Shown here piece after piece: positions 1-64,000 of a stretch of 64,000 nucleotides of DNA (position 1 is the stretch's first letter; every line of letters starts with the position of its first letter). This DNA comes from an uncultured Gemmatimonadales bacterium (lineage in GTDB: Bacteria; Gemmatimonadota; Gemmatimonadetes; Gemmatimonadales; GWC2-71-9), in NCBI GenBank assembly GCA_963730185.1, contig CAVSQW010000007.1:512001-576000 (forward strand), given 5' to 3'. Both the position numbers and the translations under genes were made by a program. The notes under the pieces were generated by a model. That model made no database searches and had not been told where the DNA came from. It worked only from the letters and a program-made list of their open reading frames with translations.

Positions 1-2
1 AG

Positions 3-182
3 TACGGCGGCATCATGGGCTCCCCAGAGGCCCGGCGCCAACGCATTGGGTTTACGGCCCGCACCACGATCAATCGCCTCGACTTCGGCGTGAGCTGGAA
101 TCGCGCCGTCGAAGGCGGTGGCGTGCTCCTCGGCAACGAAGTCGAGATCACCATCAACATCGAAGCCATTCGAGCGAGTTGA
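3..182 (+). CDS. YceI-family protein, C-terminal fragment (5' truncated by window edge)
   Basis: Manual translation gives [46 protein letters not shown], a typical YceI C-terminus. Confidence 0.85.
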
Positions 183-183
183 C

Positions 184-1410
<1,227 letters not shown>

Positions 1411-1447
1411 GGGGCGCCGGTGGGCGGCGGCCGGACCGGCCGCCGCC

Positions 1448-2458
1448 TCACCGGATCCGTCGGGTCCACGCCGCGACCGAGTCCGGCGGCGTGCCCTCCG
1501 GTGCCACCACCCGAGTCCGCAGGGCCGTTCCCTCCCGCCACTGCTCCAGCACGAACGCCAGACCGCCGGTTCGGTAATGCACCCGGACCACCGAGTCGAC
1601 GATCTCCACCCGCGTGGGGGCAAGGCCGTCGATCGCCCGGAGGGTGTCGCCCAGGAAGGCCCGGGCTGCCTGGAGGGCGCTGTCGACCGCCGGTGCCGCG
1701 GGTGTCGGGGCCAGGGCTCCCCGGATCTGAATCCGGTTCGCCGCCAAAGGGCGCCGGGTCGAGTCGGAAGTGCGGGTCACGACCAGCTCGTCCAGACGAT
1801 ACTGGGCACTCTTCATCCGCTCGAGCGCCGCCTTGCGGAGGCTGTCGGCCGCGCGGTCGGCGGCCGGCTCGAGGTCCTTCTGAGGCGCTCGCTTCGTGGC
1901 GGCCGGCCCCGACGCCGACTCGGCCTTGGGTGCCGGCGCCGGGGGCGGCCGATCGGACGGACTGGCCGCTGCGGGAACCGGGGGCGGGGCCGTGGCCCGC
2001 ATGGACTCCAGGCTGGCGGAGTCGGTCAGGGCAAGGTCGCGGGCGGCCGCCGCCGGGCTGTTTCCTCGACCGGCCAGCAGATAGCCGGCCGAGACCGCCA
2101 GCACGACCGTGGCCGCCCAGGCAAGCCCGGCGATCCAGCGGGCCCGGGGCTGGCGGAGCCCGACCGGTGGTGTGGTCGAGGGGGTGGTCCGGGCGATGGA
2201 GACCGGTTCCGGGTCGGTCGCCCGGCCCGCCGCCGAAGTCGCCGGCGCGGCCGGACTCGCGAAGGCGAGCAGCCGATCGTCGGTCTCGTCCAGCGTCTCC
2301 ACCAGCGTCCTGGCCACATCCCGGAACTCCCGGGCCTCGCGGAGCGTGGTCCGGCAGTCGGCACAGTCCGAGAGGTGCGCCTCGACCCGAGCGACCTCGG
2401 TCGAGTCGAGCTCGCCGTCCAGCAGGGCGTGCAGGGTCCCTTCGTCAGGATGCCACAT
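1448..2458 (-). CDS. Zinc-binding (zf-HC2/ZAS) transmembrane anti-sigma factor
   Basis: N-terminal HLSDCADC (Hx3Cx2C), one TM helix, overlaps the ECF sigma gene. Confidence 0.85.
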   Translation of the reverse strand: MWHPDEGTLHALLDGELDSTEVARVEAHLSDCADCRTTLREAREFRDVARTLVETLDETDDRLLAFASPAAPATSAAGRATDPEPVSIARTTPSTTPPVGLRQPRARWIAGLAWAATVVLAVSAGYLLAGRGNSPAAAARDLALTDSASLESMRATAPPPVPAAASPSDRPPPAPAPKAESASGPAATKRAPQKDLEPAADRAADSLRKAALERMKSAQYRLDELVVTRTSDSTRRPLAANRIQIRGALAPTPAAPAVDSALQAARAFLGDTLRAIDGLAPTRVEIVDSVVRVHYRTGGLAFVLEQWREGTALRTRVVAPEGTPPDSVAAWTRRIR

Positions 2459-2945
2459 CACGTTTGTCCTCCGTCGCCCGGTAGGCCTCGACCAGCCGCC
2501 GTCGGGCCCGCGCGAGCGTCGTTCCAATCGAGCCTCGCGAGAGGCCGAGCGTCTCGGCGATCTCGTCGTAGCTCAAGCCTTCCGCGTTGAGTAACAGGGC
2601 CTCTCGGTCACGGTCGGTCAGCCGATCGAGCGCCCGCCGCACCCCGGCGATCCGCTCCTCGCGGAGCAGGCCGTCCTCCGGGCTCGGGGCCCAGGCGGGC
2701 TGTTCGGCCCGGTAGAGCTCCAGCCGGCGCCCCCGCCGCACGGTCCGGCGGCCTTCTTCACGAATCAGGTTCAGGGCCACGGCGAAGAGCCAGGGCCGGG
2801 GATTCCGGGGAGGTGCGGCGACGGCCCGGGCAAAGACTTCCTGCGCCAGCTCTTCCGCGTGCTCGCGATCGCCGGTCCGCCGGTGGAGCATGCGGACCAG
2901 TGACTCGTGATACTGGTGGAAGAGCTCGGCGACGAAGCCGTCCAT
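2445..2945 (-). CDS. ECF RNA polymerase sigma-70 factor
   Basis: AEELAQEVF...PWLFAVALNL (region 2) and GLSYDEIAETLGLSRGSIGTTLARARRRL (region 4). Confidence 0.93.
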   Translation of the reverse strand: MDGFVAELFHQYHESLVRMLHRRTGDREHAEELAQEVFARAVAAPPRNPRPWLFAVALNLIREEGRRTVRRGRRLELYRAEQPAWAPSPEDGLLREERIAGVRRALDRLTDRDREALLLNAEGLSYDEIAETLGLSRGSIGTTLARARRRLVEAYRATEDKRDVAS

Positions 2946-3000
2946 GGGCCGTCCGTTCTCAGGTGCAGGGGAGATGCGTCAGGGGGCCTGGGATGCACAA

Positions 3001-3118
3001 GGGGGGATGGAGGGGGGAGGGGAGATGGGGAGGGGGAGAGGGGGAGGGACGGGGCGAGATGGGCGGACAGCTCCCCCCATCCCCCCCCATCCCCCCCCAT
3101 CCCTCCCCCTCCCCCCTC
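3001..3118. repeat. G-rich tract followed by complementary C-rich tract (about 10-nt period)
   Basis: GGGGGGATGGAGGGGGGAGGGG... followed by (CCCCCCCCAT)-like x3 and CCCTCCCCCTCCCCCC. Confidence 0.8.
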
Positions 3119-5530
3119 TTACGCCCCCACCGCCGCCCGATCCAACACCGACCGGACCGCCGCCGACAGGTCCGCCACCGTGAAGGGCTTGTGGATGAAG
3201 GTGACGCCTGGCTCGGTCAGCCCCTTGCGGTCCACCTCGTCGCGGGCGTACCCGGACATGTAGATGACCTGGGTGGCGGGCCGTTCCTGGGTCAGCACGT
3301 GGGCCAGGCGGAGCCCGTTGAGCTCCGGCATGACCACGTCGGTGAGGAGCAGGTCGATCGGGTCGGGGTATTCGCGGCTCACCACCAGCGCGTCGGCGCC
3401 GTGCCGGGCCTCCAAGACGGTATACCCGGCGTTGGCGAGGATCTTCTGCACCATCCGCCGAACCGACTCCTCGTCCTCGACCAGCAGGATCGTCTCCGAG
3501 CCCCGGGCCACGGAACGGGAGGGCGGCGACCGGTCCTCGATCACCGCGCCGGCCGGTTGCTCCGGGAGGTAGATCACGAAGGTCGTGCCCCGGTCGACCG
3601 CGCTTCGGAAGCCGATCCGGCCGCCGCTCTGCTCCACGATCCCGTAGACCGTCGAGAGCCCGAGCCCGGTGCCCTGACCCGGGGGCTTGGTCGTGAAGAA
3701 GGGCTCGAACACGTGCGTCTGGGTTTCCGGATCCATACCCCGGCCGGTATCGCGCATCGTCAGGGTGACGTAGCGGCGGCGGTCGAGCGGGACCAGCGGT
3801 TCCGGCCCGCCGGGTTGGGGCGTGAACAGCCCGGTCTCGAGCGTCACCCGGCCGCCGCCCGGCATCGCGTCCTGAGCGTTGACGATCAGGTTGACGATCA
3901 CCTGATGGATCTGTCCGGGGTCGGCGTGGACCCAGACCGGGCTCGCGTGGGGCTGGAGGGCCAGCTCGGTATCGGCCCGGAGGAGCCGGGAGAGCATGTT
4001 CCGGCACTCCTCCACGACGCCGTTCAGATCCACCAGCTTGGGCTGGACGACCTGCTGGCGGCTGAAGGTGAGGAGCTGACGGGTCAACGACGTGGCCCGA
4101 TCGACCGCCCGGGCGATCTCGGCGAGGTCGTGCCGGGTCGAGGCCGGGACATGATCGTCTTCAAGCAGGAGGTCGGTGTAGCCCCGGATGGCGGTGAGGA
4201 GGTTGTTGAAGTCGTGGGCGATCCCGCCCGCCAGGCGGCCGACCGCCTCCATCTTGGCCGACTGGCGGAGCTGCTTGCCGCTCAGCTCCAGCCGCTCGGC
4301 CGCCGCCCGCTGCTCGGTGGCGTCCTTCGCGACCACGTAGACGCCCCCGACGCTCCCGCCGCTCATCAGGGGCACGAACGTGACGTCGAGGTCGATTCGG
4401 GAACGGCGGCGGGGGTGGATCGCGGTGGCGAACCGTTGCGGATACCCGGTCAGGGCCCGGCGGAGGTGCTCCTCGAACCGGGCGCCCAAGTTGGGGAGCA
4501 CGTGCCGGACGAACGGGTCACCGACCAGCGCCGAGGCCTCCTCGCCGAAGAGCTGCTCGGTCGCCGGGTTCACGGTGATGACCTCGCCGGTGGGGGCCAG
4601 GGTCAGGACCGCGTCGGGGTGCAGCGCGAAGACGCTCTGGAGCCGGGTCTCCCGCTCCCGGAGCGTCCGGGCGTTCCAGTGGCGCTCGATGGCGACCGCC
4701 GCCAGCGGGGCGGCCAGCTCGAGCAGAGTGCGGAGGCCGGTCTGGGCTCGATATCCGGCTCGGAACCAGACGGTGAGCATCCCGACCAGGGTTTCGTCGG
4801 GCGCGTAGATCGGGACGCCCGCGACCAGTCCAAACCCCAGCTCCGTGGCGACCTGCACCGCGGTGCCGGGCTCGAGTCGGGCCAGCGGAGCGGCGAAGTA
4901 GGGGCCGATCTCCTCGCCGAAGACCCCGAACGGCACGGTCGCGATGGCCTCGCCCATGGCGGACGGGAGGTCCACGGCCGCGTGCAGATTGAGGGCGTCG
5001 CCGTCGGGGTTCAGACCGAAGACGGCGCAGGCCGCGCCCCGGGTCTCGGCCACGACCGCCCCGGCCAGCCGCTCCAGGGTCGTTCCCAGCGGGGCGTCGC
5101 GGACCACCATGCCGAGGACGTCGTGCTGGAGCTCGGAGAGCCGCTCGGCGACCATTCGTTCGGAGATGTCGGCGTGGGCGACCAAGAGGAGGCGCTCGCC
5201 GGCCAGCTGGCAGGGAGCGGCCCGGAGGAGCATCCAGCGGGCGCGCTCGCCGCCGGGCATGGGGTACTCCACCACGTATTCGTTGAGGCGGCCGGCGAAG
5301 ACGTCCGAGAGCCCCCGTTCCACGGCGGCGACCAGGGTGGCCTCCGCGCCGGTATGAGCGGTCCAGGCGGCCAGGTAATCGTCGCTCTGGTGCCCCTGGG
5401 CCTGCCAGGCGCGGTTCCCGAAACGGACCCGGAGGGACCACCGGTCCACGACGGCGATGGCCGACGGCAGGGCGTCGAGGACGCTCGCGCTGGCCAGTCC
5501 TGGGACCCCCCCGGCCTCGGGGGTCGGCAT
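3119..5530 (-). CDS. Hybrid sensor histidine kinase (PAS/GAF/PAS-HisKA-HATPase-REC)
   Basis: [16 protein letters not shown]-box, [15 protein letters not shown]-terminal receiver ILLVEDE...LLLTDVVMP. Confidence 0.95.
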
Positions 5531-6309
5531 CAGCGCCTAGGTACCACCGACTGTGGTCCGGGTTGCGACAGCGCGGTGGCGGAGAAGGTTACGGGCGGCA
5601 GATTCCCGAACCCAGCGAGGACCGTCTGGGTGCCCGCCGTCGGCCCGAGCGTCCAGTCCGTTCTGGCGATGCCCTCTTCGTCGGAGATCCTCGGCGCGGC
5701 ACTCAGGGTTCCACCGCCGGTCAGGACGGTGAACGCCACGGTGACGTCGGGGACGGGGTTGTTGAAGCCGTCGGTCACCAAGACCTGGAGGGGGACCGGG
5801 AGCGGGGCTCCACCAGCGGCGGACTGCCCTTCGCCGCCCGCGATCGTGAGCGTGGCCGGAGGACCCGGCGTAGCGGTCGCGACGAACGACACCGGCGGCA
5901 AGCCGGGGAGCGACGCGGACGCCGTCTGGACGCCGAGCTGACCACCGAGCCGGAAGGAGGTCGAGACGGTGCCGCTGGCGTCTGTGGTATCGGTCACCGG
6001 ATCGACCACCCCATTGCCGGTGGTGACCGCCCACACGACGACCGCGCCGTCGATCGGATCGCCAAATTGATCCTCGACCTTGACCGTCAGCGGCGCGGCC
6101 AGCACGGTCCCCACGACACCAGTCTGCCCGTCACCGCTCGAGAGGGCGATCGCGGCCAGACGGGGGCCAGCCGGCAACTCGCTGCTGCACCCAACGGTCA
6201 GTGCGGCAGCTCCAGCCGCAATAATACGCCCAAGAACGCGGGCGGAACGCCGTCCGAGTAGCATTTTACCACCCCTCAGTCCAAGCTTCGACAGCCAATG
6301 GTCGCTCAC
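5530..6309 (-). CDS. Ig-like (Big_1-type) repeat lipoprotein
   Basis: Lipobox-like LTVGC; two repeats of GDGQ.G..G..L..PL.V.V.D.F.NP; start uncertain. Confidence 0.75.
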   Translation of the reverse strand: MSDHWLSKLGLRGGKMLLGRRSARVLGRIIAAGAAALTVGCSSELPAGPRLAAIALSSGDGQTGVVGTVLAAPLTVKVEDQFGDPIDGAVVVWAVTTGNGVVDPVTDTTDASGTVSTSFRLGGQLGVQTASASLPGLPPVSFVATATPGPPATLTIAGGEGQSAAGGAPLPVPLQVLVTDGFNNPVPDVTVAFTVLTGGGTLSAAPRISDEEGIARTDWTLGPTAGTQTVLAGFGNLPPVTFSATALSQPGPQSVVPRR

Positions 6310-6545
6310 GGGATCGCCAGCCGAATCGAAGTGTAAGATCTAGGCTCACCTTTCGGGAGGCGGGGTCGTGCCTGGCAGCCCCCATGGGGCGAACCCAGGG
6401 CAAGACTTAGGCCGACCGCGGGCCTGTTGCCGACTGTTCCGGGCGCCGATGCCGACTCAAATTCAGACAGTCGGCGTCCCCCGAGGTCAGGGCGGTGGTG
6501 ACGCCGGAGGCGGTTCGAGAGCAGCGGCCGTCCTGCCAGCGGGTC

Positions 6546-6575
6546 TTGACCAACCCGGCCGCAAATTGATATTCT
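6546..6575 (+). promoter_or_regulatory. Sigma70-type promoter of the tRNA cluster
   Basis: TTGACC-N18-TATTCT with extended -10 TG, just upstream of tRNA-His. Confidence 0.65.
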
Positions 6576-6592
6576 TGCGTGCTTGGCCGCCT

Positions 6593-6667
6593 GGTGGTTG
6601 TAGCTCAATCGGTTAGAGCGCCGGACTGTGGCTCCGGAGGTTGCGGGTTCGATCCCCGTCAGCCACC
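6593..6667 (+). tRNA. tRNA-His(GTG)
   Basis: Cloverleaf, G-1, anticodon arm CCGGA-CT GTG GC-TCCGG, GTTCGA T-loop. Confidence 0.95.
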
Positions 6668-6733
6668 CTGGACGGAGTCGGATGGGGACGCGGGCGACCG
6701 GCCGAAGAAGCCAGGACGCCGGAAGGCAGACAG

Positions 6734-6806
6734 AGGTCCGTAGCTCAATTGGTAGAGCACCGGTCTCCAAAACCGGGGGTTGGGGGTTCGATTCCCTCCG
6801 GGCCTG
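6734..6806 (+). tRNA. tRNA-Trp(CCA)
   Basis: Acceptor AGGTCCG/CGGGCCT, anticodon loop CT CCA AA. Confidence 0.95.
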
Positions 6807-6821
6807 TTGGAGGACCAACAC

Positions 6822-6894
<73 letters not shown>

Positions 6895-6954
6895 TGTGAC
6901 GTTGTCGGGTTGAGAGTCGAGAGTCGACGATCTTTCGGCTCTCGAGTCGTTAGC

Positions 6955-7026
6955 GGCCCCATCGTCCAACGGTTAGGACACCACTCTTTCAAGGTGGTAA
7001 TACGGGTTCGATTCCCGTTGGGGTCA
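6955..7026 (+). tRNA. tRNA-Glu(TTC)
   Basis: Anticodon arm CCACT-CT TTC AA-GGTGG; acceptor GGCCCCA/TGGGGTC. Confidence 0.93.
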
Positions 7027-7028
7027 TG

Positions 7029-7090
7029 GTAGGGAGTTGGGAGTAGTGAGTGGGGAATAGGGAGGCAGTGGGGAGTAGGGAATCGTGGGA
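7029..7090. repeat. Degenerate heptamer tandem repeat (GGGAGTA-like)
   Basis: GGGAGTT GGGAGTA GTGAGTG GGGAATA GGGAG... GGGAGTA GGGAATC between two tRNAs. Confidence 0.7.
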
Positions 7091-7098
7091 CAACAAAC

Positions 7099-7171
<73 letters not shown>

Positions 7172-7413
7172 CTGACGGGAACACAGTTCTGCAAGACCTC
7201 GATACCGCCTCGGTCGGATTGTCCGGCCGGGGCGCTCGCCGTTTGTTCCCCCTCCACCACCCTCTGACGGCCGCCATCCGGGAAACAGGGGTTGCGCCCT
7301 GGCCAAGGCATGGCATGATTCATGAATAGTTCATGAACTGCGATTCACCTGGTCTGCTTCGGCGCTTCCCGATCCTGACCAGCGCAATGACCCTGCGCCA
7401 AGGTCAGGAACGA

Positions 7414-8865
7414 ATGGTCCACGAGCTTGGAAGGACGAGTGCCCTGGGGCTGGGGCTCGCCGTCGCGGTGGGTTTGCTCCCCCCGGCGGTGGCGCGCGGG
7501 GACGGTGGTCGGGGAAAGCCCGCAGTGGCGATCGTCGGGGTGGTGGTGATCGATGGGACGGGTCAGCCGCCCCTCCCGGACATGACCGTGGTGGTGCGCG
7601 ATGGCCGGGTGGTGTCGGTGGGACAGTTGGCCGCGACCCGCATTCCGCGCGGGGCCACGGTGATCCGCGCGACCGGGCTCTACCTAATCCCGGGCCTGTG
7701 GGACATGCACACGCACCTGGCCGGCGGGCCGGTCGTCCGTGATTCCACCATAGCGGCGAACGCGGACTACTTCTTTCCCCGACTGCTTGCGCACGGCGTC
7801 ACGGGCGTCCGCGACATGGGAGGCGACTTCGCCACGCTCGCGGCGTGGCGGACCCGGATCCGGGCGGGCGACCTGCTCGGCCCAGAGATCGTCGGTACCG
7901 GGGCGCGAATCACGGATCTCCAGCCGATGCCCGATGGGCGCTCGATCGGGACGGCTGCCGACCTCGAGGCCGAGGTCAGCCTGCTGGCGGCCCAGGGCGT
8001 GGACTTCATCAAGGTCGTCTGGCTCGACTATCCGCTCTATCTCGCGCTGCCTCGGATCGCGGCGGCGCACGGCCTCAAGGTGGTTGGGCACGTTCCCGCC
8101 ACGGTGGCTCTGGGGGAGGCGGTGGACTCGGGCCTCGCTGGAGTCGAGCACCTGGCGCCCGTCCTGGCCGCGTGCTCTCGCGTGTCGGATCGGATCCTGA
8201 CGATGGCCCGGGAGAGTGGGTCGTGGTGGGACCGGTTGCTGGTCCGTCTCCGGCTTCGAGATCCTGAACGGAGCGGTCTCGAGCGTCTCCGGCTCGCGAC
8301 CGAGACCCAGGACGAGCGTCGCTGCGAGCCGGTGCTCCGCGAGCTGCGGCGCCACGGCGTGCCGGTGACGCCGACGCTGAGCATGTCCGAGCTGACCGCG
8401 CCGCGTGGCACGAGCCTCGGGAAGGCGCGGTTGGCGGCCGAGCGCCGGGTGGTCGGGTGGATGTGGGAGGCGGGGGTGCCGCTGCTGGCCGGCAGCGACA
8501 TCGGCGGGCCGGTGCGGGAGGCCGGTGAGTCGCTGATTCGCGAGCTCTGCCTGCTGGTCCGCGCCGGTCTGACGCCAATGGACGCGATCGTGACCGCCAC
8601 CTCGCGGGCGACGGCATTCCTCGGCCTGGCGGACTCGGTCGGTACCATCCGTCCGGGCCAGCGGGCCGATCTCGTGCTCCTGTCGCGCGATCCCTTGAAG
8701 GATCCCGTGAATCTGCTGAGCGTGCAGGCCGTCATGGTGCGCGGGCGCTTGGTCGCGGGCGAGGACTTCGAGGCGCTTCGGCAGCGGGCGGGGCTCCTGT
8801 CGCGCGAGCACGAGGCGACCGAGCGGATCAACGCCCCGATCGGTGCCCGGGCGCCGGGGGACTGA
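7414..8865 (+). CDS. Secreted metal-dependent amidohydrolase
   Basis: PGLWDMHTH, GVTGVRDMGG, LLAGSD, GTIRPGQRADLVLL; signal-like N-terminus; start uncertain. Confidence 0.88.
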   Translation: MVHELGRTSALGLGLAVAVGLLPPAVARGDGGRGKPAVAIVGVVVIDGTGQPPLPDMTVVVRDGRVVSVGQLAATRIPRGATVIRATGLYLIPGLWDMHTHLAGGPVVRDSTIAANADYFFPRLLAHGVTGVRDMGGDFATLAAWRTRIRAGDLLGPEIVGTGARITDLQPMPDGRSIGTAADLEAEVSLLAAQGVDFIKVVWLDYPLYLALPRIAAAHGLKVVGHVPATVALGEAVDSGLAGVEHLAPVLAACSRVSDRILTMARESGSWWDRLLVRLRLRDPERSGLERLRLATETQDERRCEPVLRELRRHGVPVTPTLSMSELTAPRGTSLGKARLAAERRVVGWMWEAGVPLLAGSDIGGPVREAGESLIRELCLLVRAGLTPMDAIVTATSRATAFLGLADSVGTIRPGQRADLVLLSRDPLKDPVNLLSVQAVMVRGRLVAGEDFEALRQRAGLLSREHEATERINAPIGARAPGD

Positions 8866-8969
8866 GCCCTTACGGCACCGGCCGGGCCCCGATAGACTGG
8901 AGGGTCGTTTCCCGGCCGATCGCCGTTACCCTCGCGCGCTCCCGCCCTCAGCGGGAGGATGGAGTTCGC

Positions 8970-9854
8970 ATGCACCGCTCTCCCTGGCTTCCGGTCCTGG
9001 TCCTGATGGCCGGGCTGGTGCCCTCCGTCGCCCACGCCCAGCAGAAGCTCAAGGTCTACGTCTCCGTCGACATGGAAGGGATCTCGGGCGTCGTCTCGAT
9101 GGCGCAGGTAGCCGGCAAAGACTACGAGTGGGGTCGGGAGCAGATGCTGGCCGAGACCAACGCCGCGATCGCGGCGGCGTTCGACGCTGGTGCCACCGAG
9201 GTCCTGGTCAACGACTCGCACGGCTCCCACACCAACCTCCGCGCCGACCTGCTCGACCGCCGGGCCACGCTGATCAGCGGAACTCCCACCCCGATGGGGA
9301 TGGTCGAAGGGTTGGACTCGACCTTCGACGCGGCCATGTTCATCGGCTTCCACGGCCACGCCAACCAGACCGACGCGGTGCTCGGCCACACCTACAGCCT
9401 GGCGCTTCGCCACGTGCGCCTCAACGGCCGGGAGGTGGGTGAGTACGGGACGGCCGGCATGGTGGCGGGGCATTTCGGGGTGCCGGTGGTGTTCGTCTCC
9501 GGCGACGAGTCGTTCGCCGCAGCGGCCCGGGCCTTCATGCCGGGAGTCGAGGCGCTGGCCGTGAAGCAGGCGATCGGGTTCACCGCCGCCAGGCTGATGA
9601 ACCCGGCGGTGGCGCGCGAGAAAATGGCGGCGGGCATCCGGGCCGGCCTGGGCCGGCGGTCGTCGATCGCGCCGGTCCGGCTCCAGCGGCCCATCAATCT
9701 CGAGATCGAGCTCGCCAGCGCGGCCTTCGCCGACAAGGCGATGTTCATACCCGGAATGGAGCGCCTCGACGGGACCACGGTGCGCTACGTCGCCTCGGAC
9801 GGCGCGGCGGCCTATCGGATGTCCCGGCTGATCATGATGCTGGCTCGGGACTGA
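8970..9854 (+). CDS. M55-family D-aminopeptidase (DppA-like), secreted
   Basis: VYVSVDMEG, VNDSHG, FIGFHG, LGHTYS, VFVSGD motifs. Confidence 0.92.
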   Translation: MHRSPWLPVLVLMAGLVPSVAHAQQKLKVYVSVDMEGISGVVSMAQVAGKDYEWGREQMLAETNAAIAAAFDAGATEVLVNDSHGSHTNLRADLLDRRATLISGTPTPMGMVEGLDSTFDAAMFIGFHGHANQTDAVLGHTYSLALRHVRLNGREVGEYGTAGMVAGHFGVPVVFVSGDESFAAAARAFMPGVEALAVKQAIGFTAARLMNPAVAREKMAAGIRAGLGRRSSIAPVRLQRPINLEIELASAAFADKAMFIPGMERLDGTTVRYVASDGAAAYRMSRLIMMLARD

Positions 9855-9976
9855 GCCTCTCGGGACGGATTTCGGGCAGGTCGAGGCCGGCACGAACCGG
9901 AGAGCTTGTTTCTCGGCCAACCTCGTGGAATTATCTCGGGGAGTGGTCCGACCGGTACTTCCTCGACAGGAGACGG

Positions 9977-10426
9977 ATGATGCGCGGTAAGCCGAAGCGG
10001 CGAAGCGGGAGCTCCAGGAAGGTGACCAAGGCGCGGCCGGCGGCCCGGAAGGCTGCGCCGAAAAAAGTCGCTGCGAAGGCGGCGGGTGAGAGCAAGCGGA
10101 AGGTCCCGCCGTTCGGTCGCCGGAGCCACCGGGTTACCCACGCCCAGGCTCGCCGGATGCGCCAGAGGTTCCTGCGCCGATACCAGGGGGCCCGGCACCC
10201 GCTCCGGGCCGGCGTATACGACCGGGGCATCTTCGACAAGATCCTGAAGCAAAGGGGATGCAAGGGGGTCCGGTTCTACCCCGCTCTGGATGATGCCGGC
10301 GAGCTGACCTTGCTGTTCGCCGGTGTCGACGGCGAGGGTCACGACATGCTCGCCGGGATCATCGGGGACATGCCCTGGCGCTGCCCGCCTTATTGCAGCG
10401 CAACGAACGGCATTCTGGCTCACTGA
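9977..10426 (+). CDS. Hypothetical soluble protein with basic N-terminal tail and C-terminal CPPYC motif
   Basis: RBS AGGAG; GCKGVRFYPA..LTLLFAGVD..GHDML..DMPWRCPPYC. Confidence 0.85.
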   Translation: MMRGKPKRRSGSSRKVTKARPAARKAAPKKVAAKAAGESKRKVPPFGRRSHRVTHAQARRMRQRFLRRYQGARHPLRAGVYDRGIFDKILKQRGCKGVRFYPALDDAGELTLLFAGVDGEGHDMLAGIIGDMPWRCPPYCSATNGILAH

Positions 10427-10450
10427 TCAGTCGCTCGCCGAGCCCGACGG

Positions 10451-11131
10451 GTGACCGCGTCGATCGTCGCGTCCGCCATGGTGACGTTGGCCATGGCGCT
10501 CGTCGTGGCCTTGAGTTGGCGCACCCGGGCTTCGCTCGATCGCGGAGCTCGGCCCATCGCCGTCGGCGTTGGCCTGTCGTTGGTGGGCGCGCTGATTTCC
10601 CTCGGGTTCGTGCTTCGAGGCCGGGAAACACGGCCGATCGCGGAAGGTCTGCTCCTGATCGAGACGTCGCTCGTCCTCTGGGGCATGGCGGCCTGGCAGA
10701 CCAATCGGAGGTCGGCGCGAGTCCTCCGCCTGATGATCCCGGGATGGGGAGTCGTGTGGCTGGCGGCGCAGTTCCTTCAAGGTTCCGCCGAGCCGTTCAG
10801 TCCCATCACCGCGCCGATCGGCCACACCCTCAAGGTCGGTGCGGCGGCCTACACCCTCATCATCCGGTTCCGGGCCACGGAAGGCGACTGGACCCGACAC
10901 CTCTGGTTCTGGTTCTGTACCGGCATCATGCTGATGTACGGGACGGAGATCTTCCTCGACCCTCTCTGGCAGCGGGTCTTTCCGGTCCGGGACGATCTGG
11001 TCTTCGCGGCGTTCTTCTTCAACCTGGTCATGAACGCGATCGGGTATGCCCTCATGGCCTACGGGCTGATCCGGGTCGTGCGGCCGGGTCCGACCAGCAA
11101 CCCTAGGGATTTCCCTAGGGTGAAGGCCTAG
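10451..11131 (+). CDS. Hypothetical 7-TM membrane protein (putative receptor)
   Basis: About seven hydrophobic segments, FWFCTGIMLMYG in TM6, no soluble output domain. Confidence 0.8.
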   Translation: MTASIVASAMVTLAMALVVALSWRTRASLDRGARPIAVGVGLSLVGALISLGFVLRGRETRPIAEGLLLIETSLVLWGMAAWQTNRRSARVLRLMIPGWGVVWLAAQFLQGSAEPFSPITAPIGHTLKVGAAAYTLIIRFRATEGDWTRHLWFWFCTGIMLMYGTEIFLDPLWQRVFPVRDDLVFAAFFFNLVMNAIGYALMAYGLIRVVRPGPTSNPRDFPRVKA

Positions 11132-11173
11132 GGGTTTTCCCAGATTGCTCTCGCGGCCTGAGGGCGATAAGCT
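11103..11173 (+). promoter_or_regulatory. Paired 16-bp boxes plus promoter upstream of the histidine kinase
   Basis: CTAGGGATTTCCCTAG (11103-11118) and CTAGGGGTTTTCCCAG (11128-11143), then TTGCTC-N17-TAAGCT. Confidence 0.7.
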
Positions 11174-11235
11174 GCCGACTCGGAGTCACCCGTCAATCGG
11201 GGGACCAACCGGCCGAGGTCGCGACGGAAGGCACG

Positions 11236-12015
11236 ATGGCAACCAGCACGGCGCCGGCAGTCTGGTGGGTCTACGTCCTGGCCGGGGCGGTGACGGTCAT
11301 CTTCACCGCGACGGTCGTCGGGGTCATCGTGTTCGCGCAGCGACGCCAAGTCGAGCAGAGCCAGCGGTTCAGCCAGGGCTTGGTCGAGGCCCAGGAGGCG
11401 GAGCGGGCCCGGATCGCCCGGGAGCTCCACGACGACATCATCCAGCGGATCGCCCTGATCGGCGGCGAAGTGACCGAGCTGGGCCGGGTGATTCCCGATC
11501 CCCCGCCGATCGTGCACCAGCGCCTGGAGGGCCTCCGCGACGAGCTCCGCGACCTCGCCGACGAGGTCCGCTCCATGGCCCGCCGAGCCCATCCCTCCAT
11601 CCTGGATCACCTCGGGCTCTTCAAGGCGCTCCAGAGCCTCGCTGGCGAGATGCGGATTTCCGACGGACTCGACGTGACGCTCGATCTCGACCTCGACGAC
11701 GGCCAGAACGGTCTGCCGTCGCCTGCGGCACTCTCCCTCTATCGGGTGGCGCAGGAGGGGCTTCGAAACGTTGCCCGGCACGCCGGGACCGGGGCGGCGG
11801 TCCTCCGGGCCGGCCGTCGCGATCGGGGAGTGTTCGTCGAGGTGCAGGATGAAGGCGTCGGGAGCTCGCCCGGCGATCGCGACGGCCGCGGCCTCGGACT
11901 CCGGGGGTTGTCGGAGCGGCTTCGGGCCGTCAAAGGGCAGCTGAGCCTCGACAGCGAACCGGGACGGGGCACCCGCCTCACCGCCTGGGTTTCCGAACGG
12001 ACGAACGACTCATGA
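11236..12015 (+). CDS. NarX/HisKA_3-type histidine kinase with a single N-terminal TM and no sensor domain
   Basis: ERARIARELHDDIIQ, LYRVAQEGLRNVARHA, DEGVG, GLGLRGLSER. Confidence 0.93.
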   Translation: MATSTAPAVWWVYVLAGAVTVIFTATVVGVIVFAQRRQVEQSQRFSQGLVEAQEAERARIARELHDDIIQRIALIGGEVTELGRVIPDPPPIVHQRLEGLRDELRDLADEVRSMARRAHPSILDHLGLFKALQSLAGEMRISDGLDVTLDLDLDDGQNGLPSPAALSLYRVAQEGLRNVARHAGTGAAVLRAGRRDRGVFVEVQDEGVGSSPGDRDGRGLGLRGLSERLRAVKGQLSLDSEPGRGTRLTAWVSERTNDS

Positions 12016-12701
12016 CCCTTGCCGCCCGCATCCTCCTGGTCGACGACCACCCGCTCGTGTGCCAGGGGCTCAAGGCGATTCTCGAGCCGACCCACCACGT
12101 CGTGGGAATGGTGCACGACGGAACCGAAGTGATGGACGCGGTCCGCGCGCTGAGCCCCAACCTGGTGCTCCTGGACCTCGGCTTGCCTGGGCGGCTCGGT
12201 CTCGACGTCTGTCGTGACATCCGGGCGGCCTTCCCGGGCATCAAGGTGCTGGTGGTGAGCATGCAGGCCGAGCGGATCTACGCCGAAGAAGCGCTGCGGG
12301 CGGGGGCGGCCGGCTTCCTGGTGAAGCTCTCGTCCGACAAGGACGTCCTCACCGCCGTCGCCGAGGTGATGGCGGGGCGCCCCTACCGGAACGCCAAGCT
12401 CGAGGTCCGGACCCGGCCGGCCCAGACCGAGCGCCACGCCACCGCCAGCGGGCGGCTCCGCGATCCCCTGGAGATGCTCTCCCACCGCCAGCGTCAGGTG
12501 TTCGTCCTGATGGGACAGGGGAAGACGACCCAGGAGATCGCCGAGGCGCTCGGGGTGGGCGTCAAGACGGTCGAGTTCCACCGGGCCGCGATGGAAAAGG
12601 CGCTCGGCATCAAGAGTGCGCGGGCCCTGATGCGCCTCAGCATGGAGCGGATGAGCGAGCCGGGCGCACCCACCCTCGACGAGCTGGATCGCTCCGACTA
12701 G
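12012..12701 (+). CDS. NarL/LuxR-family response regulator
   Basis: ILLVDDHPLV, LVLLDLGLP, LSHRQRQVF..GKTTQEIAEALGVGVKTVEFHR; ATGA overlap with the kinase. Confidence 0.95.
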   Translation: MTLAARILLVDDHPLVCQGLKAILEPTHHVVGMVHDGTEVMDAVRALSPNLVLLDLGLPGRLGLDVCRDIRAAFPGIKVLVVSMQAERIYAEEALRAGAAGFLVKLSSDKDVLTAVAEVMAGRPYRNAKLEVRTRPAQTERHATASGRLRDPLEMLSHRQRQVFVLMGQGKTTQEIAEALGVGVKTVEFHRAAMEKALGIKSARALMRLSMERMSEPGAPTLDELDRSD

Positions 12702-12768
12702 GGATTTCCCCAGGGCGAGTGACCAGGGTTTGTCCCAACTGGTTGCTGGCGCCCGCGATTCCTATCCT
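12698..12768 (+). promoter_or_regulatory. Second pair of 16-bp boxes plus -10 upstream of the 12815 gene
   Basis: CTAGGGATTTCCCCAG (12698-12713), CCAGGGTTTGTCCCAA (12723-12738), TATCCT at 12763. Confidence 0.68.
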
Positions 12769-12814
12769 GTGACGGTCACGAGAGCACTACCGCCGTCCAC
12801 GAAGGAGTCGCCCG

Positions 12815-13228
12815 ATGTCAGCCACCGTCGAGATGGTCACCGTGGAAACCCTCCCCTGCCGGGCCTGCGGCCGGCAGCACCGCCTCCGACTCGCGCTGGT
12901 CGCGGCCGATCCGTCCGATCAGGATATCACCCTCGGGTTCTTCGGCCGGTGTCCCGACCTGGGGCGGAAGAGCTGGATGGTGATCGCCGTCCCGGTGGCC
13001 GCGGACGGTGCCTCGCGGCTGCTCCGGATGGGCCCGCCGGATCAGGACGGCTGGGAGCCGGACGATCTCGAGTCCATTCGCCGGGCCGTGGCGGTCGACG
13101 CGGTGCTCGGCCGCCGTCCCTCCCCCCGCCCCGCGCCGCCGCCCCCTCGCCCGCGTCCCGGCGACGGGTACCGCCGGATCCCGGTTCCCGATCTCCTCCG
13201 CCGGGCCCTCGGGTGCCCGATGGGCTGA
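12815..13228 (+). CDS. Small hypothetical protein with CxxC..H..CP (zinc-ribbon-like) and Pro-rich tail
   Basis: RBS AAGGAG; LPCRACGRQH...GRCP. Confidence 0.7.
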   Translation: MSATVEMVTVETLPCRACGRQHRLRLALVAADPSDQDITLGFFGRCPDLGRKSWMVIAVPVAADGASRLLRMGPPDQDGWEPDDLESIRRAVAVDAVLGRRPSPRPAPPPPRPRPGDGYRRIPVPDLLRRALGCPMG

Positions 13229-13415
13229 ACCACTGGCGTCACCCCCCGGCGTGGCCGCTCGGCCGCGCCTCGAATCCGGCCGGGCACGTTGCCTTGCCGG
13301 ATTCGTCTCGTTCGGTTTGCATTCCCGCGCGGCGCCGGCACGGCGGTTGCGCAGCCGCGGTTTCGGGAAGCACCGTCGGTTCATTCAACGTTCATTCGGG
13401 CGGCGTGTCGATCTC

Positions 13416-14426
13416 ATGGCGATTCTGGTAACCGGCGGGGCGGGGTACATTGGCAGCCACGCGTGTCTCGAGCTGCTCCGGGCGGGCCACGAGGTGGTGG
13501 TGGTGGACAACCTGAGCAACAGCCGCGAAGACGCGGTCCATCGGGTGGAGCGTCTGGCCGGCAAGCGGCTGGCGTTCCACCGGGTGGACATCCGGGACCG
13601 GGCCGGTCTCGAGGCGGTGTTCGCCGGGGCGTCGATCGATTCGGTGATGCACTTCGCCGGGCTCAAGGCCGTCGGGGAGTCGGTGGGGCAGCCGCTTCGG
13701 TACTTCGACAACAACATCACCGGCACGATCGTCCTGCTCGAGGTGATGAAGCAGCACGCCGTCAAGACGCTGGTGTTCAGCTCGTCGGCGACGGTCTACG
13801 GGGATCCGGCGAGCGTCCCGATTCGGGAGGACTTTCCGCTCTCGGCCTACAACCCCTACGGGCGTTCGAAGCTCTTCATCGAGGACATGCTGCGGGACCT
13901 GGTCCGCGCCGAGCCCGATTGGCGGGTCGCGCTGCTCCGCTACTTCAACCCGACCGGGGCGGACCCGAGCGGGGACATCGGCGAGGACCCCAACGGAATC
14001 CCCAACAACCTGGTACCGTACATCGCCCAGGTGGCGGTCGGGAAGTTGGAGGAGTTGCCGGTCTACGGGGGCGACTACCCCACTCGGGACGGCACCGGGG
14101 TCCGTGACTACATCCACGTGACCGATCTGGTGCTCGGCCACCTCAAGGCGCTGGAGAAGCTGGCCCGGGGGCCGGGCGTCGTGACCTACAATCTGGGTAC
14201 CGGCCAGGGCTACAGCGTGCTGGATGTGATCCACGCCTTCGAGCGGGCGGCGGGTAAGCCGATCGCCCATCGGATCGTCGACCGCCGGCCGGGGGATGCC
14301 GCCGAGTGCTGGGCCGATCCGTCGCTGGCCGGGCGCGAGCTGGGCTGGACGGCGACCCGCGACCTCGACGTGATGTGCGCCGACGTCTGGCGCTGGCAGA
14401 CCCAGAACCCGAACGGGTACGCCTAA
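13416..14426 (+). CDS. galE: UDP-glucose 4-epimerase
   Basis: ILVTGGAGYIGSH, HFAGLKAVGES, FSSSATVYG, YGRSK, LRYFNP. Confidence 0.96.
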   Translation: MAILVTGGAGYIGSHACLELLRAGHEVVVVDNLSNSREDAVHRVERLAGKRLAFHRVDIRDRAGLEAVFAGASIDSVMHFAGLKAVGESVGQPLRYFDNNITGTIVLLEVMKQHAVKTLVFSSSATVYGDPASVPIREDFPLSAYNPYGRSKLFIEDMLRDLVRAEPDWRVALLRYFNPTGADPSGDIGEDPNGIPNNLVPYIAQVAVGKLEELPVYGGDYPTRDGTGVRDYIHVTDLVLGHLKALEKLARGPGVVTYNLGTGQGYSVLDVIHAFERAAGKPIAHRIVDRRPGDAAECWADPSLAGRELGWTATRDLDVMCADVWRWQTQNPNGYA

Positions 14427-15442
14427 CGATCCTCGTCGCCGGCCCGCCGATCGGGCCGCGCGACCAACCGGTCGGGCCGCTCGACCAACCGGTCGAGCTG
14501 CTCGACCAGCCGGTCCGTCTTTCGGAAGAACTGGTCGGGCGTCTCGGTCGGGATGAATCGGGCCGAGAGCGGTCTGAGCACCGGCGCGAATCCGGTCGAG
14601 CGGGTTGGGTCGGCCGCTCCATCGTTCCAGGTCAGCGCGACCGTCCCTACCCCCAGCACCGCCGTGGCCGCGGCCGCTACCCGCCAGCGCCGGGCCCGCT
14701 CCCATTCCGTCGCCAGCCCCAGGTGCCCGGCCACGAGCAGGGCGCCCAGGCCGAGGGCCGAGACCGCGCCGCCCCAGGGCACCACCCCGGCGTCCGGCGC
14801 CAGGAATCCGGCCCAGGCCATCGCTCCGCTTACCGCCAGGGCGCCCACCGCGACCAGGGCGACCCAGGCCAGGTGGGCGGTGAACCGGAACTGGTGCAGC
14901 GCGAGTCGGGTGACCAGGGCCCAGGCGCCGGCCCAGGTGGCGCCCAGGAGCAGGGCCCAGGCGGTGGGCGGGAGGAGCGAGCCGACGGTGACCGCCTCGG
15001 TGTCGTCGAGACCGAGGAGGAAGGCCACCACCGTGAACCCCACGGCGGCCAGCAGCGTCGCCCGGACCGGGCTCAGAAGCACAGCGCCCAGCCACGACAC
15101 CCGACGCCGGTCGGGCAGGGCCGGGGGCACGGCCTCGTCGGGCCCCACGAACCGAAGGGTGGTCCGGCCGATCCGGAGCGCGAGCCCGGGGCGGAGCGGA
15201 CCCGACGACCACCGGTGCTCGCCGGTCCAGGTGCCGTTGGTTGACCCGGGGTCGGACACCATCAGTGCGCCGGTCTCCGGGTCGGGGCCGAGCACCAGAT
15301 GCCGGGCGTCCACGTAGGGGTCGTCGACGATCAGGTCGTTGTCGTAGCCCCGGCCGACGGTCAGCCGATCGGCGGTGAGGCGGTGGCGCAGGCGGACCCG
15401 GCCCCGATGGTCGACCACCTCGACGATCACGGGGTCGCCCAT
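14423..15442 (-). CDS. FHA-domain membrane protein
   Basis: VGRGYDND..DDPYVDARH..DPGSTNGT followed by about 5 TM helices. Confidence 0.85.
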   Translation of the reverse strand: MGDPVIVEVVDHRGRVRLRHRLTADRLTVGRGYDNDLIVDDPYVDARHLVLGPDPETGALMVSDPGSTNGTWTGEHRWSSGPLRPGLALRIGRTTLRFVGPDEAVPPALPDRRRVSWLGAVLLSPVRATLLAAVGFTVVAFLLGLDDTEAVTVGSLLPPTAWALLLGATWAGAWALVTRLALHQFRFTAHLAWVALVAVGALAVSGAMAWAGFLAPDAGVVPWGGAVSALGLGALLVAGHLGLATEWERARRWRVAAAATAVLGVGTVALTWNDGAADPTRSTGFAPVLRPLSARFIPTETPDQFFRKTDRLVEQLDRLVERPDRLVARPDRRAGDEDR

Positions 15443-16712
15443 CGGATCCTCGTCAGGTACTCGCGGGCGATGCGCTGAGCGTTCGCGAAGCTCACCCCGG
15501 AGAGGGAGAGGGTGGTGATCAGCCCGACGTCGCGAGCCCCGAGCACCGCGGCCCGGACCGTGGCGTCGTAGAGGTCGGGGAAGTCGAGATAGCGGCGGGC
15601 GCAGAACACGGTCCGGAGCACGATTCCCTGCTCCCGGAGGTTGCCGGTGCGGCACCGCTCGGCGGTGACCTCGCCGCCAGGGTCGGGGGCGTCGTCGGCG
15701 TCGTCGTCGGAGCGATCGGCGAACAGGGCCGAGTAGAAGGCGTAGAACCGAACCGGCCCCATCCCCCGGCTGGTGAGCAACACGTGGCGCATCGTCACGA
15801 TCCCCGACGACTGATCGCTCCCGAGGAAGATGTAGTCGTCGGTCGAGCACTCGTGGGTCACCCGCTCGTAGAGCGCGTCCGCGGGCCGGTCGGCATCGCC
15901 CCAGCAGCGGAAGAACGGCGCGGGTTGGGTGGGCAGCTCGAACGGGCCCAGCCGGACGGTATGGTCCCCTTCGGCGAAGAGCGAGGCGAGGTAGACGTCC
16001 TGGTTGGCCAGGACCTGGTCACCCACCTCCTGGAGGAGGTCCTCGGCGGGAGTCGGGTCGGTCGCGGCCCGGGCCACCAGGGCGCGGACCCGGTCGGCCG
16101 GCACCAGGAAGCTGACCGAGTTCCCCTCGGTCGAGACGTTGACACCGATGACCCGGCCGTCCGCGGTCAGGGCGGGGCCGCCGCTCATCCCGGGGTTGAG
16201 CGGACCGGTGAAGTGAATCTTGGGGTAGAGGGTGTGCTCGAGCAGGCCGTTGTAGGTGCCTTCGACGATGCTCAGGCCCAGGTCCTTGGGGTGTCCCAGC
16301 GAGTAGAGTCGGGTCCCCTTGGGAATCACGGCGCCGGCGACGGCGAAGAACCGGCCGGTGGGCCGGTCGGTCGCCAGCACCGCGAGATCGGCCACCACGT
16401 CGAGTGCCACGACCCGGGCGGGTCGCCCCGGTCCTTCGGCGGAATCCACTCCGCCCGGTACCGGTCGGGATCGTGGACGGTCTCGGCGACGACGTGATAA
16501 TTGGTGAGCAGGAGCCCACTGGCGCTCACGAAGAAGGCGGTGCCGAGCGACGTCTTGGCGCCGGAGCCGACCTCGGACACCTCCACCTTCACCACCCGAT
16601 CGGCATAGCGGCGAAAGACCTCGGCCGAGGCTTCGCTGCCGGATTGGGCGGTGAGGGAGGAACAGGGCAGGAGTCCGGCGACGAGGACGAGCCAAGCCCG
16701 TCCCGCGCTCAT
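15427..16712 (-). CDS. Secreted trypsin-like (S1C) serine protease with Cys-containing C-terminal domain; frameshifted near 16445
   Basis: Signal peptide and TNYHVV in one frame; ADLAVL and NPGMSGGP in another. Confidence 0.8.
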
Positions 16713-18137
16713 GGGGTGCCGCCGCGTCGGGTCCAGATCAGGATGATCGCGCACCCGTTGCCGACCGACTGGAACTCGGCCGGAATGCCGCCCGGGCCCT
16801 GGTAGATCTCGATGCCTTTGACTTCCTCGGGGAGCACCGGGGAGTCCGACCCCCAGGTCGGGGTCCAGCGGGATCCTGACCCGGTCGAGGAAGACGACCG
16901 GCCGGCAGGTGGCGTTGAAGCCGGCCCCGCCCCGGGTGGAGAGGATGTCGTAGTCGGCGGCCCCGACCGGCTCGACCTTGATCCCCGGGACCGTCTTGAA
17001 GAGATCCTCGATCCGGATCGTGCCCCGGCGGAGGATGTCGTTCCGCCCGATGAAGTAGCCGCCCAGACCGCGCTCTCGCCGGACCTCGAAGCCGGTCGGA
17101 TCGTTGGCCGCGTTGGAGCTGGTGACGGTGAGCTCGGGGAGCTCGAACGGAAGCCGGGCCAGCGTCAGGTCGGCCGTCCGCTGTCCGTCGGGGGTCAGGC
17201 TCACCCCGACCTGGCCTCGCCGGAAGCCGATGGCCCGGGCCTCGATGGTCTCGGTGCCGGCCCGGAGGCCGTTGAGGAGGAACCGTCCCGACGAGTCGGT
17301 CCGGACGCCGGAGGGTCGGCCGAGCAGGCCCACCAGAGCGCCCGGAATCGGGCGGCCGGCGGGGTCTCGGACCGAGCCCGTGACCCGGGCGGTGCCCGGG
17401 CTGGTGGTGTCGCTCACGTCGAGACTCACGTTCCGGACGGCGAGGTCCCTTCCGGAGAGATCGACCGCGAGCAGCGCCCGGGCGATGCCGGCGCTGTCGG
17501 TGGAGGTCAGGAGTACGGGGACGTCGTTCGGCACGCCGCAGAGCTGATAGCGCCCGCCCGGGTCGGTCAGGGCGTTGATGATCTTGGGCCGCTTCACGAC
17601 GCCGTGGGTCTTGTCCAATGTGGTCTCGGTCCACTCGCCTCGGACCCGTCCTCGAGCGAGGGGCTGGTCGCCCCCGGCGCGGGTGAGGCGACCGAGAAGC
17701 ACGCCGGTCTTCTCGGCGTGCGTCCCGGGACAGAGCCGGTCGTAGATGGTGCCGCCCGCCGGAGTGGCGAGCAGGACGGTGACGTCGATCCCGGCCCCGA
17801 GGGTGACGGTCCGCTCGGGCGGCGTGAAGCCGAGTGCCGTCAGGTCGGGATGGCTGTAGAGAAGGATGTAGGAGCCGGCGGGCACGGTGTCGAACCGGAA
17901 CACGCCCCGGGCGTCGGTGAGGGTGTGCCGCCCGAGCTCGAACAGCTCGACCCGGGCGCCCTCGAGTGGACCGGCCGTGAGGAGGCTGTCGTAGACGGTG
18001 CCCCGGATCGAGCCACGCGGCGTCTGGGCCAGCCCGGGGCCGGCGCCGAGCGTGAGCGCCAGCCCGAGCGCCGCGGCGACGGCCAGGACCTGCCTAACGA
18101 ACCCGGTCGAGCAGCGCGCGAACCCGCGGGAACGCAT
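16709..18137 (-). CDS. Carboxypeptidase-regulatory-like repeats plus TonB plug-like domain protein; frameshifted near 16840
   Basis: G.V.D...PL.GA.V repeats, TD..G.F; C-terminus continues in another frame as PEEVKGIEIYQG...CAIILIWTR. Confidence 0.72.
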
Positions 18138-19404
18138 CCTCGATGTCCTGGAGGGAGACCGCCCCCACCGAGATCCGGAACCACCCGGTCTCGGCCTCGA
18201 GGCCGAACGCCTGGAACGGGACCACGGCCAACCCGGCGCCGTCGAGCAGGAGCTGCCGAATGTCCTCGTTGGACCGGATTGGCCGGCCGTCGATGCTCCG
18301 GCCGACCAGGTCGAGCTGGAGCGAGAGGTAGAGGGCGCCCTGCGGGTGAATGCAGTCGGCCCGATAGCCGTCCTTCCGGAGCGCCTGGAAGCCCTGGTAC
18401 AGGGCGTCGAGCCGGGCCTTGATCCCGGTGTGCATGGTGCGCCGGTACTCGGCGATGGCGGCCTCGTCGTTCAGGAACCGGGCCGTGCCGACCTGCTCGG
18501 GCCGGGGCGCCCAGGCCCCCACGTGGCCGAGGAAGTCCTTCATCCGGGCGATCACGGCCGGCGCGCCGACCGTCCACCCCACCCGGAGCCCGGTGCCGGC
18601 GAACGCCTTGGACACGCCGTCGAGCAGCATCGTCCAGGGGGCGGCCTCGGGGACCAACGCCACCGGATTGTGGTGCTGGGCGGGCGGGAAGGCGAGCGTG
18701 CCGTACATCTGGTCGAACAGCACGAAGAGCGGGCGCTCGCCGGCCGAGTGCCGGCGGGCGTTCTCGGCCACCACGGCTTCCATGATCCGGCGGAGCTCGT
18801 CTTCCGCCATCACGGTGCCGGTCGGGTTGGCGGGGGAGCAGAGGCAGATCAGCCGGGCCGAGGCCAGATGCGGCTCGAGCTGGGCCAGGGTCGGTTGGAA
18901 CCCGGTTTCCCGATCGGCCGCGACGGTGACGACCTTCGCCTCGGTCAGGGTGGAATAGTGGTCGTTGTTCCAGGAGGGCACGGGATACACCACCGTGTCG
19001 CCCCGATCGACCACCGTCCGGAAAAACGCATAGATCCCGGGCCGCCCGCCCCCGGCGATCAGGATCGACTCCACGGGATAGGCGACGCCCTGCTCGCGCT
19101 CCAGATAGGCCCGGACGGCCTGGCGGAGCGCCATGACGCCGTCCGAAGGCGGGTAGTTCGTCTCGCCGGCCTCCAGAGCGGCCTCGATGGCCCGCCGGAG
19201 GGCGTCCGGGATCGGGAACTGTTTGGCGTCGAAATCGCCGACCGTCAGGTTGCAGACCGGCTTGCCGGCCGCGATCATGGCGCGGACGGTGGCGGCGATT
19301 TTGAGGATGGACGACCCGCGGAGCCGACGGGACATGGCCGACAGCGACTGATCGAGCTCCGCCTGGTTGCCGAAATCGAGTGCGGGGGAGGCGGTCGAGG
19401 TCAT
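18094..19404 (-). CDS. Class I/II PLP-dependent aminotransferase (AspC-like)
   Basis: CSPANPTG, DQMY, DGVSKAFAGTGLRVGW. Confidence 0.92.
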   Translation of the reverse strand: MTSTASPALDFGNQAELDQSLSAMSRRLRGSSILKIAATVRAMIAAGKPVCNLTVGDFDAKQFPIPDALRRAIEAALEAGETNYPPSDGVMALRQAVRAYLEREQGVAYPVESILIAGGGRPGIYAFFRTVVDRGDTVVYPVPSWNNDHYSTLTEAKVVTVAADRETGFQPTLAQLEPHLASARLICLCSPANPTGTVMAEDELRRIMEAVVAENARRHSAGERPLFVLFDQMYGTLAFPPAQHHNPVALVPEAAPWTMLLDGVSKAFAGTGLRVGWTVGAPAVIARMKDFLGHVGAWAPRPEQVGTARFLNDEAAIAEYRRTMHTGIKARLDALYQGFQALRKDGYRADCIHPQGALYLSLQLDLVGRSIDGRPIRSNEDIRQLLLDGAGLAVVPFQAFGLEAETGWFRISVGAVSLQDIEDAFPRVRALLDRVR

Positions 19405-19533
19405 GGCCGAATCTACACACTTCTCGGGGAGCGGGGTAAGCCGCCCAGCGTTGGCGGCGAGGGGACTGTAGTTTTCCGGTCTGGCCCGCTTCGGTGGCCG
19501 GCTCTCATTTCAGCGTTTCCGAGGAGGTTGCTC

Positions 19534-20865
19534 GTGTCGCGATCGGCATTCGTGCTCGGTCTCATCGTGATGGTGGCGTCGTCCGCCCAGGCCCAGCGCC
19601 GGGGCGACGACCACACCGCGGGGATCGACGCCCAGGTCGCCAAGGTCATGCCTCAGGTGGTGGCCTGGCGGGAGGACATCCATCAGCATCCGGAGCTCAG
19701 CAACCGCGAGTTCCGCACCTCCAAGCTGGTCGCCGACCATCTCCGGAGCCTGGGACTCGAGGTCCGGACCGGGATCGCCAAGACGGGCGTCGTCGGGATC
19801 CTCAAGGGCGGAAGGCCGGGGCCGGTGGTGGCGCTCCGGGCCGACATGGATGCTCTGCCCGTGACCGAGCAGGTCGACCTGCCGTTCAAGTCGACCGTCA
19901 AGGCGACGTACAACGGGATGGAGGTCGGGGTGATGCACGCCTGCGGCCACGACAACCACGTCGCCATCCTGCTGGGCACCGCGACGGTGCTGGCCGGAAT
20001 GAAGGACAAAGTGCCGGGCACGGTGATGTTCGTGTTCCAGCCGGCGGAGGAGGGGGCGCCCGCGGGCGAGGAGGGCGGTGCCTCGCTGATGATGAAGGAC
20101 GGGGTGTTCAACGATCCGACGCCGAGTGCGGTGTTCGGCCTCCACGTCTGGCCCGACCGGGTCGGGACCATCACCTACCGCTCCGGCAGCACCCTGGCCG
20201 CGGCCGACTGGCTCAGCATCAAGGTCAAGGGCCGCCAGACCCACGGCGCCGTCCCCTGGGGCGGGGTCGACCCGATCGTGGTGTCGTCACAGATCATCAT
20301 GGCGCTTCAGACCATCACGTCGCGCCAGGTCGACATCACCAAGTACCCGGCGATCGTCACCATCGGCCAGATCGTGGGCGGCAACCGGGGCAACATCATC
20401 CCCGACAGCGTGATGATGTACGGCACCATCCGGACCTTCGATGAGGACATGCGGAAGGAGATCCACGCCCGGATCAAGCGGATCGCCGAGGACATCGCGG
20501 CCAGCGCCGGCGCGACGGCCGAGGTGACCATCCCGCCCTACGGGCTGGTGACCTACAACGATCCGGCCCTCACCGCCCGGATGGTGCCGACCCTCGAGCG
20601 GGTGGCGGGTAAGGACAACGTGTCGGTCGGCCAGCTGACCACCGGTTCCGAAGACTTCCCGGAGTACACCCGGACCATTCCGGGCCTCTACTTCTTCCTC
20701 GGGGTCACCCCGGCGGACCAGGACCCGGCCAAAGCGGCCAAGAACCACTCGCCCTACTTCTTCGCCGACGAGGCGGCGCTGCCGGTCGGCGTCAAGGCGA
20801 TGACCAACCTGGCGCTCGACTACCTCCGCTCGGGCGGTGTCGGCAAGGCGGCGGGTGGTCGTTAG
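19534..20865 (+). CDS. Secreted M20D amidohydrolase (Acy1-like)
   Basis: RBS GAGGAGG with GTG start; HQHPELSNRE, LRADMDALP, MHACGHD, FQPAEEG, GSEDF. Confidence 0.93.
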   Translation: MSRSAFVLGLIVMVASSAQAQRRGDDHTAGIDAQVAKVMPQVVAWREDIHQHPELSNREFRTSKLVADHLRSLGLEVRTGIAKTGVVGILKGGRPGPVVALRADMDALPVTEQVDLPFKSTVKATYNGMEVGVMHACGHDNHVAILLGTATVLAGMKDKVPGTVMFVFQPAEEGAPAGEEGGASLMMKDGVFNDPTPSAVFGLHVWPDRVGTITYRSGSTLAAADWLSIKVKGRQTHGAVPWGGVDPIVVSSQIIMALQTITSRQVDITKYPAIVTIGQIVGGNRGNIIPDSVMMYGTIRTFDEDMRKEIHARIKRIAEDIAASAGATAEVTIPPYGLVTYNDPALTARMVPTLERVAGKDNVSVGQLTTGSEDFPEYTRTIPGLYFFLGVTPADQDPAKAAKNHSPYFFADEAALPVGVKAMTNLALDYLRSGGVGKAAGGR

Positions 20866-20881
20866 TCGGCTCCCGGGCCCG

Positions 20882-21427
20882 ATGGCGAGCTCGCCCGACC
20901 GGATGACCCTCACGCTGGTTCCCGTGGGCTTGGAGCACGCGGAGCGGATCCAGGCCCTCGCGAGCCATCCCGAGATCGTGGCCACGACCCGGCTCCCCGA
21001 TCCCTACCCGGCCGACGGCGCGCTCGAGTTCCTCCGGTACGTCATGCCGAGACATGCCGAGGGCTCCGAGTACGCCTTCGCCGTGATCGACGAGCGCGTG
21101 GGGCTGGTCGGCACTTGCGGCCTCCACCACGTGGTCCGGGAACGGGGTGAGGCCGAGCTCGGCTTCTGGGTCGGGCGGCCCTACTGGGGACGGGGCTTCG
21201 CATCGGCCGCCGCCCGCCTCGGAGTGGCGCTGGCGTTCGGCGCGCTCGGGTTCGACCGGCTCGTGGCGCACGCGCTCAGTGACAACGTCGCGTCCCGTCG
21301 GGTCCTCGAGCGCGCCGGGTTCACGCTGGATCGTTACGATACCCACCGGTTGCCCAAGTGGCCGGTGGAGCGGGAGCTGGCGCTCTACCAGCTGACGCGG
21401 GCCGGCTGGCGGAAGGGACAGGGATGA
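20882..21427 (+). CDS. GNAT N-acetyltransferase (RimJ/RimL-like)
   Basis: AELGFWVGRPYWGRGFAS, NVASRRVLERAGF. Confidence 0.9.
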   Translation: MASSPDRMTLTLVPVGLEHAERIQALASHPEIVATTRLPDPYPADGALEFLRYVMPRHAEGSEYAFAVIDERVGLVGTCGLHHVVRERGEAELGFWVGRPYWGRGFASAAARLGVALAFGALGFDRLVAHALSDNVASRRVLERAGFTLDRYDTHRLPKWPVERELALYQLTRAGWRKGQG

Positions 21428-21909
21428 GCGTTACCGGGTTCGGCATCCGCACCGTCGTCGGTCCGGAAGACATCGACGACCTCGGTCACGCCAACAACGT
21501 GAGCTACCTCCGGTGGGTGCTGGCGGCGGCGACGGCCCACTGGACTCACCTTCGGGCCGAGGCGCCGCCCGAGGCCACCCACGGGCTGGCCTGGGTGGTG
21601 ATGCGGCACCAGGTGGAGTACGTGGCCCCGGCCTTTCCGGGCGACGAGCTCGAGGTCGTCACCTGGGTCCCCACCTGCACCACCATGACGTGCGAGCGGT
21701 TCGCCGAGATCTCGCGGGCCGGGACGGTGCTGGCCCGCTCGGCGTCGGTCTACTGCGCCATCGATGCCGCGAGTGGGCGGCCTCGGCGGATCACGGAGAC
21801 GATCCGGGCGGCAATCGGCGGGCCGCCCGTCGTGCCCCGGATCAAGCTGGAGTCCGCCGTCCCGCCTCGTCCCGACCGGATCGTCCGGAGCGCCGATGGC
21901 TCGCGGTGA
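21424..21909 (+). CDS. Hot-dog acyl-CoA thioesterase (4HBT-like)
   Basis: DIDDLGHANNVSYLRW. Confidence 0.9.
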   Translation: MSVTGFGIRTVVGPEDIDDLGHANNVSYLRWVLAAATAHWTHLRAEAPPEATHGLAWVVMRHQVEYVAPAFPGDELEVVTWVPTCTTMTCERFAEISRAGTVLARSASVYCAIDAASGRPRRITETIRAAIGGPPVVPRIKLESAVPPRPDRIVRSADGSR

Positions 21910-22363
21910 CCGGCTCGGCCGCCTTCCGTGGCTCCTGCCGGCCACCTACCTCGTTCACCTGGCCGAGGAGTACTACCTGGGCTTTCCGGCCTGGCTCGAC
22001 GACGTGGCCGGGGCGCGGCTCACTCCCGAGCGGTTCCTCGAGCTCAACACCTTCTTCTTCGGCGTGATGGTGCTGGCCGTGCTGGTGGCGACGGCAATCC
22101 GGCCGGCGCGGGTGATCCTGGTGCCGCTCGCGACGGTGGTCGTCGTGAACGCGTTGCTTCACCTCGGCGGGACGATCGTGACCGGCCGCTACTCGCCGGG
22201 CGCGCTCACCGGCCTCTTGCTCTGGCTTCCGCTGGGTCTGACCCTCCTGACCCGGCTCCGACGCGAGGTGCCGCGGTTGGTGCTGGGGCTGGGCATGCTG
22301 GTCGGGGTGGCCCTCCATGCCCTCGTGACGCTCGCGGCGCTGGGTGCCGGGAGGGGGTCGTGA
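21896..22363 (+). CDS. HXXEE-domain membrane protein
   Basis: HLAEE, NALLH, YSPG motifs; hydrophobic. Confidence 0.85.
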   Translation: MARGDRLGRLPWLLPATYLVHLAEEYYLGFPAWLDDVAGARLTPERFLELNTFFFGVMVLAVLVATAIRPARVILVPLATVVVVNALLHLGGTIVTGRYSPGALTGLLLWLPLGLTLLTRLRREVPRLVLGLGMLVGVALHALVTLAALGAGRGS

Positions 22364-22388
22364 TCGGTCGGTCGGCGCCGAGCCGCTG

Positions 22389-23513
22389 CTACTGTGCCGC
22401 CGCCAGGCCGGGGATGTAGATCTTGGCTACGCCCTCGATCAGGTCGTCGGGCCGGGCGCCCATCAGATTGGTGAGGACGATGACCGTCAGGTCGTCGTCG
22501 GGATAGACGTAGAACCCGGCCCGCTCGCCGCCCGAGCCGCCCACCGCTCGGTGCTTGACCCGATCGACGAGCGGCCAGCCGAGTCCGTAGCCCAGCGGCG
22601 TGCCCTCCAGGTGGAAGACCGTCCCGTCGGCCAGCTTGGTCGGCGTCCAGATCTCCTCCAGACTCGCCCGCGAGATCAGCTTCCCGTCGAGCAGCCCGAT
22701 CACCCAGGTCGCGAAGTCTTTGGCCGACAGGTTCAAGGCCGCGGCGGTGTAGAGAAACGGCTCGAACTCGTACCAGGTGTTCTCCACCTGGTCCAGGATC
22801 TTCACCTCACTGCCGGCCGTGTTGTACTTGGTGTACCCGCTGGCTCGGCCGGGCACGACCGTGCGGGCGTCGCCCCAGCGCGCCTTGGTGATGCCGAGCG
22901 GCGCGAGCTCCCGCTTCAGGCAGAACTCGGGCCAGGGAATCCCGCTCTTGGCCTCGATCAGCATGCCGAGCAGCATGTAGTTCGTCTGGTTGTAGCTCCA
23001 GGACGTCCCCCGAGCGAACATCATCGGCTTATCGGCCAGGAGGCGGAGCGCGTCGGGCACGGTGCGCGCCAGCATCGTGCCGGTCATCGGATTGTCGATG
23101 ATGTCGGGCAGGCCCGAGGTGTGGCTCAGGAGCTGGCGGATGGTCACGTCGTGCCACGCCGCGGGCAGGCCCTGGAGGTGCTCCCCGATCGGGTCGTCGA
23201 GCTGGAACTTGCCCTCCTCCGCGAGCATGAGCACGCCGACCGAGGTAAACGACTTGGTGGTGGAGTTGATCTGGAAGAGCTGGTCGTCCGTCACCGGAAC
23301 GCCAAGCTCGAGGTTGGCGGTTCCGTAGCTCGTCAGCTTGTCGATCTTGCCATGGCGGACGATGGCGACTTGCAGGCCGGGGATGTCCCGCTTGGTCATC
23401 TCCGCCTGGAGATAGCGATCCACGAGGTCGCCCGGAGTCTGGGCCGGGAGGACCGTGGGGAGGGTGAGCGAGAGGCCGAGGCCTAGGAGGGCCAACCGGG
23501 CGCGAGGTAGCAT
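22389..23513 (-). CDS. Secreted serine hydrolase, beta-lactamase class C family
   Basis: STTK (SxxK), LLSHTSG, YNQTNY. Confidence 0.9.
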   Translation of the reverse strand: MLPRARLALLGLGLSLTLPTVLPAQTPGDLVDRYLQAEMTKRDIPGLQVAIVRHGKIDKLTSYGTANLELGVPVTDDQLFQINSTTKSFTSVGVLMLAEEGKFQLDDPIGEHLQGLPAAWHDVTIRQLLSHTSGLPDIIDNPMTGTMLARTVPDALRLLADKPMMFARGTSWSYNQTNYMLLGMLIEAKSGIPWPEFCLKRELAPLGITKARWGDARTVVPGRASGYTKYNTAGSEVKILDQVENTWYEFEPFLYTAAALNLSAKDFATWVIGLLDGKLISRASLEEIWTPTKLADGTVFHLEGTPLGYGLGWPLVDRVKHRAVGGSGGERAGFYVYPDDDLTVIVLTNLMGARPDDLIEGVAKIYIPGLAAAQ

Positions 23514-23812
23514 GGCATCCTCCCGGAGTGTCGGGATCGGAAATTGATCGGTTGCATAGGTCGGACCGTGGGCAGCATACGGCGGGCGAAGCCCCTCGGT
23601 TTCAAAGCCTGGACGCCGTCGGCACGGGTCGGACCAACCCGGCCTCGCGGCCGGCGAAGCAGACCCGCTCGAGCCACCCGCCGCCCGCGCCAGGTGACCC
23701 TCGGGTGACTTTACCGAGACCGGGGCTCCGTAGGACGGATCGCCGGGGCGCCAAGGCCTCCGGCGACCGCGCCAGAAGGCGCAGCCACCGATCTTCAAGG
23801 AGAGCAGTCGTC

Positions 23813-24523
23813 ATGTCTTCCCCGTTCGCCCAGTCCCGATCCAGCCGATCCGCCCGCCTCGCGGCCGCCTCGGCGTTCCTGGCCGCGGCGGCGTTGGTCG
23901 CCGCGCCCCTCGCGGCCCAGACGGCCTTGGGCACCCCCTTCATCGGGGCCAACAACCTGAGCTTCACCTCGTCGCAGCTGACCCGGACCGGCGGTCCGGA
24001 GATCACGACCCTGTTCGGCGCCGCCTACGCTCGCCGGTTTGGCGCGGCGAGCCGCGCGGTCCACACCAGCCTCGCGGTCCGGGCGGTCGCCCGGCCGTTC
24101 GACGAGGTCAAGTCCGGCGTGCTCGATCTATCCGCGACCCTCGGCGTGTCCTACGACGTGCCCGGGACCTCGGGTCTCTCGGTGGCGGCGTCGACCGGGA
24201 TCGGGATGATGGCCTGGGGCGACGATGTGGCCAACACGGGGCGCTCGTATCTGACCATTCCGGCCAACGCCGGGGTGAGCTACGACCTCCATCTCAAGCG
24301 GGCGACGTTCTCGCCTTTCGTCATGGCGTCGCTGGCGCGGTACGACCACCGGACCTATCTGAACGACGTCCGGCAGACCGGTACGACGGGCTGGGACACC
24401 AACTACCGGCTGGGCGCCTCGGTTCGCCTGAGCGAAGTGGTGCTGACCACGGCCCGGATCATCGGCGAAGAGGGGATGCCGTCGCGGAGCCGGTGGGCGT
24501 TCTCCGCCGGCGTCTCGTTCTGA
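23813..24523 (+). CDS. Secreted probable outer-membrane beta-barrel protein
   Basis: RBS AAGGAG, signal peptide PLAA-Q, amphipathic strands, C-terminal Phe (AFSAGVSF). Confidence 0.65.
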   Translation: MSSPFAQSRSSRSARLAAASAFLAAAALVAAPLAAQTALGTPFIGANNLSFTSSQLTRTGGPEITTLFGAAYARRFGAASRAVHTSLAVRAVARPFDEVKSGVLDLSATLGVSYDVPGTSGLSVAASTGIGMMAWGDDVANTGRSYLTIPANAGVSYDLHLKRATFSPFVMASLARYDHRTYLNDVRQTGTTGWDTNYRLGASVRLSEVVLTTARIIGEEGMPSRSRWAFSAGVSF

Positions 24524-24747
24524 CGCCGCGGGCCGGTGCCCGCGGTGCCTCGCCTTCCCCTTCCGGCCCCTGATCGCGTCGTGCGGTCGGGGGCTGCCCA
24601 CCTCCCCGGCGCCGTTGCTTGCCGCCGCCACCGGCGGCGCCCTATTATCTGGCTCGCCTTGTGAGTCGTTCCTATCGAGGCCGTGCCGGACGCCCTTCGA
24701 TCCGGCACGGTGCAGGGGGAGCCCAGCCCCGTGTCAGCCTGCGTCAC

Positions 24748-26982
24748 GTGTTACGGATAACGGTCTTCGGCGGCCTTCGGGTCGAGCGTGGCGGCGAGCG
24801 GATCCTCGGCGCCGCGGCGCAGCCTCGCCGGATGGCGGTGCTGGCGATGGTGGCCCGGGCGGGTGGGCGGGGCGTCAGCCGGGACCGGCTCCAGGCCACC
24901 CTCTGGCCCGAGGCGGCGCCGGACCAGGGCCGCCACGCCCTCAAGCAGGCCATCTACGCCCTCCGCCGCGACGCCGGTGCCGCCGAGCTCTTCTCGGGGA
25001 CCCGCGAGCTGCACCTCAATCCGGACGAGGTCCGGTCCGACGTCGGCGAGTTCGAAGAGCAGCTCCGCCACGGCCGCGACGAGCGGGCGGCCGCCCTCTA
25101 CGCCGGGCCGTTTCTCGACGGGTTCCGGCTCTCGTCGGTGCCGGAGTTCGAGTACTGGATGGAGGAGGAGCGGTTGGTCCTCGAGCGGAGCTTCGCCGAC
25201 GCCCTCGAACGCCTCGGCCGGACCGCCCTCGAGCGGGGAGACGCGCCCGCGGGGGTTCGCTGGTACCGGCGCCTGGCCGGGCTCGATCCCGTCAATGCCT
25301 GGCACACCGTCGGGCTCATGCAAGCACTCCTGGCCGCCGGCGACCGGGCCGGCGCCCTCCAACAGGCCCGGATCTACGAGGGGGTGATCGCCCAGGAAGT
25401 CGATCTGCCCCCGGACGAGGCGGTGCTCGACCTGGCCAAGGCGATCCGCCAGGGGCGCGCCGTCGTCGGGCCCCCTCGGCCGGTCGTCGACCCGGCGCCC
25501 GCGGCCCCGGTGCCATCGACGGAGCCGGCCGGGCGCGACGACACCGGTGGGGGCTCCCCGACGGCTCCGCCCTCACCGCTGGCCGTGGCGGTGCTGCCCT
25601 TCACCTCGCTGGCCGCGCCCGACGACCGCGGGTACCTCTGCGACGGGCTCACCGAGGAGTTGATCTCCGCCCTCGGCCGCCGACCCGAGCTCCGGGTGCC
25701 GGGCCGGATTTCGGCCGTGCCCCTTCGGGACGGCGCCCCGGACCTGGCCGCCATCGGGGGCCGGTTCGGCGTCTCGGCGGTCGTGGAGGGGAGCGTCCGG
25801 AGCGCCGGGCCGGATGTCCGGGTTACAGCCAGGCTGCTCCGGGTCGCCGACGGGTTGATGCTCTGGACCGAGCGCTTCGACCGCCGGCTCGATCACGTGC
25901 TGGCCCTTCAGGACGAGGTGGCCGGCGCCGTGGCCGACGCGGTGGAGCGAGCCCTGCGCGATGCGGCCGGCCTTCCCTCGGCGCCGAGCGCCCGAGAACG
26001 GGCCAACGCGCTCTACCTCGAGGGGATCCGGGCCTGGACCCCGCAGGGCGGGGGACTCGGGCAGGGAATGGAGCACTTTCGCGAGGCGGTGGCCCTCGAT
26101 CCGGGGCACGCCCGCGCCCACGCGGCCCTGGCCGAGTCGTACACCCAGCTCGCGTTCTACGGGTTCCTCCCCGCCGGACGGGCCGCGACCCTGGCGGCGG
26201 CCGCTGCCGACCAGGCGCTCCGTCTCGCGCCCGACCTGGCCGAGTCCCATCTGGCCCGCGGGACCTGCCTCCTCTGGGTCGATCGCGACTTCGAAGCCGG
26301 CACCGAGGAGCTGGAGCGAGCCCTGGCCCTGGATCCCGCGCTGGTGCCGGCCCAGGCTCGGCTCGCGTTCGTTCGGCTCTGCCACGATGGGCCCGTGGAA
26401 GCCGAGCGGGGCATGGCCGAGCGGGCGGCGACGGCGGCCGGAGCCACGGGACTCTCCCGGGTGATGTTCGGCCAACAGCTCCTCGCGGCTCGCCGGTTCG
26501 ACGAGGCGATCGTCGCCCTGCACGCGGCGATCGACATCGAGGCGCCGTCGTTCCTGGCCTACCATTGGCTGACGGTGGCCTACGTGCAGCAGGGCCTCGG
26601 TGCCGAGGCAGTGGCGGCGGCGGTGGCGGAGGCCAGCCTCTCCGATCGCCATCCATGGGCACTGATGAGCCTGGTCGTCGCGTGCGCCACCGCGGGACAG
26701 ACCCGCCGGGCGGAGAGCTTGCTCGACGCGCTGACCGCGCGGGCGGCGGCCGGGCATGTCCAGGCCAGCGTGCTCGCCCAGGCCCACGCCGCCCTCGGCG
26801 ACATCGACACCGGAATGGCGTTCCTGGAACGGGCCGTGGAGGAGCACGACCCGTCGATGATGATGCTCCGCGCCTTTCCGATGTTCACGCCGTTCCACCA
26901 GCATCCGGGGTTCCGTTCTCTGCTGCATTTGGCGGGGTGGCGGGATTGGGACACGGCGGAGTTCCGGATTCCCACGCTCTGA
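24748..26982 (+). CDS. SARP-like regulator: wHTH-BTAD + TolB-like + TPR
   Basis: LRITVFGGL, SRDRLQATLWPE, LYAGPFLDGF, AVAVLPF..DGLTEELI, TPRs. Confidence 0.88.
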   Translation: MLRITVFGGLRVERGGERILGAAAQPRRMAVLAMVARAGGRGVSRDRLQATLWPEAAPDQGRHALKQAIYALRRDAGAAELFSGTRELHLNPDEVRSDVGEFEEQLRHGRDERAAALYAGPFLDGFRLSSVPEFEYWMEEERLVLERSFADALERLGRTALERGDAPAGVRWYRRLAGLDPVNAWHTVGLMQALLAAGDRAGALQQARIYEGVIAQEVDLPPDEAVLDLAKAIRQGRAVVGPPRPVVDPAPAAPVPSTEPAGRDDTGGGSPTAPPSPLAVAVLPFTSLAAPDDRGYLCDGLTEELISALGRRPELRVPGRISAVPLRDGAPDLAAIGGRFGVSAVVEGSVRSAGPDVRVTARLLRVADGLMLWTERFDRRLDHVLALQDEVAGAVADAVERALRDAAGLPSAPSARERANALYLEGIRAWTPQGGGLGQGMEHFREAVALDPGHARAHAALAESYTQLAFYGFLPAGRAATLAAAAADQALRLAPDLAESHLARGTCLLWVDRDFEAGTEELERALALDPALVPAQARLAFVRLCHDGPVEAERGMAERAATAAGATGLSRVMFGQQLLAARRFDEAIVALHAAIDIEAPSFLAYHWLTVAYVQQGLGAEAVAAAVAEASLSDRHPWALMSLVVACATAGQTRRAESLLDALTARAAAGHVQASVLAQAHAALGDIDTGMAFLERAVEEHDPSMMMLRAFPMFTPFHQHPGFRSLLHLAGWRDWDTAEFRIPTL

Positions 26983-26998
26983 GGGCGCTCGCTGGTTG

Positions 26999-27081
26999 GA
27001 TAGTGAGCGGTGAGTTGTGAATGGTGAGTAGGGAGGGAGTGGGGAGTAGGGAGTAGGAGCAGGAGTAGGGGGTAGGGGGCT
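26999..27081. repeat. Degenerate heptamer tandem repeat (GTGAGTN/GGGAGTA) at convergent junction
   Basis: GTGAGCG GTGAGTT GTGAATG GTGAGTA ... GGGAGTA GGGAGTA. Confidence 0.7.
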
Positions 27082-28030
27082 AGTAGAGCTCGCCTAGCAG
27101 ACATCGGGCGGAGCCGCCGCCCAGGGTCTCGAAGGCGCCGAGGTCGGTGTGCAGGATCCGGGCGTGCCCCTCGATCGTGGCCCGCTGCTCGGCGGTCAGG
27201 CCTTGATAGGCGGCCGTCGACATCACCATCAGCGGCTCACCCTCGTCATTGACCAGGCCCAGGCAGTTGCCGCAGTAGCAGAGGACCTGCTGGCGGGTGA
27301 TCGTCATTACCTCGAGGCCGCTCGTCCGGAGATTCTCGGCCACGCTCTCCCGCTCAGCCTGGTCGTCGATCGATTCGAGGCACACCCCGGCCAGCCCGTG
27401 GCCGATGAACATCATGACGTTGGTGTGGTAGTAGGGAACGCTGGCCGCGTCGGTCGCCGTGAAGGTCACCAGCCGGTAGCCGAGCCGGTCAGCCCACTCC
27501 CGGGCCAGGGCCCGATCGGTGCGCGGAGACAGCGCCGCGTAGGCGATGCCCGCATCCCGATCCAGGCAGAGGCTTCCGGTGCTTTCCAGGAACGTGCCCG
27601 CGTCCTCTCGGACGGTGAAGTCGACCACCCGCGCGTGGCCGGTGCTCAGCAGGCTTACCAGGTCCGGCCTCCGCTCGAGCCGTCGGCTCTTCGCCAGGAG
27701 CGGATAGAGCACCAGGATCCCGCCGGTCTCACCCTCCGCCGATCCAGCCGTCCGCTCGTCCGCCCGTCCGGCATGGGTCGAGAACCAGTTGTTGCAGAAA
27801 GGCGCGTCCGGGGTCGCCGCCGTGCTCCGGGCCACCGTGATCGTCACGCCGTTCTCGATCAGGAGGTCGCGAAGGGTCCGGTGCTGGACTTCGGCGGCCT
27901 GGGTGAGGGCCCGAGCCTCGTCGGCGTCGGGCGCCCGCATGAATGCGTTCGAGTCCGCGGTCTCGGGGTTGTACCGGAGATCGACCGGAGCGACCAGCAG
28001 AACGTGCGATGCGGCGGCCCGGTCGCTCAC
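27080..28030 (-). CDS. Amidinotransferase superfamily protein (CtlX citrulline hydrolase-like)
   Basis: YNPETADSNAF, PDAPFCNNWFSTH, FLESTGS, YHTNVMM, GGGSARC. Confidence 0.85.
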   Translation of the reverse strand: MSDRAAASHVLLVAPVDLRYNPETADSNAFMRAPDADEARALTQAAEVQHRTLRDLLIENGVTITVARSTAATPDAPFCNNWFSTHAGRADERTAGSAEGETGGILVLYPLLAKSRRLERRPDLVSLLSTGHARVVDFTVREDAGTFLESTGSLCLDRDAGIAYAALSPRTDRALAREWADRLGYRLVTFTATDAASVPYYHTNVMMFIGHGLAGVCLESIDDQAERESVAENLRTSGLEVMTITRQQVLCYCGNCLGLVNDEGEPLMVMSTAAYQGLTAEQRATIEGHARILHTDLGAFETLGGGSARCLLGELY

Positions 28031-29739
28031 GGCGCCGAGGCCTTCGAGCCGGAGCTCCGTTCGTCGTTCGCTCCCCGCGCGATCCCGCTCGCCGGATCGA
28101 ACATGATCGAATGGCCGTCGCCCTGGCGCGCGAAGGTCCTGATCGTGTGGCCCATGGCGCGGAGCGCCGCGGCGGTCGAGTCGGGCAGCCCGTCCGCCTC
28201 GAAGAAGGTCACCTCGGGCAGCCACTGGTTGTGGAAGCGAGGCGCGTCGACGGCCTGGCGGACGTCCATCCCGAAGGCGGTGGCGTTGAGGACGATCTCG
28301 AGCACCGTGTTGATGATGGTCCGGCCGCCGGGTGAGCCGGTCACCAGGAAGAGCGTGCCGTTCCGGGTCACGATGGTCGGGCTCATCGAGCTCAGCATCC
28401 GCTTGCCCGGTGCGATCGTATTGGGCGCTGTGCCGACGTCGCCCTGGAGATTGGTGAGGCCGGGCTTGCCGTTGAAGTCCCCCATCTCGTTGTTGAGGAA
28501 GAACCCGGCGCCGTCGACCACGATACCCGAGCCGTACCACTGCTCCAGCGTGTAGGTGTTGGCCACCGCATTGCCGTCGCCGTCCACCACCGAGAAGTGG
28601 GTGGTCTGGCTGCTCTCGTGCTCGTCGATCGGGAGTCGTCCCTTGGCGAGCGCCACGCTGGAGCTGGCCCTGGCGGTATCGATCGTGCTCGCCATCTCGC
28701 GGGCGTGGCCCGGCGACGTGAGCGTGGCGATCGGGACCGGCCCGAAATCCGTATCGCCGAGGTATTGGGCTCGATCGAGGAACGCCCGCCGCATGGCTTC
28801 GATGATCAGGTGAAGCGTCTCGGGTGCATAGCGGGGCCGGTGACCGATGTCGAACCGTTCCAGGATGTGGAGCGCCTCGAGGATCGCGACGCCGCCCGAG
28901 CTGGGTGGTGGCATCCCGATCACCTCGTACCCGAGGAAGGCGCCCCGCACCGGGGGACGCTCGACCGCCCGGTAGTCGGCCAGATCCCGCTTGGTGATCA
29001 GCCCGCCGTGCGCCGCCATGTCGTCGGCGATCCGGTCGGCGATCCATCCCTGGTAGAATGCATCGGGACCCTGATCGGCGATAGCTTGCAGGGTCTTGGC
29101 CAGGACCGGAAGCCGGAGGGTATCGCCCGCCGACCACTCGGCTCCACCCGGCTTGCCATAGGCCGCCCCGGTGGCCGGGTAGCGCTGGCGGTAACGGCTC
29201 ACCGTGCCGTTCAAGTCGGTCGCCATGTCGGGAGTGAGGGCGAAGCCCTCGCGAGCCAGCCGCACCGCGGGCTCGACCAGCCGTTTCCAGGGGAGCTTGC
29301 CGTACTTCTGGTGCGCCAAGGCCAGGCCTCGGACCGTGCCCGGGACGCCGACGGCCAGGTAGCTGTCGTGCTTGAGCTTCCGATCGATGGTGCCGTCGGC
29401 GCCGACGTACATCGTCGGCGTGGCCTTCTGCGGGGCGCGCTCCCGGTAGTCGATAGTGGTCGCCCGGCCGTCGGCCAGGCGAATGACCATGAATCCACCC
29501 CCACCGATGTTGCCGGCGCCCGGGTAGGTCACCGCCATGGCGAACGCGGTCGCGACCGCGGCGTCGACGGCGTTGCCGCCGGCAGCGAGGATGGCCGCTC
29601 CCGCGTCGGCGGCGGGAGCGGAGGCGGACACGACCATCCCGTGGCGCGATTCGACCACTTGGGCGGCCGCACCCGGGGCGAACGGAGCTAGGGCGGCCAG
29701 ACTGAGGACCGCACGCCCCGCGAAGTTCATCTTGGGCAT
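28027..29739 (-). CDS. ggt: Gamma-glutamyltransferase
   Basis: GGNAVDAAVA, GNIGGGGF, QTTHFSVVD, LNNEMGDF, RMLSSMSP, GSPGG. Confidence 0.96.
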   Translation of the reverse strand: MPKMNFAGRAVLSLAALAPFAPGAAAQVVESRHGMVVSASAPAADAGAAILAAGGNAVDAAVATAFAMAVTYPGAGNIGGGGFMVIRLADGRATTIDYRERAPQKATPTMYVGADGTIDRKLKHDSYLAVGVPGTVRGLALAHQKYGKLPWKRLVEPAVRLAREGFALTPDMATDLNGTVSRYRQRYPATGAAYGKPGGAEWSAGDTLRLPVLAKTLQAIADQGPDAFYQGWIADRIADDMAAHGGLITKRDLADYRAVERPPVRGAFLGYEVIGMPPPSSGGVAILEALHILERFDIGHRPRYAPETLHLIIEAMRRAFLDRAQYLGDTDFGPVPIATLTSPGHAREMASTIDTARASSSVALAKGRLPIDEHESSQTTHFSVVDGDGNAVANTYTLEQWYGSGIVVDGAGFFLNNEMGDFNGKPGLTNLQGDVGTAPNTIAPGKRMLSSMSPTIVTRNGTLFLVTGSPGGRTIINTVLEIVLNATAFGMDVRQAVDAPRFHNQWLPEVTFFEADGLPDSTAAALRAMGHTIRTFARQGDGHSIMFDPASGIARGANDERSSGSKASAP

Positions 29740-29764
29740 GCCGGAAGGTTAGAGGGTGGGAACG

Positions 29765-30040
29765 CTACGGTCCAGCCGGAGGCTCCCTGGGCGACAAGGG
29801 TGGGTCCCCGGTCGGCTCGTCGGCCGCCTCGTCCCGAACGGCCTCCCAGCGGACCCAGTGCTTGCAGTTCGATTCGCCCGGCTTGAGTCGGCCGCGCCAG
29901 TGGCCGGTCGGCGAGTTGCAGTGACCGATCGTCGCGTGGCGGGGGGTATAGACCCGCATGTCGTCGCGGTCCGGTGTGCGCTCGCCGGTCCAATGGTGGC
30001 AGGTGGCGCAGTAGATCGAGAATGCCTTGTAGTCGACCAT
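29765..30040 (-). CDS. Small 4-Cys protein (CxxCxxW...C...CxxW), putative metal/Fe-S binding
   Basis: CATCHHW..GHC..NCKHW; fills the intergenic space, co-oriented with ggt. Confidence 0.6.
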   Translation of the reverse strand: MVDYKAFSIYCATCHHWTGERTPDRDDMRVYTPRHATIGHCNSPTGHWRGRLKPGESNCKHWVRWEAVRDEAADEPTGDPPLSPREPPAGP

Positions 30041-30266
30041 TTGGTTGGCTCAGGGAGCTCAGGGGGCACCATGGTATGTCCGGAACGTCAACCGATCCTC
30101 AAATGCCGTTCAAATCGGCTTCCGCGCCCGAGATCCCTCCGCGGACGCGGCCCGACCCGTGGCGTTGCCGCAACGCGCGACCCGGCCCGGTAACGGCTCT
30201 CTGTCGGGGCTGGCGCAACCGGCCGGGCGAGCTAGCTTAAGAAATACCTCAAGCGAGAAAAATCCG

Positions 30267-30947
30267 ATGATGCTCAAGGAACGTCGAGGGCGACCCCGAC
30301 GCCCTTTGGGGCCCCCGACAGCCAGGGTCACCGCCCGGTTGCGTCGTCTCGTGGACGATGTCCATGACGGCAGCCTGTTGGAGGCATCCGCGCACGCCGG
30401 AATTCCGTATTCCACCCTTCGAGAGATCCACTCCGGTCGAAGCTCGTCGCCGGAGTGCGCCACGCTGCAACGAATTGCGCGGGCCTACGGCCTGCCCATG
30501 GACTGGTTCTCGGCCCCTGACGACGGCACCGTCCCGCCGGCCGGATGGGTCGGATTCCTCCCGGGTGAGAGCGACGCCGACACCAGACCCGCGCGACGGG
30601 TGACGGTTCCGTTCGCCGCCTGGCCCTTGATCCGTGTTCTGGTGCAGCTCGAACAGCGGCTCCGCGATCTGCCGCCTCACCCCGAGCGGCCGATTCTGGG
30701 CACGGCGACCGATCCCCGGGAGTGCCGCCGCCGCCTGACGGCGTTCATCTTCCAGCCGCTCCTTGCCGCCCGCCGGGTCGGCACCGTCGAGGGTGATGGC
30801 CGGTTGCCGTCCTTGCTGGGGTCGCTCGCGCTCCGCGGTCCGAGCCGCGAGCGCTGGATCGACATGCTCCGCGATTTGGGACACTTCTGGGAGCGGGCGC
30901 TGGGCAGTTTGCTGCCGGAGCCGGCCCGACCCGGGGCTCACCACTAG
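30267..30947 (+). CDS. XRE-like HTH protein
   Basis: ASAHAGIPYSTLREIHSGRSSSP..TLQRIARAYGLPMDWF. Confidence 0.7.
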   Translation: MMLKERRGRPRRPLGPPTARVTARLRRLVDDVHDGSLLEASAHAGIPYSTLREIHSGRSSSPECATLQRIARAYGLPMDWFSAPDDGTVPPAGWVGFLPGESDADTRPARRVTVPFAAWPLIRVLVQLEQRLRDLPPHPERPILGTATDPRECRRRLTAFIFQPLLAARRVGTVEGDGRLPSLLGSLALRGPSRERWIDMLRDLGHFWERALGSLLPEPARPGAHH

Positions 30948-31111
30948 GTCGAGACCGGGCCGCCGAGCCGGCGGCCAACTGGCTCGCGACCACCTGGCGG
31001 CTAGATTCCGGCGCCAGGTTTTTGTTTCTCCAGCTCGATCCGCTTCGCTTCCTTCCGGTCCGCTCCTACCAGCGGGCCGCGCCTCGCCGAACATCTCACC
31101 GTCGAGCGGTC

Positions 31112-32557
31112 ATGTCGGAGCTCAAGAAATCGCTGGGCGGCGTCCAATTCTTCACCATCGGGTTCGGCGCCATCGTCGGGGTGGGCTGGATCGTCTACAT
31201 GGGCCTCTGGTACGAGCAGGCCGGCCCGGTCGGCACGATGATCGCGTTTCTGGCCGGCGGGCTCCTCATGGCCTTGATCGCCCTCTGCTACGCCGAGCTT
31301 GCGACGATGTATCCGGTCGCAGGCGCCGAAGCGGCCTACGCCTACGGCGCTTTCGGTGGGGCGGTGGCCTTCGTGGTCGGCTGGGCCCTAGTGCTGATGC
31401 TCATCGCGGTCATTCCCTACGTGTCGGTCTCGCTTGCCTGGATCCTCGACGTCCTGATCCCTGGGATGGCCGGCCCCGTTCTCTATACCTGGCGGGGTCA
31501 GCCGGTCCGGGCCACCAGCCTCGCCATCGCCGTGTTCTGGACCCTCTGGCTCGGGGTGGTGAACTACCGGGGCATCAAGGGCGCTTCCCGATTTCAGGAT
31601 CTGTTGACCTTCGGCAAGATTGCCGTGTCGCTGCTCTTCTTCGCGGCTGGAATCTTCGGCGGACGGGTCGAGCACCTCGAGCCGATCTTTCCGCGGCCCC
31701 TCGGGGCGGGCGCGCTCGGCGGGATCGTGGCCGTGCTGAGCACCACGCCTTGGTTCTTCGGCGGCTTCAACCAGATTCCCCAGGTGCTGGAGGAGAAGTC
31801 GAGCGGGACCTCGGTCCGGTCGGTCGGGCTCATCGTGGTGCTGTCGGTCCTGGCGGCCGCCGTCTACTATGCCTTGGCCGCGCTCTCGGCCGGGATGGCG
31901 GCGCCGTGGCCCTCGATCGCCCGCCAGGAGCTGCCCGTCGCCGCGGCCTTCCGGGCCGCGTTCGGCTCGGAGCTGTTGGCCCGGGCGGTGCTGGTCGCTG
32001 GCCTCTTCGGCATCGTGACGGTGGGCAACGCCTGCACCATCGCCGCCACGCGGCTTCTCTTCGCGCTGAGCCGGGCCCGGGCCATCACCCCGGTCTTTCA
32101 GCGGCTCCATGCCGAGTATGGCTCGCCGGTGCCGGCCATCGCCTTCGTCACCGGGTTCGGCGTGCTGGGAAACTTTCTGGGGCGGAGCGGCATCGCGCCG
32201 ATCGTCAACGTGGGGTCGGTGGCGGCCGCGCTGGGTTACCTGATCACGGCGCTGGCGGTGCTCCGCCTCCGGCGGACCGCGCCCGACCGTCCCCGTCCGT
32301 ATCGGATGCCCCTGGTCCGCCTGGTGGGCGGGATCTCGGCCGCGGGGGCGCTGTTCCTCCTGGCGAGCTCGCTCCGCCAGCACTGGATCGACGCCAAGGG
32401 CGGGGTGCCGATCGAGTGGGTGGTGATCGTCGTTTGGGCGGCGATCGGGTTCGCGCTCTACCGCGCGGCCGGCCCCTCGCGCCGAGCGTTAGGCGAGTCG
32501 CAGCTCCGGCGGTTGGTGCTGGGGCTCGAATCGTCCCCGCACGAGGAGACCCGATGA
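31112..32557 (+). CDS. APC-family amino acid permease
   Basis: GAIVGVGW, CYAELATMYPVAG, about 12 TM. Confidence 0.92.
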   Translation: MSELKKSLGGVQFFTIGFGAIVGVGWIVYMGLWYEQAGPVGTMIAFLAGGLLMALIALCYAELATMYPVAGAEAAYAYGAFGGAVAFVVGWALVLMLIAVIPYVSVSLAWILDVLIPGMAGPVLYTWRGQPVRATSLAIAVFWTLWLGVVNYRGIKGASRFQDLLTFGKIAVSLLFFAAGIFGGRVEHLEPIFPRPLGAGALGGIVAVLSTTPWFFGGFNQIPQVLEEKSSGTSVRSVGLIVVLSVLAAAVYYALAALSAGMAAPWPSIARQELPVAAAFRAAFGSELLARAVLVAGLFGIVTVGNACTIAATRLLFALSRARAITPVFQRLHAEYGSPVPAIAFVTGFGVLGNFLGRSGIAPIVNVGSVAAALGYLITALAVLRLRRTAPDRPRPYRMPLVRLVGGISAAGALFLLASSLRQHWIDAKGGVPIEWVVIVVWAAIGFALYRAAGPSRRALGESQLRRLVLGLESSPHEETR

Positions 32558-32955
32558 CCGACGACACCGACGTCCCGACTCTGCTGGCTCGCGCTGCCGC
32601 CGGCTTGGACCAGGCCCTGATGGCACAGGACGCCCGGGCCGCGGCGAGCTACTTTACCCCGGCGGCCGTCCTCGGCGAATCGGGCCTGGACGACGTCCGA
32701 GGCCGGACCGCGATCGAGGCGTTCCTGGCCGAGGCCAACACCCGGCGCCGGGTCGAGTTCCATGCTCTGACCCGGGAGGAGCTGATCCTGCTCGGCGACC
32801 GGGCCGTCGAGGTCGCCCGGTTCGAGGAGGTCAAGCGCCGCCTCGGGGCGGAGCCGGAGCGGGAACGGGGCCGAACCGTCACGTTCTGGCGGCGCGAGCC
32901 CGACGGCGAATGGCGCATCGAACGGCTGGTGGTGAGCGATCTGCCCGCCCCGTGA
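32554..32955 (+). CDS. NTF2-like (SnoaL/DUF4440) protein
   Basis: RGRTAIEAF..WRREPDGEWRI. Confidence 0.78.
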   Translation: MTDDTDVPTLLARAAAGLDQALMAQDARAAASYFTPAAVLGESGLDDVRGRTAIEAFLAEANTRRRVEFHALTREELILLGDRAVEVARFEEVKRRLGAEPERERGRTVTFWRREPDGEWRIERLVVSDLPAP

Positions 32956-32981
32956 GTTGCCCGTCCTGACGGAGGAGTGAG

Positions 32982-34478
32982 ATGGTCCGGAACCTATGGA
33001 GGACGTTGGCGGGCTTCGCCGGCGGGCTGGTGCTGGCCTTCGTCCCGGTGCGAGCCTCGGCCCAGCAGGTCAGCTACGACCTGGTGATCAGCGGCGGACG
33101 GGTGATGGATCCGGCGAGCGGGCTCGACGCGGTTCGGAACGTCGGCGTCCGGGGCGGTCGGGTAGCCGTCATCACCACTCGCGCCCTCGCCGGCCGACGG
33201 ACCATCGACGCCCGCGGACTGGTGGTGGCACCCGGCTTCATCGACCTCCATTCCCACTCCATCCCCTTCGGCGGTGACCGCTGGCAGGTGCGTGACGGCG
33301 TCACCACCGCGCTCGAGCTCGAGGAGGGGGCCTTCCCGGTGGCGGAGTGGTACTCGCGGCTCGAGGGCAAGACCTATCTCAACTTCGGCGCCAGTGCCGG
33401 TCACATCCCGGCGCGGGTCGCGGTCATGGAGCACGCCACCTCGTTCGAGCAGGCCTTTGCGCTCCGACGGTCGGCCGAAGACCCCACGCCGCCCTGGTCC
33501 CACCGCCCCGCCACGGTGGAGGACCTGACCCGGCTGGCCACGGTGATCGAGGACGGCCTGGCCGCCGGGGGGCTCGGCATCGGCTTCGAGATCAACGAGT
33601 CGCCGGCCGCCTCACGCGAAGAGATCCTGATGCTCTTCACGCTGGCCAAGCGGCACGGCGTCCCGATCTATGCTCACCTCCGGCAGATGGGCAACGACCC
33701 GATCACCGGCAGCCTGGCCGGCGTCGATGAGGTGCTTGCCGACGCGGCCGTGACCGGCGCCTCGACCCATTTCGTCCATCTGGGCAGCTCGACCCTGGGC
33801 TACGCCCCGACCGCGATCCGGATGATCGAGTCCGCCCGGGCCCGCGGGCTCGACCTGACGGCCGAGGTCTATCCCTACACCGCGGCCTCGACCGGGATCA
33901 ACACCGCGCTGTTCGAGGGCGACTGGCAGGCCAGGCTGGGCATCGGCTACGCCGACCTGGAGTGGCCCCCGACCGGCGAGCGGCTGACCGCCGAGACGTT
34001 CGCCCGGTATCGGAAGGAGGGCGGGGCGGTGATCATCCACATGATCCCCGACTCGGTCGTCGCGATGCTGGTGGCCCGGCCGGGCGTGATCATCGCCAGC
34101 GACGCGATGCCGCTGATCGACGGTCGGGGGCACCCCCGCGGCGTGGGCACCTTCGCCCGGGTGCTCGGCCGCTACGTCCGGGAACAGCACGCCCTGAGCC
34201 TGATGGACGCGATTCGGAAGATGACCCTGCTGCCGGCCGAGCGAGTCCGGGGGGCCGCGCCTCGGATGGCGCGGAAGGGCCGACTCGAGGTCGGAGCCGA
34301 CGCGGACATCACCGTCTTCGACCCGGCCACGGTCATCGACCGCGCCACCTTCGCCGAGCCCGCCCAGGCCTCGGGCGGCATTCCGTACGTCGTCGTGAAC
34401 GGGGTGGTGGTCGTCGACCAGGGTGAGCTGGTGCCGGGCGTCGCGCCCGGCCAGGCGATCCGGCGCGGGAGCCCGTGA
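32982..34478 (+). CDS. N-acyl-D-amino-acid deacylase-like amidohydrolase
   Basis: APGFIDLHSH, YPYTAAST, HPRGVGTFARVLG, GADADITVFDP. Confidence 0.9.
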   Translation: MVRNLWRTLAGFAGGLVLAFVPVRASAQQVSYDLVISGGRVMDPASGLDAVRNVGVRGGRVAVITTRALAGRRTIDARGLVVAPGFIDLHSHSIPFGGDRWQVRDGVTTALELEEGAFPVAEWYSRLEGKTYLNFGASAGHIPARVAVMEHATSFEQAFALRRSAEDPTPPWSHRPATVEDLTRLATVIEDGLAAGGLGIGFEINESPAASREEILMLFTLAKRHGVPIYAHLRQMGNDPITGSLAGVDEVLADAAVTGASTHFVHLGSSTLGYAPTAIRMIESARARGLDLTAEVYPYTAASTGINTALFEGDWQARLGIGYADLEWPPTGERLTAETFARYRKEGGAVIIHMIPDSVVAMLVARPGVIIASDAMPLIDGRGHPRGVGTFARVLGRYVREQHALSLMDAIRKMTLLPAERVRGAAPRMARKGRLEVGADADITVFDPATVIDRATFAEPAQASGGIPYVVVNGVVVVDQGELVPGVAPGQAIRRGSP

Positions 34479-36355
34479 CTGCGGCGTCGTCCGCGGCCGA
34501 GGTGCGCGCCGCTTATCAGTCCAACCTCGAGCGCTGGCAGCGTGCCTACGAGGCCGAGACCGCGCGGTTCGCCCGGATCGGCCTGGTGCGGGGCCTGGTC
34601 TTCGTGGCCGCCGCCGGGCTCGCCGTAGCGATCGTCCTGCGGGTCGGCGGCGTCACCCCCACGTGGCTCCTCCTCCCCGTGATCGCGTTCATTGGACTGG
34701 TGGTGTGGCACGAGCGGGTCAGCCGCCGCCAGGCGGCGGCGCTCCGCAGCGTCAACTACTTCCTGCGCGGCTTGGCCCGGCTGGACGGTCGCTGGCTCGA
34801 GGGCGGCGACGACGGCGAACGGTTCCGGGACGACGCCCATCCCTACGCGACCGATCTCGAGCTGTTCGGACGCGGATCGGTCTTCCACCTGGTCTCCACC
34901 TGCCGAACCAACACCGGCGCTCTTCGGCTCGCGGGGTGGCTCCTGGCGCCCGCCGGGGTGGAGGAGATCGGCCGGCGCCAGGCGGCGGTTCGTGAGCTCG
35001 CTGGGAAGCTCGAGCTCCGCCACGCGCTCGCCGTGATCGGACCCGACCTCCGGGCGGGACTCGATTCGCGGGTGGTGCGCGACTGGGCCACCGCGCCCCC
35101 GGTCGGAATTCCGGCCTGGTACCGTGCCGGTGCTCTGCTTGCCGCCCTGGCCAACCTCGCGACCCTGATCGGGTGGGGTCTCGACTGGTGGAAGGGGTTG
35201 CCGTTCGCCGCAACGGCGCTGGTTGGTCTGATGGTGGCCTTCTCGATCCGGTCGAGGGTGGTCGGCATTCTCGCCGCGGCCGACGCCCCGACCCGCGAGC
35301 TCCGCCTGTTGGCGGCCCTCCTGGAGCGGGTCGCCGAGGAGCGGTTCGCCTGCCCGTGGCTCGAGGAGCTGGGCGGTCGTTGGCATCGATCGGGCGCCTC
35401 CCCCGCGCTCGAGGTCCGGCGCCTGGAGCGGCTGGTGGATCTGGTCGACGCCCGGCGGAATCAGATCTTCATGCCGATCGCCGGGGTCGTGCTGCTCGGG
35501 ACCCAGCTCGCCATCGCCATCGAGCGCTGGCGCGAACGAACCGGCCCCGCCGTGGTCGACTGGCTCGATGCCATGGGCGATCTCGAAGCCGCGGTGTCGT
35601 TCGGCACCCACGCGGCCGAGCACCCGGACGATGCGTGGCCGGTGGTGGCCGAGGGTCCGCCCCGCATCGTGGCGACCGGACTGGCGCACCCGCTCCTGCC
35701 GGAAGCCACCGTGGTCCGGAACGACCTGGCCCTCGGCGACCCCTGGCGCCTGGCCGTCATCAGCGGGTCGAACATGTCGGGCAAGAGCACCTTGCTCAAA
35801 GCGGTCGGCGTGAACCTGATGCTGGCGCAAGCCGGGGCGCCGGTGCGGGCCAGATCGCTCGCCCTGGCTCCGGCCGCGCTGGGCGCGTCGCTGGTGCTCC
35901 GCGACTCCCTGCTCGAGGGGCGCTCCCGCTTCTTCGCCGAGATCGTGCGGCTCCGCGACATCGTGGCCCTCACCGCGGGCGAGCGCCCCGTGGTCTTTCT
36001 CCTCGACGAGCTGCTGAGCGGGACCAACTCACACGACCGTGCGGTCGGCGCCGAGGGCGTGCTGAAGGGTCTGGTCGACCGGGGGGCCATCGGCCTGGTG
36101 ACCACCCACGACCTGGCCCTGACCCGGATCGCTGATGCCCTTGGCGACGGTGCGGTCAACTGGCACCTCGAGGACCGGTTCGAGGCGGGCCAGCTGGCGT
36201 TCGACTATCGCCTCAAGCCCGGCGTGGTGAAGCGGAGCAATGCTCTGGAGCTGATGCGGAGCGTGGGGTTGGAGGTGAGACGGGAAGGGACGGGGAGGGA
36301 CGGGGAGAGACGGGGAGAGACGCGGGGAGACGAGGAGTCACGGGGGGCGGAGTAA
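34475..36355 (+). CDS. Membrane-anchored MutS-family ATPase (MutS_V only)
   Basis: SGSNMSGKST, LLDELLSGTNS, TTHDL; TM segments; no mismatch-binding domain. Confidence 0.9.
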   Translation: MTAASSAAEVRAAYQSNLERWQRAYEAETARFARIGLVRGLVFVAAAGLAVAIVLRVGGVTPTWLLLPVIAFIGLVVWHERVSRRQAAALRSVNYFLRGLARLDGRWLEGGDDGERFRDDAHPYATDLELFGRGSVFHLVSTCRTNTGALRLAGWLLAPAGVEEIGRRQAAVRELAGKLELRHALAVIGPDLRAGLDSRVVRDWATAPPVGIPAWYRAGALLAALANLATLIGWGLDWWKGLPFAATALVGLMVAFSIRSRVVGILAAADAPTRELRLLAALLERVAEERFACPWLEELGGRWHRSGASPALEVRRLERLVDLVDARRNQIFMPIAGVVLLGTQLAIAIERWRERTGPAVVDWLDAMGDLEAAVSFGTHAAEHPDDAWPVVAEGPPRIVATGLAHPLLPEATVVRNDLALGDPWRLAVISGSNMSGKSTLLKAVGVNLMLAQAGAPVRARSLALAPAALGASLVLRDSLLEGRSRFFAEIVRLRDIVALTAGERPVVFLLDELLSGTNSHDRAVGAEGVLKGLVDRGAIGLVTTHDLALTRIADALGDGAVNWHLEDRFEAGQLAFDYRLKPGVVKRSNALELMRSVGLEVRREGTGRDGERRGETRGDEESRGAE

Positions 36356-36381
36356 GTTCCACGCCGCCCCCCGTGTCCCCG
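36279..36381. repeat. 10-nt tandem repeat (GACGGGGAGA-like) with partial inverted copy
   Basis: GACGGGAAGG GACGGGGAGG GACGGGGAGA GACGGGGAGA..., then CCCCCCGTGTCCCCGTC. Confidence 0.7.
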
Positions 36382-37044
36382 TCAGAATCCAAATCGCAAT
36401 CCCAGCGAGACCACTGGATAGTACTTGAGGTACGACCGGCTCTCGATGTCGTCCTGAACGTTCTGGATCTCCTGCTGCACGTTCTGGTCGAACGCCGCCT
36501 TCGCCTGACCCGTCAGGTTCGTCGTGCCGGTCAGGGCCACTTTCGGATACCCCGAGAAGACGACGCCCACGTCGAACAGCAGCGACACCCGGCCTCGGCC
36601 CGAGAAGCCCAGACCGGCATAGGGCGCGTACTTCGAGGCGTACCTCACCTCGCCGGTCAGCGAGCCGACGTCCGACGGCTGGTAGGTGGTCGTGCCGATC
36701 GTGATCGGCCCGGTCAGCTGCGCCTCGACCGTTCCCTGATTCGAGTTGTAGAGCATGCCGCCGGACAGGTGGAACGCGCTCCCGAGCGGATGCAGGTCCA
36801 CGATTGCCGTGGCGTTCTGGAGCTTCGGCTTGAGGGCGTAGTCGATGCCCTGGATGGTGGCGTTGCGATTGGTGGTGAAGTAGTAGCCCCCGACCCGGAG
36901 GCCGAGGTACTTGCCTCGGACCGACAGCTCGCCGCCGGCACCGAGCGTCGACGCCCGAAGGCCGATGCCGACCTGGGCCTGAACCGGAGCGGCAGCCGCC
37001 AGGACCGCCAACGTCGCACCTGCCAACATGATTCGCTTCATCAC
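36382..37044 (-). CDS. Outer-membrane beta-barrel protein
   Basis: Signal peptide VQA-Q, STLGAG, APYAGLG, YPVVSLGLRFGF. Confidence 0.8.
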   Translation of the reverse strand: MMKRIMLAGATLAVLAAAAPVQAQVGIGLRASTLGAGGELSVRGKYLGLRVGGYYFTTNRNATIQGIDYALKPKLQNATAIVDLHPLGSAFHLSGGMLYNSNQGTVEAQLTGPITIGTTTYQPSDVGSLTGEVRYASKYAPYAGLGFSGRGRVSLLFDVGVVFSGYPKVALTGTTNLTGQAKAAFDQNVQQEIQNVQDDIESRSYLKYYPVVSLGLRFGF

Positions 37045-37254
37045 CGCATCCCCCCGGATGGACGACTGCAGAGTCTTGCCCCCGCCCCCGCAGGGCCGGA
37101 GGGCGCACGATTCCTCCTGGCCGGGGTGGCAAGGACGAGGCCAGCCGTAACCCTCGAGCCCCGAAGGCCGTTCGAACCCGGGAAACGGGCCGTCCCTGGC
37201 ACAGCGCCAGACCAGCCGAAATGTTGGAAGTGAATGCAGTGAAGGAAGTTGCGC

Positions 37255-38169
37255 TCAGTGCTCCCCGGGAAGGGGCAAGGAGACCAGGATGGCCGTAACC
37301 GCGAGGAGGAGGGCGGCCGCCGCGGTTTCGAGCACCGCGGTTTTCCGGAGCGGACCGGCATCGCCTGCCGCTCGGAGTCGGGGAAGGGCCACTCGCCAGT
37401 GATAGGCCCCCAGGCCGGCCACCACCGCCAGGGCCAGCAGCTTGATCAGGAGAGTGCGCCCGTAGCCGGGGGTGAAGAGCGGGGAAACACCGCCCAGGTA
37501 CCGGTACCCCATGATGACCCCGGCGGCCATCGTCGTGAGGCCACTCGCCAGCGCGATCGGCGAAAACGCCGCGACCATGGCGCCGGCGCCCACGCCCTCC
37601 GCCCCGCTGGGTGCCAGGCCCACGAGCACCACCACCACGAGCGTTCCTAGCCAAGTGGCTCCGGCGCCGAAATGCGCGGCGTCCAACAGCCAGCCGTAGC
37701 GCCCCGCCTGCTCGATCGCCACGGCATGACCGGTCCAGGAGGCCGAGCCGGCCATGCCCAGGGCCACCAGCGCCGCGAGACCCCACCCGAGCCGGCCGGC
37801 CCGGCGAACGCCGGCGAGCCCCGCCGCGATCAGGCCGAGCACGGCGACGGTCGTTTGCGCCGTCCAGCCCTTACCCCAGGTCGTGCCCAGGACCAGGCCG
37901 AGGAACTCCCGGGTGATCGGCTCGTCGGGATCGGCCAGCGAGCGGGCCTGGAGATAGAGGCGGGCCGCGAGAGCGGCCAGGAGCACCAACGCGGCGCCGG
38001 TCAGCAGGCGGCCCAGGGGCGGCGCGGTCGGTGAGGGAGCGCCGGCGCCTCGCGCCGCCCGAGGCCACACCGCCAGCCGAAAGACCACCACCCCGATGAA
38101 CAGGAACGCGGCGAGGTAGTCGAGCCACCTCGCCGCGGCATAGAGGACGGACGGACCGTCCCAGGTCAT
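37255..38169 (-). CDS. copD: CopD-family copper transport membrane protein
   Basis: TGHA, AHFGAGATWLG, FSPIA, YGRTLLIKL; downstream of copC. Confidence 0.85.
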   Translation of the reverse strand: MTWDGPSVLYAAARWLDYLAAFLFIGVVVFRLAVWPRAARGAGAPSPTAPPLGRLLTGAALVLLAALAARLYLQARSLADPDEPITREFLGLVLGTTWGKGWTAQTTVAVLGLIAAGLAGVRRAGRLGWGLAALVALGMAGSASWTGHAVAIEQAGRYGWLLDAAHFGAGATWLGTLVVVVLVGLAPSGAEGVGAGAMVAAFSPIALASGLTTMAAGVIMGYRYLGGVSPLFTPGYGRTLLIKLLALAVVAGLGAYHWRVALPRLRAAGDAGPLRKTAVLETAAAALLLAVTAILVSLPLPGEH

Positions 38170-38531
38170 GGCTTGACGGTAAAGCCGTACTTTCCGCGCA
38201 CCGCGTGCCCGTCCGTCCCGGCCGTGCGCCAGGCTACGGTATAGCTGCCCGGCCCGATCGACTCGTTGAGATCGAACGAGATCGAGAGGGTGTCGTCCGT
38301 CGCCTTGGCCTTGCTGACGCCCACCTTGGTCTGATCGGCGCGATAGAGCGTGATGCTGCTGAAATTGGCTTCCGGCTTCTCGGCGAACCAGAGCCGAATC
38401 GCGGTCGGCGCCGTCGTCAGCTCGTCCTGGTCGGCGGGCAGACTCTTGGTCAGGTGGTTGTGATAGGCCCAGACCGGGGCCGCGATCAGGGTGGCCAGGG
38501 CGAGGGTGGTGGCGAGCGAACGAACGGACAT
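38166..38531 (-). CDS. copC: CopC periplasmic copper-binding protein
   Basis: Signal then HNHLTKSLP..., WRTAGTDGHAVRG. Confidence 0.9.
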   Translation of the reverse strand: MSVRSLATTLALATLIAAPVWAYHNHLTKSLPADQDELTTAPTAIRLWFAEKPEANFSSITLYRADQTKVGVSKAKATDDTLSISFDLNESIGPGSYTVAWRTAGTDGHAVRGKYGFTVKP

Positions 38532-38565
38532 GACGATCTCCGTCTCCTGGAAGCGTGGGTAGAGC

Positions 38566-39405
38566 TTAGGTGCTGACCGGGCCGTCTGGCAAGCCGCCCG
38601 CCGCGTCCCGGTCGGCCCGCCGTTCGGCGTGTGCCCACCGAAAGAAGATGATCGTGATCCCGATCCAGACGATCGGGTCGCCGATGACCTTCATGACCAG
38701 TCCCGCGGTCTGCTGGTCGTACCAGGCCGTGAGCAGCGGGTCGACCCGCGGCGCCATCTCGTACAGCCGGTAGAGCGGGTAGTCCGCGAAGGTGAGGAAC
38801 GCGGCCGGCAGCGTCGCCGGCACGGTCTGCAGGAAGAGATAGCCCATTTGCAGTGGTGGGCGGAGCCGGATCAAGCGCTCCGGCGCCGTCACCGGCAGCC
38901 AGAGGAGGAAGCCGGCCAGCACCCAGAGCATGTCCAGCGCGAAGGAGCCGAGCTGGCTCGCCATGAAGCCATCGACGATGGCCGGAAAGTGGGTCGCGAT
39001 CAGGATCAGGTTGTACCCGATCAGCCCGGTCGCGGGGTGCGAGGCGACTCGGAGCCATCCGGGTCCGCCCGCGTCGTTGTCGACCGCCCGGCGAAGCCGG
39101 GGCCGGAGCCCGAGCAGCAGCAGGGCCGGGGCCGTATTGGCCAGCAGCACGAACTGGAACGAATGCGCGCTGGCCAGATAGCCCCCGCCCAGTGTGCCGA
39201 GCGGCCAGTCGAGCGACAGCCAGAGGACCAGCGCCCCGAGCAGGTAGAAGAGGGTGGCCTGCCGCCGCTCGCGGTCGGAGGCGGTCCGGTCGCGACCGAA
39301 GGCCCAGTAGAGGCCGACCACGGCCAGGACGAAGAGCCAGACGCCGGGATAGGCTCGCCAGGTCCAGCTCCAGGGCAAATCGGTCGCCGAGCACCACCAG
39401 GTCAT
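38566..39405 (-). CDS. Cytochrome c oxidase assembly factor (Caa3_CtaG family)
   Basis: LDWPL..YLASAH, DQQTAGLVMK, multi-TM. Confidence 0.85.
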   Translation of the reverse strand: MTWWCSATDLPWSWTWRAYPGVWLFVLAVVGLYWAFGRDRTASDRERRQATLFYLLGALVLWLSLDWPLGTLGGGYLASAHSFQFVLLANTAPALLLLGLRPRLRRAVDNDAGGPGWLRVASHPATGLIGYNLILIATHFPAIVDGFMASQLGSFALDMLWVLAGFLLWLPVTAPERLIRLRPPLQMGYLFLQTVPATLPAAFLTFADYPLYRLYEMAPRVDPLLTAWYDQQTAGLVMKVIGDPIVWIGITIIFFRWAHAERRADRDAAGGLPDGPVST

Positions 39406-40025
39406 GAGCGGCGCGCGACTCCCGACCAGAGGCGACGGAGACCCGGCAGGTCGTCGGCCCAATCACGCTGCATCGTGCCGGCCGGATATTGGATGTGGAC
39501 CGAATCGTCCGGGGACACCACGATTACCTGGGCGGCGTGGGAGACGAAGTACTCGCCCGAGGGAAGGGTGGTATCGCGGACCGCGGGCGCGACCCCCGCC
39601 GCCTGCTGCGCGGCCTTGACCTGCTCGGGGGTTCCGGTCAGGCCGATGAAGGCCGGATCGAAGTGATGGAGCCACTCCGTCAGGCGCTCGGGCGTGTCGC
39701 GCTCGGGGTCGGTGGTCACGAACACCACGGAGATGTTCCGCCGGTCTTCGGCCGTGAGCCGCCCCAGAACCGCGCCGAGATTGGCCATCGTGGCGGGACA
39801 GACGTCGGGGCAGTTGGTGTAGCCGAAGAAGAGAAAGGTCAGCCGGCCGGCCGTGGCCCGGTCGAAGGCGAAGGGCTGCCCGCGGAGCGTGGTGAGCGTG
39901 AAGGCCGGGCGGGGCGTGGGGGTCGGTGGCACGAAGCCGTGGAGACCATCGATCGTCCTCGTGGTGGCCGGTCCGCATCCCGCGACGACCGCGACCACCA
40001 GCAGCAGCCCCCAAACCCTCGTCAT
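39402..40025 (-). CDS. SCO1/SenC copper chaperone lipoprotein
   Basis: FFGYTNCPDVCP, TTDPERD, VSH. Confidence 0.93.
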   Translation of the reverse strand: MTRVWGLLLVVAVVAGCGPATTRTIDGLHGFVPPTPTPRPAFTLTTLRGQPFAFDRATAGRLTFLFFGYTNCPDVCPATMANLGAVLGRLTAEDRRNISVVFVTTDPERDTPERLTEWLHHFDPAFIGLTGTPEQVKAAQQAAGVAPAVRDTTLPSGEYFVSHAAQVIVVSPDDSVHIQYPAGTMQRDWADDLPGLRRLWSGVARRS

Positions 40026-40059
40026 GCGACCCAAAATAACCGTGCCGCCCCCCGCTCGC

Positions 40060-40692
40060 TCAGCCCGCGGACGGATCGAGCCCGCGGGCGGCGCCTCGCG
40101 TTAGGCGGAGGAACGACCATTGGCCCGCCGCCGTGCCGATCAGCGCGCCCGCCACCACGTCGCTCAGGAAATGGGCCTGGGCCAGGATCCGGGTCATTCC
40201 GCAGCCGAACGCCAGGGCGTAGAGCACCGGCACCGCCCGGGGGAACCGCCGGTGGAGCGCCCCGGCCCCCCCGAACGCTACCGCGGCGTGGCTGCTGGGC
40301 ATCCCGAAGCCGCCGGAATAGAAGGGGCGGTCGGAGTAGGGCCGGAAGTGATAGAGGCCGGTCGCGTCGGGTCGCTCCCGCCGGACCAACAGCTTGATCA
40401 GCTCCGCCCCGAGCCCACCCACGATCATCGCCAGGACCACCGCGCCGGCGGCCCGCCGCTGCGCCACGGCCGGCGCGTCCTCCCGGCCCCGGCCCTCGAG
40501 CCAGATCGCCAGGGCCAGGAGGCCCCAGGTCGGCGCGTAGCCCATGGTGCGGAGGAGCCGGCCCCAGTCGCGATCGTTCACCCCGGGAACCACCACGTGG
40601 CGGTAGACCCACCCATCCGCCAGGTGGGCCGCCATCAGCAGCACCGCCGCCGCCGCGATCCAGTTCAGCGTCCGTCGCGTGGGGAGAGTCAT
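40060..40692 (-). CDS. PAP2-family phosphatase
   Basis: KLLVRRERP, PSSH, TRILAQAHFLSDV. Confidence 0.9.
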   Translation of the reverse strand: MTLPTRRTLNWIAAAAVLLMAAHLADGWVYRHVVVPGVNDRDWGRLLRTMGYAPTWGLLALAIWLEGRGREDAPAVAQRRAAGAVVLAMIVGGLGAELIKLLVRRERPDATGLYHFRPYSDRPFYSGGFGMPSSHAAVAFGGAGALHRRFPRAVPVLYALAFGCGMTRILAQAHFLSDVVAGALIGTAAGQWSFLRLTRGAARGLDPSAG

Positions 40693-41885
40693 GCCGGGAT
40701 CGTTTCGAGGGCGGCGTCGAGCGCCGCGTTGACGGACGCGAGGTCGGCGGGACCGCCACCGCCCTGGACGATCCGGGCGCCACCGCCCCGGCCGCCGCCC
40801 AGGGCCGCCAGGGCGGCGTTCAGTCCGGGCTTGAGATCGAGGGCAACGCTCTCGGGGCGACCCAACACCAACTGCGACTTCTCGCCCGAGGCACCGAGCA
40901 GGGCCACCACCTCGTGGGGGCCGGTGAGACGGAGCACCAAGGCACGAAGCTCGTCGGCGGGCCGGCCCTCCCAGGCCCGCCGGAGCACCCGGAGCGCGCC
41001 CCGAGTCGCCGCCTCGGTCGCCAGCGCCTGGGCCTCGCGGTCGAGCGCCTCCTCGTGATGGCGGCTCAGCTCCCGGCGAGCGGCCGTCAGGTCCTGCTGC
41101 AGCCGGGCCACCGCCTCGGGCAGCTCACCGGGCGCGCAGGTGAGCGCGGCGGACAGACCGGCGACGATCTCCTGCTTCTGGTCGTAGTCGCGCCGGGCCC
41201 GACCGCCCGCGAGGAACGAGATCCGGGTCCCCCGCTTGAGCCGTTCCGTCTTGAGCCAGTGGATCAGGCCGATCTCGCCGGTCCGCGCCACGTGGGTCCC
41301 ACCGCAGGCGGTGGTGTCGAAGTCGCCGATCTTCACGATCCGGAGCGCGCCGTCGACGTCCGGCGTCTTGCGAAGCGGGATCGTCGCCAGCTCGGCGGGC
41401 GCCGGGAACCACGCTTTGACCGGCACGTCGCGCGCCACCACGGCGTTGGCCACGGCGAACGCCTCGCGCCGGGCGGCGTCGTCGAGCTCGGTCGCGTCGA
41501 GGTCGATCGAGACGTACTCGGCCCCCAGATGGAACCCAATCGTGTTCGCCTCTGCCACCCGGATGAAGGCCTGCGACAGCACGTGCTGTCCCGTGTGCTG
41601 CTCCATGTGGTCGCGGCGGCGGGCCCAGTCGATCGTCCCCTGCACCGGTCCGGCGGCGAGCGCACCGTCGAGGAGATGGAGCACCGCGCCGTCGGTCTCG
41701 CGGACCCGGACGTCGATCACCCGTCGCTCACCCAGCTTGCCGGTGTCGAACGGTTGTCCACCCGAGCTCGGGTAGAAGGTCGACGATTCGAGGACTACCG
41801 CGGGATGCTCGTCGACGGTCGACGTCTCGACGACGGTCGAGTCGAAGGCGGTCAGATAGGAGTCGGCGTAATAGAGGCGGGTCAC
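40689..41885 (-). CDS. Alanyl-tRNA editing protein (AlaX with C-terminal DHHA1)
   Basis: RLYYADSY, GGQPFDTG, HMEQHTGQH, CGGTH, GGRGGG. Confidence 0.9.
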   Translation of the reverse strand: MTRLYYADSYLTAFDSTVVETSTVDEHPAVVLESSTFYPSSGGQPFDTGKLGERRVIDVRVRETDGAVLHLLDGALAAGPVQGTIDWARRRDHMEQHTGQHVLSQAFIRVAEANTIGFHLGAEYVSIDLDATELDDAARREAFAVANAVVARDVPVKAWFPAPAELATIPLRKTPDVDGALRIVKIGDFDTTACGGTHVARTGEIGLIHWLKTERLKRGTRISFLAGGRARRDYDQKQEIVAGLSAALTCAPGELPEAVARLQQDLTAARRELSRHHEEALDREAQALATEAATRGALRVLRRAWEGRPADELRALVLRLTGPHEVVALLGASGEKSQLVLGRPESVALDLKPGLNAALAALGGGRGGGARIVQGGGGPADLASVNAALDAALETIPA

Positions 41886-41937
41886 TTGCTCGGGCGCCAG
41901 CGCGCGGGGAGGCCGTCGGGGAAACCTGATCCTGCCA

Positions 41938-42011
41938 TGCGCCCGGAGGGACTCGAACCCCCAACCCTCAGATCCGAAGTCTGATGCTCTATCCAATTGA
42001 GCTACGGACGC
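41938..42011 (-). tRNA. tRNA-Arg(TCG)
   Basis: Minus-strand cloverleaf, anticodon arm TCAGA-CT TCG GA-TCTGA. Confidence 0.93.
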
Positions 42012-42032
42012 AACGGCTCGTACGATAACTCT

Positions 42033-42102
42033 CCGGCACCCCGGGTGCCACTCAGTCCGGCACCCCGGGTGCCACTCGAGTCCCGGCACCCCGGGTGCCA
42101 CT
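42033..42102. repeat. Three identical 20-bp palindromic units CCGGCACCCCGGGTGCCACT
   Basis: Copies at 42033, 42057 and 42083, spacers of 4 and 6 nt. Confidence 0.9.
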
Positions 42103-42704
42103 TAGCCGGGGGCGCCGGGCGCCAGCACCCGCCGGACCGCCCGGGTGGCTTCGGCGATCGGCTCCCGAATTCCCCAGATGCCGTCGGCCGGCCCGCGCCG
42201 CATCGGTCCCTCGTGACCGGGCTCCACCGTCACCGCCACCACCACCGGCCCCTCGCCCTCCAGGAGCTCCGGCACGGCCGCTTCGTAGGCGGCGGGGTCC
42301 GAGAAGACCTGAGTGCGCTCGATCCCGCACCCGCGCGCGATCGCCGCGTAGTCGATCGTGGCGCTGGCCGGCACCGGCTGGCTGCCGGTGATCTCGTAGG
42401 TGCCGTTCTGGAGAATCACCAGCAGCAAGTTCGTCACCCCCGACTGGACGATCGTCGCCAGCGTGCCCAGACACATCAGCATGCTGCCGTCGCCGTTGAG
42501 GCAGATCACCCGGCGATGCGGGCAGGCGAGGGCCAGACCGAGCGCCAGGTCGGCGGCGTGACCCATCGCCCCGTCGACGTTGGCGAAGTCCAGCTCGTGG
42601 TGGGAGACCCGGTCCCAGGCGCGGACCGCGCCCATCGTGGTGACCACGATCTCGTTGGTCCGGCGCGCGGCCAGCGGGGCTACCACCTGTTCTTTAGTGA
42701 GCAT
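42102..42704 (-). CDS. TPP-binding beta subunit, sulfopyruvate/phosphonopyruvate decarboxylase-like (ComE-like)
   Basis: GAMGHA..LGLALA, NGDGSMLM...NG TPP motif. Confidence 0.82.
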   Translation of the reverse strand: MLTKEQVVAPLAARRTNEIVVTTMGAVRAWDRVSHHELDFANVDGAMGHAADLALGLALACPHRRVICLNGDGSMLMCLGTLATIVQSGVTNLLLVILQNGTYEITGSQPVPASATIDYAAIARGCGIERTQVFSDPAAYEAAVPELLEGEGPVVVAVTVEPGHEGPMRRGPADGIWGIREPIAEATRAVRRVLAPGAPG

Positions 42705-43278
42705 CGCCGCCTCCCAGAACGTCGGTGACCAGGAGGACGACCGGCATTTCGCGCGCCGCCGCTTCCCGATGGGCCCATCCGACCAGGTCGGCCGCCGAGT
42801 CGCCGGCGGAGAGATAGCGGCAGGGGAGTCCCCAGGCAGCGACCGTCGGCTCGGCCAAGAGCGCGACGGCGTCGAGCCCGGGGTCGAGGAGCGCGGCGCT
42901 CCGGGCCGGGCCCGCCGTAAACACCTCGCCCCGCTGGCCGGCGGCCGGGTCGACCCCCCGTTTCCGGATGAGCCCGTAGCCCCGGCAGGTGACCAGCGTC
43001 ACCGCCGGCACCCGCATCCGGAGCAGGGTGCCTCGAAGGGCATCGCCGCTTTCCAGAAGGCCGGTGGCCTGGATCATCACCAGGGGCTGTTGGCCGCCCA
43101 TCCAGAGTCCCGCCGCGATCGCGAACGCCTCGCCCTCGCGGGTGACCCGGACCAGCCGGGGCCGCTCCCGCCGAGCCAGGAGATCGTAGACGGCCGCGGA
43201 GTGATTGTCGGGAATGCCGACGAGGTGGGTGACGCCATTGGCGTCGAAGGCGTCGACCAAGGCGACGGCGGTGGGCAT
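42694..43278 (-). CDS. TPP enzyme N-terminal alpha subunit (ComD-like)
   Basis: VGIPD, TREGEAFAIAAG, MIQATG. Confidence 0.82.
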   Translation of the reverse strand: MPTAVALVDAFDANGVTHLVGIPDNHSAAVYDLLARRERPRLVRVTREGEAFAIAAGLWMGGQQPLVMIQATGLLESGDALRGTLLRMRVPAVTLVTCRGYGLIRKRGVDPAAGQRGEVFTAGPARSAALLDPGLDAVALLAEPTVAAWGLPCRYLSAGDSAADLVGWAHREAAAREMPVVLLVTDVLGGGDAH

Positions 43279-43356
43279 GTTCGCTCCGATTCGGAATCGG
43301 CCGGTGTCGGTCCGGCCTTGGCCTCGAGCCCGTGATCCGACTAGTATCGACGGCAT

Positions 43357-43737
43357 ATGGGCGACCAACGATTTCCCAAGCTTCCCTGCTATCCCTGCCC
43401 CCACAACGCCGCCTGCTGCGCGTACGGGGTGACCGTCGACGAGCGGGAGGCCCGCGCCATCATCGCCGCCCACGGCGACGACAAAGTCTATCAGGCCCGC
43501 TGGGGCGAGTGGCGCACCCGGGTCAAGGACGGCCGCTGCGTCTTCTATGTCGACGGCGGCTGCTCCATCCACGCCGAGCCCTACTATCCGGCCGTCTGCG
43601 GCGGCTTCCCGTTCGTCGACGCCGAGACCGGCGGGCCCTACGAGTACGACCGGACCATCTGCCCGGAGTTCGTGACGCATCCGGAGCTGCACGAAATCAA
43701 CCCGATGCCCGATCGGCCCCGGCCCGAGGCACCCTGA
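43357..43737 (+). CDS. YkgJ-like Cys-cluster protein
   Basis: CYPC....CC, CVF....CSIH....PAVCGGFPF. Confidence 0.75.
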   Translation: MGDQRFPKLPCYPCPHNAACCAYGVTVDEREARAIIAAHGDDKVYQARWGEWRTRVKDGRCVFYVDGGCSIHAEPYYPAVCGGFPFVDAETGGPYEYDRTICPEFVTHPELHEINPMPDRPRPEAP

Positions 43738-44464
43738 CCGCCGGCTGGGCCCCCTTCCACACGAACACGATCCCGAATCCCAGCGACGCGGCCGCGATCA
43801 TGAACCACTGGACCGCGTAAGAGAGGTGGGGCCCGTCGTTGAGCGCCGGCGGGTCGATCCGGATCGGCAGCACCCGTCCCTGGGCCGTGTGGGCCGGCCC
43901 CGCGGCCGAGTCCACTCCCGCGATCACGTAATAGGACGCGATCGGATAGGGCAGGCGCGACCGCATCGCCGTCAGGTCGAGCCGATGCCAGGTCTCGCCG
44001 TGGTTGGTCTCCAGGCGATCGCCGTCGCCGTCGTTCGGGACCGGCCGGGCGATCCCCTGGAGCACGATGTCGCCCGGCTCCGGGAACGCCATCGGCTCAG
44101 CCGGGGCGCCCGCGTCCGCTGTCGGGACGAAGCCCCGATTCACCAGGATCGCGGTGTCGCGGCCCGGAAGCCGGAACGGCGTCACGATCTGGATGCCCGG
44201 GGTCCCCTCGAGCAGCCGCCCCCGAATCAGAAACTGGTGGTCTTCGTCGTATCGGCCGCTGGCGACGACCCGCCGGAACGCCAGGTCGCCCGGCACGACC
44301 GACCGGTCGAGATCGATGGTGGGAAGGTCCCGCTGCGCGATCGAGGCCGCGTTCCGGGCCCGCCGTTCGGCCAGACGAGTCAGCTGCCACACGCCCAGGC
44401 CGGAGCAGGCCGCGGCGACGACGACCGTGATGAAGAAGAGGATGACCCGTCCAACCGTGGACAT
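43697..44464 (-). CDS. SURF1-family protein
   Basis: LGVWQLTR, LVNRGFVP, HLSYAVQWF. Confidence 0.92.
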   Translation of the reverse strand: MSTVGRVILFFITVVVAAACSGLGVWQLTRLAERRARNAASIAQRDLPTIDLDRSVVPGDLAFRRVVASGRYDEDHQFLIRGRLLEGTPGIQIVTPFRLPGRDTAILVNRGFVPTADAGAPAEPMAFPEPGDIVLQGIARPVPNDGDGDRLETNHGETWHRLDLTAMRSRLPYPIASYYVIAGVDSAAGPAHTAQGRVLPIRIDPPALNDGPHLSYAVQWFMIAAASLGFGIVFVWKGAQPAVRVPRAGADRASG

Positions 44465-44642
44465 CAGTGTCACCAATCGAGGACAGTATTCGAGGACACC
44501 AACTCGGGGGACAACTCCCTAAAGGGTTTCCCGGCAAGAAGATAACCAATGACGATCGGAACGGCCCGACCCTTGCCCTCTACCCCGAGCAACGGCAGGT
44601 CAACGAGAGAGTGGGGGACCCTTCGTCCAAAGGACGGGACCG

Positions 44643-45278
44643 ATGCGGAAGCCAATCGTCATGTCGCTGCTCGCTGCCGGGTTAGTGGTGAGCCTTTCGA
44701 ATCCCCTCGCGGCACAGCGCCGCCGCGGCCTCGTCGACGTGTCTCCCATGGAGGGACGTCACGGGTTCTGGATGAACCTGGGCGCCGGAGCTGGGACCGA
44801 GTCCTACAAGTTTCAGGGTGACAATCAGTTCAGTGCCGGCATCACCAAGCCCACGCTCGACCTCCGGATCGGCGGGACCGTGAATCCCAACTTCCGCCTG
44901 GGCGGCGAGCTGACGGGCTGGGCCGACACCTACACCGACGATCAGGGCGACCGGATCACCGAGTACTTGGCGGGCCTGCTCCTGGTCGGGCAGTTCTATC
45001 CCTCGCGCGATCTAGGGCTCTTCCTCAAGGGCGGCGGCGGCTTCAGCCGAAGCGGCACCAGCGTCGCCGGTCCCTACGACAACTACGAGAACGGGTTTGC
45101 ATGGACCGTCGGGGCCGGGTACGAGATCAAGCTGGGCCGGACCCTCTCGCTCACGCCGACGGTGGACTTCATGCAGCACCGGTCGCGCACCCGAGACCAG
45201 TTCGGCGACCTGCAGCCGGCGCTCTACGACCGGCTGGTGACCTTCGGCGTCGCGCTCACCCTGCAGCCCGGGCGCTGA
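44643..45278 (+). CDS. Outer-membrane beta-barrel protein
   Basis: Signal peptide, GFAWTVGAGYEI, amphipathic strands. Confidence 0.75.
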   Translation: MRKPIVMSLLAAGLVVSLSNPLAAQRRRGLVDVSPMEGRHGFWMNLGAGAGTESYKFQGDNQFSAGITKPTLDLRIGGTVNPNFRLGGELTGWADTYTDDQGDRITEYLAGLLLVGQFYPSRDLGLFLKGGGGFSRSGTSVAGPYDNYENGFAWTVGAGYEIKLGRTLSLTPTVDFMQHRSRTRDQFGDLQPALYDRLVTFGVALTLQPGR

Positions 45279-45418
45279 CCTCGATCCAGAAGCTGGGGCG
45301 GCGGTACGGCGGGAGTTTCGACAACAACCACGCGTCTCCGACAAGACCGGGCTCCCGTCGTATCGTCGTACCTTCTTCCTCTTCCACCTCCCTCCACGCA
45401 GTTCGGGAGACCCTTCCC

Positions 45419-45859
45419 ATGTCCTGGTTCACGGTCGAACGGCTCGGACCCACCATGCTCCTGATCGGCGGCGTCGGCTGCGGGCGCACGATGGACGCCG
45501 CCGCCCTCGCGGGGAAGTACGCCGCCACCGCGATTCGGGTCGAGTCGGCCGACGGCAACGACATCGACGTCCGCTCCCTCGGCGCCGACATCGAGATCGG
45601 CCTCGATCCCGACGGCCGGACGGTCGGCGAGCTCGATCTCCCCCCCGTGGCCGGGCTCTCCGGCGAGGGGTTCCACGCCAGCATGGCGGGCCGGTTCGCG
45701 GTGGTCGGCAACAAGGTCCGGTTCGAGCAGCCGGCCGACACCTTCATCCGGAACCTGTTCTTTACGGTGGACGGGACGAATCTCCGCGCTTCGTATACCT
45801 TTCGGGACGAACGGGCCCGCTCGGGGTCCGTGACGGTGGTGCTGACCCGACAAAGCTGA
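45419..45859 (+). CDS. Hypothetical lipoprotein
   Basis: GGVGC lipobox-like; beta-rich, FEQPADTFIR. Confidence 0.6.
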   Translation: MSWFTVERLGPTMLLIGGVGCGRTMDAAALAGKYAATAIRVESADGNDIDVRSLGADIEIGLDPDGRTVGELDLPPVAGLSGEGFHASMAGRFAVVGNKVRFEQPADTFIRNLFFTVDGTNLRASYTFRDERARSGSVTVVLTRQS

Positions 45860-45878
45860 CGCGAGGTTCCCCTTCGCC

Positions 45879-46421
45879 ATGCGATCGTCCCTGCTGCTGG
45901 TCCCCCTCCTTGCGATGGTCACCGCCCAGGCCGGCTGGGCCCAACTCCGGCGCCCCGAGGAATTCCGACGAGGGGAGAGGCCCCAGCCCGCCGTGACCCT
46001 GATGGCCGGTCCGGCCTACTACGACACCGGCGACGAGAGCGGCACCGGGCCCTCGGTCGCGCTCCGCTTCGACATTCCCACGTCGCGGATCCTGATCATC
46101 GAGCCGGGGATCTCGTTCTTCCGCTACCGGCCCGTCATCGGCGACCGGATTTCGTATCTGCTGCCGGAGATCAGCTTCCAGGTCCAGGCGCCGCTGCCGG
46201 CCGTCCGCCCCTACGTCGGAGCCGGGATCGGCTTCTCGGAGTTCCTGGACGGCCGGGGCAAGAGCTTCGTGACCCTGCACGCGGTGGGCGGCGTTCGGAT
46301 CGCCGTCGCCGAGGGTTGGGGGCTTCGGGGCGAGGCGCGAGCCCGGACGATCGATCCGTTCAAGCTCAAGGTGGTCGACCTCGTGGTCGGAGTGAGCCAC
46401 ACGCTGGGTCGACGGCGCTGA
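45879..46421 (+). CDS. Outer-membrane beta-barrel protein
   Basis: Signal peptide, VRPYVGAGIG. Confidence 0.75.
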   Translation: MRSSLLLVPLLAMVTAQAGWAQLRRPEEFRRGERPQPAVTLMAGPAYYDTGDESGTGPSVALRFDIPTSRILIIEPGISFFRYRPVIGDRISYLLPEISFQVQAPLPAVRPYVGAGIGFSEFLDGRGKSFVTLHAVGGVRIAVAEGWGLRGEARARTIDPFKLKVVDLVVGVSHTLGRRR

Positions 46422-46493
46422 CCGGGGCCGTGCCCGGTTCTGGGACGGCCGCTTGGTGGAAACCGGGCGGTCCACCCGCACGTCAGAATAAGT

Positions 46494-48005
46494 ATGCACA
46501 TGCGGCGTGGCCGGACCGGCCTTCTCATCGATCTCGAGCTCGACCGCTCGTCGGACGAGCCGCTCTCCAACCAGATCTACCGCCAGCTCCGTGACCTGAT
46601 CCGGACCGGGGCCGCCCCGGGCGGGGCCGCGCTCCCCTCGACCCGGACCCTCGCCCCCCAGTTGGGCGTGTCCCGGAGCACGGTGGCGCTGGCCTTCGAC
46701 CAGCTCCGCGCCGAGGGATACGTGGCCACTTCGCGAGGGGCGGCCACCCGGGTCGCGTCGCAGCTCCCCGACGGGCTGCCGGCCCCGCCCAGCCCCCGGA
46801 TCGAGAACGACATGCCACCGGAGCTCTCGCCCCGGTTGTCGCGACGGGGGGCGACCATCGCCGGGCTCCCGTCCCCGCTCTCGATCATGGGACGAACGCC
46901 CCGGGCGTTCCGCCTGGGCGTACCGGCGCTCGATCAGTTCCCGGTGGCGCTCTGGGAGCGGGTCTCCAGCCGTGAGCTCCGCCGGACGCCGGCCAGCCGG
47001 CTGAGCTACGGCGATCCTCGGGGCATCCGGCCGCTTCGCGAGGCGATTGCTCGGTACCTCCGGAGCGCCCGCCGGATCGAGTGCGATCCGGACGACATCG
47101 TCGTTACCTGCGGCTCCCAGCAGGCGATCGACCTCGCCGCCCGACTGGTGATCGACCCCGGCGACCAGGTCTGGCTGGAGGATCCGGGTTACGTGCCCGC
47201 CCGGGGAGCGTTCATCGCGGCAGGCGGGGTGCCGGTCGATCTTCCCGTCGACCGCGAGGGCTTGCGGGTCGACCTCGGGCTGCAGCGGGCTCCCGACGCT
47301 CGGGCCGTGTTCCTGGTGCCGGGCCGGCACCTGCCACTCGGCGGGGTGCTGAGCGAGTCCAGGCGCCGCGCCCTCCTCAAGTGGGCCACCGACCGCCGGG
47401 CCTGGATCATCGAGGACGACTACGCGGCCGAGTTCCGGTTCTCTTCCCGGCCGGTGAGCTCCCTCCGCGCCGGAACCCGCGGCAGTCCGGTGCTCTACGT
47501 GAGCAGTTTCAGCAAGATCCTGTTCCCGGCCCTCCGGATCGGCTACGTGGTGGTCCCCTCGCATCTGGCCGAGTCGTTCGCCCGGGCCCGGATCTTCACC
47601 GACCTCCATCCGCCCTATCACGACCAGGCCGTGCTGGCCGCCTTCCTCCAAGGTGGGCACTTCGAGCGCCACGTCCGGCGGGTCCGGGCCGCCTACCTCG
47701 AGCGCCAGGCGCTGCTTCGCTCGATTCTGGAGCGCGACCTGGCCGGGGTGGCCCGGGTCGAAGCCTCCGACGGCGCCCTGCACCTGGTGCTCTGGCTGCC
47801 CCGGGACTGGACGGAGGACCTGATCGTGCGCGAAGGCGCTCGGCGGGGGCTCGACCTGGTGCCGCTCGGCTCGTTCTGCTCGAGCGCCCAACTGGGGCCG
47901 GCGCTCGTGCTCGGATACAGCGGTCTCCGCGAAGACGAGATCCGGAAGGCCGCCGACGGCCTGACCCGGCTGATCCTGGAACGGGCGGGCCGGGCGGTGG
48001 CCTGA
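46494..48005 (+). CDS. MocR/GabR-family PLP-dependent GntR regulator
   Basis: LPSTRTLAPQLGVSRSTV, EDPGY, IIEDDY, SFSKILFPALRIG. Confidence 0.93.
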   Translation: MHMRRGRTGLLIDLELDRSSDEPLSNQIYRQLRDLIRTGAAPGGAALPSTRTLAPQLGVSRSTVALAFDQLRAEGYVATSRGAATRVASQLPDGLPAPPSPRIENDMPPELSPRLSRRGATIAGLPSPLSIMGRTPRAFRLGVPALDQFPVALWERVSSRELRRTPASRLSYGDPRGIRPLREAIARYLRSARRIECDPDDIVVTCGSQQAIDLAARLVIDPGDQVWLEDPGYVPARGAFIAAGGVPVDLPVDREGLRVDLGLQRAPDARAVFLVPGRHLPLGGVLSESRRRALLKWATDRRAWIIEDDYAAEFRFSSRPVSSLRAGTRGSPVLYVSSFSKILFPALRIGYVVVPSHLAESFARARIFTDLHPPYHDQAVLAAFLQGGHFERHVRRVRAAYLERQALLRSILERDLAGVARVEASDGALHLVLWLPRDWTEDLIVREGARRGLDLVPLGSFCSSAQLGPALVLGYSGLREDEIRKAADGLTRLILERAGRAVA

Positions 48006-48081
48006 TCCCGGTGGTGGGGCAGACGAACGGGGCGGACCGGCCGATTGCCGATCCGCCCCGTCGTTTCATCCGGTGGCCGGC

Positions 48082-51000
48082 CTAGCGCTCGTCGTCCTCC
48101 TGGAAGAAGCCGCCGGCCGATCCGGTGCCGCTGGTGCGTTCCACCCGGAGCTTTTGGGTGTAGGTCTTCCCGCCGACGGTCAGGCTCACCAGGTAGTCGC
48201 CGGGCTCGGCCAGACCGCCGCCTCCCCGGCGCCTCCCGAAGAACGCGCCAAACCCGCCCCGCCGGCCCGGCGGCCGGAGCAGGTCGAAGAGCTGGCTCAT
48301 CATCCCCTGGTCCATCTGACCGGCGCCACCCGGGGCCCCGCCGCCGCGTTGGCCGCGGAGCGGAGACTCCGCCGGCCGGGCATTGAATCCGCCGGGTCGG
48401 GCGCCGCCGCCACCCCCGCCGCCCCGTCCGAACATCGCGAAGAGGCCCTGGGTGTCGCCCGAGGCGAGCATGGTGCGGATTCGCTCCGCCATCGGCGCGG
48501 GCAGGGTGCCGGCCTTGGTGAGCGAGTCGAACACGACGTCACGGCGGGCCGCCATCTGGATGCTGTCCCGCCGGGCGGCCGGGCCGAGCGGCTCCGCGGG
48601 CGGCTGCTTGCCGCGGTAGTTCCAGGTCACCCGATGGACCCCCGGACCGCCCGGACCGTTCAGGGTCTGGACCGTGTCACCGGCCACGTCGAGGATGGCG
48701 ATCTGTGCCCGGGGGCCGCCCCGACCGGGGCCCTGGCGGCCGCCTCGAGGCGGGGCCCCCTCCCGGCCTCCGGTTTGCCCGTTGTCCTGGCCGCCCCGGC
48801 CGCCGGCGGCGGCCTCGGCGCCGGTGACCCGGTAGACGATCTCGGCACCGTACGCCGGGCTCGGGGCCTCGAAGGCCTTCTGACCGGGCTCCTCGCCGCC
48901 CACCGGCGGCTCGCCCCACTGATACGCGGTCTGGGGCTGGAAGAGATGGTTGCCCAGCCCCAGGACCGAGTCGGTCATCTGCTCGAGCGGCCCGATGTCG
49001 ACGATCCAGATCGAGCGGCCGTGGGTTGCCGCGATCAGGTCGCGCTCGCGGGGATGGATCCTGAGGTCGCGCACCGGGACGGTGGGGAGCCCGTTCATGA
49101 AGCGCTCCCACGAGCCACCGCCGTTGCTCGAGACGTACACGCCGACGTCGGTGCCAACGAACAACAGCTTGGGGTTGCTCAGGTCTTCCCGGATCACGTG
49201 CACGAAGTCGGGTCCGCCGGTCGGCAGGTTGCCCGCGATCGACTGGAAGGTCTTGCCGAAGTCCGTGGTCCGGTAGACGTAGGGCGTAAAGTCGTTGGTG
49301 CGGTGTCCGTCGAAGGTCACGTAGAACGTGGCCGAGTCGTGCGACGACGCCTCGATGTTGCTGACGTAGGTCAGGGTGGGGACGCCGGGGAAGCGGCCGG
49401 TCAGGCTTTCCCAGCCGCCGCCGTCGTTTCGCGAGACCCACACGTTGCCGTCGTCGGTGCCGGCGTAGAGGAGGCCTGGGCGGATCGGCGACTCCGCCAG
49501 GGCCACGATGGTGCCGTAGGTCTCGGCGCCGGTGACGTCGGTGGTGATGCCGCCCGAGGTCTCGGTGCTGACCCGGATCTTGATCGAGTCGCGGGTGGAG
49601 AGATCGGGCGAGATCGGGTACATGCTCGCCCCGCGGTCGACGCTCTTCATCACCCGGTTGGCGCCCAGGTAGAGGGTTCCCGGGTTATGGGATGAGAGGA
49701 AGAACGGGGTGTTCCAGTTCCAGCGGGTGTCCCAGTTGGCCGAGTCGGCGGCCCGGGCCTGGGCGATGGTGGCCAGCCGCTTCTTCATGGCGGAGGTCTC
49801 GGGCTGGGTGGTGTCGCCCCGGATCACGACCACCGAGTCCTCCCAGGCCTGGGCCCGTTCCCGCCAGTTGGGCTTCGGGAAGCTCGAGCGCTCCCCGGTG
49901 GACCACTGGTACCGGGCGACGTTGCCGCCCTGCGACTCGCCGTAGAGCACGTCCGGATCGGTGGGATCCTGGGCGGTCCGGAACCCGTCGCCGCCGTTGA
50001 AGGTGGCCCACATCGCGTTGGTGATCGGGCCGTTCTTGCGGCGGCTGGGACCGCACCAGGATCCGTTGTCCTGGAGGCCGCCGCAGACCCGGTAGGGCAC
50101 GGCCAGGTCGTAGCTGACGGCGTAGAACTGGCCGTTCGCGATCGTGTTCAGGAACTCGAAGTTGCCACCCTGGTCCCAGGTCTGCACCACGCCGCCGTCG
50201 TTGCCGACCAGGAAGTGGTTCTCGTCACCCGGGTCCATCCACATGGCGTGGTCGTCGACGTGGATCCCGACGGTCCCGTTCCGGACGGTCTTGCCGCCGT
50301 CGTCGGAGAAGTTGAACGGGGTGGACGACCAGTAGACCCGATCGGGGTTCTTGATGTCGACCCGGACCTGGGAGTAGTAGAACGGCCGGGTGTCGTTGGC
50401 GTTCATCTTGGTCCAGGTGGCCCCGCCGTCGGCCGACCGGTAGAGGCCGGAGGGACGGGTCTGCTGGGCCGCGCCCTTGGCGGGTTTCGGATTCGCCATG
50501 GTGTCGGCTTCCACCAGCGCGTAGACCACCTTGGGGTTGCTGGGCGCGATGGCGATGCCGATCCGGCCCTTCATCGTCTCGGGAAAGCCGCCGCCCTTCA
50601 CTTCGGTCCAGGTCTTCCCGGCATCGGTGGTCTTCCAGAGGCCGCTGCCGGGGCCGCCGCTCTGCAGGAAGTAGGGGCCCCGCACCCGCTCCCACGCCGA
50701 GGCGAAGAGCAGGTCGGGGTTCGAGGGGTCCATCGCGAGATCGACGAACCCGGCCTTGTCGCTGATGAACTTGATCCGCTGCCAGGTGGCCCCGCCGTCG
50801 GTGGTCTTGTAGACGCCGCGCTCGGGATTGGCGCCCCAGGCGTGACCCAGCGCGGCCACGTAGGCCACGTTGGGGTCGCGGGGGTCGACCACGATCCGGC
50901 CGATGTGCCGGGTCTCGGTCAAGCCCACGTGCTTCCAGGTCAGCCCGCCGTCGGTCGACTTGAAGACGCCGCAGCCGGGCGAGATCGAGTTCCGGGAGTC

Positions 51001-51354
51001 CTCCTCACCGGTCCCGGCGTAGAGGACCATGCTGTCGCTCGGCGCGATGGCCAAGTCGCCGCCGGCGACGCAGCGCTGGTGCTGGAAGAGGGGGCGGAAG
51101 CTGATCCCGGCGTTGGTCGTCTTGAAGATGCCCCCCGCGGCGGTCATCACGTAGAAGGTGCGGGAGGGGCTGGGCAGGCCCTCGATGTCGGTGATCCGGC
51201 CGCTCATGTTGGCGGGGCCGATGGACCGCCACTGGAAGGCATTGAGGGTGAGCGAATCGAGGGGTTCGGGGGTCTGTGCCGCGGCTCGGGCACCGGCCAC
51301 GGTGGCCAGCGCGAGCAGGAGCGACGCTCCCCGACTCGGCAGTGCAATCGCCAT
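48082..51354 (-). CDS. Secreted VPS10/BNR-repeat beta-propeller protein (glycosyl hydrolase-like)
   Basis: WRSIGPANMSGRITD, many S.DGG.TW Asp-box repeats. Confidence 0.9.
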   Translation of the reverse strand: MAIALPSRGASLLLALATVAGARAAAQTPEPLDSLTLNAFQWRSIGPANMSGRITDIEGLPSPSRTFYVMTAAGGIFKTTNAGISFRPLFQHQRCVAGGDLAIAPSDSMVLYAGTGEEDSRNSISPGCGVFKSTDGGLTWKHVGLTETRHIGRIVVDPRDPNVAYVAALGHAWGANPERGVYKTTDGGATWQRIKFISDKAGFVDLAMDPSNPDLLFASAWERVRGPYFLQSGGPGSGLWKTTDAGKTWTEVKGGGFPETMKGRIGIAIAPSNPKVVYALVEADTMANPKPAKGAAQQTRPSGLYRSADGGATWTKMNANDTRPFYYSQVRVDIKNPDRVYWSSTPFNFSDDGGKTVRNGTVGIHVDDHAMWMDPGDENHFLVGNDGGVVQTWDQGGNFEFLNTIANGQFYAVSYDLAVPYRVCGGLQDNGSWCGPSRRKNGPITNAMWATFNGGDGFRTAQDPTDPDVLYGESQGGNVARYQWSTGERSSFPKPNWRERAQAWEDSVVVIRGDTTQPETSAMKKRLATIAQARAADSANWDTRWNWNTPFFLSSHNPGTLYLGANRVMKSVDRGASMYPISPDLSTRDSIKIRVSTETSGGITTDVTGAETYGTIVALAESPIRPGLLYAGTDDGNVWVSRNDGGGWESLTGRFPGVPTLTYVSNIEASSHDSATFYVTFDGHRTNDFTPYVYRTTDFGKTFQSIAGNLPTGGPDFVHVIREDLSNPKLLFVGTDVGVYVSSNGGGSWERFMNGLPTVPVRDLRIHPRERDLIAATHGRSIWIVDIGPLEQMTDSVLGLGNHLFQPQTAYQWGEPPVGGEEPGQKAFEAPSPAYGAEIVYRVTGAEAAAGGRGGQDNGQTGGREGAPPRGGRQGPGRGGPRAQIAILDVAGDTVQTLNGPGGPGVHRVTWNYRGKQPPAEPLGPAARRDSIQMAARRDVVFDSLTKAGTLPAPMAERIRTMLASGDTQGLFAMFGRGGGGGGGARPGGFNARPAESPLRGQRGGGAPGGAGQMDQGMMSQLFDLLRPPGRRGGFGAFFGRRRGGGGLAEPGDYLVSLTVGGKTYTQKLRVERTSGTGSAGGFFQEDDER

Positions 51355-51461
51355 GGGAACCTCGGTTGGGTGGAGAAAGCATGGCGACCGGGCCGCGAAA
51401 TGGCCGGCGCCATGCCTTGGGTACGCACGAGCGGTCCGGTCCGTTGAACCGGGCTCCGCGG

Positions 51462-53504
51462 TCAGAAGAGCCGGATCTGCACGCGAAGCAGGCGGCCGGG
51501 GCGGGGCAGCCCGCACTGGTCGTAGCGGGCGGCGTTGCCGAGGTTGTCGGCCGCCAGCCGGGCCTCGAGGGCCGACCAGAGTCCGGCCGATCGGAGCGCG
51601 AACACCCGGGACAGCTCCGCGTTCACGGTACCGCCGCCGTCGAGCCGGCGGTCGGCGCCGCTTTCCGGGTCGATGCAGAACTGGTTTCCGGTCACGATCA
51701 GGTCGCCACCGCCGACCAGGCCGAGGGCGAGGGGGACCCGGGCCCGGAGGCTCCCGAACACGGCCGGCAGGTTCTCGGGCCGGTTGCCGACGGCCGCGCC
51801 GGGATCGGCGAGCGTCACCGATTGGACGGTCAGGTCGCCGGCGACGGTGGCGGGGCCGATCGGGGCCGAGGCCAGCAGCTCGACGCCCCGGCTGGTGAGG
51901 CGGTTCCGGTTGACCCTCATGAACCGGCGGTCGGGAAGGCTGATCCGCACGACCGCGTCGTCGAGCCGGTGGTGGAAGGCCACCGCCTGGATCTCCGAGC
52001 GTCCGAAACGCCGGGTCACGCCGGCCTCGATCGCGACCAGCCGCTCGGGGCGGAGCTCGGGGTTGGGGACGAACCGATCGAGGGCGCCCGAGTAGAGCTC
52101 TCGAAGCGACGGGAATCGCCCCCGCCGGCTCACCCCGCCGTGGATCTCGGTCTCGCCCTGGTCGAGGCCCATCGTGAAGCCGACCCGGCCGCCCCAGGCG
52201 TGGATGGTGCCCAGGGGCTCGCGGCCGCCGGACTGGGGGGTCTGCCCGACGTCGTAGGCGGCCCCGGCCGTGAACCGGAGGGAGCTGACGGCCGCCCCGT
52301 TTTCGACGGCCCGCCAGGTGGACTCGAGCCCGGTGCTCCAGAGCCGCTGCCGATATCGTGCCTCGCCGCCGGGGAGGAGCTCGTCGTGACGGATGTCCGA
52401 GACCGTGAAGGCGCCCGACAGGTCGACCCGCCGGCCCAGCGTGTGGTCCGCGAGCAGGCGGCCGGTAAGGACCCGGTCCTTCCCGTCCTCGAAGCCGTCG
52501 AGCTCGGTGTAGGAACGGGAGGTATAGGCGTCGATGTCGGTCCGGCCCAGGTCGACCGCGACGCTGGTCTCGAGGTCGACGCGGCCGCCGAAGAGTCCGA
52601 GCCGCTCGCCGGAGCCCCCGGAGGCGATCAGCAGCGAGCGCCTGACGCTGGGGTAGCGCCAGAAGCGTGCGTCGGTCACCCCCAGCTCGGCGGCGATCCC
52701 GCGGCGGGCCTGGAAGGACGAGGCGGTGAGCGAGGCCCACTGGCCCTGGTTGCCGTGGAAACGCAGGGCGGCGAAGCCGTCGACCGAATGCACGTCGGTG
52801 TTGACCCGGAGATCGGTGGCCGGATCGGAGGGCTCCCGGACCCCGGCTGGGAGAGGCTGACCGGGCGAGGCGGTGTAGCCGACTCCGCCTCGGAGGAGCC
52901 AGCGACCGGCGCCACTCTCAAAGGGGAGGGTCACGTCGGTCGAGCCGCCGACGCCGCCGGTCGCATCGGCGCCGGTTGCCACCCGGAGCGACGAACGCCT
53001 CGGCTGGCGGAGCGAGCGCCCGACCGTGATCTCGACGATACCTCCCAGCACGTTGGGACCGTAGAGCATCGAGGACAGGCCCCGGGTGTACTCGACCTGG
53101 ACTGGGGCGCCGAGCGGGATGATCGACGCGTCGGCCCGGCCGTCCCAGGCGAGGGTGAGGGGGATCCCGTCGACCAGGATCGCCACCTGTCGCGACTCGG
53201 AGCCGCGGGCCGAGATCTCCGCTTCGCCGCGGGAGTTCCGCCGGACGTGGAGGAGGGGCAACTTGCGGAGCACCCGCTCGAGGGAGGGGGCAGGCGGGAG
53301 GTCCAGCGAGTCGAGGCGGAGCCGAAGGGCGGCCGCGCCGCCGACCGTGGTGACCGGCTCGGCGGCTCGGACCACGATCTCGGCCAGGCTGGCCTCGAGA
53401 GAGTCGCTCCGAGTCGAGTCGGGCACTTGGCTCCCGGCCGGGGCGGCGCCGGCGAGGAGCAGCGCCACCGGGCAGAGTGCGAGACGGAATCTGGGTCCGA
53501 GCAT
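51462..53504 (-). CDS. TonB-dependent receptor
   Basis: Plug ILVDGIPL, SMLYGPNVLGGIV, PSLRELY, NPELRPE, C-terminal PGR...F. Confidence 0.9.
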   Translation of the reverse strand: MLGPRFRLALCPVALLLAGAAPAGSQVPDSTRSDSLEASLAEIVVRAAEPVTTVGGAAALRLRLDSLDLPPAPSLERVLRKLPLLHVRRNSRGEAEISARGSESRQVAILVDGIPLTLAWDGRADASIIPLGAPVQVEYTRGLSSMLYGPNVLGGIVEITVGRSLRQPRRSSLRVATGADATGGVGGSTDVTLPFESGAGRWLLRGGVGYTASPGQPLPAGVREPSDPATDLRVNTDVHSVDGFAALRFHGNQGQWASLTASSFQARRGIAAELGVTDARFWRYPSVRRSLLIASGGSGERLGLFGGRVDLETSVAVDLGRTDIDAYTSRSYTELDGFEDGKDRVLTGRLLADHTLGRRVDLSGAFTVSDIRHDELLPGGEARYRQRLWSTGLESTWRAVENGAAVSSLRFTAGAAYDVGQTPQSGGREPLGTIHAWGGRVGFTMGLDQGETEIHGGVSRRGRFPSLRELYSGALDRFVPNPELRPERLVAIEAGVTRRFGRSEIQAVAFHHRLDDAVVRISLPDRRFMRVNRNRLTSRGVELLASAPIGPATVAGDLTVQSVTLADPGAAVGNRPENLPAVFGSLRARVPLALGLVGGGDLIVTGNQFCIDPESGADRRLDGGGTVNAELSRVFALRSAGLWSALEARLAADNLGNAARYDQCGLPRPGRLLRVQIRLF

Positions 53505-53607
53505 CGGCGGCGGTCCGGGAACAGGTTGACCGGGGTCCGGACGACTGGCCGCAAATATACGTCGGGCCAAGACTTGGCTGGCATGCGGCGGCTGGCCCCC
53601 TGTCACG

Positions 53608-53636
53608 TTGACGGGTAAATTCCGGCCGGGTATTAT
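53608..53636 (+). promoter_or_regulatory. Sigma70 promoter of tRNA-Leu
   Basis: TTGACG-N17-TATTAT. Confidence 0.75.
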
Positions 53637-53645
53637 GGGGCCCGC

Positions 53646-53727
53646 GCCCTGGTGGTGAAACTGGTAGACACGCTATCTTGAGGGGGTAGTGCCGAAAGGC
53701 GTCGCGGTTCGAATCCGCGCCAGGGCA
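53646..53727 (+). tRNA. tRNA-Leu(GAG)
   Basis: Acceptor GCCCTGG/CCAGGGC, loop TT GAG GG, long variable arm GCCGAAAGGC. Confidence 0.95.
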
Positions 53728-53955
53728 TCAAGCATTCGGGAGGACGGTAGCCCGCGAGCCAGGAGCTCGCGGGCTTTTCCGTTGCGGCTCGCGGTCTCCA
53801 CGGGTGATCTCGACCATCGAGCGGGTTGGGTGGCGAAGCCCGGAGCGTGGACCGGCCCTCCTGAAGTGTCCAAAAAGACGCCACGTCGCATTTTCGCGCT
53901 CGACACCGGAGGGCCCCGAGCCTTAGCTTCGACGCTCTGACCGGAGACGAGGTCG

Positions 53956-55800
53956 ATGAGGAACAGACCGAGTCGGGCTGGAGCCGTGGTCTTCACGGCC
54001 GCGACGTTCGGCCTCCTCTCAGGCTGGCTCGATGGTTTGATCCGGCTGGCCCGCACGCATGTCGTTCCCGAGAACGCGAGGCCGGGTGTCCTGCTCCTCT
54101 GGATGCCCGCGGTGGCGAACGGGATCTACTTGGTGGTGGCGGCGCTGCCGCTGGTGCTGCTCGCGGCGGTGAAGCCCCGCTGGGTCACGCCGTCGAGGCT
54201 GGTCTTCGCGTCCCTCTTTCCGGCGATCTGTCTCGGTCTCTGGCCGCTGAATCCCCCACTGGCGAAGTACGCGATCGGCCTGCTGGCGGCCGGCATCGCG
54301 GTGCAGGCGGCCCGGTTCGCAGATCGCGACCCGGGCCGCTTCGAACGGGGCCTGCGTCGGACCCTGCTTGCGGTCGGCGCGTACCTTCTCCTGACGGCGA
54401 CGTCGATCGGGGTGGTTCGCGACGTGGGCTCGTGGCTGGCGCTCCGGAGGGCGTCACCCGTCAGGGGGCGGAACGTGGTCCTCCTGGTGCTCGACACCGT
54501 GCGCGCCATGAGCCTGAGCCTCTACGGCTACGATCGGCCCACCACGCCGAACCTGACCCGGATCGCCCGTCGAGGCGCGCTGTTCGATCGCGCCTACTCC
54601 ACGGCTCCATGGACGCTCCCGTCGCACGCCTCGATGTTCACGGGACGTTGGGCGTGGGAGCTCGAGGCCGATTGGCGGACTCCGCTCAGCCACCGCTATT
54701 CGACGCTCGCCGAGGTGCTCGCCGCCCGAGGGTACGCCACCGCGGGCTTCGTCGCCAATCTGGCTTACACTCAGCGGGAGATGGGGCTCGGCCGAGGCTT
54801 CGGGCGTTACGACGCGTATCGGGTGAGCCTCGAGCAGGTTCTCAAGAGCTCGCGCGCCGGGCGCGAGCTGGCCCGACGCCTTCAGCCGCTCCTCGGCTGG
54901 CTGGGGCCGTCGAGTCCCGGGTTCGATCGGAAGACGGCGGACGACATCAACCGTGCCGTGCTGGGTTGGGTTGATCGCCATGGTGATCGTCCGTTCTTCG
55001 TCTTCGCGAACTATTTCGACGCGCATCAGGACTACTACGTACCCTCGGGCTATGACTCGTTGTTCCGGCGGGGCGCCGGTCGGAAGGCGGCGGGCGCTCG
55101 TGCCGATTCGATCCCGATCGCCGTCCGGAGCCGGCTGCGCTACGAGCAGGCGATCCGATACCTCGACGAGGCGGTGGGACGCCTGGTCGATTCACTGGGT
55201 CGGCGCGGGGTGTTGAACAACACCGTGCTGGTGATCACCGCCGACCACGGCGAGGAGATCATGGAGCACGGTTGGCTCGGTCACGGTGGGAGCGTGTATC
55301 TCCCGGCGCTCTGGGTGCCCCTGATCGTGATCGAGCCCGGGGTGGTACCGGCGGGCCGCGTCGTGCCGGACGCCGTCAGCCCCCGGGACCTCGCGGCTAC
55401 CATCCTCGACCTGCTCGGCGCCGATCCGGCGTTGCCCGGCCGCTCGCTGGCCAGATACTGGAAGGGGCCCGCGCCAGGTGGGGTGGACACGCTGTTCGCC
55501 GAGGTCCGGGCCAGCATCAACATGGGCCAGATCGACTCGGCTCCCGGTCGACGAGGCGACGTTCACTCCGTCATCGTCGGCGACCGCCATCTGATCGTGC
55601 GTCCCGACGGCCGGCTCGAGCTGTTCGACATCCGCGCCGACCCGGGGGAGCAGGAGAATCTGCTGGCCAGCGCGGGTGATAGCGCGCTCGCCGGGACGCT
55701 GCTGTCGGCGCTCGAGGCGAGCCACGCCCGACCCGTCCCGGCCGGTTGGGTGGCGGCCGATCGGTCCAGGGGGGGCGTTGCCCGCAAGACGGGTAGCTAA
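53956..55800 (+). CDS. Membrane-anchored sulfatase-like (alkaline phosphatase superfamily) protein
   Basis: N-terminal TMs; LLVLDTVRA, APWTLPSHASMFTG, ITADHGE. Confidence 0.88.
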   Translation: MRNRPSRAGAVVFTAATFGLLSGWLDGLIRLARTHVVPENARPGVLLLWMPAVANGIYLVVAALPLVLLAAVKPRWVTPSRLVFASLFPAICLGLWPLNPPLAKYAIGLLAAGIAVQAARFADRDPGRFERGLRRTLLAVGAYLLLTATSIGVVRDVGSWLALRRASPVRGRNVVLLVLDTVRAMSLSLYGYDRPTTPNLTRIARRGALFDRAYSTAPWTLPSHASMFTGRWAWELEADWRTPLSHRYSTLAEVLAARGYATAGFVANLAYTQREMGLGRGFGRYDAYRVSLEQVLKSSRAGRELARRLQPLLGWLGPSSPGFDRKTADDINRAVLGWVDRHGDRPFFVFANYFDAHQDYYVPSGYDSLFRRGAGRKAAGARADSIPIAVRSRLRYEQAIRYLDEAVGRLVDSLGRRGVLNNTVLVITADHGEEIMEHGWLGHGGSVYLPALWVPLIVIEPGVVPAGRVVPDAVSPRDLAATILDLLGADPALPGRSLARYWKGPAPGGVDTLFAEVRASINMGQIDSAPGRRGDVHSVIVGDRHLIVRPDGRLELFDIRADPGEQENLLASAGDSALAGTLLSALEASHARPVPAGWVAADRSRGGVARKTGS

Positions 55801-55833
55801 GTGGAAGTGCCGTATGTACTTTGTAGGTCCTCC

Positions 55834-55905
55834 GCCAGCGTAGCTCAGCGGTAGAGCACTCGATTCGTAATCGAGCGGTCGTGGGTTCAATTCCCACCGC
55901 TGGCT
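55834..55905 (+). tRNA. tRNA-Thr(CGT)
   Basis: Anticodon arm CTCGA-TT CGT AA-TCGAG; acceptor GCCAGCG/CGCTGGC. Confidence 0.95.
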
Positions 55906-55914
55906 CTCCCAACG

Positions 55915-55950
55915 ACCCCGGGCCGCCCCATCGCACGGCCCGGGGTTTTT
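55915..55950 (+). terminator. Intrinsic terminator
   Basis: ACCCCGGGCCG/CGGCCCGGGGT stem followed by a T-run. Confidence 0.8.
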
Positions 55951-55956
55951 GCGTCC

Positions 55957-56430
55957 CTACTGCTTGTCGTAGACCATCTTGCGGGTCCGCTCGCCCTGCG
56001 GGGTGGTCGACTTGGTCGCGACGGTCATGGTCTTGCCATCGTCGCTCAGGGACCGCTCTTCCCGGGTCTTGACCGTCATCTCGCCGTTCGGGGTGTTGAA
56101 GGTGTTCTCGCCCTCGGTGACGAGGGTCTTCCCCTCCCAGTGCGACTTGGTCACCATCTCGTTGCCGCGCATGCCCGGGTTCCGGCTCTCGGAGCCGTCC
56201 AGGTTGTAGGTGGTGGTCCGGCTCCGCTCACCCATCGACATGACCATGGTGAGCTTGCCGCCGCCCTGGGTGATCTTGAGCTCACCCATGCCCATCATCC
56301 CGCCGCCCCGGCCCTGGGGTGCGTCGCTCTTGTCGGTGTCGACCTTCCAGGTGCCCGAGAAGTCGGGGTTTTGAGCCATCAAGGGGGTGGCCAGCAGGGT
56401 CAGTCCAGCGAGAACGGCCAGGGCACGCAT
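55957..56430 (-). CDS. Secreted lipocalin-like beta-barrel protein
   Basis: Signal peptide, PDFSGTWK, LSDDGKTMTV, VYDK. Confidence 0.75.
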   Translation of the reverse strand: MRALAVLAGLTLLATPLMAQNPDFSGTWKVDTDKSDAPQGRGGGMMGMGELKITQGGGKLTMVMSMGERSRTTTYNLDGSESRNPGMRGNEMVTKSHWEGKTLVTEGENTFNTPNGEMTVKTREERSLSDDGKTMTVATKSTTPQGERTRKMVYDKQ

Positions 56431-56598
56431 CGGAGTGTCTCCGGTAGTGGGGTCCAACAACGGAACATCAACGGTACGCGGAGCCTGGCGCCGGCGTTGA
56501 GTCGGCCGGCGGAGGCGCCTTGCCGGTCCCCAATGAGGGCCGCAGATTTCGCCGGAGAGGGAGGCAGACCGGCCCACCAGGCCACCGATGGGGCATCG

Positions 56599-57471
56599 AT
56601 GCGATCAGGATTCGTCAGCCGGTGTGGTACCGGCGCCGGCAGGGCACTCGCGCTGGCCGGTTTGGCCTTGGCCACCGGGGCCGCGGGGCCCGCCGACCCT
56701 CTGGCCGACTGCCTGGGCCGGAAGCCGGCCGAGACCTGGAAGCTCCCGCCTCTGTTCAGGGAAGTGTCGGGCCTGGCGCTCGCCGCCGACGGCCGGCTTT
56801 TCCTCCACAACGACGAGCAAGGGATCGTGGCGGCCGTCGATTACCGCAGCGGCAGGGTGTTGGGCACCTATCTCCTCGGCCCGGGCACGCCTCGGGGCGA
56901 TTTCGAGGGGATCGCGATCGCGGGGAGCCGCCTCTTTCTCACCACCAGCGACGGCCAGCTGTTCGAGACCGTGGTGCCCGACCCGACCGCGGCCGATCGG
57001 ACGACGCTGGCCTTTCGGGTCACGGACACGGGGCTCGGGCGTCAATGCGAGATCGAGGGGCTCGCGTTCGAGCCAGACGGCAACCTGCTGCTCGTGGCGT
57101 GCAAGCGCCCGCGCCGCAAGTCGCTCCGGGGGCGGCTGACGATCTTCCGGTGGTCGTTGGACCGGGGCGCCCTCGCGATTCCCGACCGGGTCACGGTGCC
57201 GCACGAGGCGCTGGCGGCGAACCGCCCCAGCTCCGGCTTTCACGCCTCGGCGCTGGAGCGCGATCCCGAGACCGGACACTACCTGGTGCTGGCTGGTCCG
57301 CAGCGGGCGTTCGCGGAGCTCGACCCGACCGGCCGGGTGCTGGCGACGGGTCGGTTGGGCGGTCACCATCGTCAGGCCGAAGGGTTGGCGATCGTCGGGG
57401 ACGGCACCCTGATCGTGAGCGACGAGGGTGGCCATCATGCCGGCACGCTGGCGGTGTACGCCTGCCGGTAG
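56599..57471 (+). CDS. SdiA-regulated-like beta-propeller secreted protein
   Basis: EVSGLA, HNDE, DFEGIA, IEGLA, QAEGLA..VSDEG. Confidence 0.78.
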   Translation: MRSGFVSRCGTGAGRALALAGLALATGAAGPADPLADCLGRKPAETWKLPPLFREVSGLALAADGRLFLHNDEQGIVAAVDYRSGRVLGTYLLGPGTPRGDFEGIAIAGSRLFLTTSDGQLFETVVPDPTAADRTTLAFRVTDTGLGRQCEIEGLAFEPDGNLLLVACKRPRRKSLRGRLTIFRWSLDRGALAIPDRVTVPHEALAANRPSSGFHASALERDPETGHYLVLAGPQRAFAELDPTGRVLATGRLGGHHRQAEGLAIVGDGTLIVSDEGGHHAGTLAVYACR

Positions 57472-57744
57472 GGAGCGGCCCTATTCGCTGGGGCTCCTTG
57501 GCGCCTCCCGGGCCCAACAGGGCAACGCGGAGCGGTCGAGGCCGAGGTATCTTCTTCCCTCCCGGTTCGTGGCACGCGCATCCGTCGTTCTGCAGCTCGG
57601 TTTCCGCTGGTCAGCGTAACGTTTCGAAGTGAAACTGAGGGAGTTGCCGTTCCGTAAGAGGCCGCTATTCGAAGGTCATGGGTCGGGAACGTCTCTTCGG
57701 CCGACCCGCGGGTTCCAGAACCCATTTCGAGGAGGAGCACGGTG

Positions 57745-58596
57745 ATGCTGTCCAAGCATGGCTTGCGGTGGGAGGTCGTGTTGCTGGTATTGACCGCGGC
57801 GTGTGCCGGGAAGCCGGCGCCCGACGCGGCGAAGAGCGAGGCCGCACCGGCGGCGGCGACGCCGCCGGTGGTGACGATCGTGGCGCACGACTACGCGTAT
57901 CAGGCGCCCGACACGTTCCCGGCTGGGGTGGTGCGGCTTCGGCTCGACGAGCAGGGGAAGGAGCTGCACCACCTGACCGTCGCCCGGCTCGACAGCGGGA
58001 AGACGGTGGCGGACATCCCGGCTGCGCTGGCGAGCGGGAGGTTGCCGGGCTGGATGGTGATGCTCGGCGGGCCGAACGCGGTGGTGCCGGGCGGGTCGTC
58101 GGAGGCCGACGTCATGCTCACGCCGGGGAACTACATCCTGATCTGCCTGATCCCGTCGGTGGACGGGCTGCCCCACGCGGCGAAGGGGATGATCAAGCCC
58201 TTCACGGTGGCGGGGCCGGTGGCGGTCGCGTCACTGCCCGAGGCCGACATCACGGTCCGGCTGACCGACTACGACTTCATGCTTTCCCGGCCGCTTTCAG
58301 CGGGCCATCACGTCATTCGGGTGGAGACGGACGCGAGCCAGCCGCACGAGCTTCTGTTGGCCCGGGTCAACCAGGGGAAGACGGCGCTGGAGCTGGCTCA
58401 GTGGGCCGAGAAGCCGGTGGGCCCACCGCCCGGATTGCCGGTCGGAGGCGTCACCGCGATCGGGCCTGGTGGAAGCGATGTCTTCGAGGTGAACCTGGAG
58501 CCGGGGGACTATGCCCTGATCTGCTTCATGCCGGACGCGAAGGACGGCAAGCCGCACTACGTTCACGGCATGATCAAGCAGGTGAAGGTGAGTTAG
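57745..58596 (+). CDS. Lipoprotein with two tandem cupredoxin-like domains
   Basis: LTAAC lipobox; twice H...Y.LIC.(I/M)P..DG.PH...GM. Confidence 0.78.
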   Translation: MLSKHGLRWEVVLLVLTAACAGKPAPDAAKSEAAPAAATPPVVTIVAHDYAYQAPDTFPAGVVRLRLDEQGKELHHLTVARLDSGKTVADIPAALASGRLPGWMVMLGGPNAVVPGGSSEADVMLTPGNYILICLIPSVDGLPHAAKGMIKPFTVAGPVAVASLPEADITVRLTDYDFMLSRPLSAGHHVIRVETDASQPHELLLARVNQGKTALELAQWAEKPVGPPPGLPVGGVTAIGPGGSDVFEVNLEPGDYALICFMPDAKDGKPHYVHGMIKQVKVS

Positions 58597-60052
58597 TCGG
58601 GGCGGGCACCCGAAGCTCGAACTCCGTTCCGGTGGAGTCGGAGCGCACCAGGTCGAGGCTGCCCTGGTGCACTCCGGCCACCCACCGGGCGACCGCCAAC
58701 CCCAGCCCGGCGCCGCTCCCGTTGTCCGAGTCTCCGGCGGCCCGGGCGCTGGCCCCTCGGTAGAAGCGATCGAAGATCCGGGCCTGTTCCTCGGGCGGGA
58801 TGCCCGGCCCGTCGTCCCGGACGAGGACCCGGTAGTGGCCGTCGTCCCGTTTGGCGTCCACCCACACGTGCCCTCCCCGTCGGCCGTACTTCACCGCGTT
58901 GTCGAGGAGGTTCTGCAGGGCCCGGCGGATCAACGACTCGTCGCCCTCGAGCGGGAGCGGGTCGGGGGCGTCGCAGACGACGGCGATCTCCCGCGCCGCG
59001 GCGATGGTCTCCTCGCTACGGGCCGCGTCGCGGGCGACGGCGGCAAGTTCGATCGGCGCGATGGTCAGGGGGTAGGCGTTGGCGTCGGCCCGGCCGAGGA
59101 GGAAGAGGTCGTCGACGATCCGGGTCATCCGCCGGCTTTCGTCGCGGATCACGTCGAGTGCCTCGCGATACTGATCTTCGGGCCGGGAGGCGCGGGAGAG
59201 GGCGAGATCGGCTTCGCCCCGGACCACGGCGACCGGGGTGCGGAGCTCGTGGGCGGCTTCGGTCATGAACCGGCGCTGCTGGTCGAAGGCCGCCTCGATC
59301 CGGCCGAGGAGCCGGTTCACGACGGTGGCCAGGTGGCCGAGCTCGTCGCCGGGGTTGGCGACCGAGAGCCGCTCGTGGAGGGTCGACGCTTCGATCGCGT
59401 CGGCCTGATCGGCCATCGCGCCGACGGGATCGAGCGCCCGGCCCGCGAGGAAGACCCCGCCCCCGAACGCCACCAGCAAGCCGATCGGCGCCATCAGGAG
59501 GAAGGCTCGGCCCAGGTCGTCGATGAGCTGCCGGCGGCTGGCCAGGTCCTGAATCACGGCCACGACTTCGCGGCGGCCCGGAAGGGTGACGTCGACGGCG
59601 TAGGCCCGTTCCAGGCCGCTGGCGCCGTCGAGCGTGGCAAAGGCCTCGCCGCCGGCGCCGGCCTCGCGGAAGAGCGGCGCGAGGTCGGGACGGGGCAGCA
59701 GGCCCTGGGTGGTAGGCGGGGAGGCCCGGGCCCGGCGGGGACGGCGCACCCGGGTCGTGCGGGAGTTGGACGCCACCTCGCGCTGGGCCTCGTCGAAGAT
59801 CACCAGCTCGAACTCGTCGGCGCGGAACTCCTGGACCACCTCGGCCGCGCTGACCTTCCGGTTCGGGGCCGAGCTCTGGGCGGAATGCCAGGCGGCGACG
59901 AAGGCCTGGGCCACCTCCCGGAGGGAGTCGTCGATCCGACGGCTGATGGCCCGGTCGATGTAGACCCAGGTGAACCCGCCGAAGCCGGCCAGGCACACCC
60001 CAAGCACGACGGTGTACCAGAGAGCCAGCCGGAACCGGATGGCGCGGAACAT
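58574..60052 (-). CDS. HAMP sensor histidine kinase (CusS/BaeS-like)
   Basis: RLALWY, DELGHLA, AAHELRTP, NLLDNAVKY, IFDRFYR, GLGLA. Confidence 0.93.
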   Translation of the reverse strand: MFRAIRFRLALWYTVVLGVCLAGFGGFTWVYIDRAISRRIDDSLREVAQAFVAAWHSAQSSAPNRKVSAAEVVQEFRADEFELVIFDEAQREVASNSRTTRVRRPRRARASPPTTQGLLPRPDLAPLFREAGAGGEAFATLDGASGLERAYAVDVTLPGRREVVAVIQDLASRRQLIDDLGRAFLLMAPIGLLVAFGGGVFLAGRALDPVGAMADQADAIEASTLHERLSVANPGDELGHLATVVNRLLGRIEAAFDQQRRFMTEAAHELRTPVAVVRGEADLALSRASRPEDQYREALDVIRDESRRMTRIVDDLFLLGRADANAYPLTIAPIELAAVARDAARSEETIAAAREIAVVCDAPDPLPLEGDESLIRRALQNLLDNAVKYGRRGGHVWVDAKRDDGHYRVLVRDDGPGIPPEEQARIFDRFYRGASARAAGDSDNGSGAGLGLAVARWVAGVHQGSLDLVRSDSTGTEFELRVPAPTNSPSPA

Positions 60053-60732
60053 CAGGCGTCGGACGGCGAGCCCAGCATGTAGCCGGCGCCGCGCCGGGTG
60101 TGGATCAGGGGGGCGCGGTCGTCGGTGTCGATCTTCCGGCGGAGCCGGTTGATGTACACCTCGATCGTGTTCGACGCCGGGTCGTGGTTGTCGTCCCACA
60201 CGTGGGCCGTGATCTCGGCCCGTCCCACGACCTGCCCCGGGTGCCGAGCCAGGAACTCGAGCAGGGCGTACTCCTTGGCGGTGAGCTCGATCGGCTGGTC
60301 GGCACGGGCGGCCTGCTGGCTGCCAGTATCGATGACCAGGTCGTCGATCACGATCTGATCGGGTTGGACCACGGGTGAGCGGCGGAGCAGGGCGCGAAGC
60401 CGGGCCAGGAGCTCGGAGAAATCGAACGGCTTGGTGAGGTAGTCGTCGGCGCCGGCGTCGAGCCCGGCGACCCGATCGGGCACGGCGTCCCGCGCGGTCA
60501 GGATCAGGATCGGAACCTGGGACCTCTTTTGCCGGAGCGTCCGGCACACCTCGAGCCCGCTCTTTCTGGGGAGGCCGAGGTCGAGCACGACGGCGTCGTA
60601 CTGGTTGATCGCCGCGAACTGCAGTGCGGCTTCCCCATCGCCCACCTCGTCGACGGCGTAGGCGTTTTCCCGAAGGCCCTTGGCCAGGAGATGGGCCAGC
60701 TTGGCGTCGTCTTCGACCACGAGAACTCGCAT
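60052..60732 (-). CDS. OmpR-family response regulator (CusR/QseB-like)
   Basis: MRVLVVEDD, GADDYLTKPF, LTAKEYALL, IEVYINRLRRK, TRRGAGY. Confidence 0.95.
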   Translation of the reverse strand: MRVLVVEDDAKLAHLLAKGLRENAYAVDEVGDGEAALQFAAINQYDAVVLDLGLPRKSGLEVCRTLRQKRSQVPILILTARDAVPDRVAGLDAGADDYLTKPFDFSELLARLRALLRRSPVVQPDQIVIDDLVIDTGSQQAARADQPIELTAKEYALLEFLARHPGQVVGRAEITAHVWDDNHDPASNTIEVYINRLRRKIDTDDRAPLIHTRRGAGYMLGSPSDA

Positions 60733-60936
60733 GTCCAATAGATAGCCCGTCGCGGCCGGGTGGGCCAAGGACCCCTCGGGCGGGGTCGGGGGGTGCGAAG
60801 TCGGCATTGGCTGTAATGCTGGGTTAAGGTGCCGAGAGCTAGGTTGCCTGCGGATTCCGGACGGAGCTTTGGGCGACGGTTCGGGCCGGATTCCCACCTT
60901 CATGCATTCCGACCCTGTCGCCCTGTGGAGACACCC

Positions 60937-61224
60937 ATGCGTTCGTCGATGTTGTCCGTGGCCACGTTGCTGGCTTTGGGAGTGGCGGTACCGGTCGTGG
61001 CGCAGCAGGCCAAGCCGGTCGCCAAGACCCATCGGGCGATGACGGTGGCCGCGAAGACCCCTCACCGCCAAGCGCCGGCCGACACCACCAAGCGCAAGGC
61101 CAAGCATCACCGGTCCAAGGCCATGAAGCCGGCGACCACTCCCGCGGCCACCCCGGCCCCCGGCAAGAGAATGACCCACAAGCGGGCCAAGCCCGATTCG
61201 ACGAAAAAGCCCTCCCAGCGGTAG
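60937..61224 (+). CDS. Small secreted Lys/Ala/His-rich protein
   Basis: RBS GGAG, signal peptide VVA-QQ, low-complexity basic mature region. Confidence 0.7.
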   Translation: MRSSMLSVATLLALGVAVPVVAQQAKPVAKTHRAMTVAAKTPHRQAPADTTKRKAKHHRSKAMKPATTPAATPAPGKRMTHKRAKPDSTKKPSQR

Positions 61225-61238
61225 CCATCCTTCGCCGC

Positions 61239-61859
61239 TCAAGAGTCCCGGCGGTCCGGTGTCACCGGGCCGCCGGGCTCGTCGTTTCTCGGCGGGGGTG
61301 GGGCGTTTGCCGGGGCCGGGCCGGTGACCCGCCGGGAGCGGACCCGATGGAGCCGCACCCGCTTCGGGCCGGTCGGGATGACCGAGATGGTTCCGTCCAT
61401 CTCCAGCACGGCCGTCTCCACGCCAGCCACGCCGGCGATGCCGTGCTCCCGGATGGCGGTGCGGAGCTCGGCCTCGCTGATTCCCTCCCGGGCCAGGCGG
61501 TCGGCGTAGATCTCCCCCTGATGGACCAGCAGAGCCGGCTCGGGCTCGAACCGGCGCCGGAGCGGGTTCACCCGGACGATGACCCGGTTCGAGACGAGCA
61601 GCACCCCGGCGCCGAGCAAGCCGCCGACCAGGCTGTTGTCGGGCCCGATCATCGCGTTCTGGACGGTATTGGAGAGGAGGAGCAGGGTGAGGAGGTCGAA
61701 CGGGGTGAGCTGGGATAGCACCCGGCGCCCGGTGACCTGGATGGCGAACAGCAGGACGCCATAGACCAGGATGACCCGGATCGCGGTCCCGGCCACGGTG
61801 GTCGGATCGCCGAGGGCCGAGGTCAGGAGCTGGTGCACCGCAGGCGCGAGCGCGGACAT
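61239..61859 (-). CDS. DUF421/YetF-family membrane protein
   Basis: GRRVLSQLTPFDL, LRTAIREHG, AVLEMDGTISVI. Confidence 0.88.
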   Translation of the reverse strand: MSALAPAVHQLLTSALGDPTTVAGTAIRVILVYGVLLFAIQVTGRRVLSQLTPFDLLTLLLLSNTVQNAMIGPDNSLVGGLLGAGVLLVSNRVIVRVNPLRRRFEPEPALLVHQGEIYADRLAREGISEAELRTAIREHGIAGVAGVETAVLEMDGTISVIPTGPKRVRLHRVRSRRVTGPAPANAPPPPRNDEPGGPVTPDRRDS

Positions 61860-61967
61860 GCCGCCTCCGTTGAAGGGGTCGACCGGATGGCTGCGACCGA
61901 CCCGAACGGTAAACGCCCACCCGGCCAAGCCGGGTGGGCGTCATGCCGCGGGTGCGCGGGCCGGGGC

Positions 61968-63527
61968 TCACTCGTGATCGCCGGCGCTCAACTGGACCCG
62001 CTCCACCCGGCCGGCCTTGGCGCGGCCGTTGTAGATCCGGAGGCTGACGATGTCGCCGGCCTTGTGGTCGGCCAGCGCCCGACGGAGGTCCTTCACGGTG
62101 TGGACCGATTGGCCTTCGACGCTCTCGATCACGTCGGGTCCGCCGGCGTCTGGCGGGGCCAGGTGTCCGGCCACGGCGCTCTCGGGGTCGACATCGGTGA
62201 CCACCAGACCCTGGACCGTCGACGGCAGGCCGAGCTGATCGGCGAGGTCGGCGGTGAGGGGGGTCACCTGGATACCGAGCGAGGCGACGCCGTTGGCGGA
62301 GTTGTCGGAGTCGTTCGCCCCGTTGGCGTGGCTCGAGGTCCGGGTGTCGCTCTTGACGGCCTCGAGTTTGACCTCGATCGTCTTCCGAGCGCCGCCCTTC
62401 CGGGCGACCTCGACGTTGACGTCGTCACCGGGGTGGCGGAAGGCAACCCGCTCCTGGAGCTGGGCCACGTAGTCGACCGGCTGGCCGTCGATGGCGATGA
62501 TCACGTCGCCGGGCTCGAGCCCCGCTTTCTTGGCGGGCGAGCCGTCGTCGAAGTCCTCGACCAGGACCCCGTGGATGCTGTCGAGCCCGACGTACTGGGC
62601 GTCTTCCTCGCTGGCGTCGCGGGCCAGGACGCCCAGGGCGGCGCGGCTCACGTGGCCGGACTTGACGATCTGCTCCATGACCTTCCGAGCCAGGTCGATC
62701 GGGACCGCGAAGCCGTACCCGGAGTAGCTACCGGTGGGGCTCGCGATGGCGCTGTTGATGCCGATCACCTCGCCCCGGGTGTTGACGAGGGGGCCGCCCG
62801 AGTTGCCCGGGTTGATCGCGGCGTCGGTCTGGATGAAGTCCTGGATGCTCCGGGACGACTGGTTGGGGAGCTGGAGGGCGCGTCCCTTGGCGCTCACGAT
62901 TCCCGAGGTGACGGTGAAGGTGAGGTTCTCGCCGAACGGGTTGCCGACCGCCAGGACCCACTCGCCGACCCGGGTGTCGTCGCTCGATCCGAGCGGGGCG
63001 GGCGTGAGGTGATCGGCGTCGATCTTGAGGACGGCGACGTCGGTGGTGGGGTCGGTCCCGACCACCTTGGCGTCGTATTCCCGCCGGTCCAGGAGCCGAA
63101 CCCGGACCTGTTTGGCGCCGTCGACCACGTGGTTGTTGGTGAGGATGTAGCCATCGCCCGAGACGATGAAGCCGGAGCCGGAACTGGCCATCATCGGGGC
63201 CTTGTCCTGGCCCTTCGACCGAGGCCGGTCGGGCAGGTCGAAGAACTGGCGGAACTCGGGCGGAATGTCCATCCCGACCTGCTGGACTTCGCCGGGCCGT
63301 TTGGCGGTGACGTAGACGACGCTGGGCTTGATGTGCTCTGCGACGTCCGAGAACGCGTTGCTCAGGGCGTCGAGGGTGTTGATGGCGGCGGTCGACGCGA
63401 CCGGATGGGCGGGCGCCGCGTGGATCGCATTAGGCGGCGAGCCCAGGCGGAAGAGACCGACGGCCGCGACGACCGCGAGGGTCGTCACGCCGGCGACTCG
63501 TCCCGTGGTGAGTAGGCGACGGTACAT
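61968..63527 (-). CDS. degP: HtrA/DegP serine protease with two PDZ domains
   Basis: GSGFIV..LTNNHVV, DVAVLK, QTDAAINPGNSGGPL; RBS AAGGAGG. Confidence 0.93.
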   Translation of the reverse strand: MYRRLLTTGRVAGVTTLAVVAAVGLFRLGSPPNAIHAAPAHPVASTAAINTLDALSNAFSDVAEHIKPSVVYVTAKRPGEVQQVGMDIPPEFRQFFDLPDRPRSKGQDKAPMMASSGSGFIVSGDGYILTNNHVVDGAKQVRVRLLDRREYDAKVVGTDPTTDVAVLKIDADHLTPAPLGSSDDTRVGEWVLAVGNPFGENLTFTVTSGIVSAKGRALQLPNQSSRSIQDFIQTDAAINPGNSGGPLVNTRGEVIGINSAIASPTGSYSGYGFAVPIDLARKVMEQIVKSGHVSRAALGVLARDASEEDAQYVGLDSIHGVLVEDFDDGSPAKKAGLEPGDVIIAIDGQPVDYVAQLQERVAFRHPGDDVNVEVARKGGARKTIEVKLEAVKSDTRTSSHANGANDSDNSANGVASLGIQVTPLTADLADQLGLPSTVQGLVVTDVDPESAVAGHLAPPDAGGPDVIESVEGQSVHTVKDLRRALADHKAGDIVSLRIYNGRAKAGRVERVQLSAGDHE

Positions 63528-63763
63528 GGAATTCCTCCTTACGGGTTGGCGGCAGTTCGGACCACGTGGTGATCCGACCCTGTCCGCAGGGTCCGACAGG
63601 AGGATACCGGCTGGCACCTGAATGCCCGATTAACAGCATGATCCGCTTCGACTTAGGGTATTTCGGCAGGGCTGGGCGGGGGGCGGTATCTTGAGGAGAG
63701 TCGGGGCCGGTGCCGCCCCGCCACCATCTTCCTGACCGTCCGGGTGCCAGGAGCGCCGACGCC

Positions 63764-64000
63764 ATGACATCTCCCGAGCTCGACGCGCCGTCGCCGACCT
63801 CGGTCGACGCGGCCCCGACCCGGCTGCCGAGCCGCCTGACCCGGTGGGTTGGCCCGATCCTGGTGCTGCTGGTGCTGGTCGTGGCGGGCCTGGCCCTCCA
63901 CAACGAGCTCCGCCACTTCCGCTACCACGACATCGCCCGGGCGCTGGCGGCGCTCTCCCGCGAACGCTTGCTCCTGGCCGTTGGGCTCGCGCTCTCCGCC
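63764..64000 (+). CDS. MprF-like lysylphosphatidylglycerol flippase/synthase, N-terminus (3' truncated)
   Basis: TM then LHNELRHFRYHDIARALAALSRERLLLA, resembling MprF N-termini. Confidence 0.6.
   Translation, partial: MTSPELDAPSPTSVDAAPTRLPSRLTRWVGPILVLLVLVVAGLALHNELRHFRYHDIARALAALSRERLLLAVGLALSA

Follow-up and report, generated by a model that had tools for sequence, protein, structure and literature searches.

A candidate polymorphic ligand-receptor pair beside a minimal two-component system in diderm bacteria

Alignment of near-identical genomes showed that the last ~17-20 residues of a small protein, here termed A, are exchanged as one unit together with the whole of the neighboring seven-helix membrane protein B. 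Both genes precede a histidine kinase gene and one for a response regulator in the window, i.e., the entire 64,000-nucleotide stretch of an uncultured Gemmatimonadales bacterium that was analyzed. We consider it somewhat better than an even chance that A and B are a polymorphic ligand-receptor pair feeding an ordinary two-component switch, with allele-specific sensing and positive feedback as the outcome.

Composition and distribution of the cassette

All five co-oriented reading frames described in the initial annotation are present where it had placed them (Table 1). Matches to HisKA_3 and HATPase_c, together with one hydrophobic N-terminal transmembrane helix (about residues 9-34, with ~9 residues ahead of it), bear out the proposed kinase with a single helix as its only input. 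The best NCBIfam matches of the kinase are MctS and UhpB, both far below the cut-offs. Likewise, REC and GerE matches agree with the assignment of a NarL regulator, which retains Asp11, Asp12, Asp55, Ser83 and Lys105. The reading of A as a protein ending in DMPWRCPPYC was wrong, as nine more residues follow CPPYC; among 84 proteins of the A family a median of 8 residues follows the last cysteine.

Table 1 Features of the cassette in the window.
Feature	Coordinates	Strand	Description
Gene A	9977..10426	+	149 aa, or 148 with translation from the second Met; low-complexity, basic N-tail (~40 aa), ~105-aa domain (2 helices and 3 strands), tail at the C-terminus; motifs of the family: H-x-I, LxQxGCxGIRxY, LVxVGVD, GxD, CPPxC
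Variable tail of A (residues 131-149)	10367..10423	+	contains CPPYC (10382-10396); B is proposed to read this stretch as the specificity determinant
Gene B	10451..11131	+	226 aa; stand-alone seven-helix membrane protein, N-out/C-in, without output domain; proposed receptor
Two 16-nt palindromic boxes	11103-11118, 11128-11143	+	spacing of 25 nt, with overlap into the end of gene B; candidate regulator sites
Putative kinase-regulator promoter	11145..11173	+	TTGCTC, 17 nt, TAAGCT, straight after the second box
Histidine kinase	11236..12015	+	259 aa; HisKA_3 with His65, HATPase_c; without sensor domain
NarL/LuxR-type response regulator	12012..12701	+	229 aa, REC and GerE; 4-nt overlap with the kinase
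Second box pair	12698-12713, 12723-12738	+	followed by TGGTTG (12740-12745), 17 nt, TATCCT (12763-12768)
Gene 5 (T)	12815..13228	+	137 aa, CxxC..C..C protein

A, B and gene 5 matched nothing in Pfam and came near no NCBIfam cut-off; a match of A or B to a characterised family, which would have counted against the initial reading, was not found. Searching with the A profile against solved structures gave nothing significant, and in fold searches with A, Foldseek gave no hit at or below an E of 0.001 and the highest VIA score was Z 3.5, which does not by itself prove a new fold. A literature search at abstract level found no paper on this cassette; a mention in a transcriptome table is possible.

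Of 301 genomes taken as a sample of the window's phylum, 41 carry the cassette, and we collected 80 further loci, mostly from Bacteroidota, as well as 685 protein clusters related to A. B directly follows A in all 40 own-phylum loci and in 76 of 77 loci of other phyla. A one-helix kinase and regulator come next in 33 of the 37 own-phylum loci with room for them, a one-helix kinase in 70 of 73 elsewhere, and B overlaps or abuts the sensor-less kinase in most loci. The claim that A and B homologues lie beside kinase/regulator pairs is thus confirmed in two large locus sets, and this conserved gene order shows that A, B and the one-helix kinase are inherited together. A metagenome scan added four loci, one of them close. 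Gene 5, on the other hand, has strong matches in its own genus only (5/5 congeners, with two weak matches elsewhere among the 301 genomes). Its genus-restricted matches rule it out as a core part of the cassette; the earlier designation as target gene holds for a local, genus-level regulon member.

Protein B and the single helix of the kinase

The predicted structure of B consists of seven helices (pLDDT 92), in line with the 7TM claim, and they adopt a GPCR/rhodopsin-like arrangement, in which loops 1 and 3 show the positive-inside bias. The likeness to GPCRs lies in the seven-helix arrangement and the N-out/C-in topology, and is one of fold only. Adhesion GPCRs were the best natural structure matches (Z 12.8, rmsd 4.1, 203 aligned), and a microbial rhodopsin-type entry reached Z 10.8. 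Overall, matches spanned Z 10.5-13.7, none of them with a Foldseek E below 0.001 and all within the range expected of helical bundles; sequence identity was 5-16%. While GPCRs signal to a G protein, the proposed output of B is the kinase helix. Microbial rhodopsin-transducer pairs carry a retinal-binding Lys in helix 7; none is present in helix 7 (181-209) of the window's B, nor is any Lys conserved across the family. The B profile likewise retrieved nothing significant by sequence among solved structures, and no residue is invariant across the B family, which matches no characterised family in Pfam or NCBIfam.

Five loci pair A and B with PAS-HisKA(-REC) kinases, whose cores are unrelated to the HisKA_3 kinases while their N-terminal helix is similar. 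On a profile of the HisKA_3-kinase helix these five helices scored 9-20 bits, compared with a best score of -2 anywhere in the B proteins, a control set from which unrelated single-pass kinases are absent. Gene order and this portable helix therefore lend good support to the suggestion that the 7TM protein is the trans-encoded sensor of the kinase, and B very probably senses for the kinase in trans. No fused B-kinase protein was found among longer proteins, which is weak evidence.

Exchange of the A tail together with B

The A core, kinase and regulator can be 95-100% identical while tail and B are replaced. Between loci L074 and L081, identity per 60-nt bin is 85-100% outside and 40-62% across B. 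The breakpoint lies four codons before CPPxC, next to an A core that is 100% identical, and identity is regained at the start of the kinase. A comparable dip was seen for L074/L087, L092/L107, L120/L142 and L085/L111; L074, L081 and L087 have nearly the same A core and kinase. For 18 disjoint pairs with a kinase identity of at least 80%, the median identities were 92% for the kinase, 85% for the A core, 69% for the tail and 65% for B; in own-phylum pairs with 92-93% identical kinases, B was 49-65% identical. In some pairs the tract of divergence also reaches into the A core or the helix of the kinase.

Orphan modules made of an A 3' remnant and a B gene were found in L043, L072, L073 and L098. 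In L043, the orphan B shares 94% identity with the congener L053's main B, compared with 58% for the main B of L043 itself. The window's own allele has a sole close relative (95%), which shares its tail and B; the clean swaps come from other loci. Contigs of four soil/sediment runs, short and patchy, contained no joint or loose end marking an allele swap here, and a look-up of sequencing runs listed no RNA run with the locus. Since its tail co-swaps with B, the earlier proposal of A as ligand or ligand precursor gains strong genetic support as a candidate role, and we regard tail and B as a probable cognate pair. A complex prediction for A and B scored 0.00 with controls that were not folded, and has no bearing on binding either way.

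Any tight physical partnership would likewise be expected to force co-exchange of tail and B. A could be part of an accessory sensor within one cell, acting on B as a permanent subunit or as a redox or metal switch through the CPPxC thiol pair. Together, A and B would then respond to stress or a small molecule and govern the kinase as LiaF or UhpC do; tail and B would co-swap solely through their contact, and their diversity would reflect different environmental ligands. This would suit the rank correlation between B and tail identity, which is not significant (0.41, p=0.09, n=18), with two pairs in which the tail changed (61%) and B stayed nearly the same (85 and 92%). It would also suit the A core, in which R99 and Y101 are invariant and D123 is near-invariant, and the joint loss of both tail cysteines in 8 of 13 sequences lacking one or the other fits a redox or metal site equally well as a ring. 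Most A proteins are leaderless (110 of 150 library representatives are without a signal peptide, and the window's A is of this type), and no exporter, protease or AgrB-like processing enzyme recurs across genera among the cassette neighbors. However, a cytoplasmic thiol switch is a poor fit with A proteins carrying a signal peptide or lipobox in the same A-B-kinase cassette (L048, L105, L114, L128 and L134), and a generic accessory protein needs neither a break four codons before the Cys motif beside an identical core nor stored orphan modules of tail and B. We regard an accessory sensor as rather unlikely.

Under the ligand-receptor explanation, action from outside is favored because the outer half of B is more diverged than the inner half (63 vs 69% identity, p=0.014) and because some A proteins carry a signal peptide, a lipobox or a signal-like N-terminus, the last in 40 of 150 library representatives. 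Whether the signal passes between cells is close to an even question in our estimate, leaning slightly toward no. The diderm envelope stands between an outside signal and B. An M55 peptidase and an amidohydrolase encoded upstream were considered as processing enzymes and rejected, as neither is a recurrent neighbor of the cassette from genus to genus.

Regulator boxes, mechanism and relation to known systems

A 40-nt double-palindrome repeat, which the initial annotation lacks, is present at 11103-11142 and 12698-12737, and at up to one mismatch its core has only these two sites in the 5.27-Mb genome. The boxes at 11103..11143 are retained in the 95%-identical relative, the same order of box, -35 element, 17-nt spacer and -10 element occurs in relatives, and box and promoter are conserved before the gene-5 homologue across the genus. 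Positions 12698..12768 are thus a putative regulated promoter of gene 5. An ECF-sigma reading of the promoter motif was set aside because perfect palindromes and 17-nt spacing would suit a dimeric activator better. The box, attributed to the regulator by its position only, lies ahead of A in 14 of 41 loci against 1.8 expected, implying that the regulator may exert positive feedback through it. The window has boxes before the kinase and gene 5, not before A, so that any feedback in this genome would boost the kinase rather than the tag.

In the mechanism that we propose, the conserved domain of A would serve generically for carriage or processing, and the tail would be an allele-specific tag, probably closed by a Cys-Pro-Pro-x-Cys disulfide. 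Free or still attached to A, the tag would bind its cognate B on the outer face, and B would pack on the single kinase helix and switch the kinase in trans. Candidate exit routes for leaderless A are lysis, vesicles or a housekeeping exporter. The phosphorylated regulator would then bind the palindromic box beside the -35 element and activate a small regulon. Its members would be the A operon in many relatives and, in this genome, gene 5, the genes for kinase and regulator, and probably three further genes at a distance; predicted targets include C15:272085, C15:632947 and C1:35130. Cells would thereby sense kin or self according to allele, under positive feedback.

Conflict systems offer a further comparison. 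In CdiA-CT/CdiI and Rhs systems, a conserved N-terminal part is joined to a polymorphic C-terminus with a cognate downstream gene, and orphans correspond to main alleles elsewhere (PMC3150448). The cassette resembles them in its orphan modules of C-terminus and partner exchanged between strains. Within the ligand-receptor model, this layout would accommodate a special case with a different trigger, in which A is kept inside or quiets B, reaches B only upon lysis of same-allele cells or cleavage by an attacker, and alerts a defence regulon. The leaderless majority of A would agree with such an alarm, and box-bearing promoters precede a PLD-family gene here; in congeners, they stand before WYL and Tle1-like phospholipase genes. 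Box targets are, however, mostly small unknown proteins that differ between genomes; PADLOC recognised neither A nor B nor gene 5 and gave just a weak partial DrmC match for the PLD gene; and the one pattern used found no relative in viral contigs. Such an alarm appears improbable. A microcin-like pair, with the A tail as peptide toxin, B as immunity protein and the kinase as co-located regulator, is very improbable: it shares the polymorphic C-terminus, adjacent co-swapped gene and orphan modules of CdiA-CT/CdiI (PMC3150448), whereas the variable peptide is shorter than 20 residues, its partner has seven TM helices in a receptor-like fold and is tied to a sensor-less kinase, and neither a secretion or delivery system nearby nor a known toxin domain was found.

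The ligand-receptor reading also invites comparison with two-component systems. LiaFSR/VraTSR and UhpABC are autoregulated and combine a HisKA_3 kinase and a NarL regulator with a required separate membrane protein. The cassette shares the minimal-input HisKA_3 kinase and NarL-type regulator; B, however, matches none of their accessory families in Pfam or NCBIfam, with no LiaF or UhpC (MFS) match among 38 (Pfam) and 109 (NCBIfam) B sequences. We know of no additional polymorphic small protein or allele cassettes in these systems.

In agr, the AgrC receptor domain is fused to the kinase, and AgrA is a LytTR-class regulator. The staphylococcal agrBDCA is described as a four-gene operon with positive feedback by the regulator, in which a hypervariable block spans signal and receptor and sets the allelic groups (PMC10482373). 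The cassette likewise is a four-gene operon, in which the box may allow positive feedback, and in relatives a hypervariable block of tail and B joins the proposed signal and receptor. The tail might at least hold a ring motif of five residues bounded by Cys, which would then be closed as a disulfide instead of a thiolactone. The agr-type resemblance noted initially holds to this extent and fails elsewhere. In Pfam and NCBIfam searches, A, B and family members did not match AgrB, A has a folded domain of ~105 aa where agr has a short propeptide, and the proposed receptor is a separate 7TM protein beside a HisKA_3 or hybrid HisKA kinase with one helix. The regulator is NarL-type (REC and GerE), not LytTR, and the hosts are diderms. 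The cassette is not a member of agr.

Peptide pherotype signaling is known mostly from Gram-positive examples. We tentatively suggest that the cassette may represent an undescribed, allele-specific protein or peptide communication system of diderms (Bacteroidota, Gemmatimonadota and neighbors). A carrier of new fold would present or release a disulfide-closed tail, and a stand-alone GPCR-shaped receptor would read the tail and switch any kinase with the docking helix. Cassette replacement would change the 'dialect', with orphans kept as old receptors to listen in. The cassette bears the genetic marks of a ligand-receptor code, in that its swaps break sharply, its modules also occur as orphans and it comes with a feedback box. 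Its carriers include culturable genera such as Pontibacter and Hymenobacter, among them the strains of L100, L123 and L133. If true, this would be a bacterial GPCR-shaped receptor acting in trans on a histidine kinase via one portable helix, in a widespread yet unstudied signaling unit that behaves as a kin-specific signal would.

Gene content and distribution of the cassette

All five ORFs claimed by the initial annotation were found at their positions; its reading that A ends in DMPWRCPPYC had to be corrected, as nine more residues follow CPPYC. The host genome (5.27 Mb, 82% complete) carries a single copy each of A, B and gene 5 (T) by tblastn, and strong T matches were confined to its own genus. 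In the window, B and kinase are separated by 104 nt with a putative own promoter, while in most relatives the two genes abut or overlap.

Features of the cassette, its surroundings and candidate box targets (window coordinates unless a contig or locus is named)
Feature	Position	Remarks
Five tRNA genes	6594-7172	His, Trp, Glu, Glu, Lys, clustered 2.8 kb upstream of cassette; three further tRNAs elsewhere in window
Amidohydrolase and M55 D-aminopeptidase	7333-9854	Upstream of cassette
A	9977-10426	ORF present; no Pfam, no credible NCBIfam match
B	10451-11131	ORF present; no Pfam, no credible NCBIfam match
First box pair	11103-11143	11103-11131 encodes last residues of B
Kinase	11236-12015	HisKA_3 and HATPase_c domains
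Regulator	12012-12701	REC and GerE domains
Second box pair	12698-12738	
T (gene 5)	12815-13228	ORF present; no Pfam, no credible NCBIfam match
NAD-dependent epimerase (GalE-like)	13416-14426	Downstream; also after gene 5 in several congeners
Candidate box target, PLD-family gene	C15:272085 (own-genome contig)	Poor -10
Candidate box target, 292-aa protein	L203:1682-2557 (own genome, G000 C15)	No Pfam match
Candidate box target, 141-aa protein	Own genome	No assigned function

Of 301 genomes sampled from the phylum, 41 carry a match to A. The 40 loci analyzed there represent 41 of 45 non-own A matches, the four weakest being left out. B follows A in all 40, three B copies being partial or broken, and kinase and regulator come next in 33 of the 37 loci with room. 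A species-genome scan with a Bacteroidota-type A alignment gave 158 confirmed stretches, the best 80 of which are mostly from Bacteroidota, plus Calditrichota and KSB1. Where room allows, B follows A in 76 of 77 of these loci; a kinase is present in 70 of 73. The co-occurrence of A and B with kinase-regulator pairs, whose absence the initial annotation had named as grounds against its reading, thus holds in the window's phylum, as does that with a kinase elsewhere.

In five loci (L051, L103, L121, L134, L147) the kinase is of the unrelated PAS-HisKA type, with REC in four of them. These kinases start with one helix resembling that of the HisKA_3 kinases, scoring 9-20 bits against a helix profile with a training median of 35 bits; B proteins, the only control, reached -2 at best. 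Since unrelated kinases share a similar N-terminal helix, the conserved unit is A, B and a putative docking helix, with an exchangeable output part. No exporter or protease recurring across genera was found among cassette neighbours.

A-B pairs or arrays with no adjacent kinase occur at L041, L042, L059, L062, L072 and L073; these may work with a kinase whose gene lies at another place in the genome. At L149:2176-4261, a further B-kinase-regulator set adjoins a full cassette on the opposite strand, and no A was detected next to this set. A family of ~112-aa ORFs lies near the cassette in 13 Bacteroidota loci (L082, L086, L089 and ten more).

The A tail and its exchange together with B

In a 50%-identity library, 685 clusters are related to A at E<=0.001. 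Among the best 150 of these, 61 are at least 175 aa long (mostly tandem double domains), 40 have a signal-like hydrophobic N-terminus and 12 match a crude lipobox-like pattern. Near-invariant residues, numbered as in the window's A, are L90, Q92, R99, Y101, G116, D123, C136, P137, P138 and C140. Of 330 distinct domain rows, 290 could be scored at C95, C136 and C140; among these, C95 is lost alone in 52, and 13 lack C136 or C140, both being absent in eight. C136 and C140 thus tend to be lost jointly, which is compatible with a disulfide between them or with a site that they share. AlphaFold predicts A as two helices and three strands (pLDDT 89.5), a model that matched none of the solved folds. 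Full-length A copies stand in tandem at L034 (5722-6210) and L068, one copy in L034 being without C95 and C140; at L126, B is kept although A lost both tail Cys.

B is predicted as seven helices (pLDDT 92, pTM 0.87), oriented N-out/C-in from loop charges. Among solved structures, bundles of GPCR-like and rhodopsin-like type come closest, with Z scores up to 13.7, a range in which helical bundles can match through arrangement alone.

In the pair L074/L081, identity is 100% for the A core, 96% for the kinase core and 99% for the regulator, in comparison to 61% for the tail and 33% for B. At DNA level the break lies four codons before CPPxC, identity is 40-62% across B, and it is back at 100% where the kinase starts. 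A similar pattern was seen in L074/L087, L092/L107, L120/L142 and L085/L111, the divergent tract reaching into the A core or kinase helix in some pairs; the dip in L082/L130 is shallower. Within one genus of the window's phylum, five pairs show 92-93% for the kinase versus 49-65% for B. Where tails are near-identical (L031/L033, L167/L173), B stays at 86-92%.

For 18 disjoint pairs drawn from 112 distinct cassettes (kinase identity at least 80%), median identities were 92 for kinase, 85 for A core, 69 for tail and 65 for B. Identities of B and tail correlated with a rho of 0.41 (p=0.09); for B with A core and B with kinase, rho was 0.09 and -0.09, respectively. In two of the pairs the tail changed, yet B stayed at 85 and 92%. 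Four loci (L043, L072, L073, L098) have a second module that combines a remnant of the A 3' end with a further B. In L043, from the window's family, this orphan B shares 94% identity with the main B in congener L053, with closely similar tails, whereas the main B proteins of both share only 58% and their kinases 92%. No swap was observed for the allele in the window, whose one close relative, metagenomic and 95% identical, shares its tail and B. In that relative, helix 7 of B is interrupted by a premature TAA (L151:~966, window equivalent 11045-11047), with A, boxes and kinase start intact; either the allele is receptor-null or the stop is a sequencing error.

Palindromic boxes and candidate regulon

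A repeat of 40 nt, made up of a pair of palindromic 16-mers, stands before the kinase and again before T, and its core does not recur elsewhere in the own genome at up to one mismatch. Each box pair adjoins a -35-like hexamer, which a 17-nt spacer separates from a -10-like one. From this position, the cassette regulator is the putative binder. Upstream of A, a box of CTAGG-N6-CCTAG type is present at 14 of 41 loci versus 1.8 expected from shuffles, an excess somewhat inflated because the consensus came from those same loci. Within the genus, an exact box pattern has 1-4 sites per genome in 8 of 10 congeners (reversed control, 0), preceding A, T, small membrane proteins, a Tle1-like phospholipase, a WYL protein and a LuxR-type HTH protein, among others. 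In two congeners (L185, L188), a box promoter is followed by what by eye appear to be transposase fragments.

Scanning the own genome with a matrix gave 18 sites at >=15 bits and added three candidates with flanks fitting the promoter layout. The 292-aa protein has Cys and His motifs in its C-terminal half that may be peptidase-like. No box precedes A in the window, so that feedback would raise kinase and regulator, not the tag.

Proposed mechanism and relation to known systems

In the simplest account, A and B form a cognate pair of tag and receptor: B would read the A tail and switch the kinase via the kinase's single helix, and the regulator would drive a small regulon with positive feedback. 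Signal-peptide or lipoprotein forms of A lie inside A-B-kinase loci (L048, L105, L114, L128, L134), and the outer half of B is more diverged than the inner (63 versus 69% identity, p=0.014); together, these suggest a site of action for the tag outside the cytoplasm. In several lipoprotein forms, acidic residues follow the Cys and may resemble the K-(D/E)2 or Q-A-(D/E)2 surface-export signal of Bacteroidetes described in PMC5080379.

On the other hand, a leader is missing from most A proteins, and the cassette has no linked gene for export or processing, so that A-B as an accessory sensor within one cell stays a serious, if less probable, rival. An alarm triggered by lysis is improbable. A toxin-immunity pair is more doubtful still. 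No toxin or delivery part was seen in the cassette, unlike in CDI, although its orphan modules, including the L053-type B in L043, mirror the orphan CdiA-CT/CdiI modules described in PMC3150448.

The agr-like circuit proposed by the initial annotation stands as a likeness in allele block (PMC10482373 describes a hypervariable agr block) and putative feedback; by its defining membership tests the cassette falls outside agr. The same applies to LiaFSR/UhpABC, which it resembles in its putative accessory membrane sensor. Our search of literature listings found no description of the cassette. The cassette is real, widespread and uncharacterised, and any action from cell to cell is hypothetical. 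On genetic grounds, the allele comparisons strongly support a swappable code of tail and receptor.
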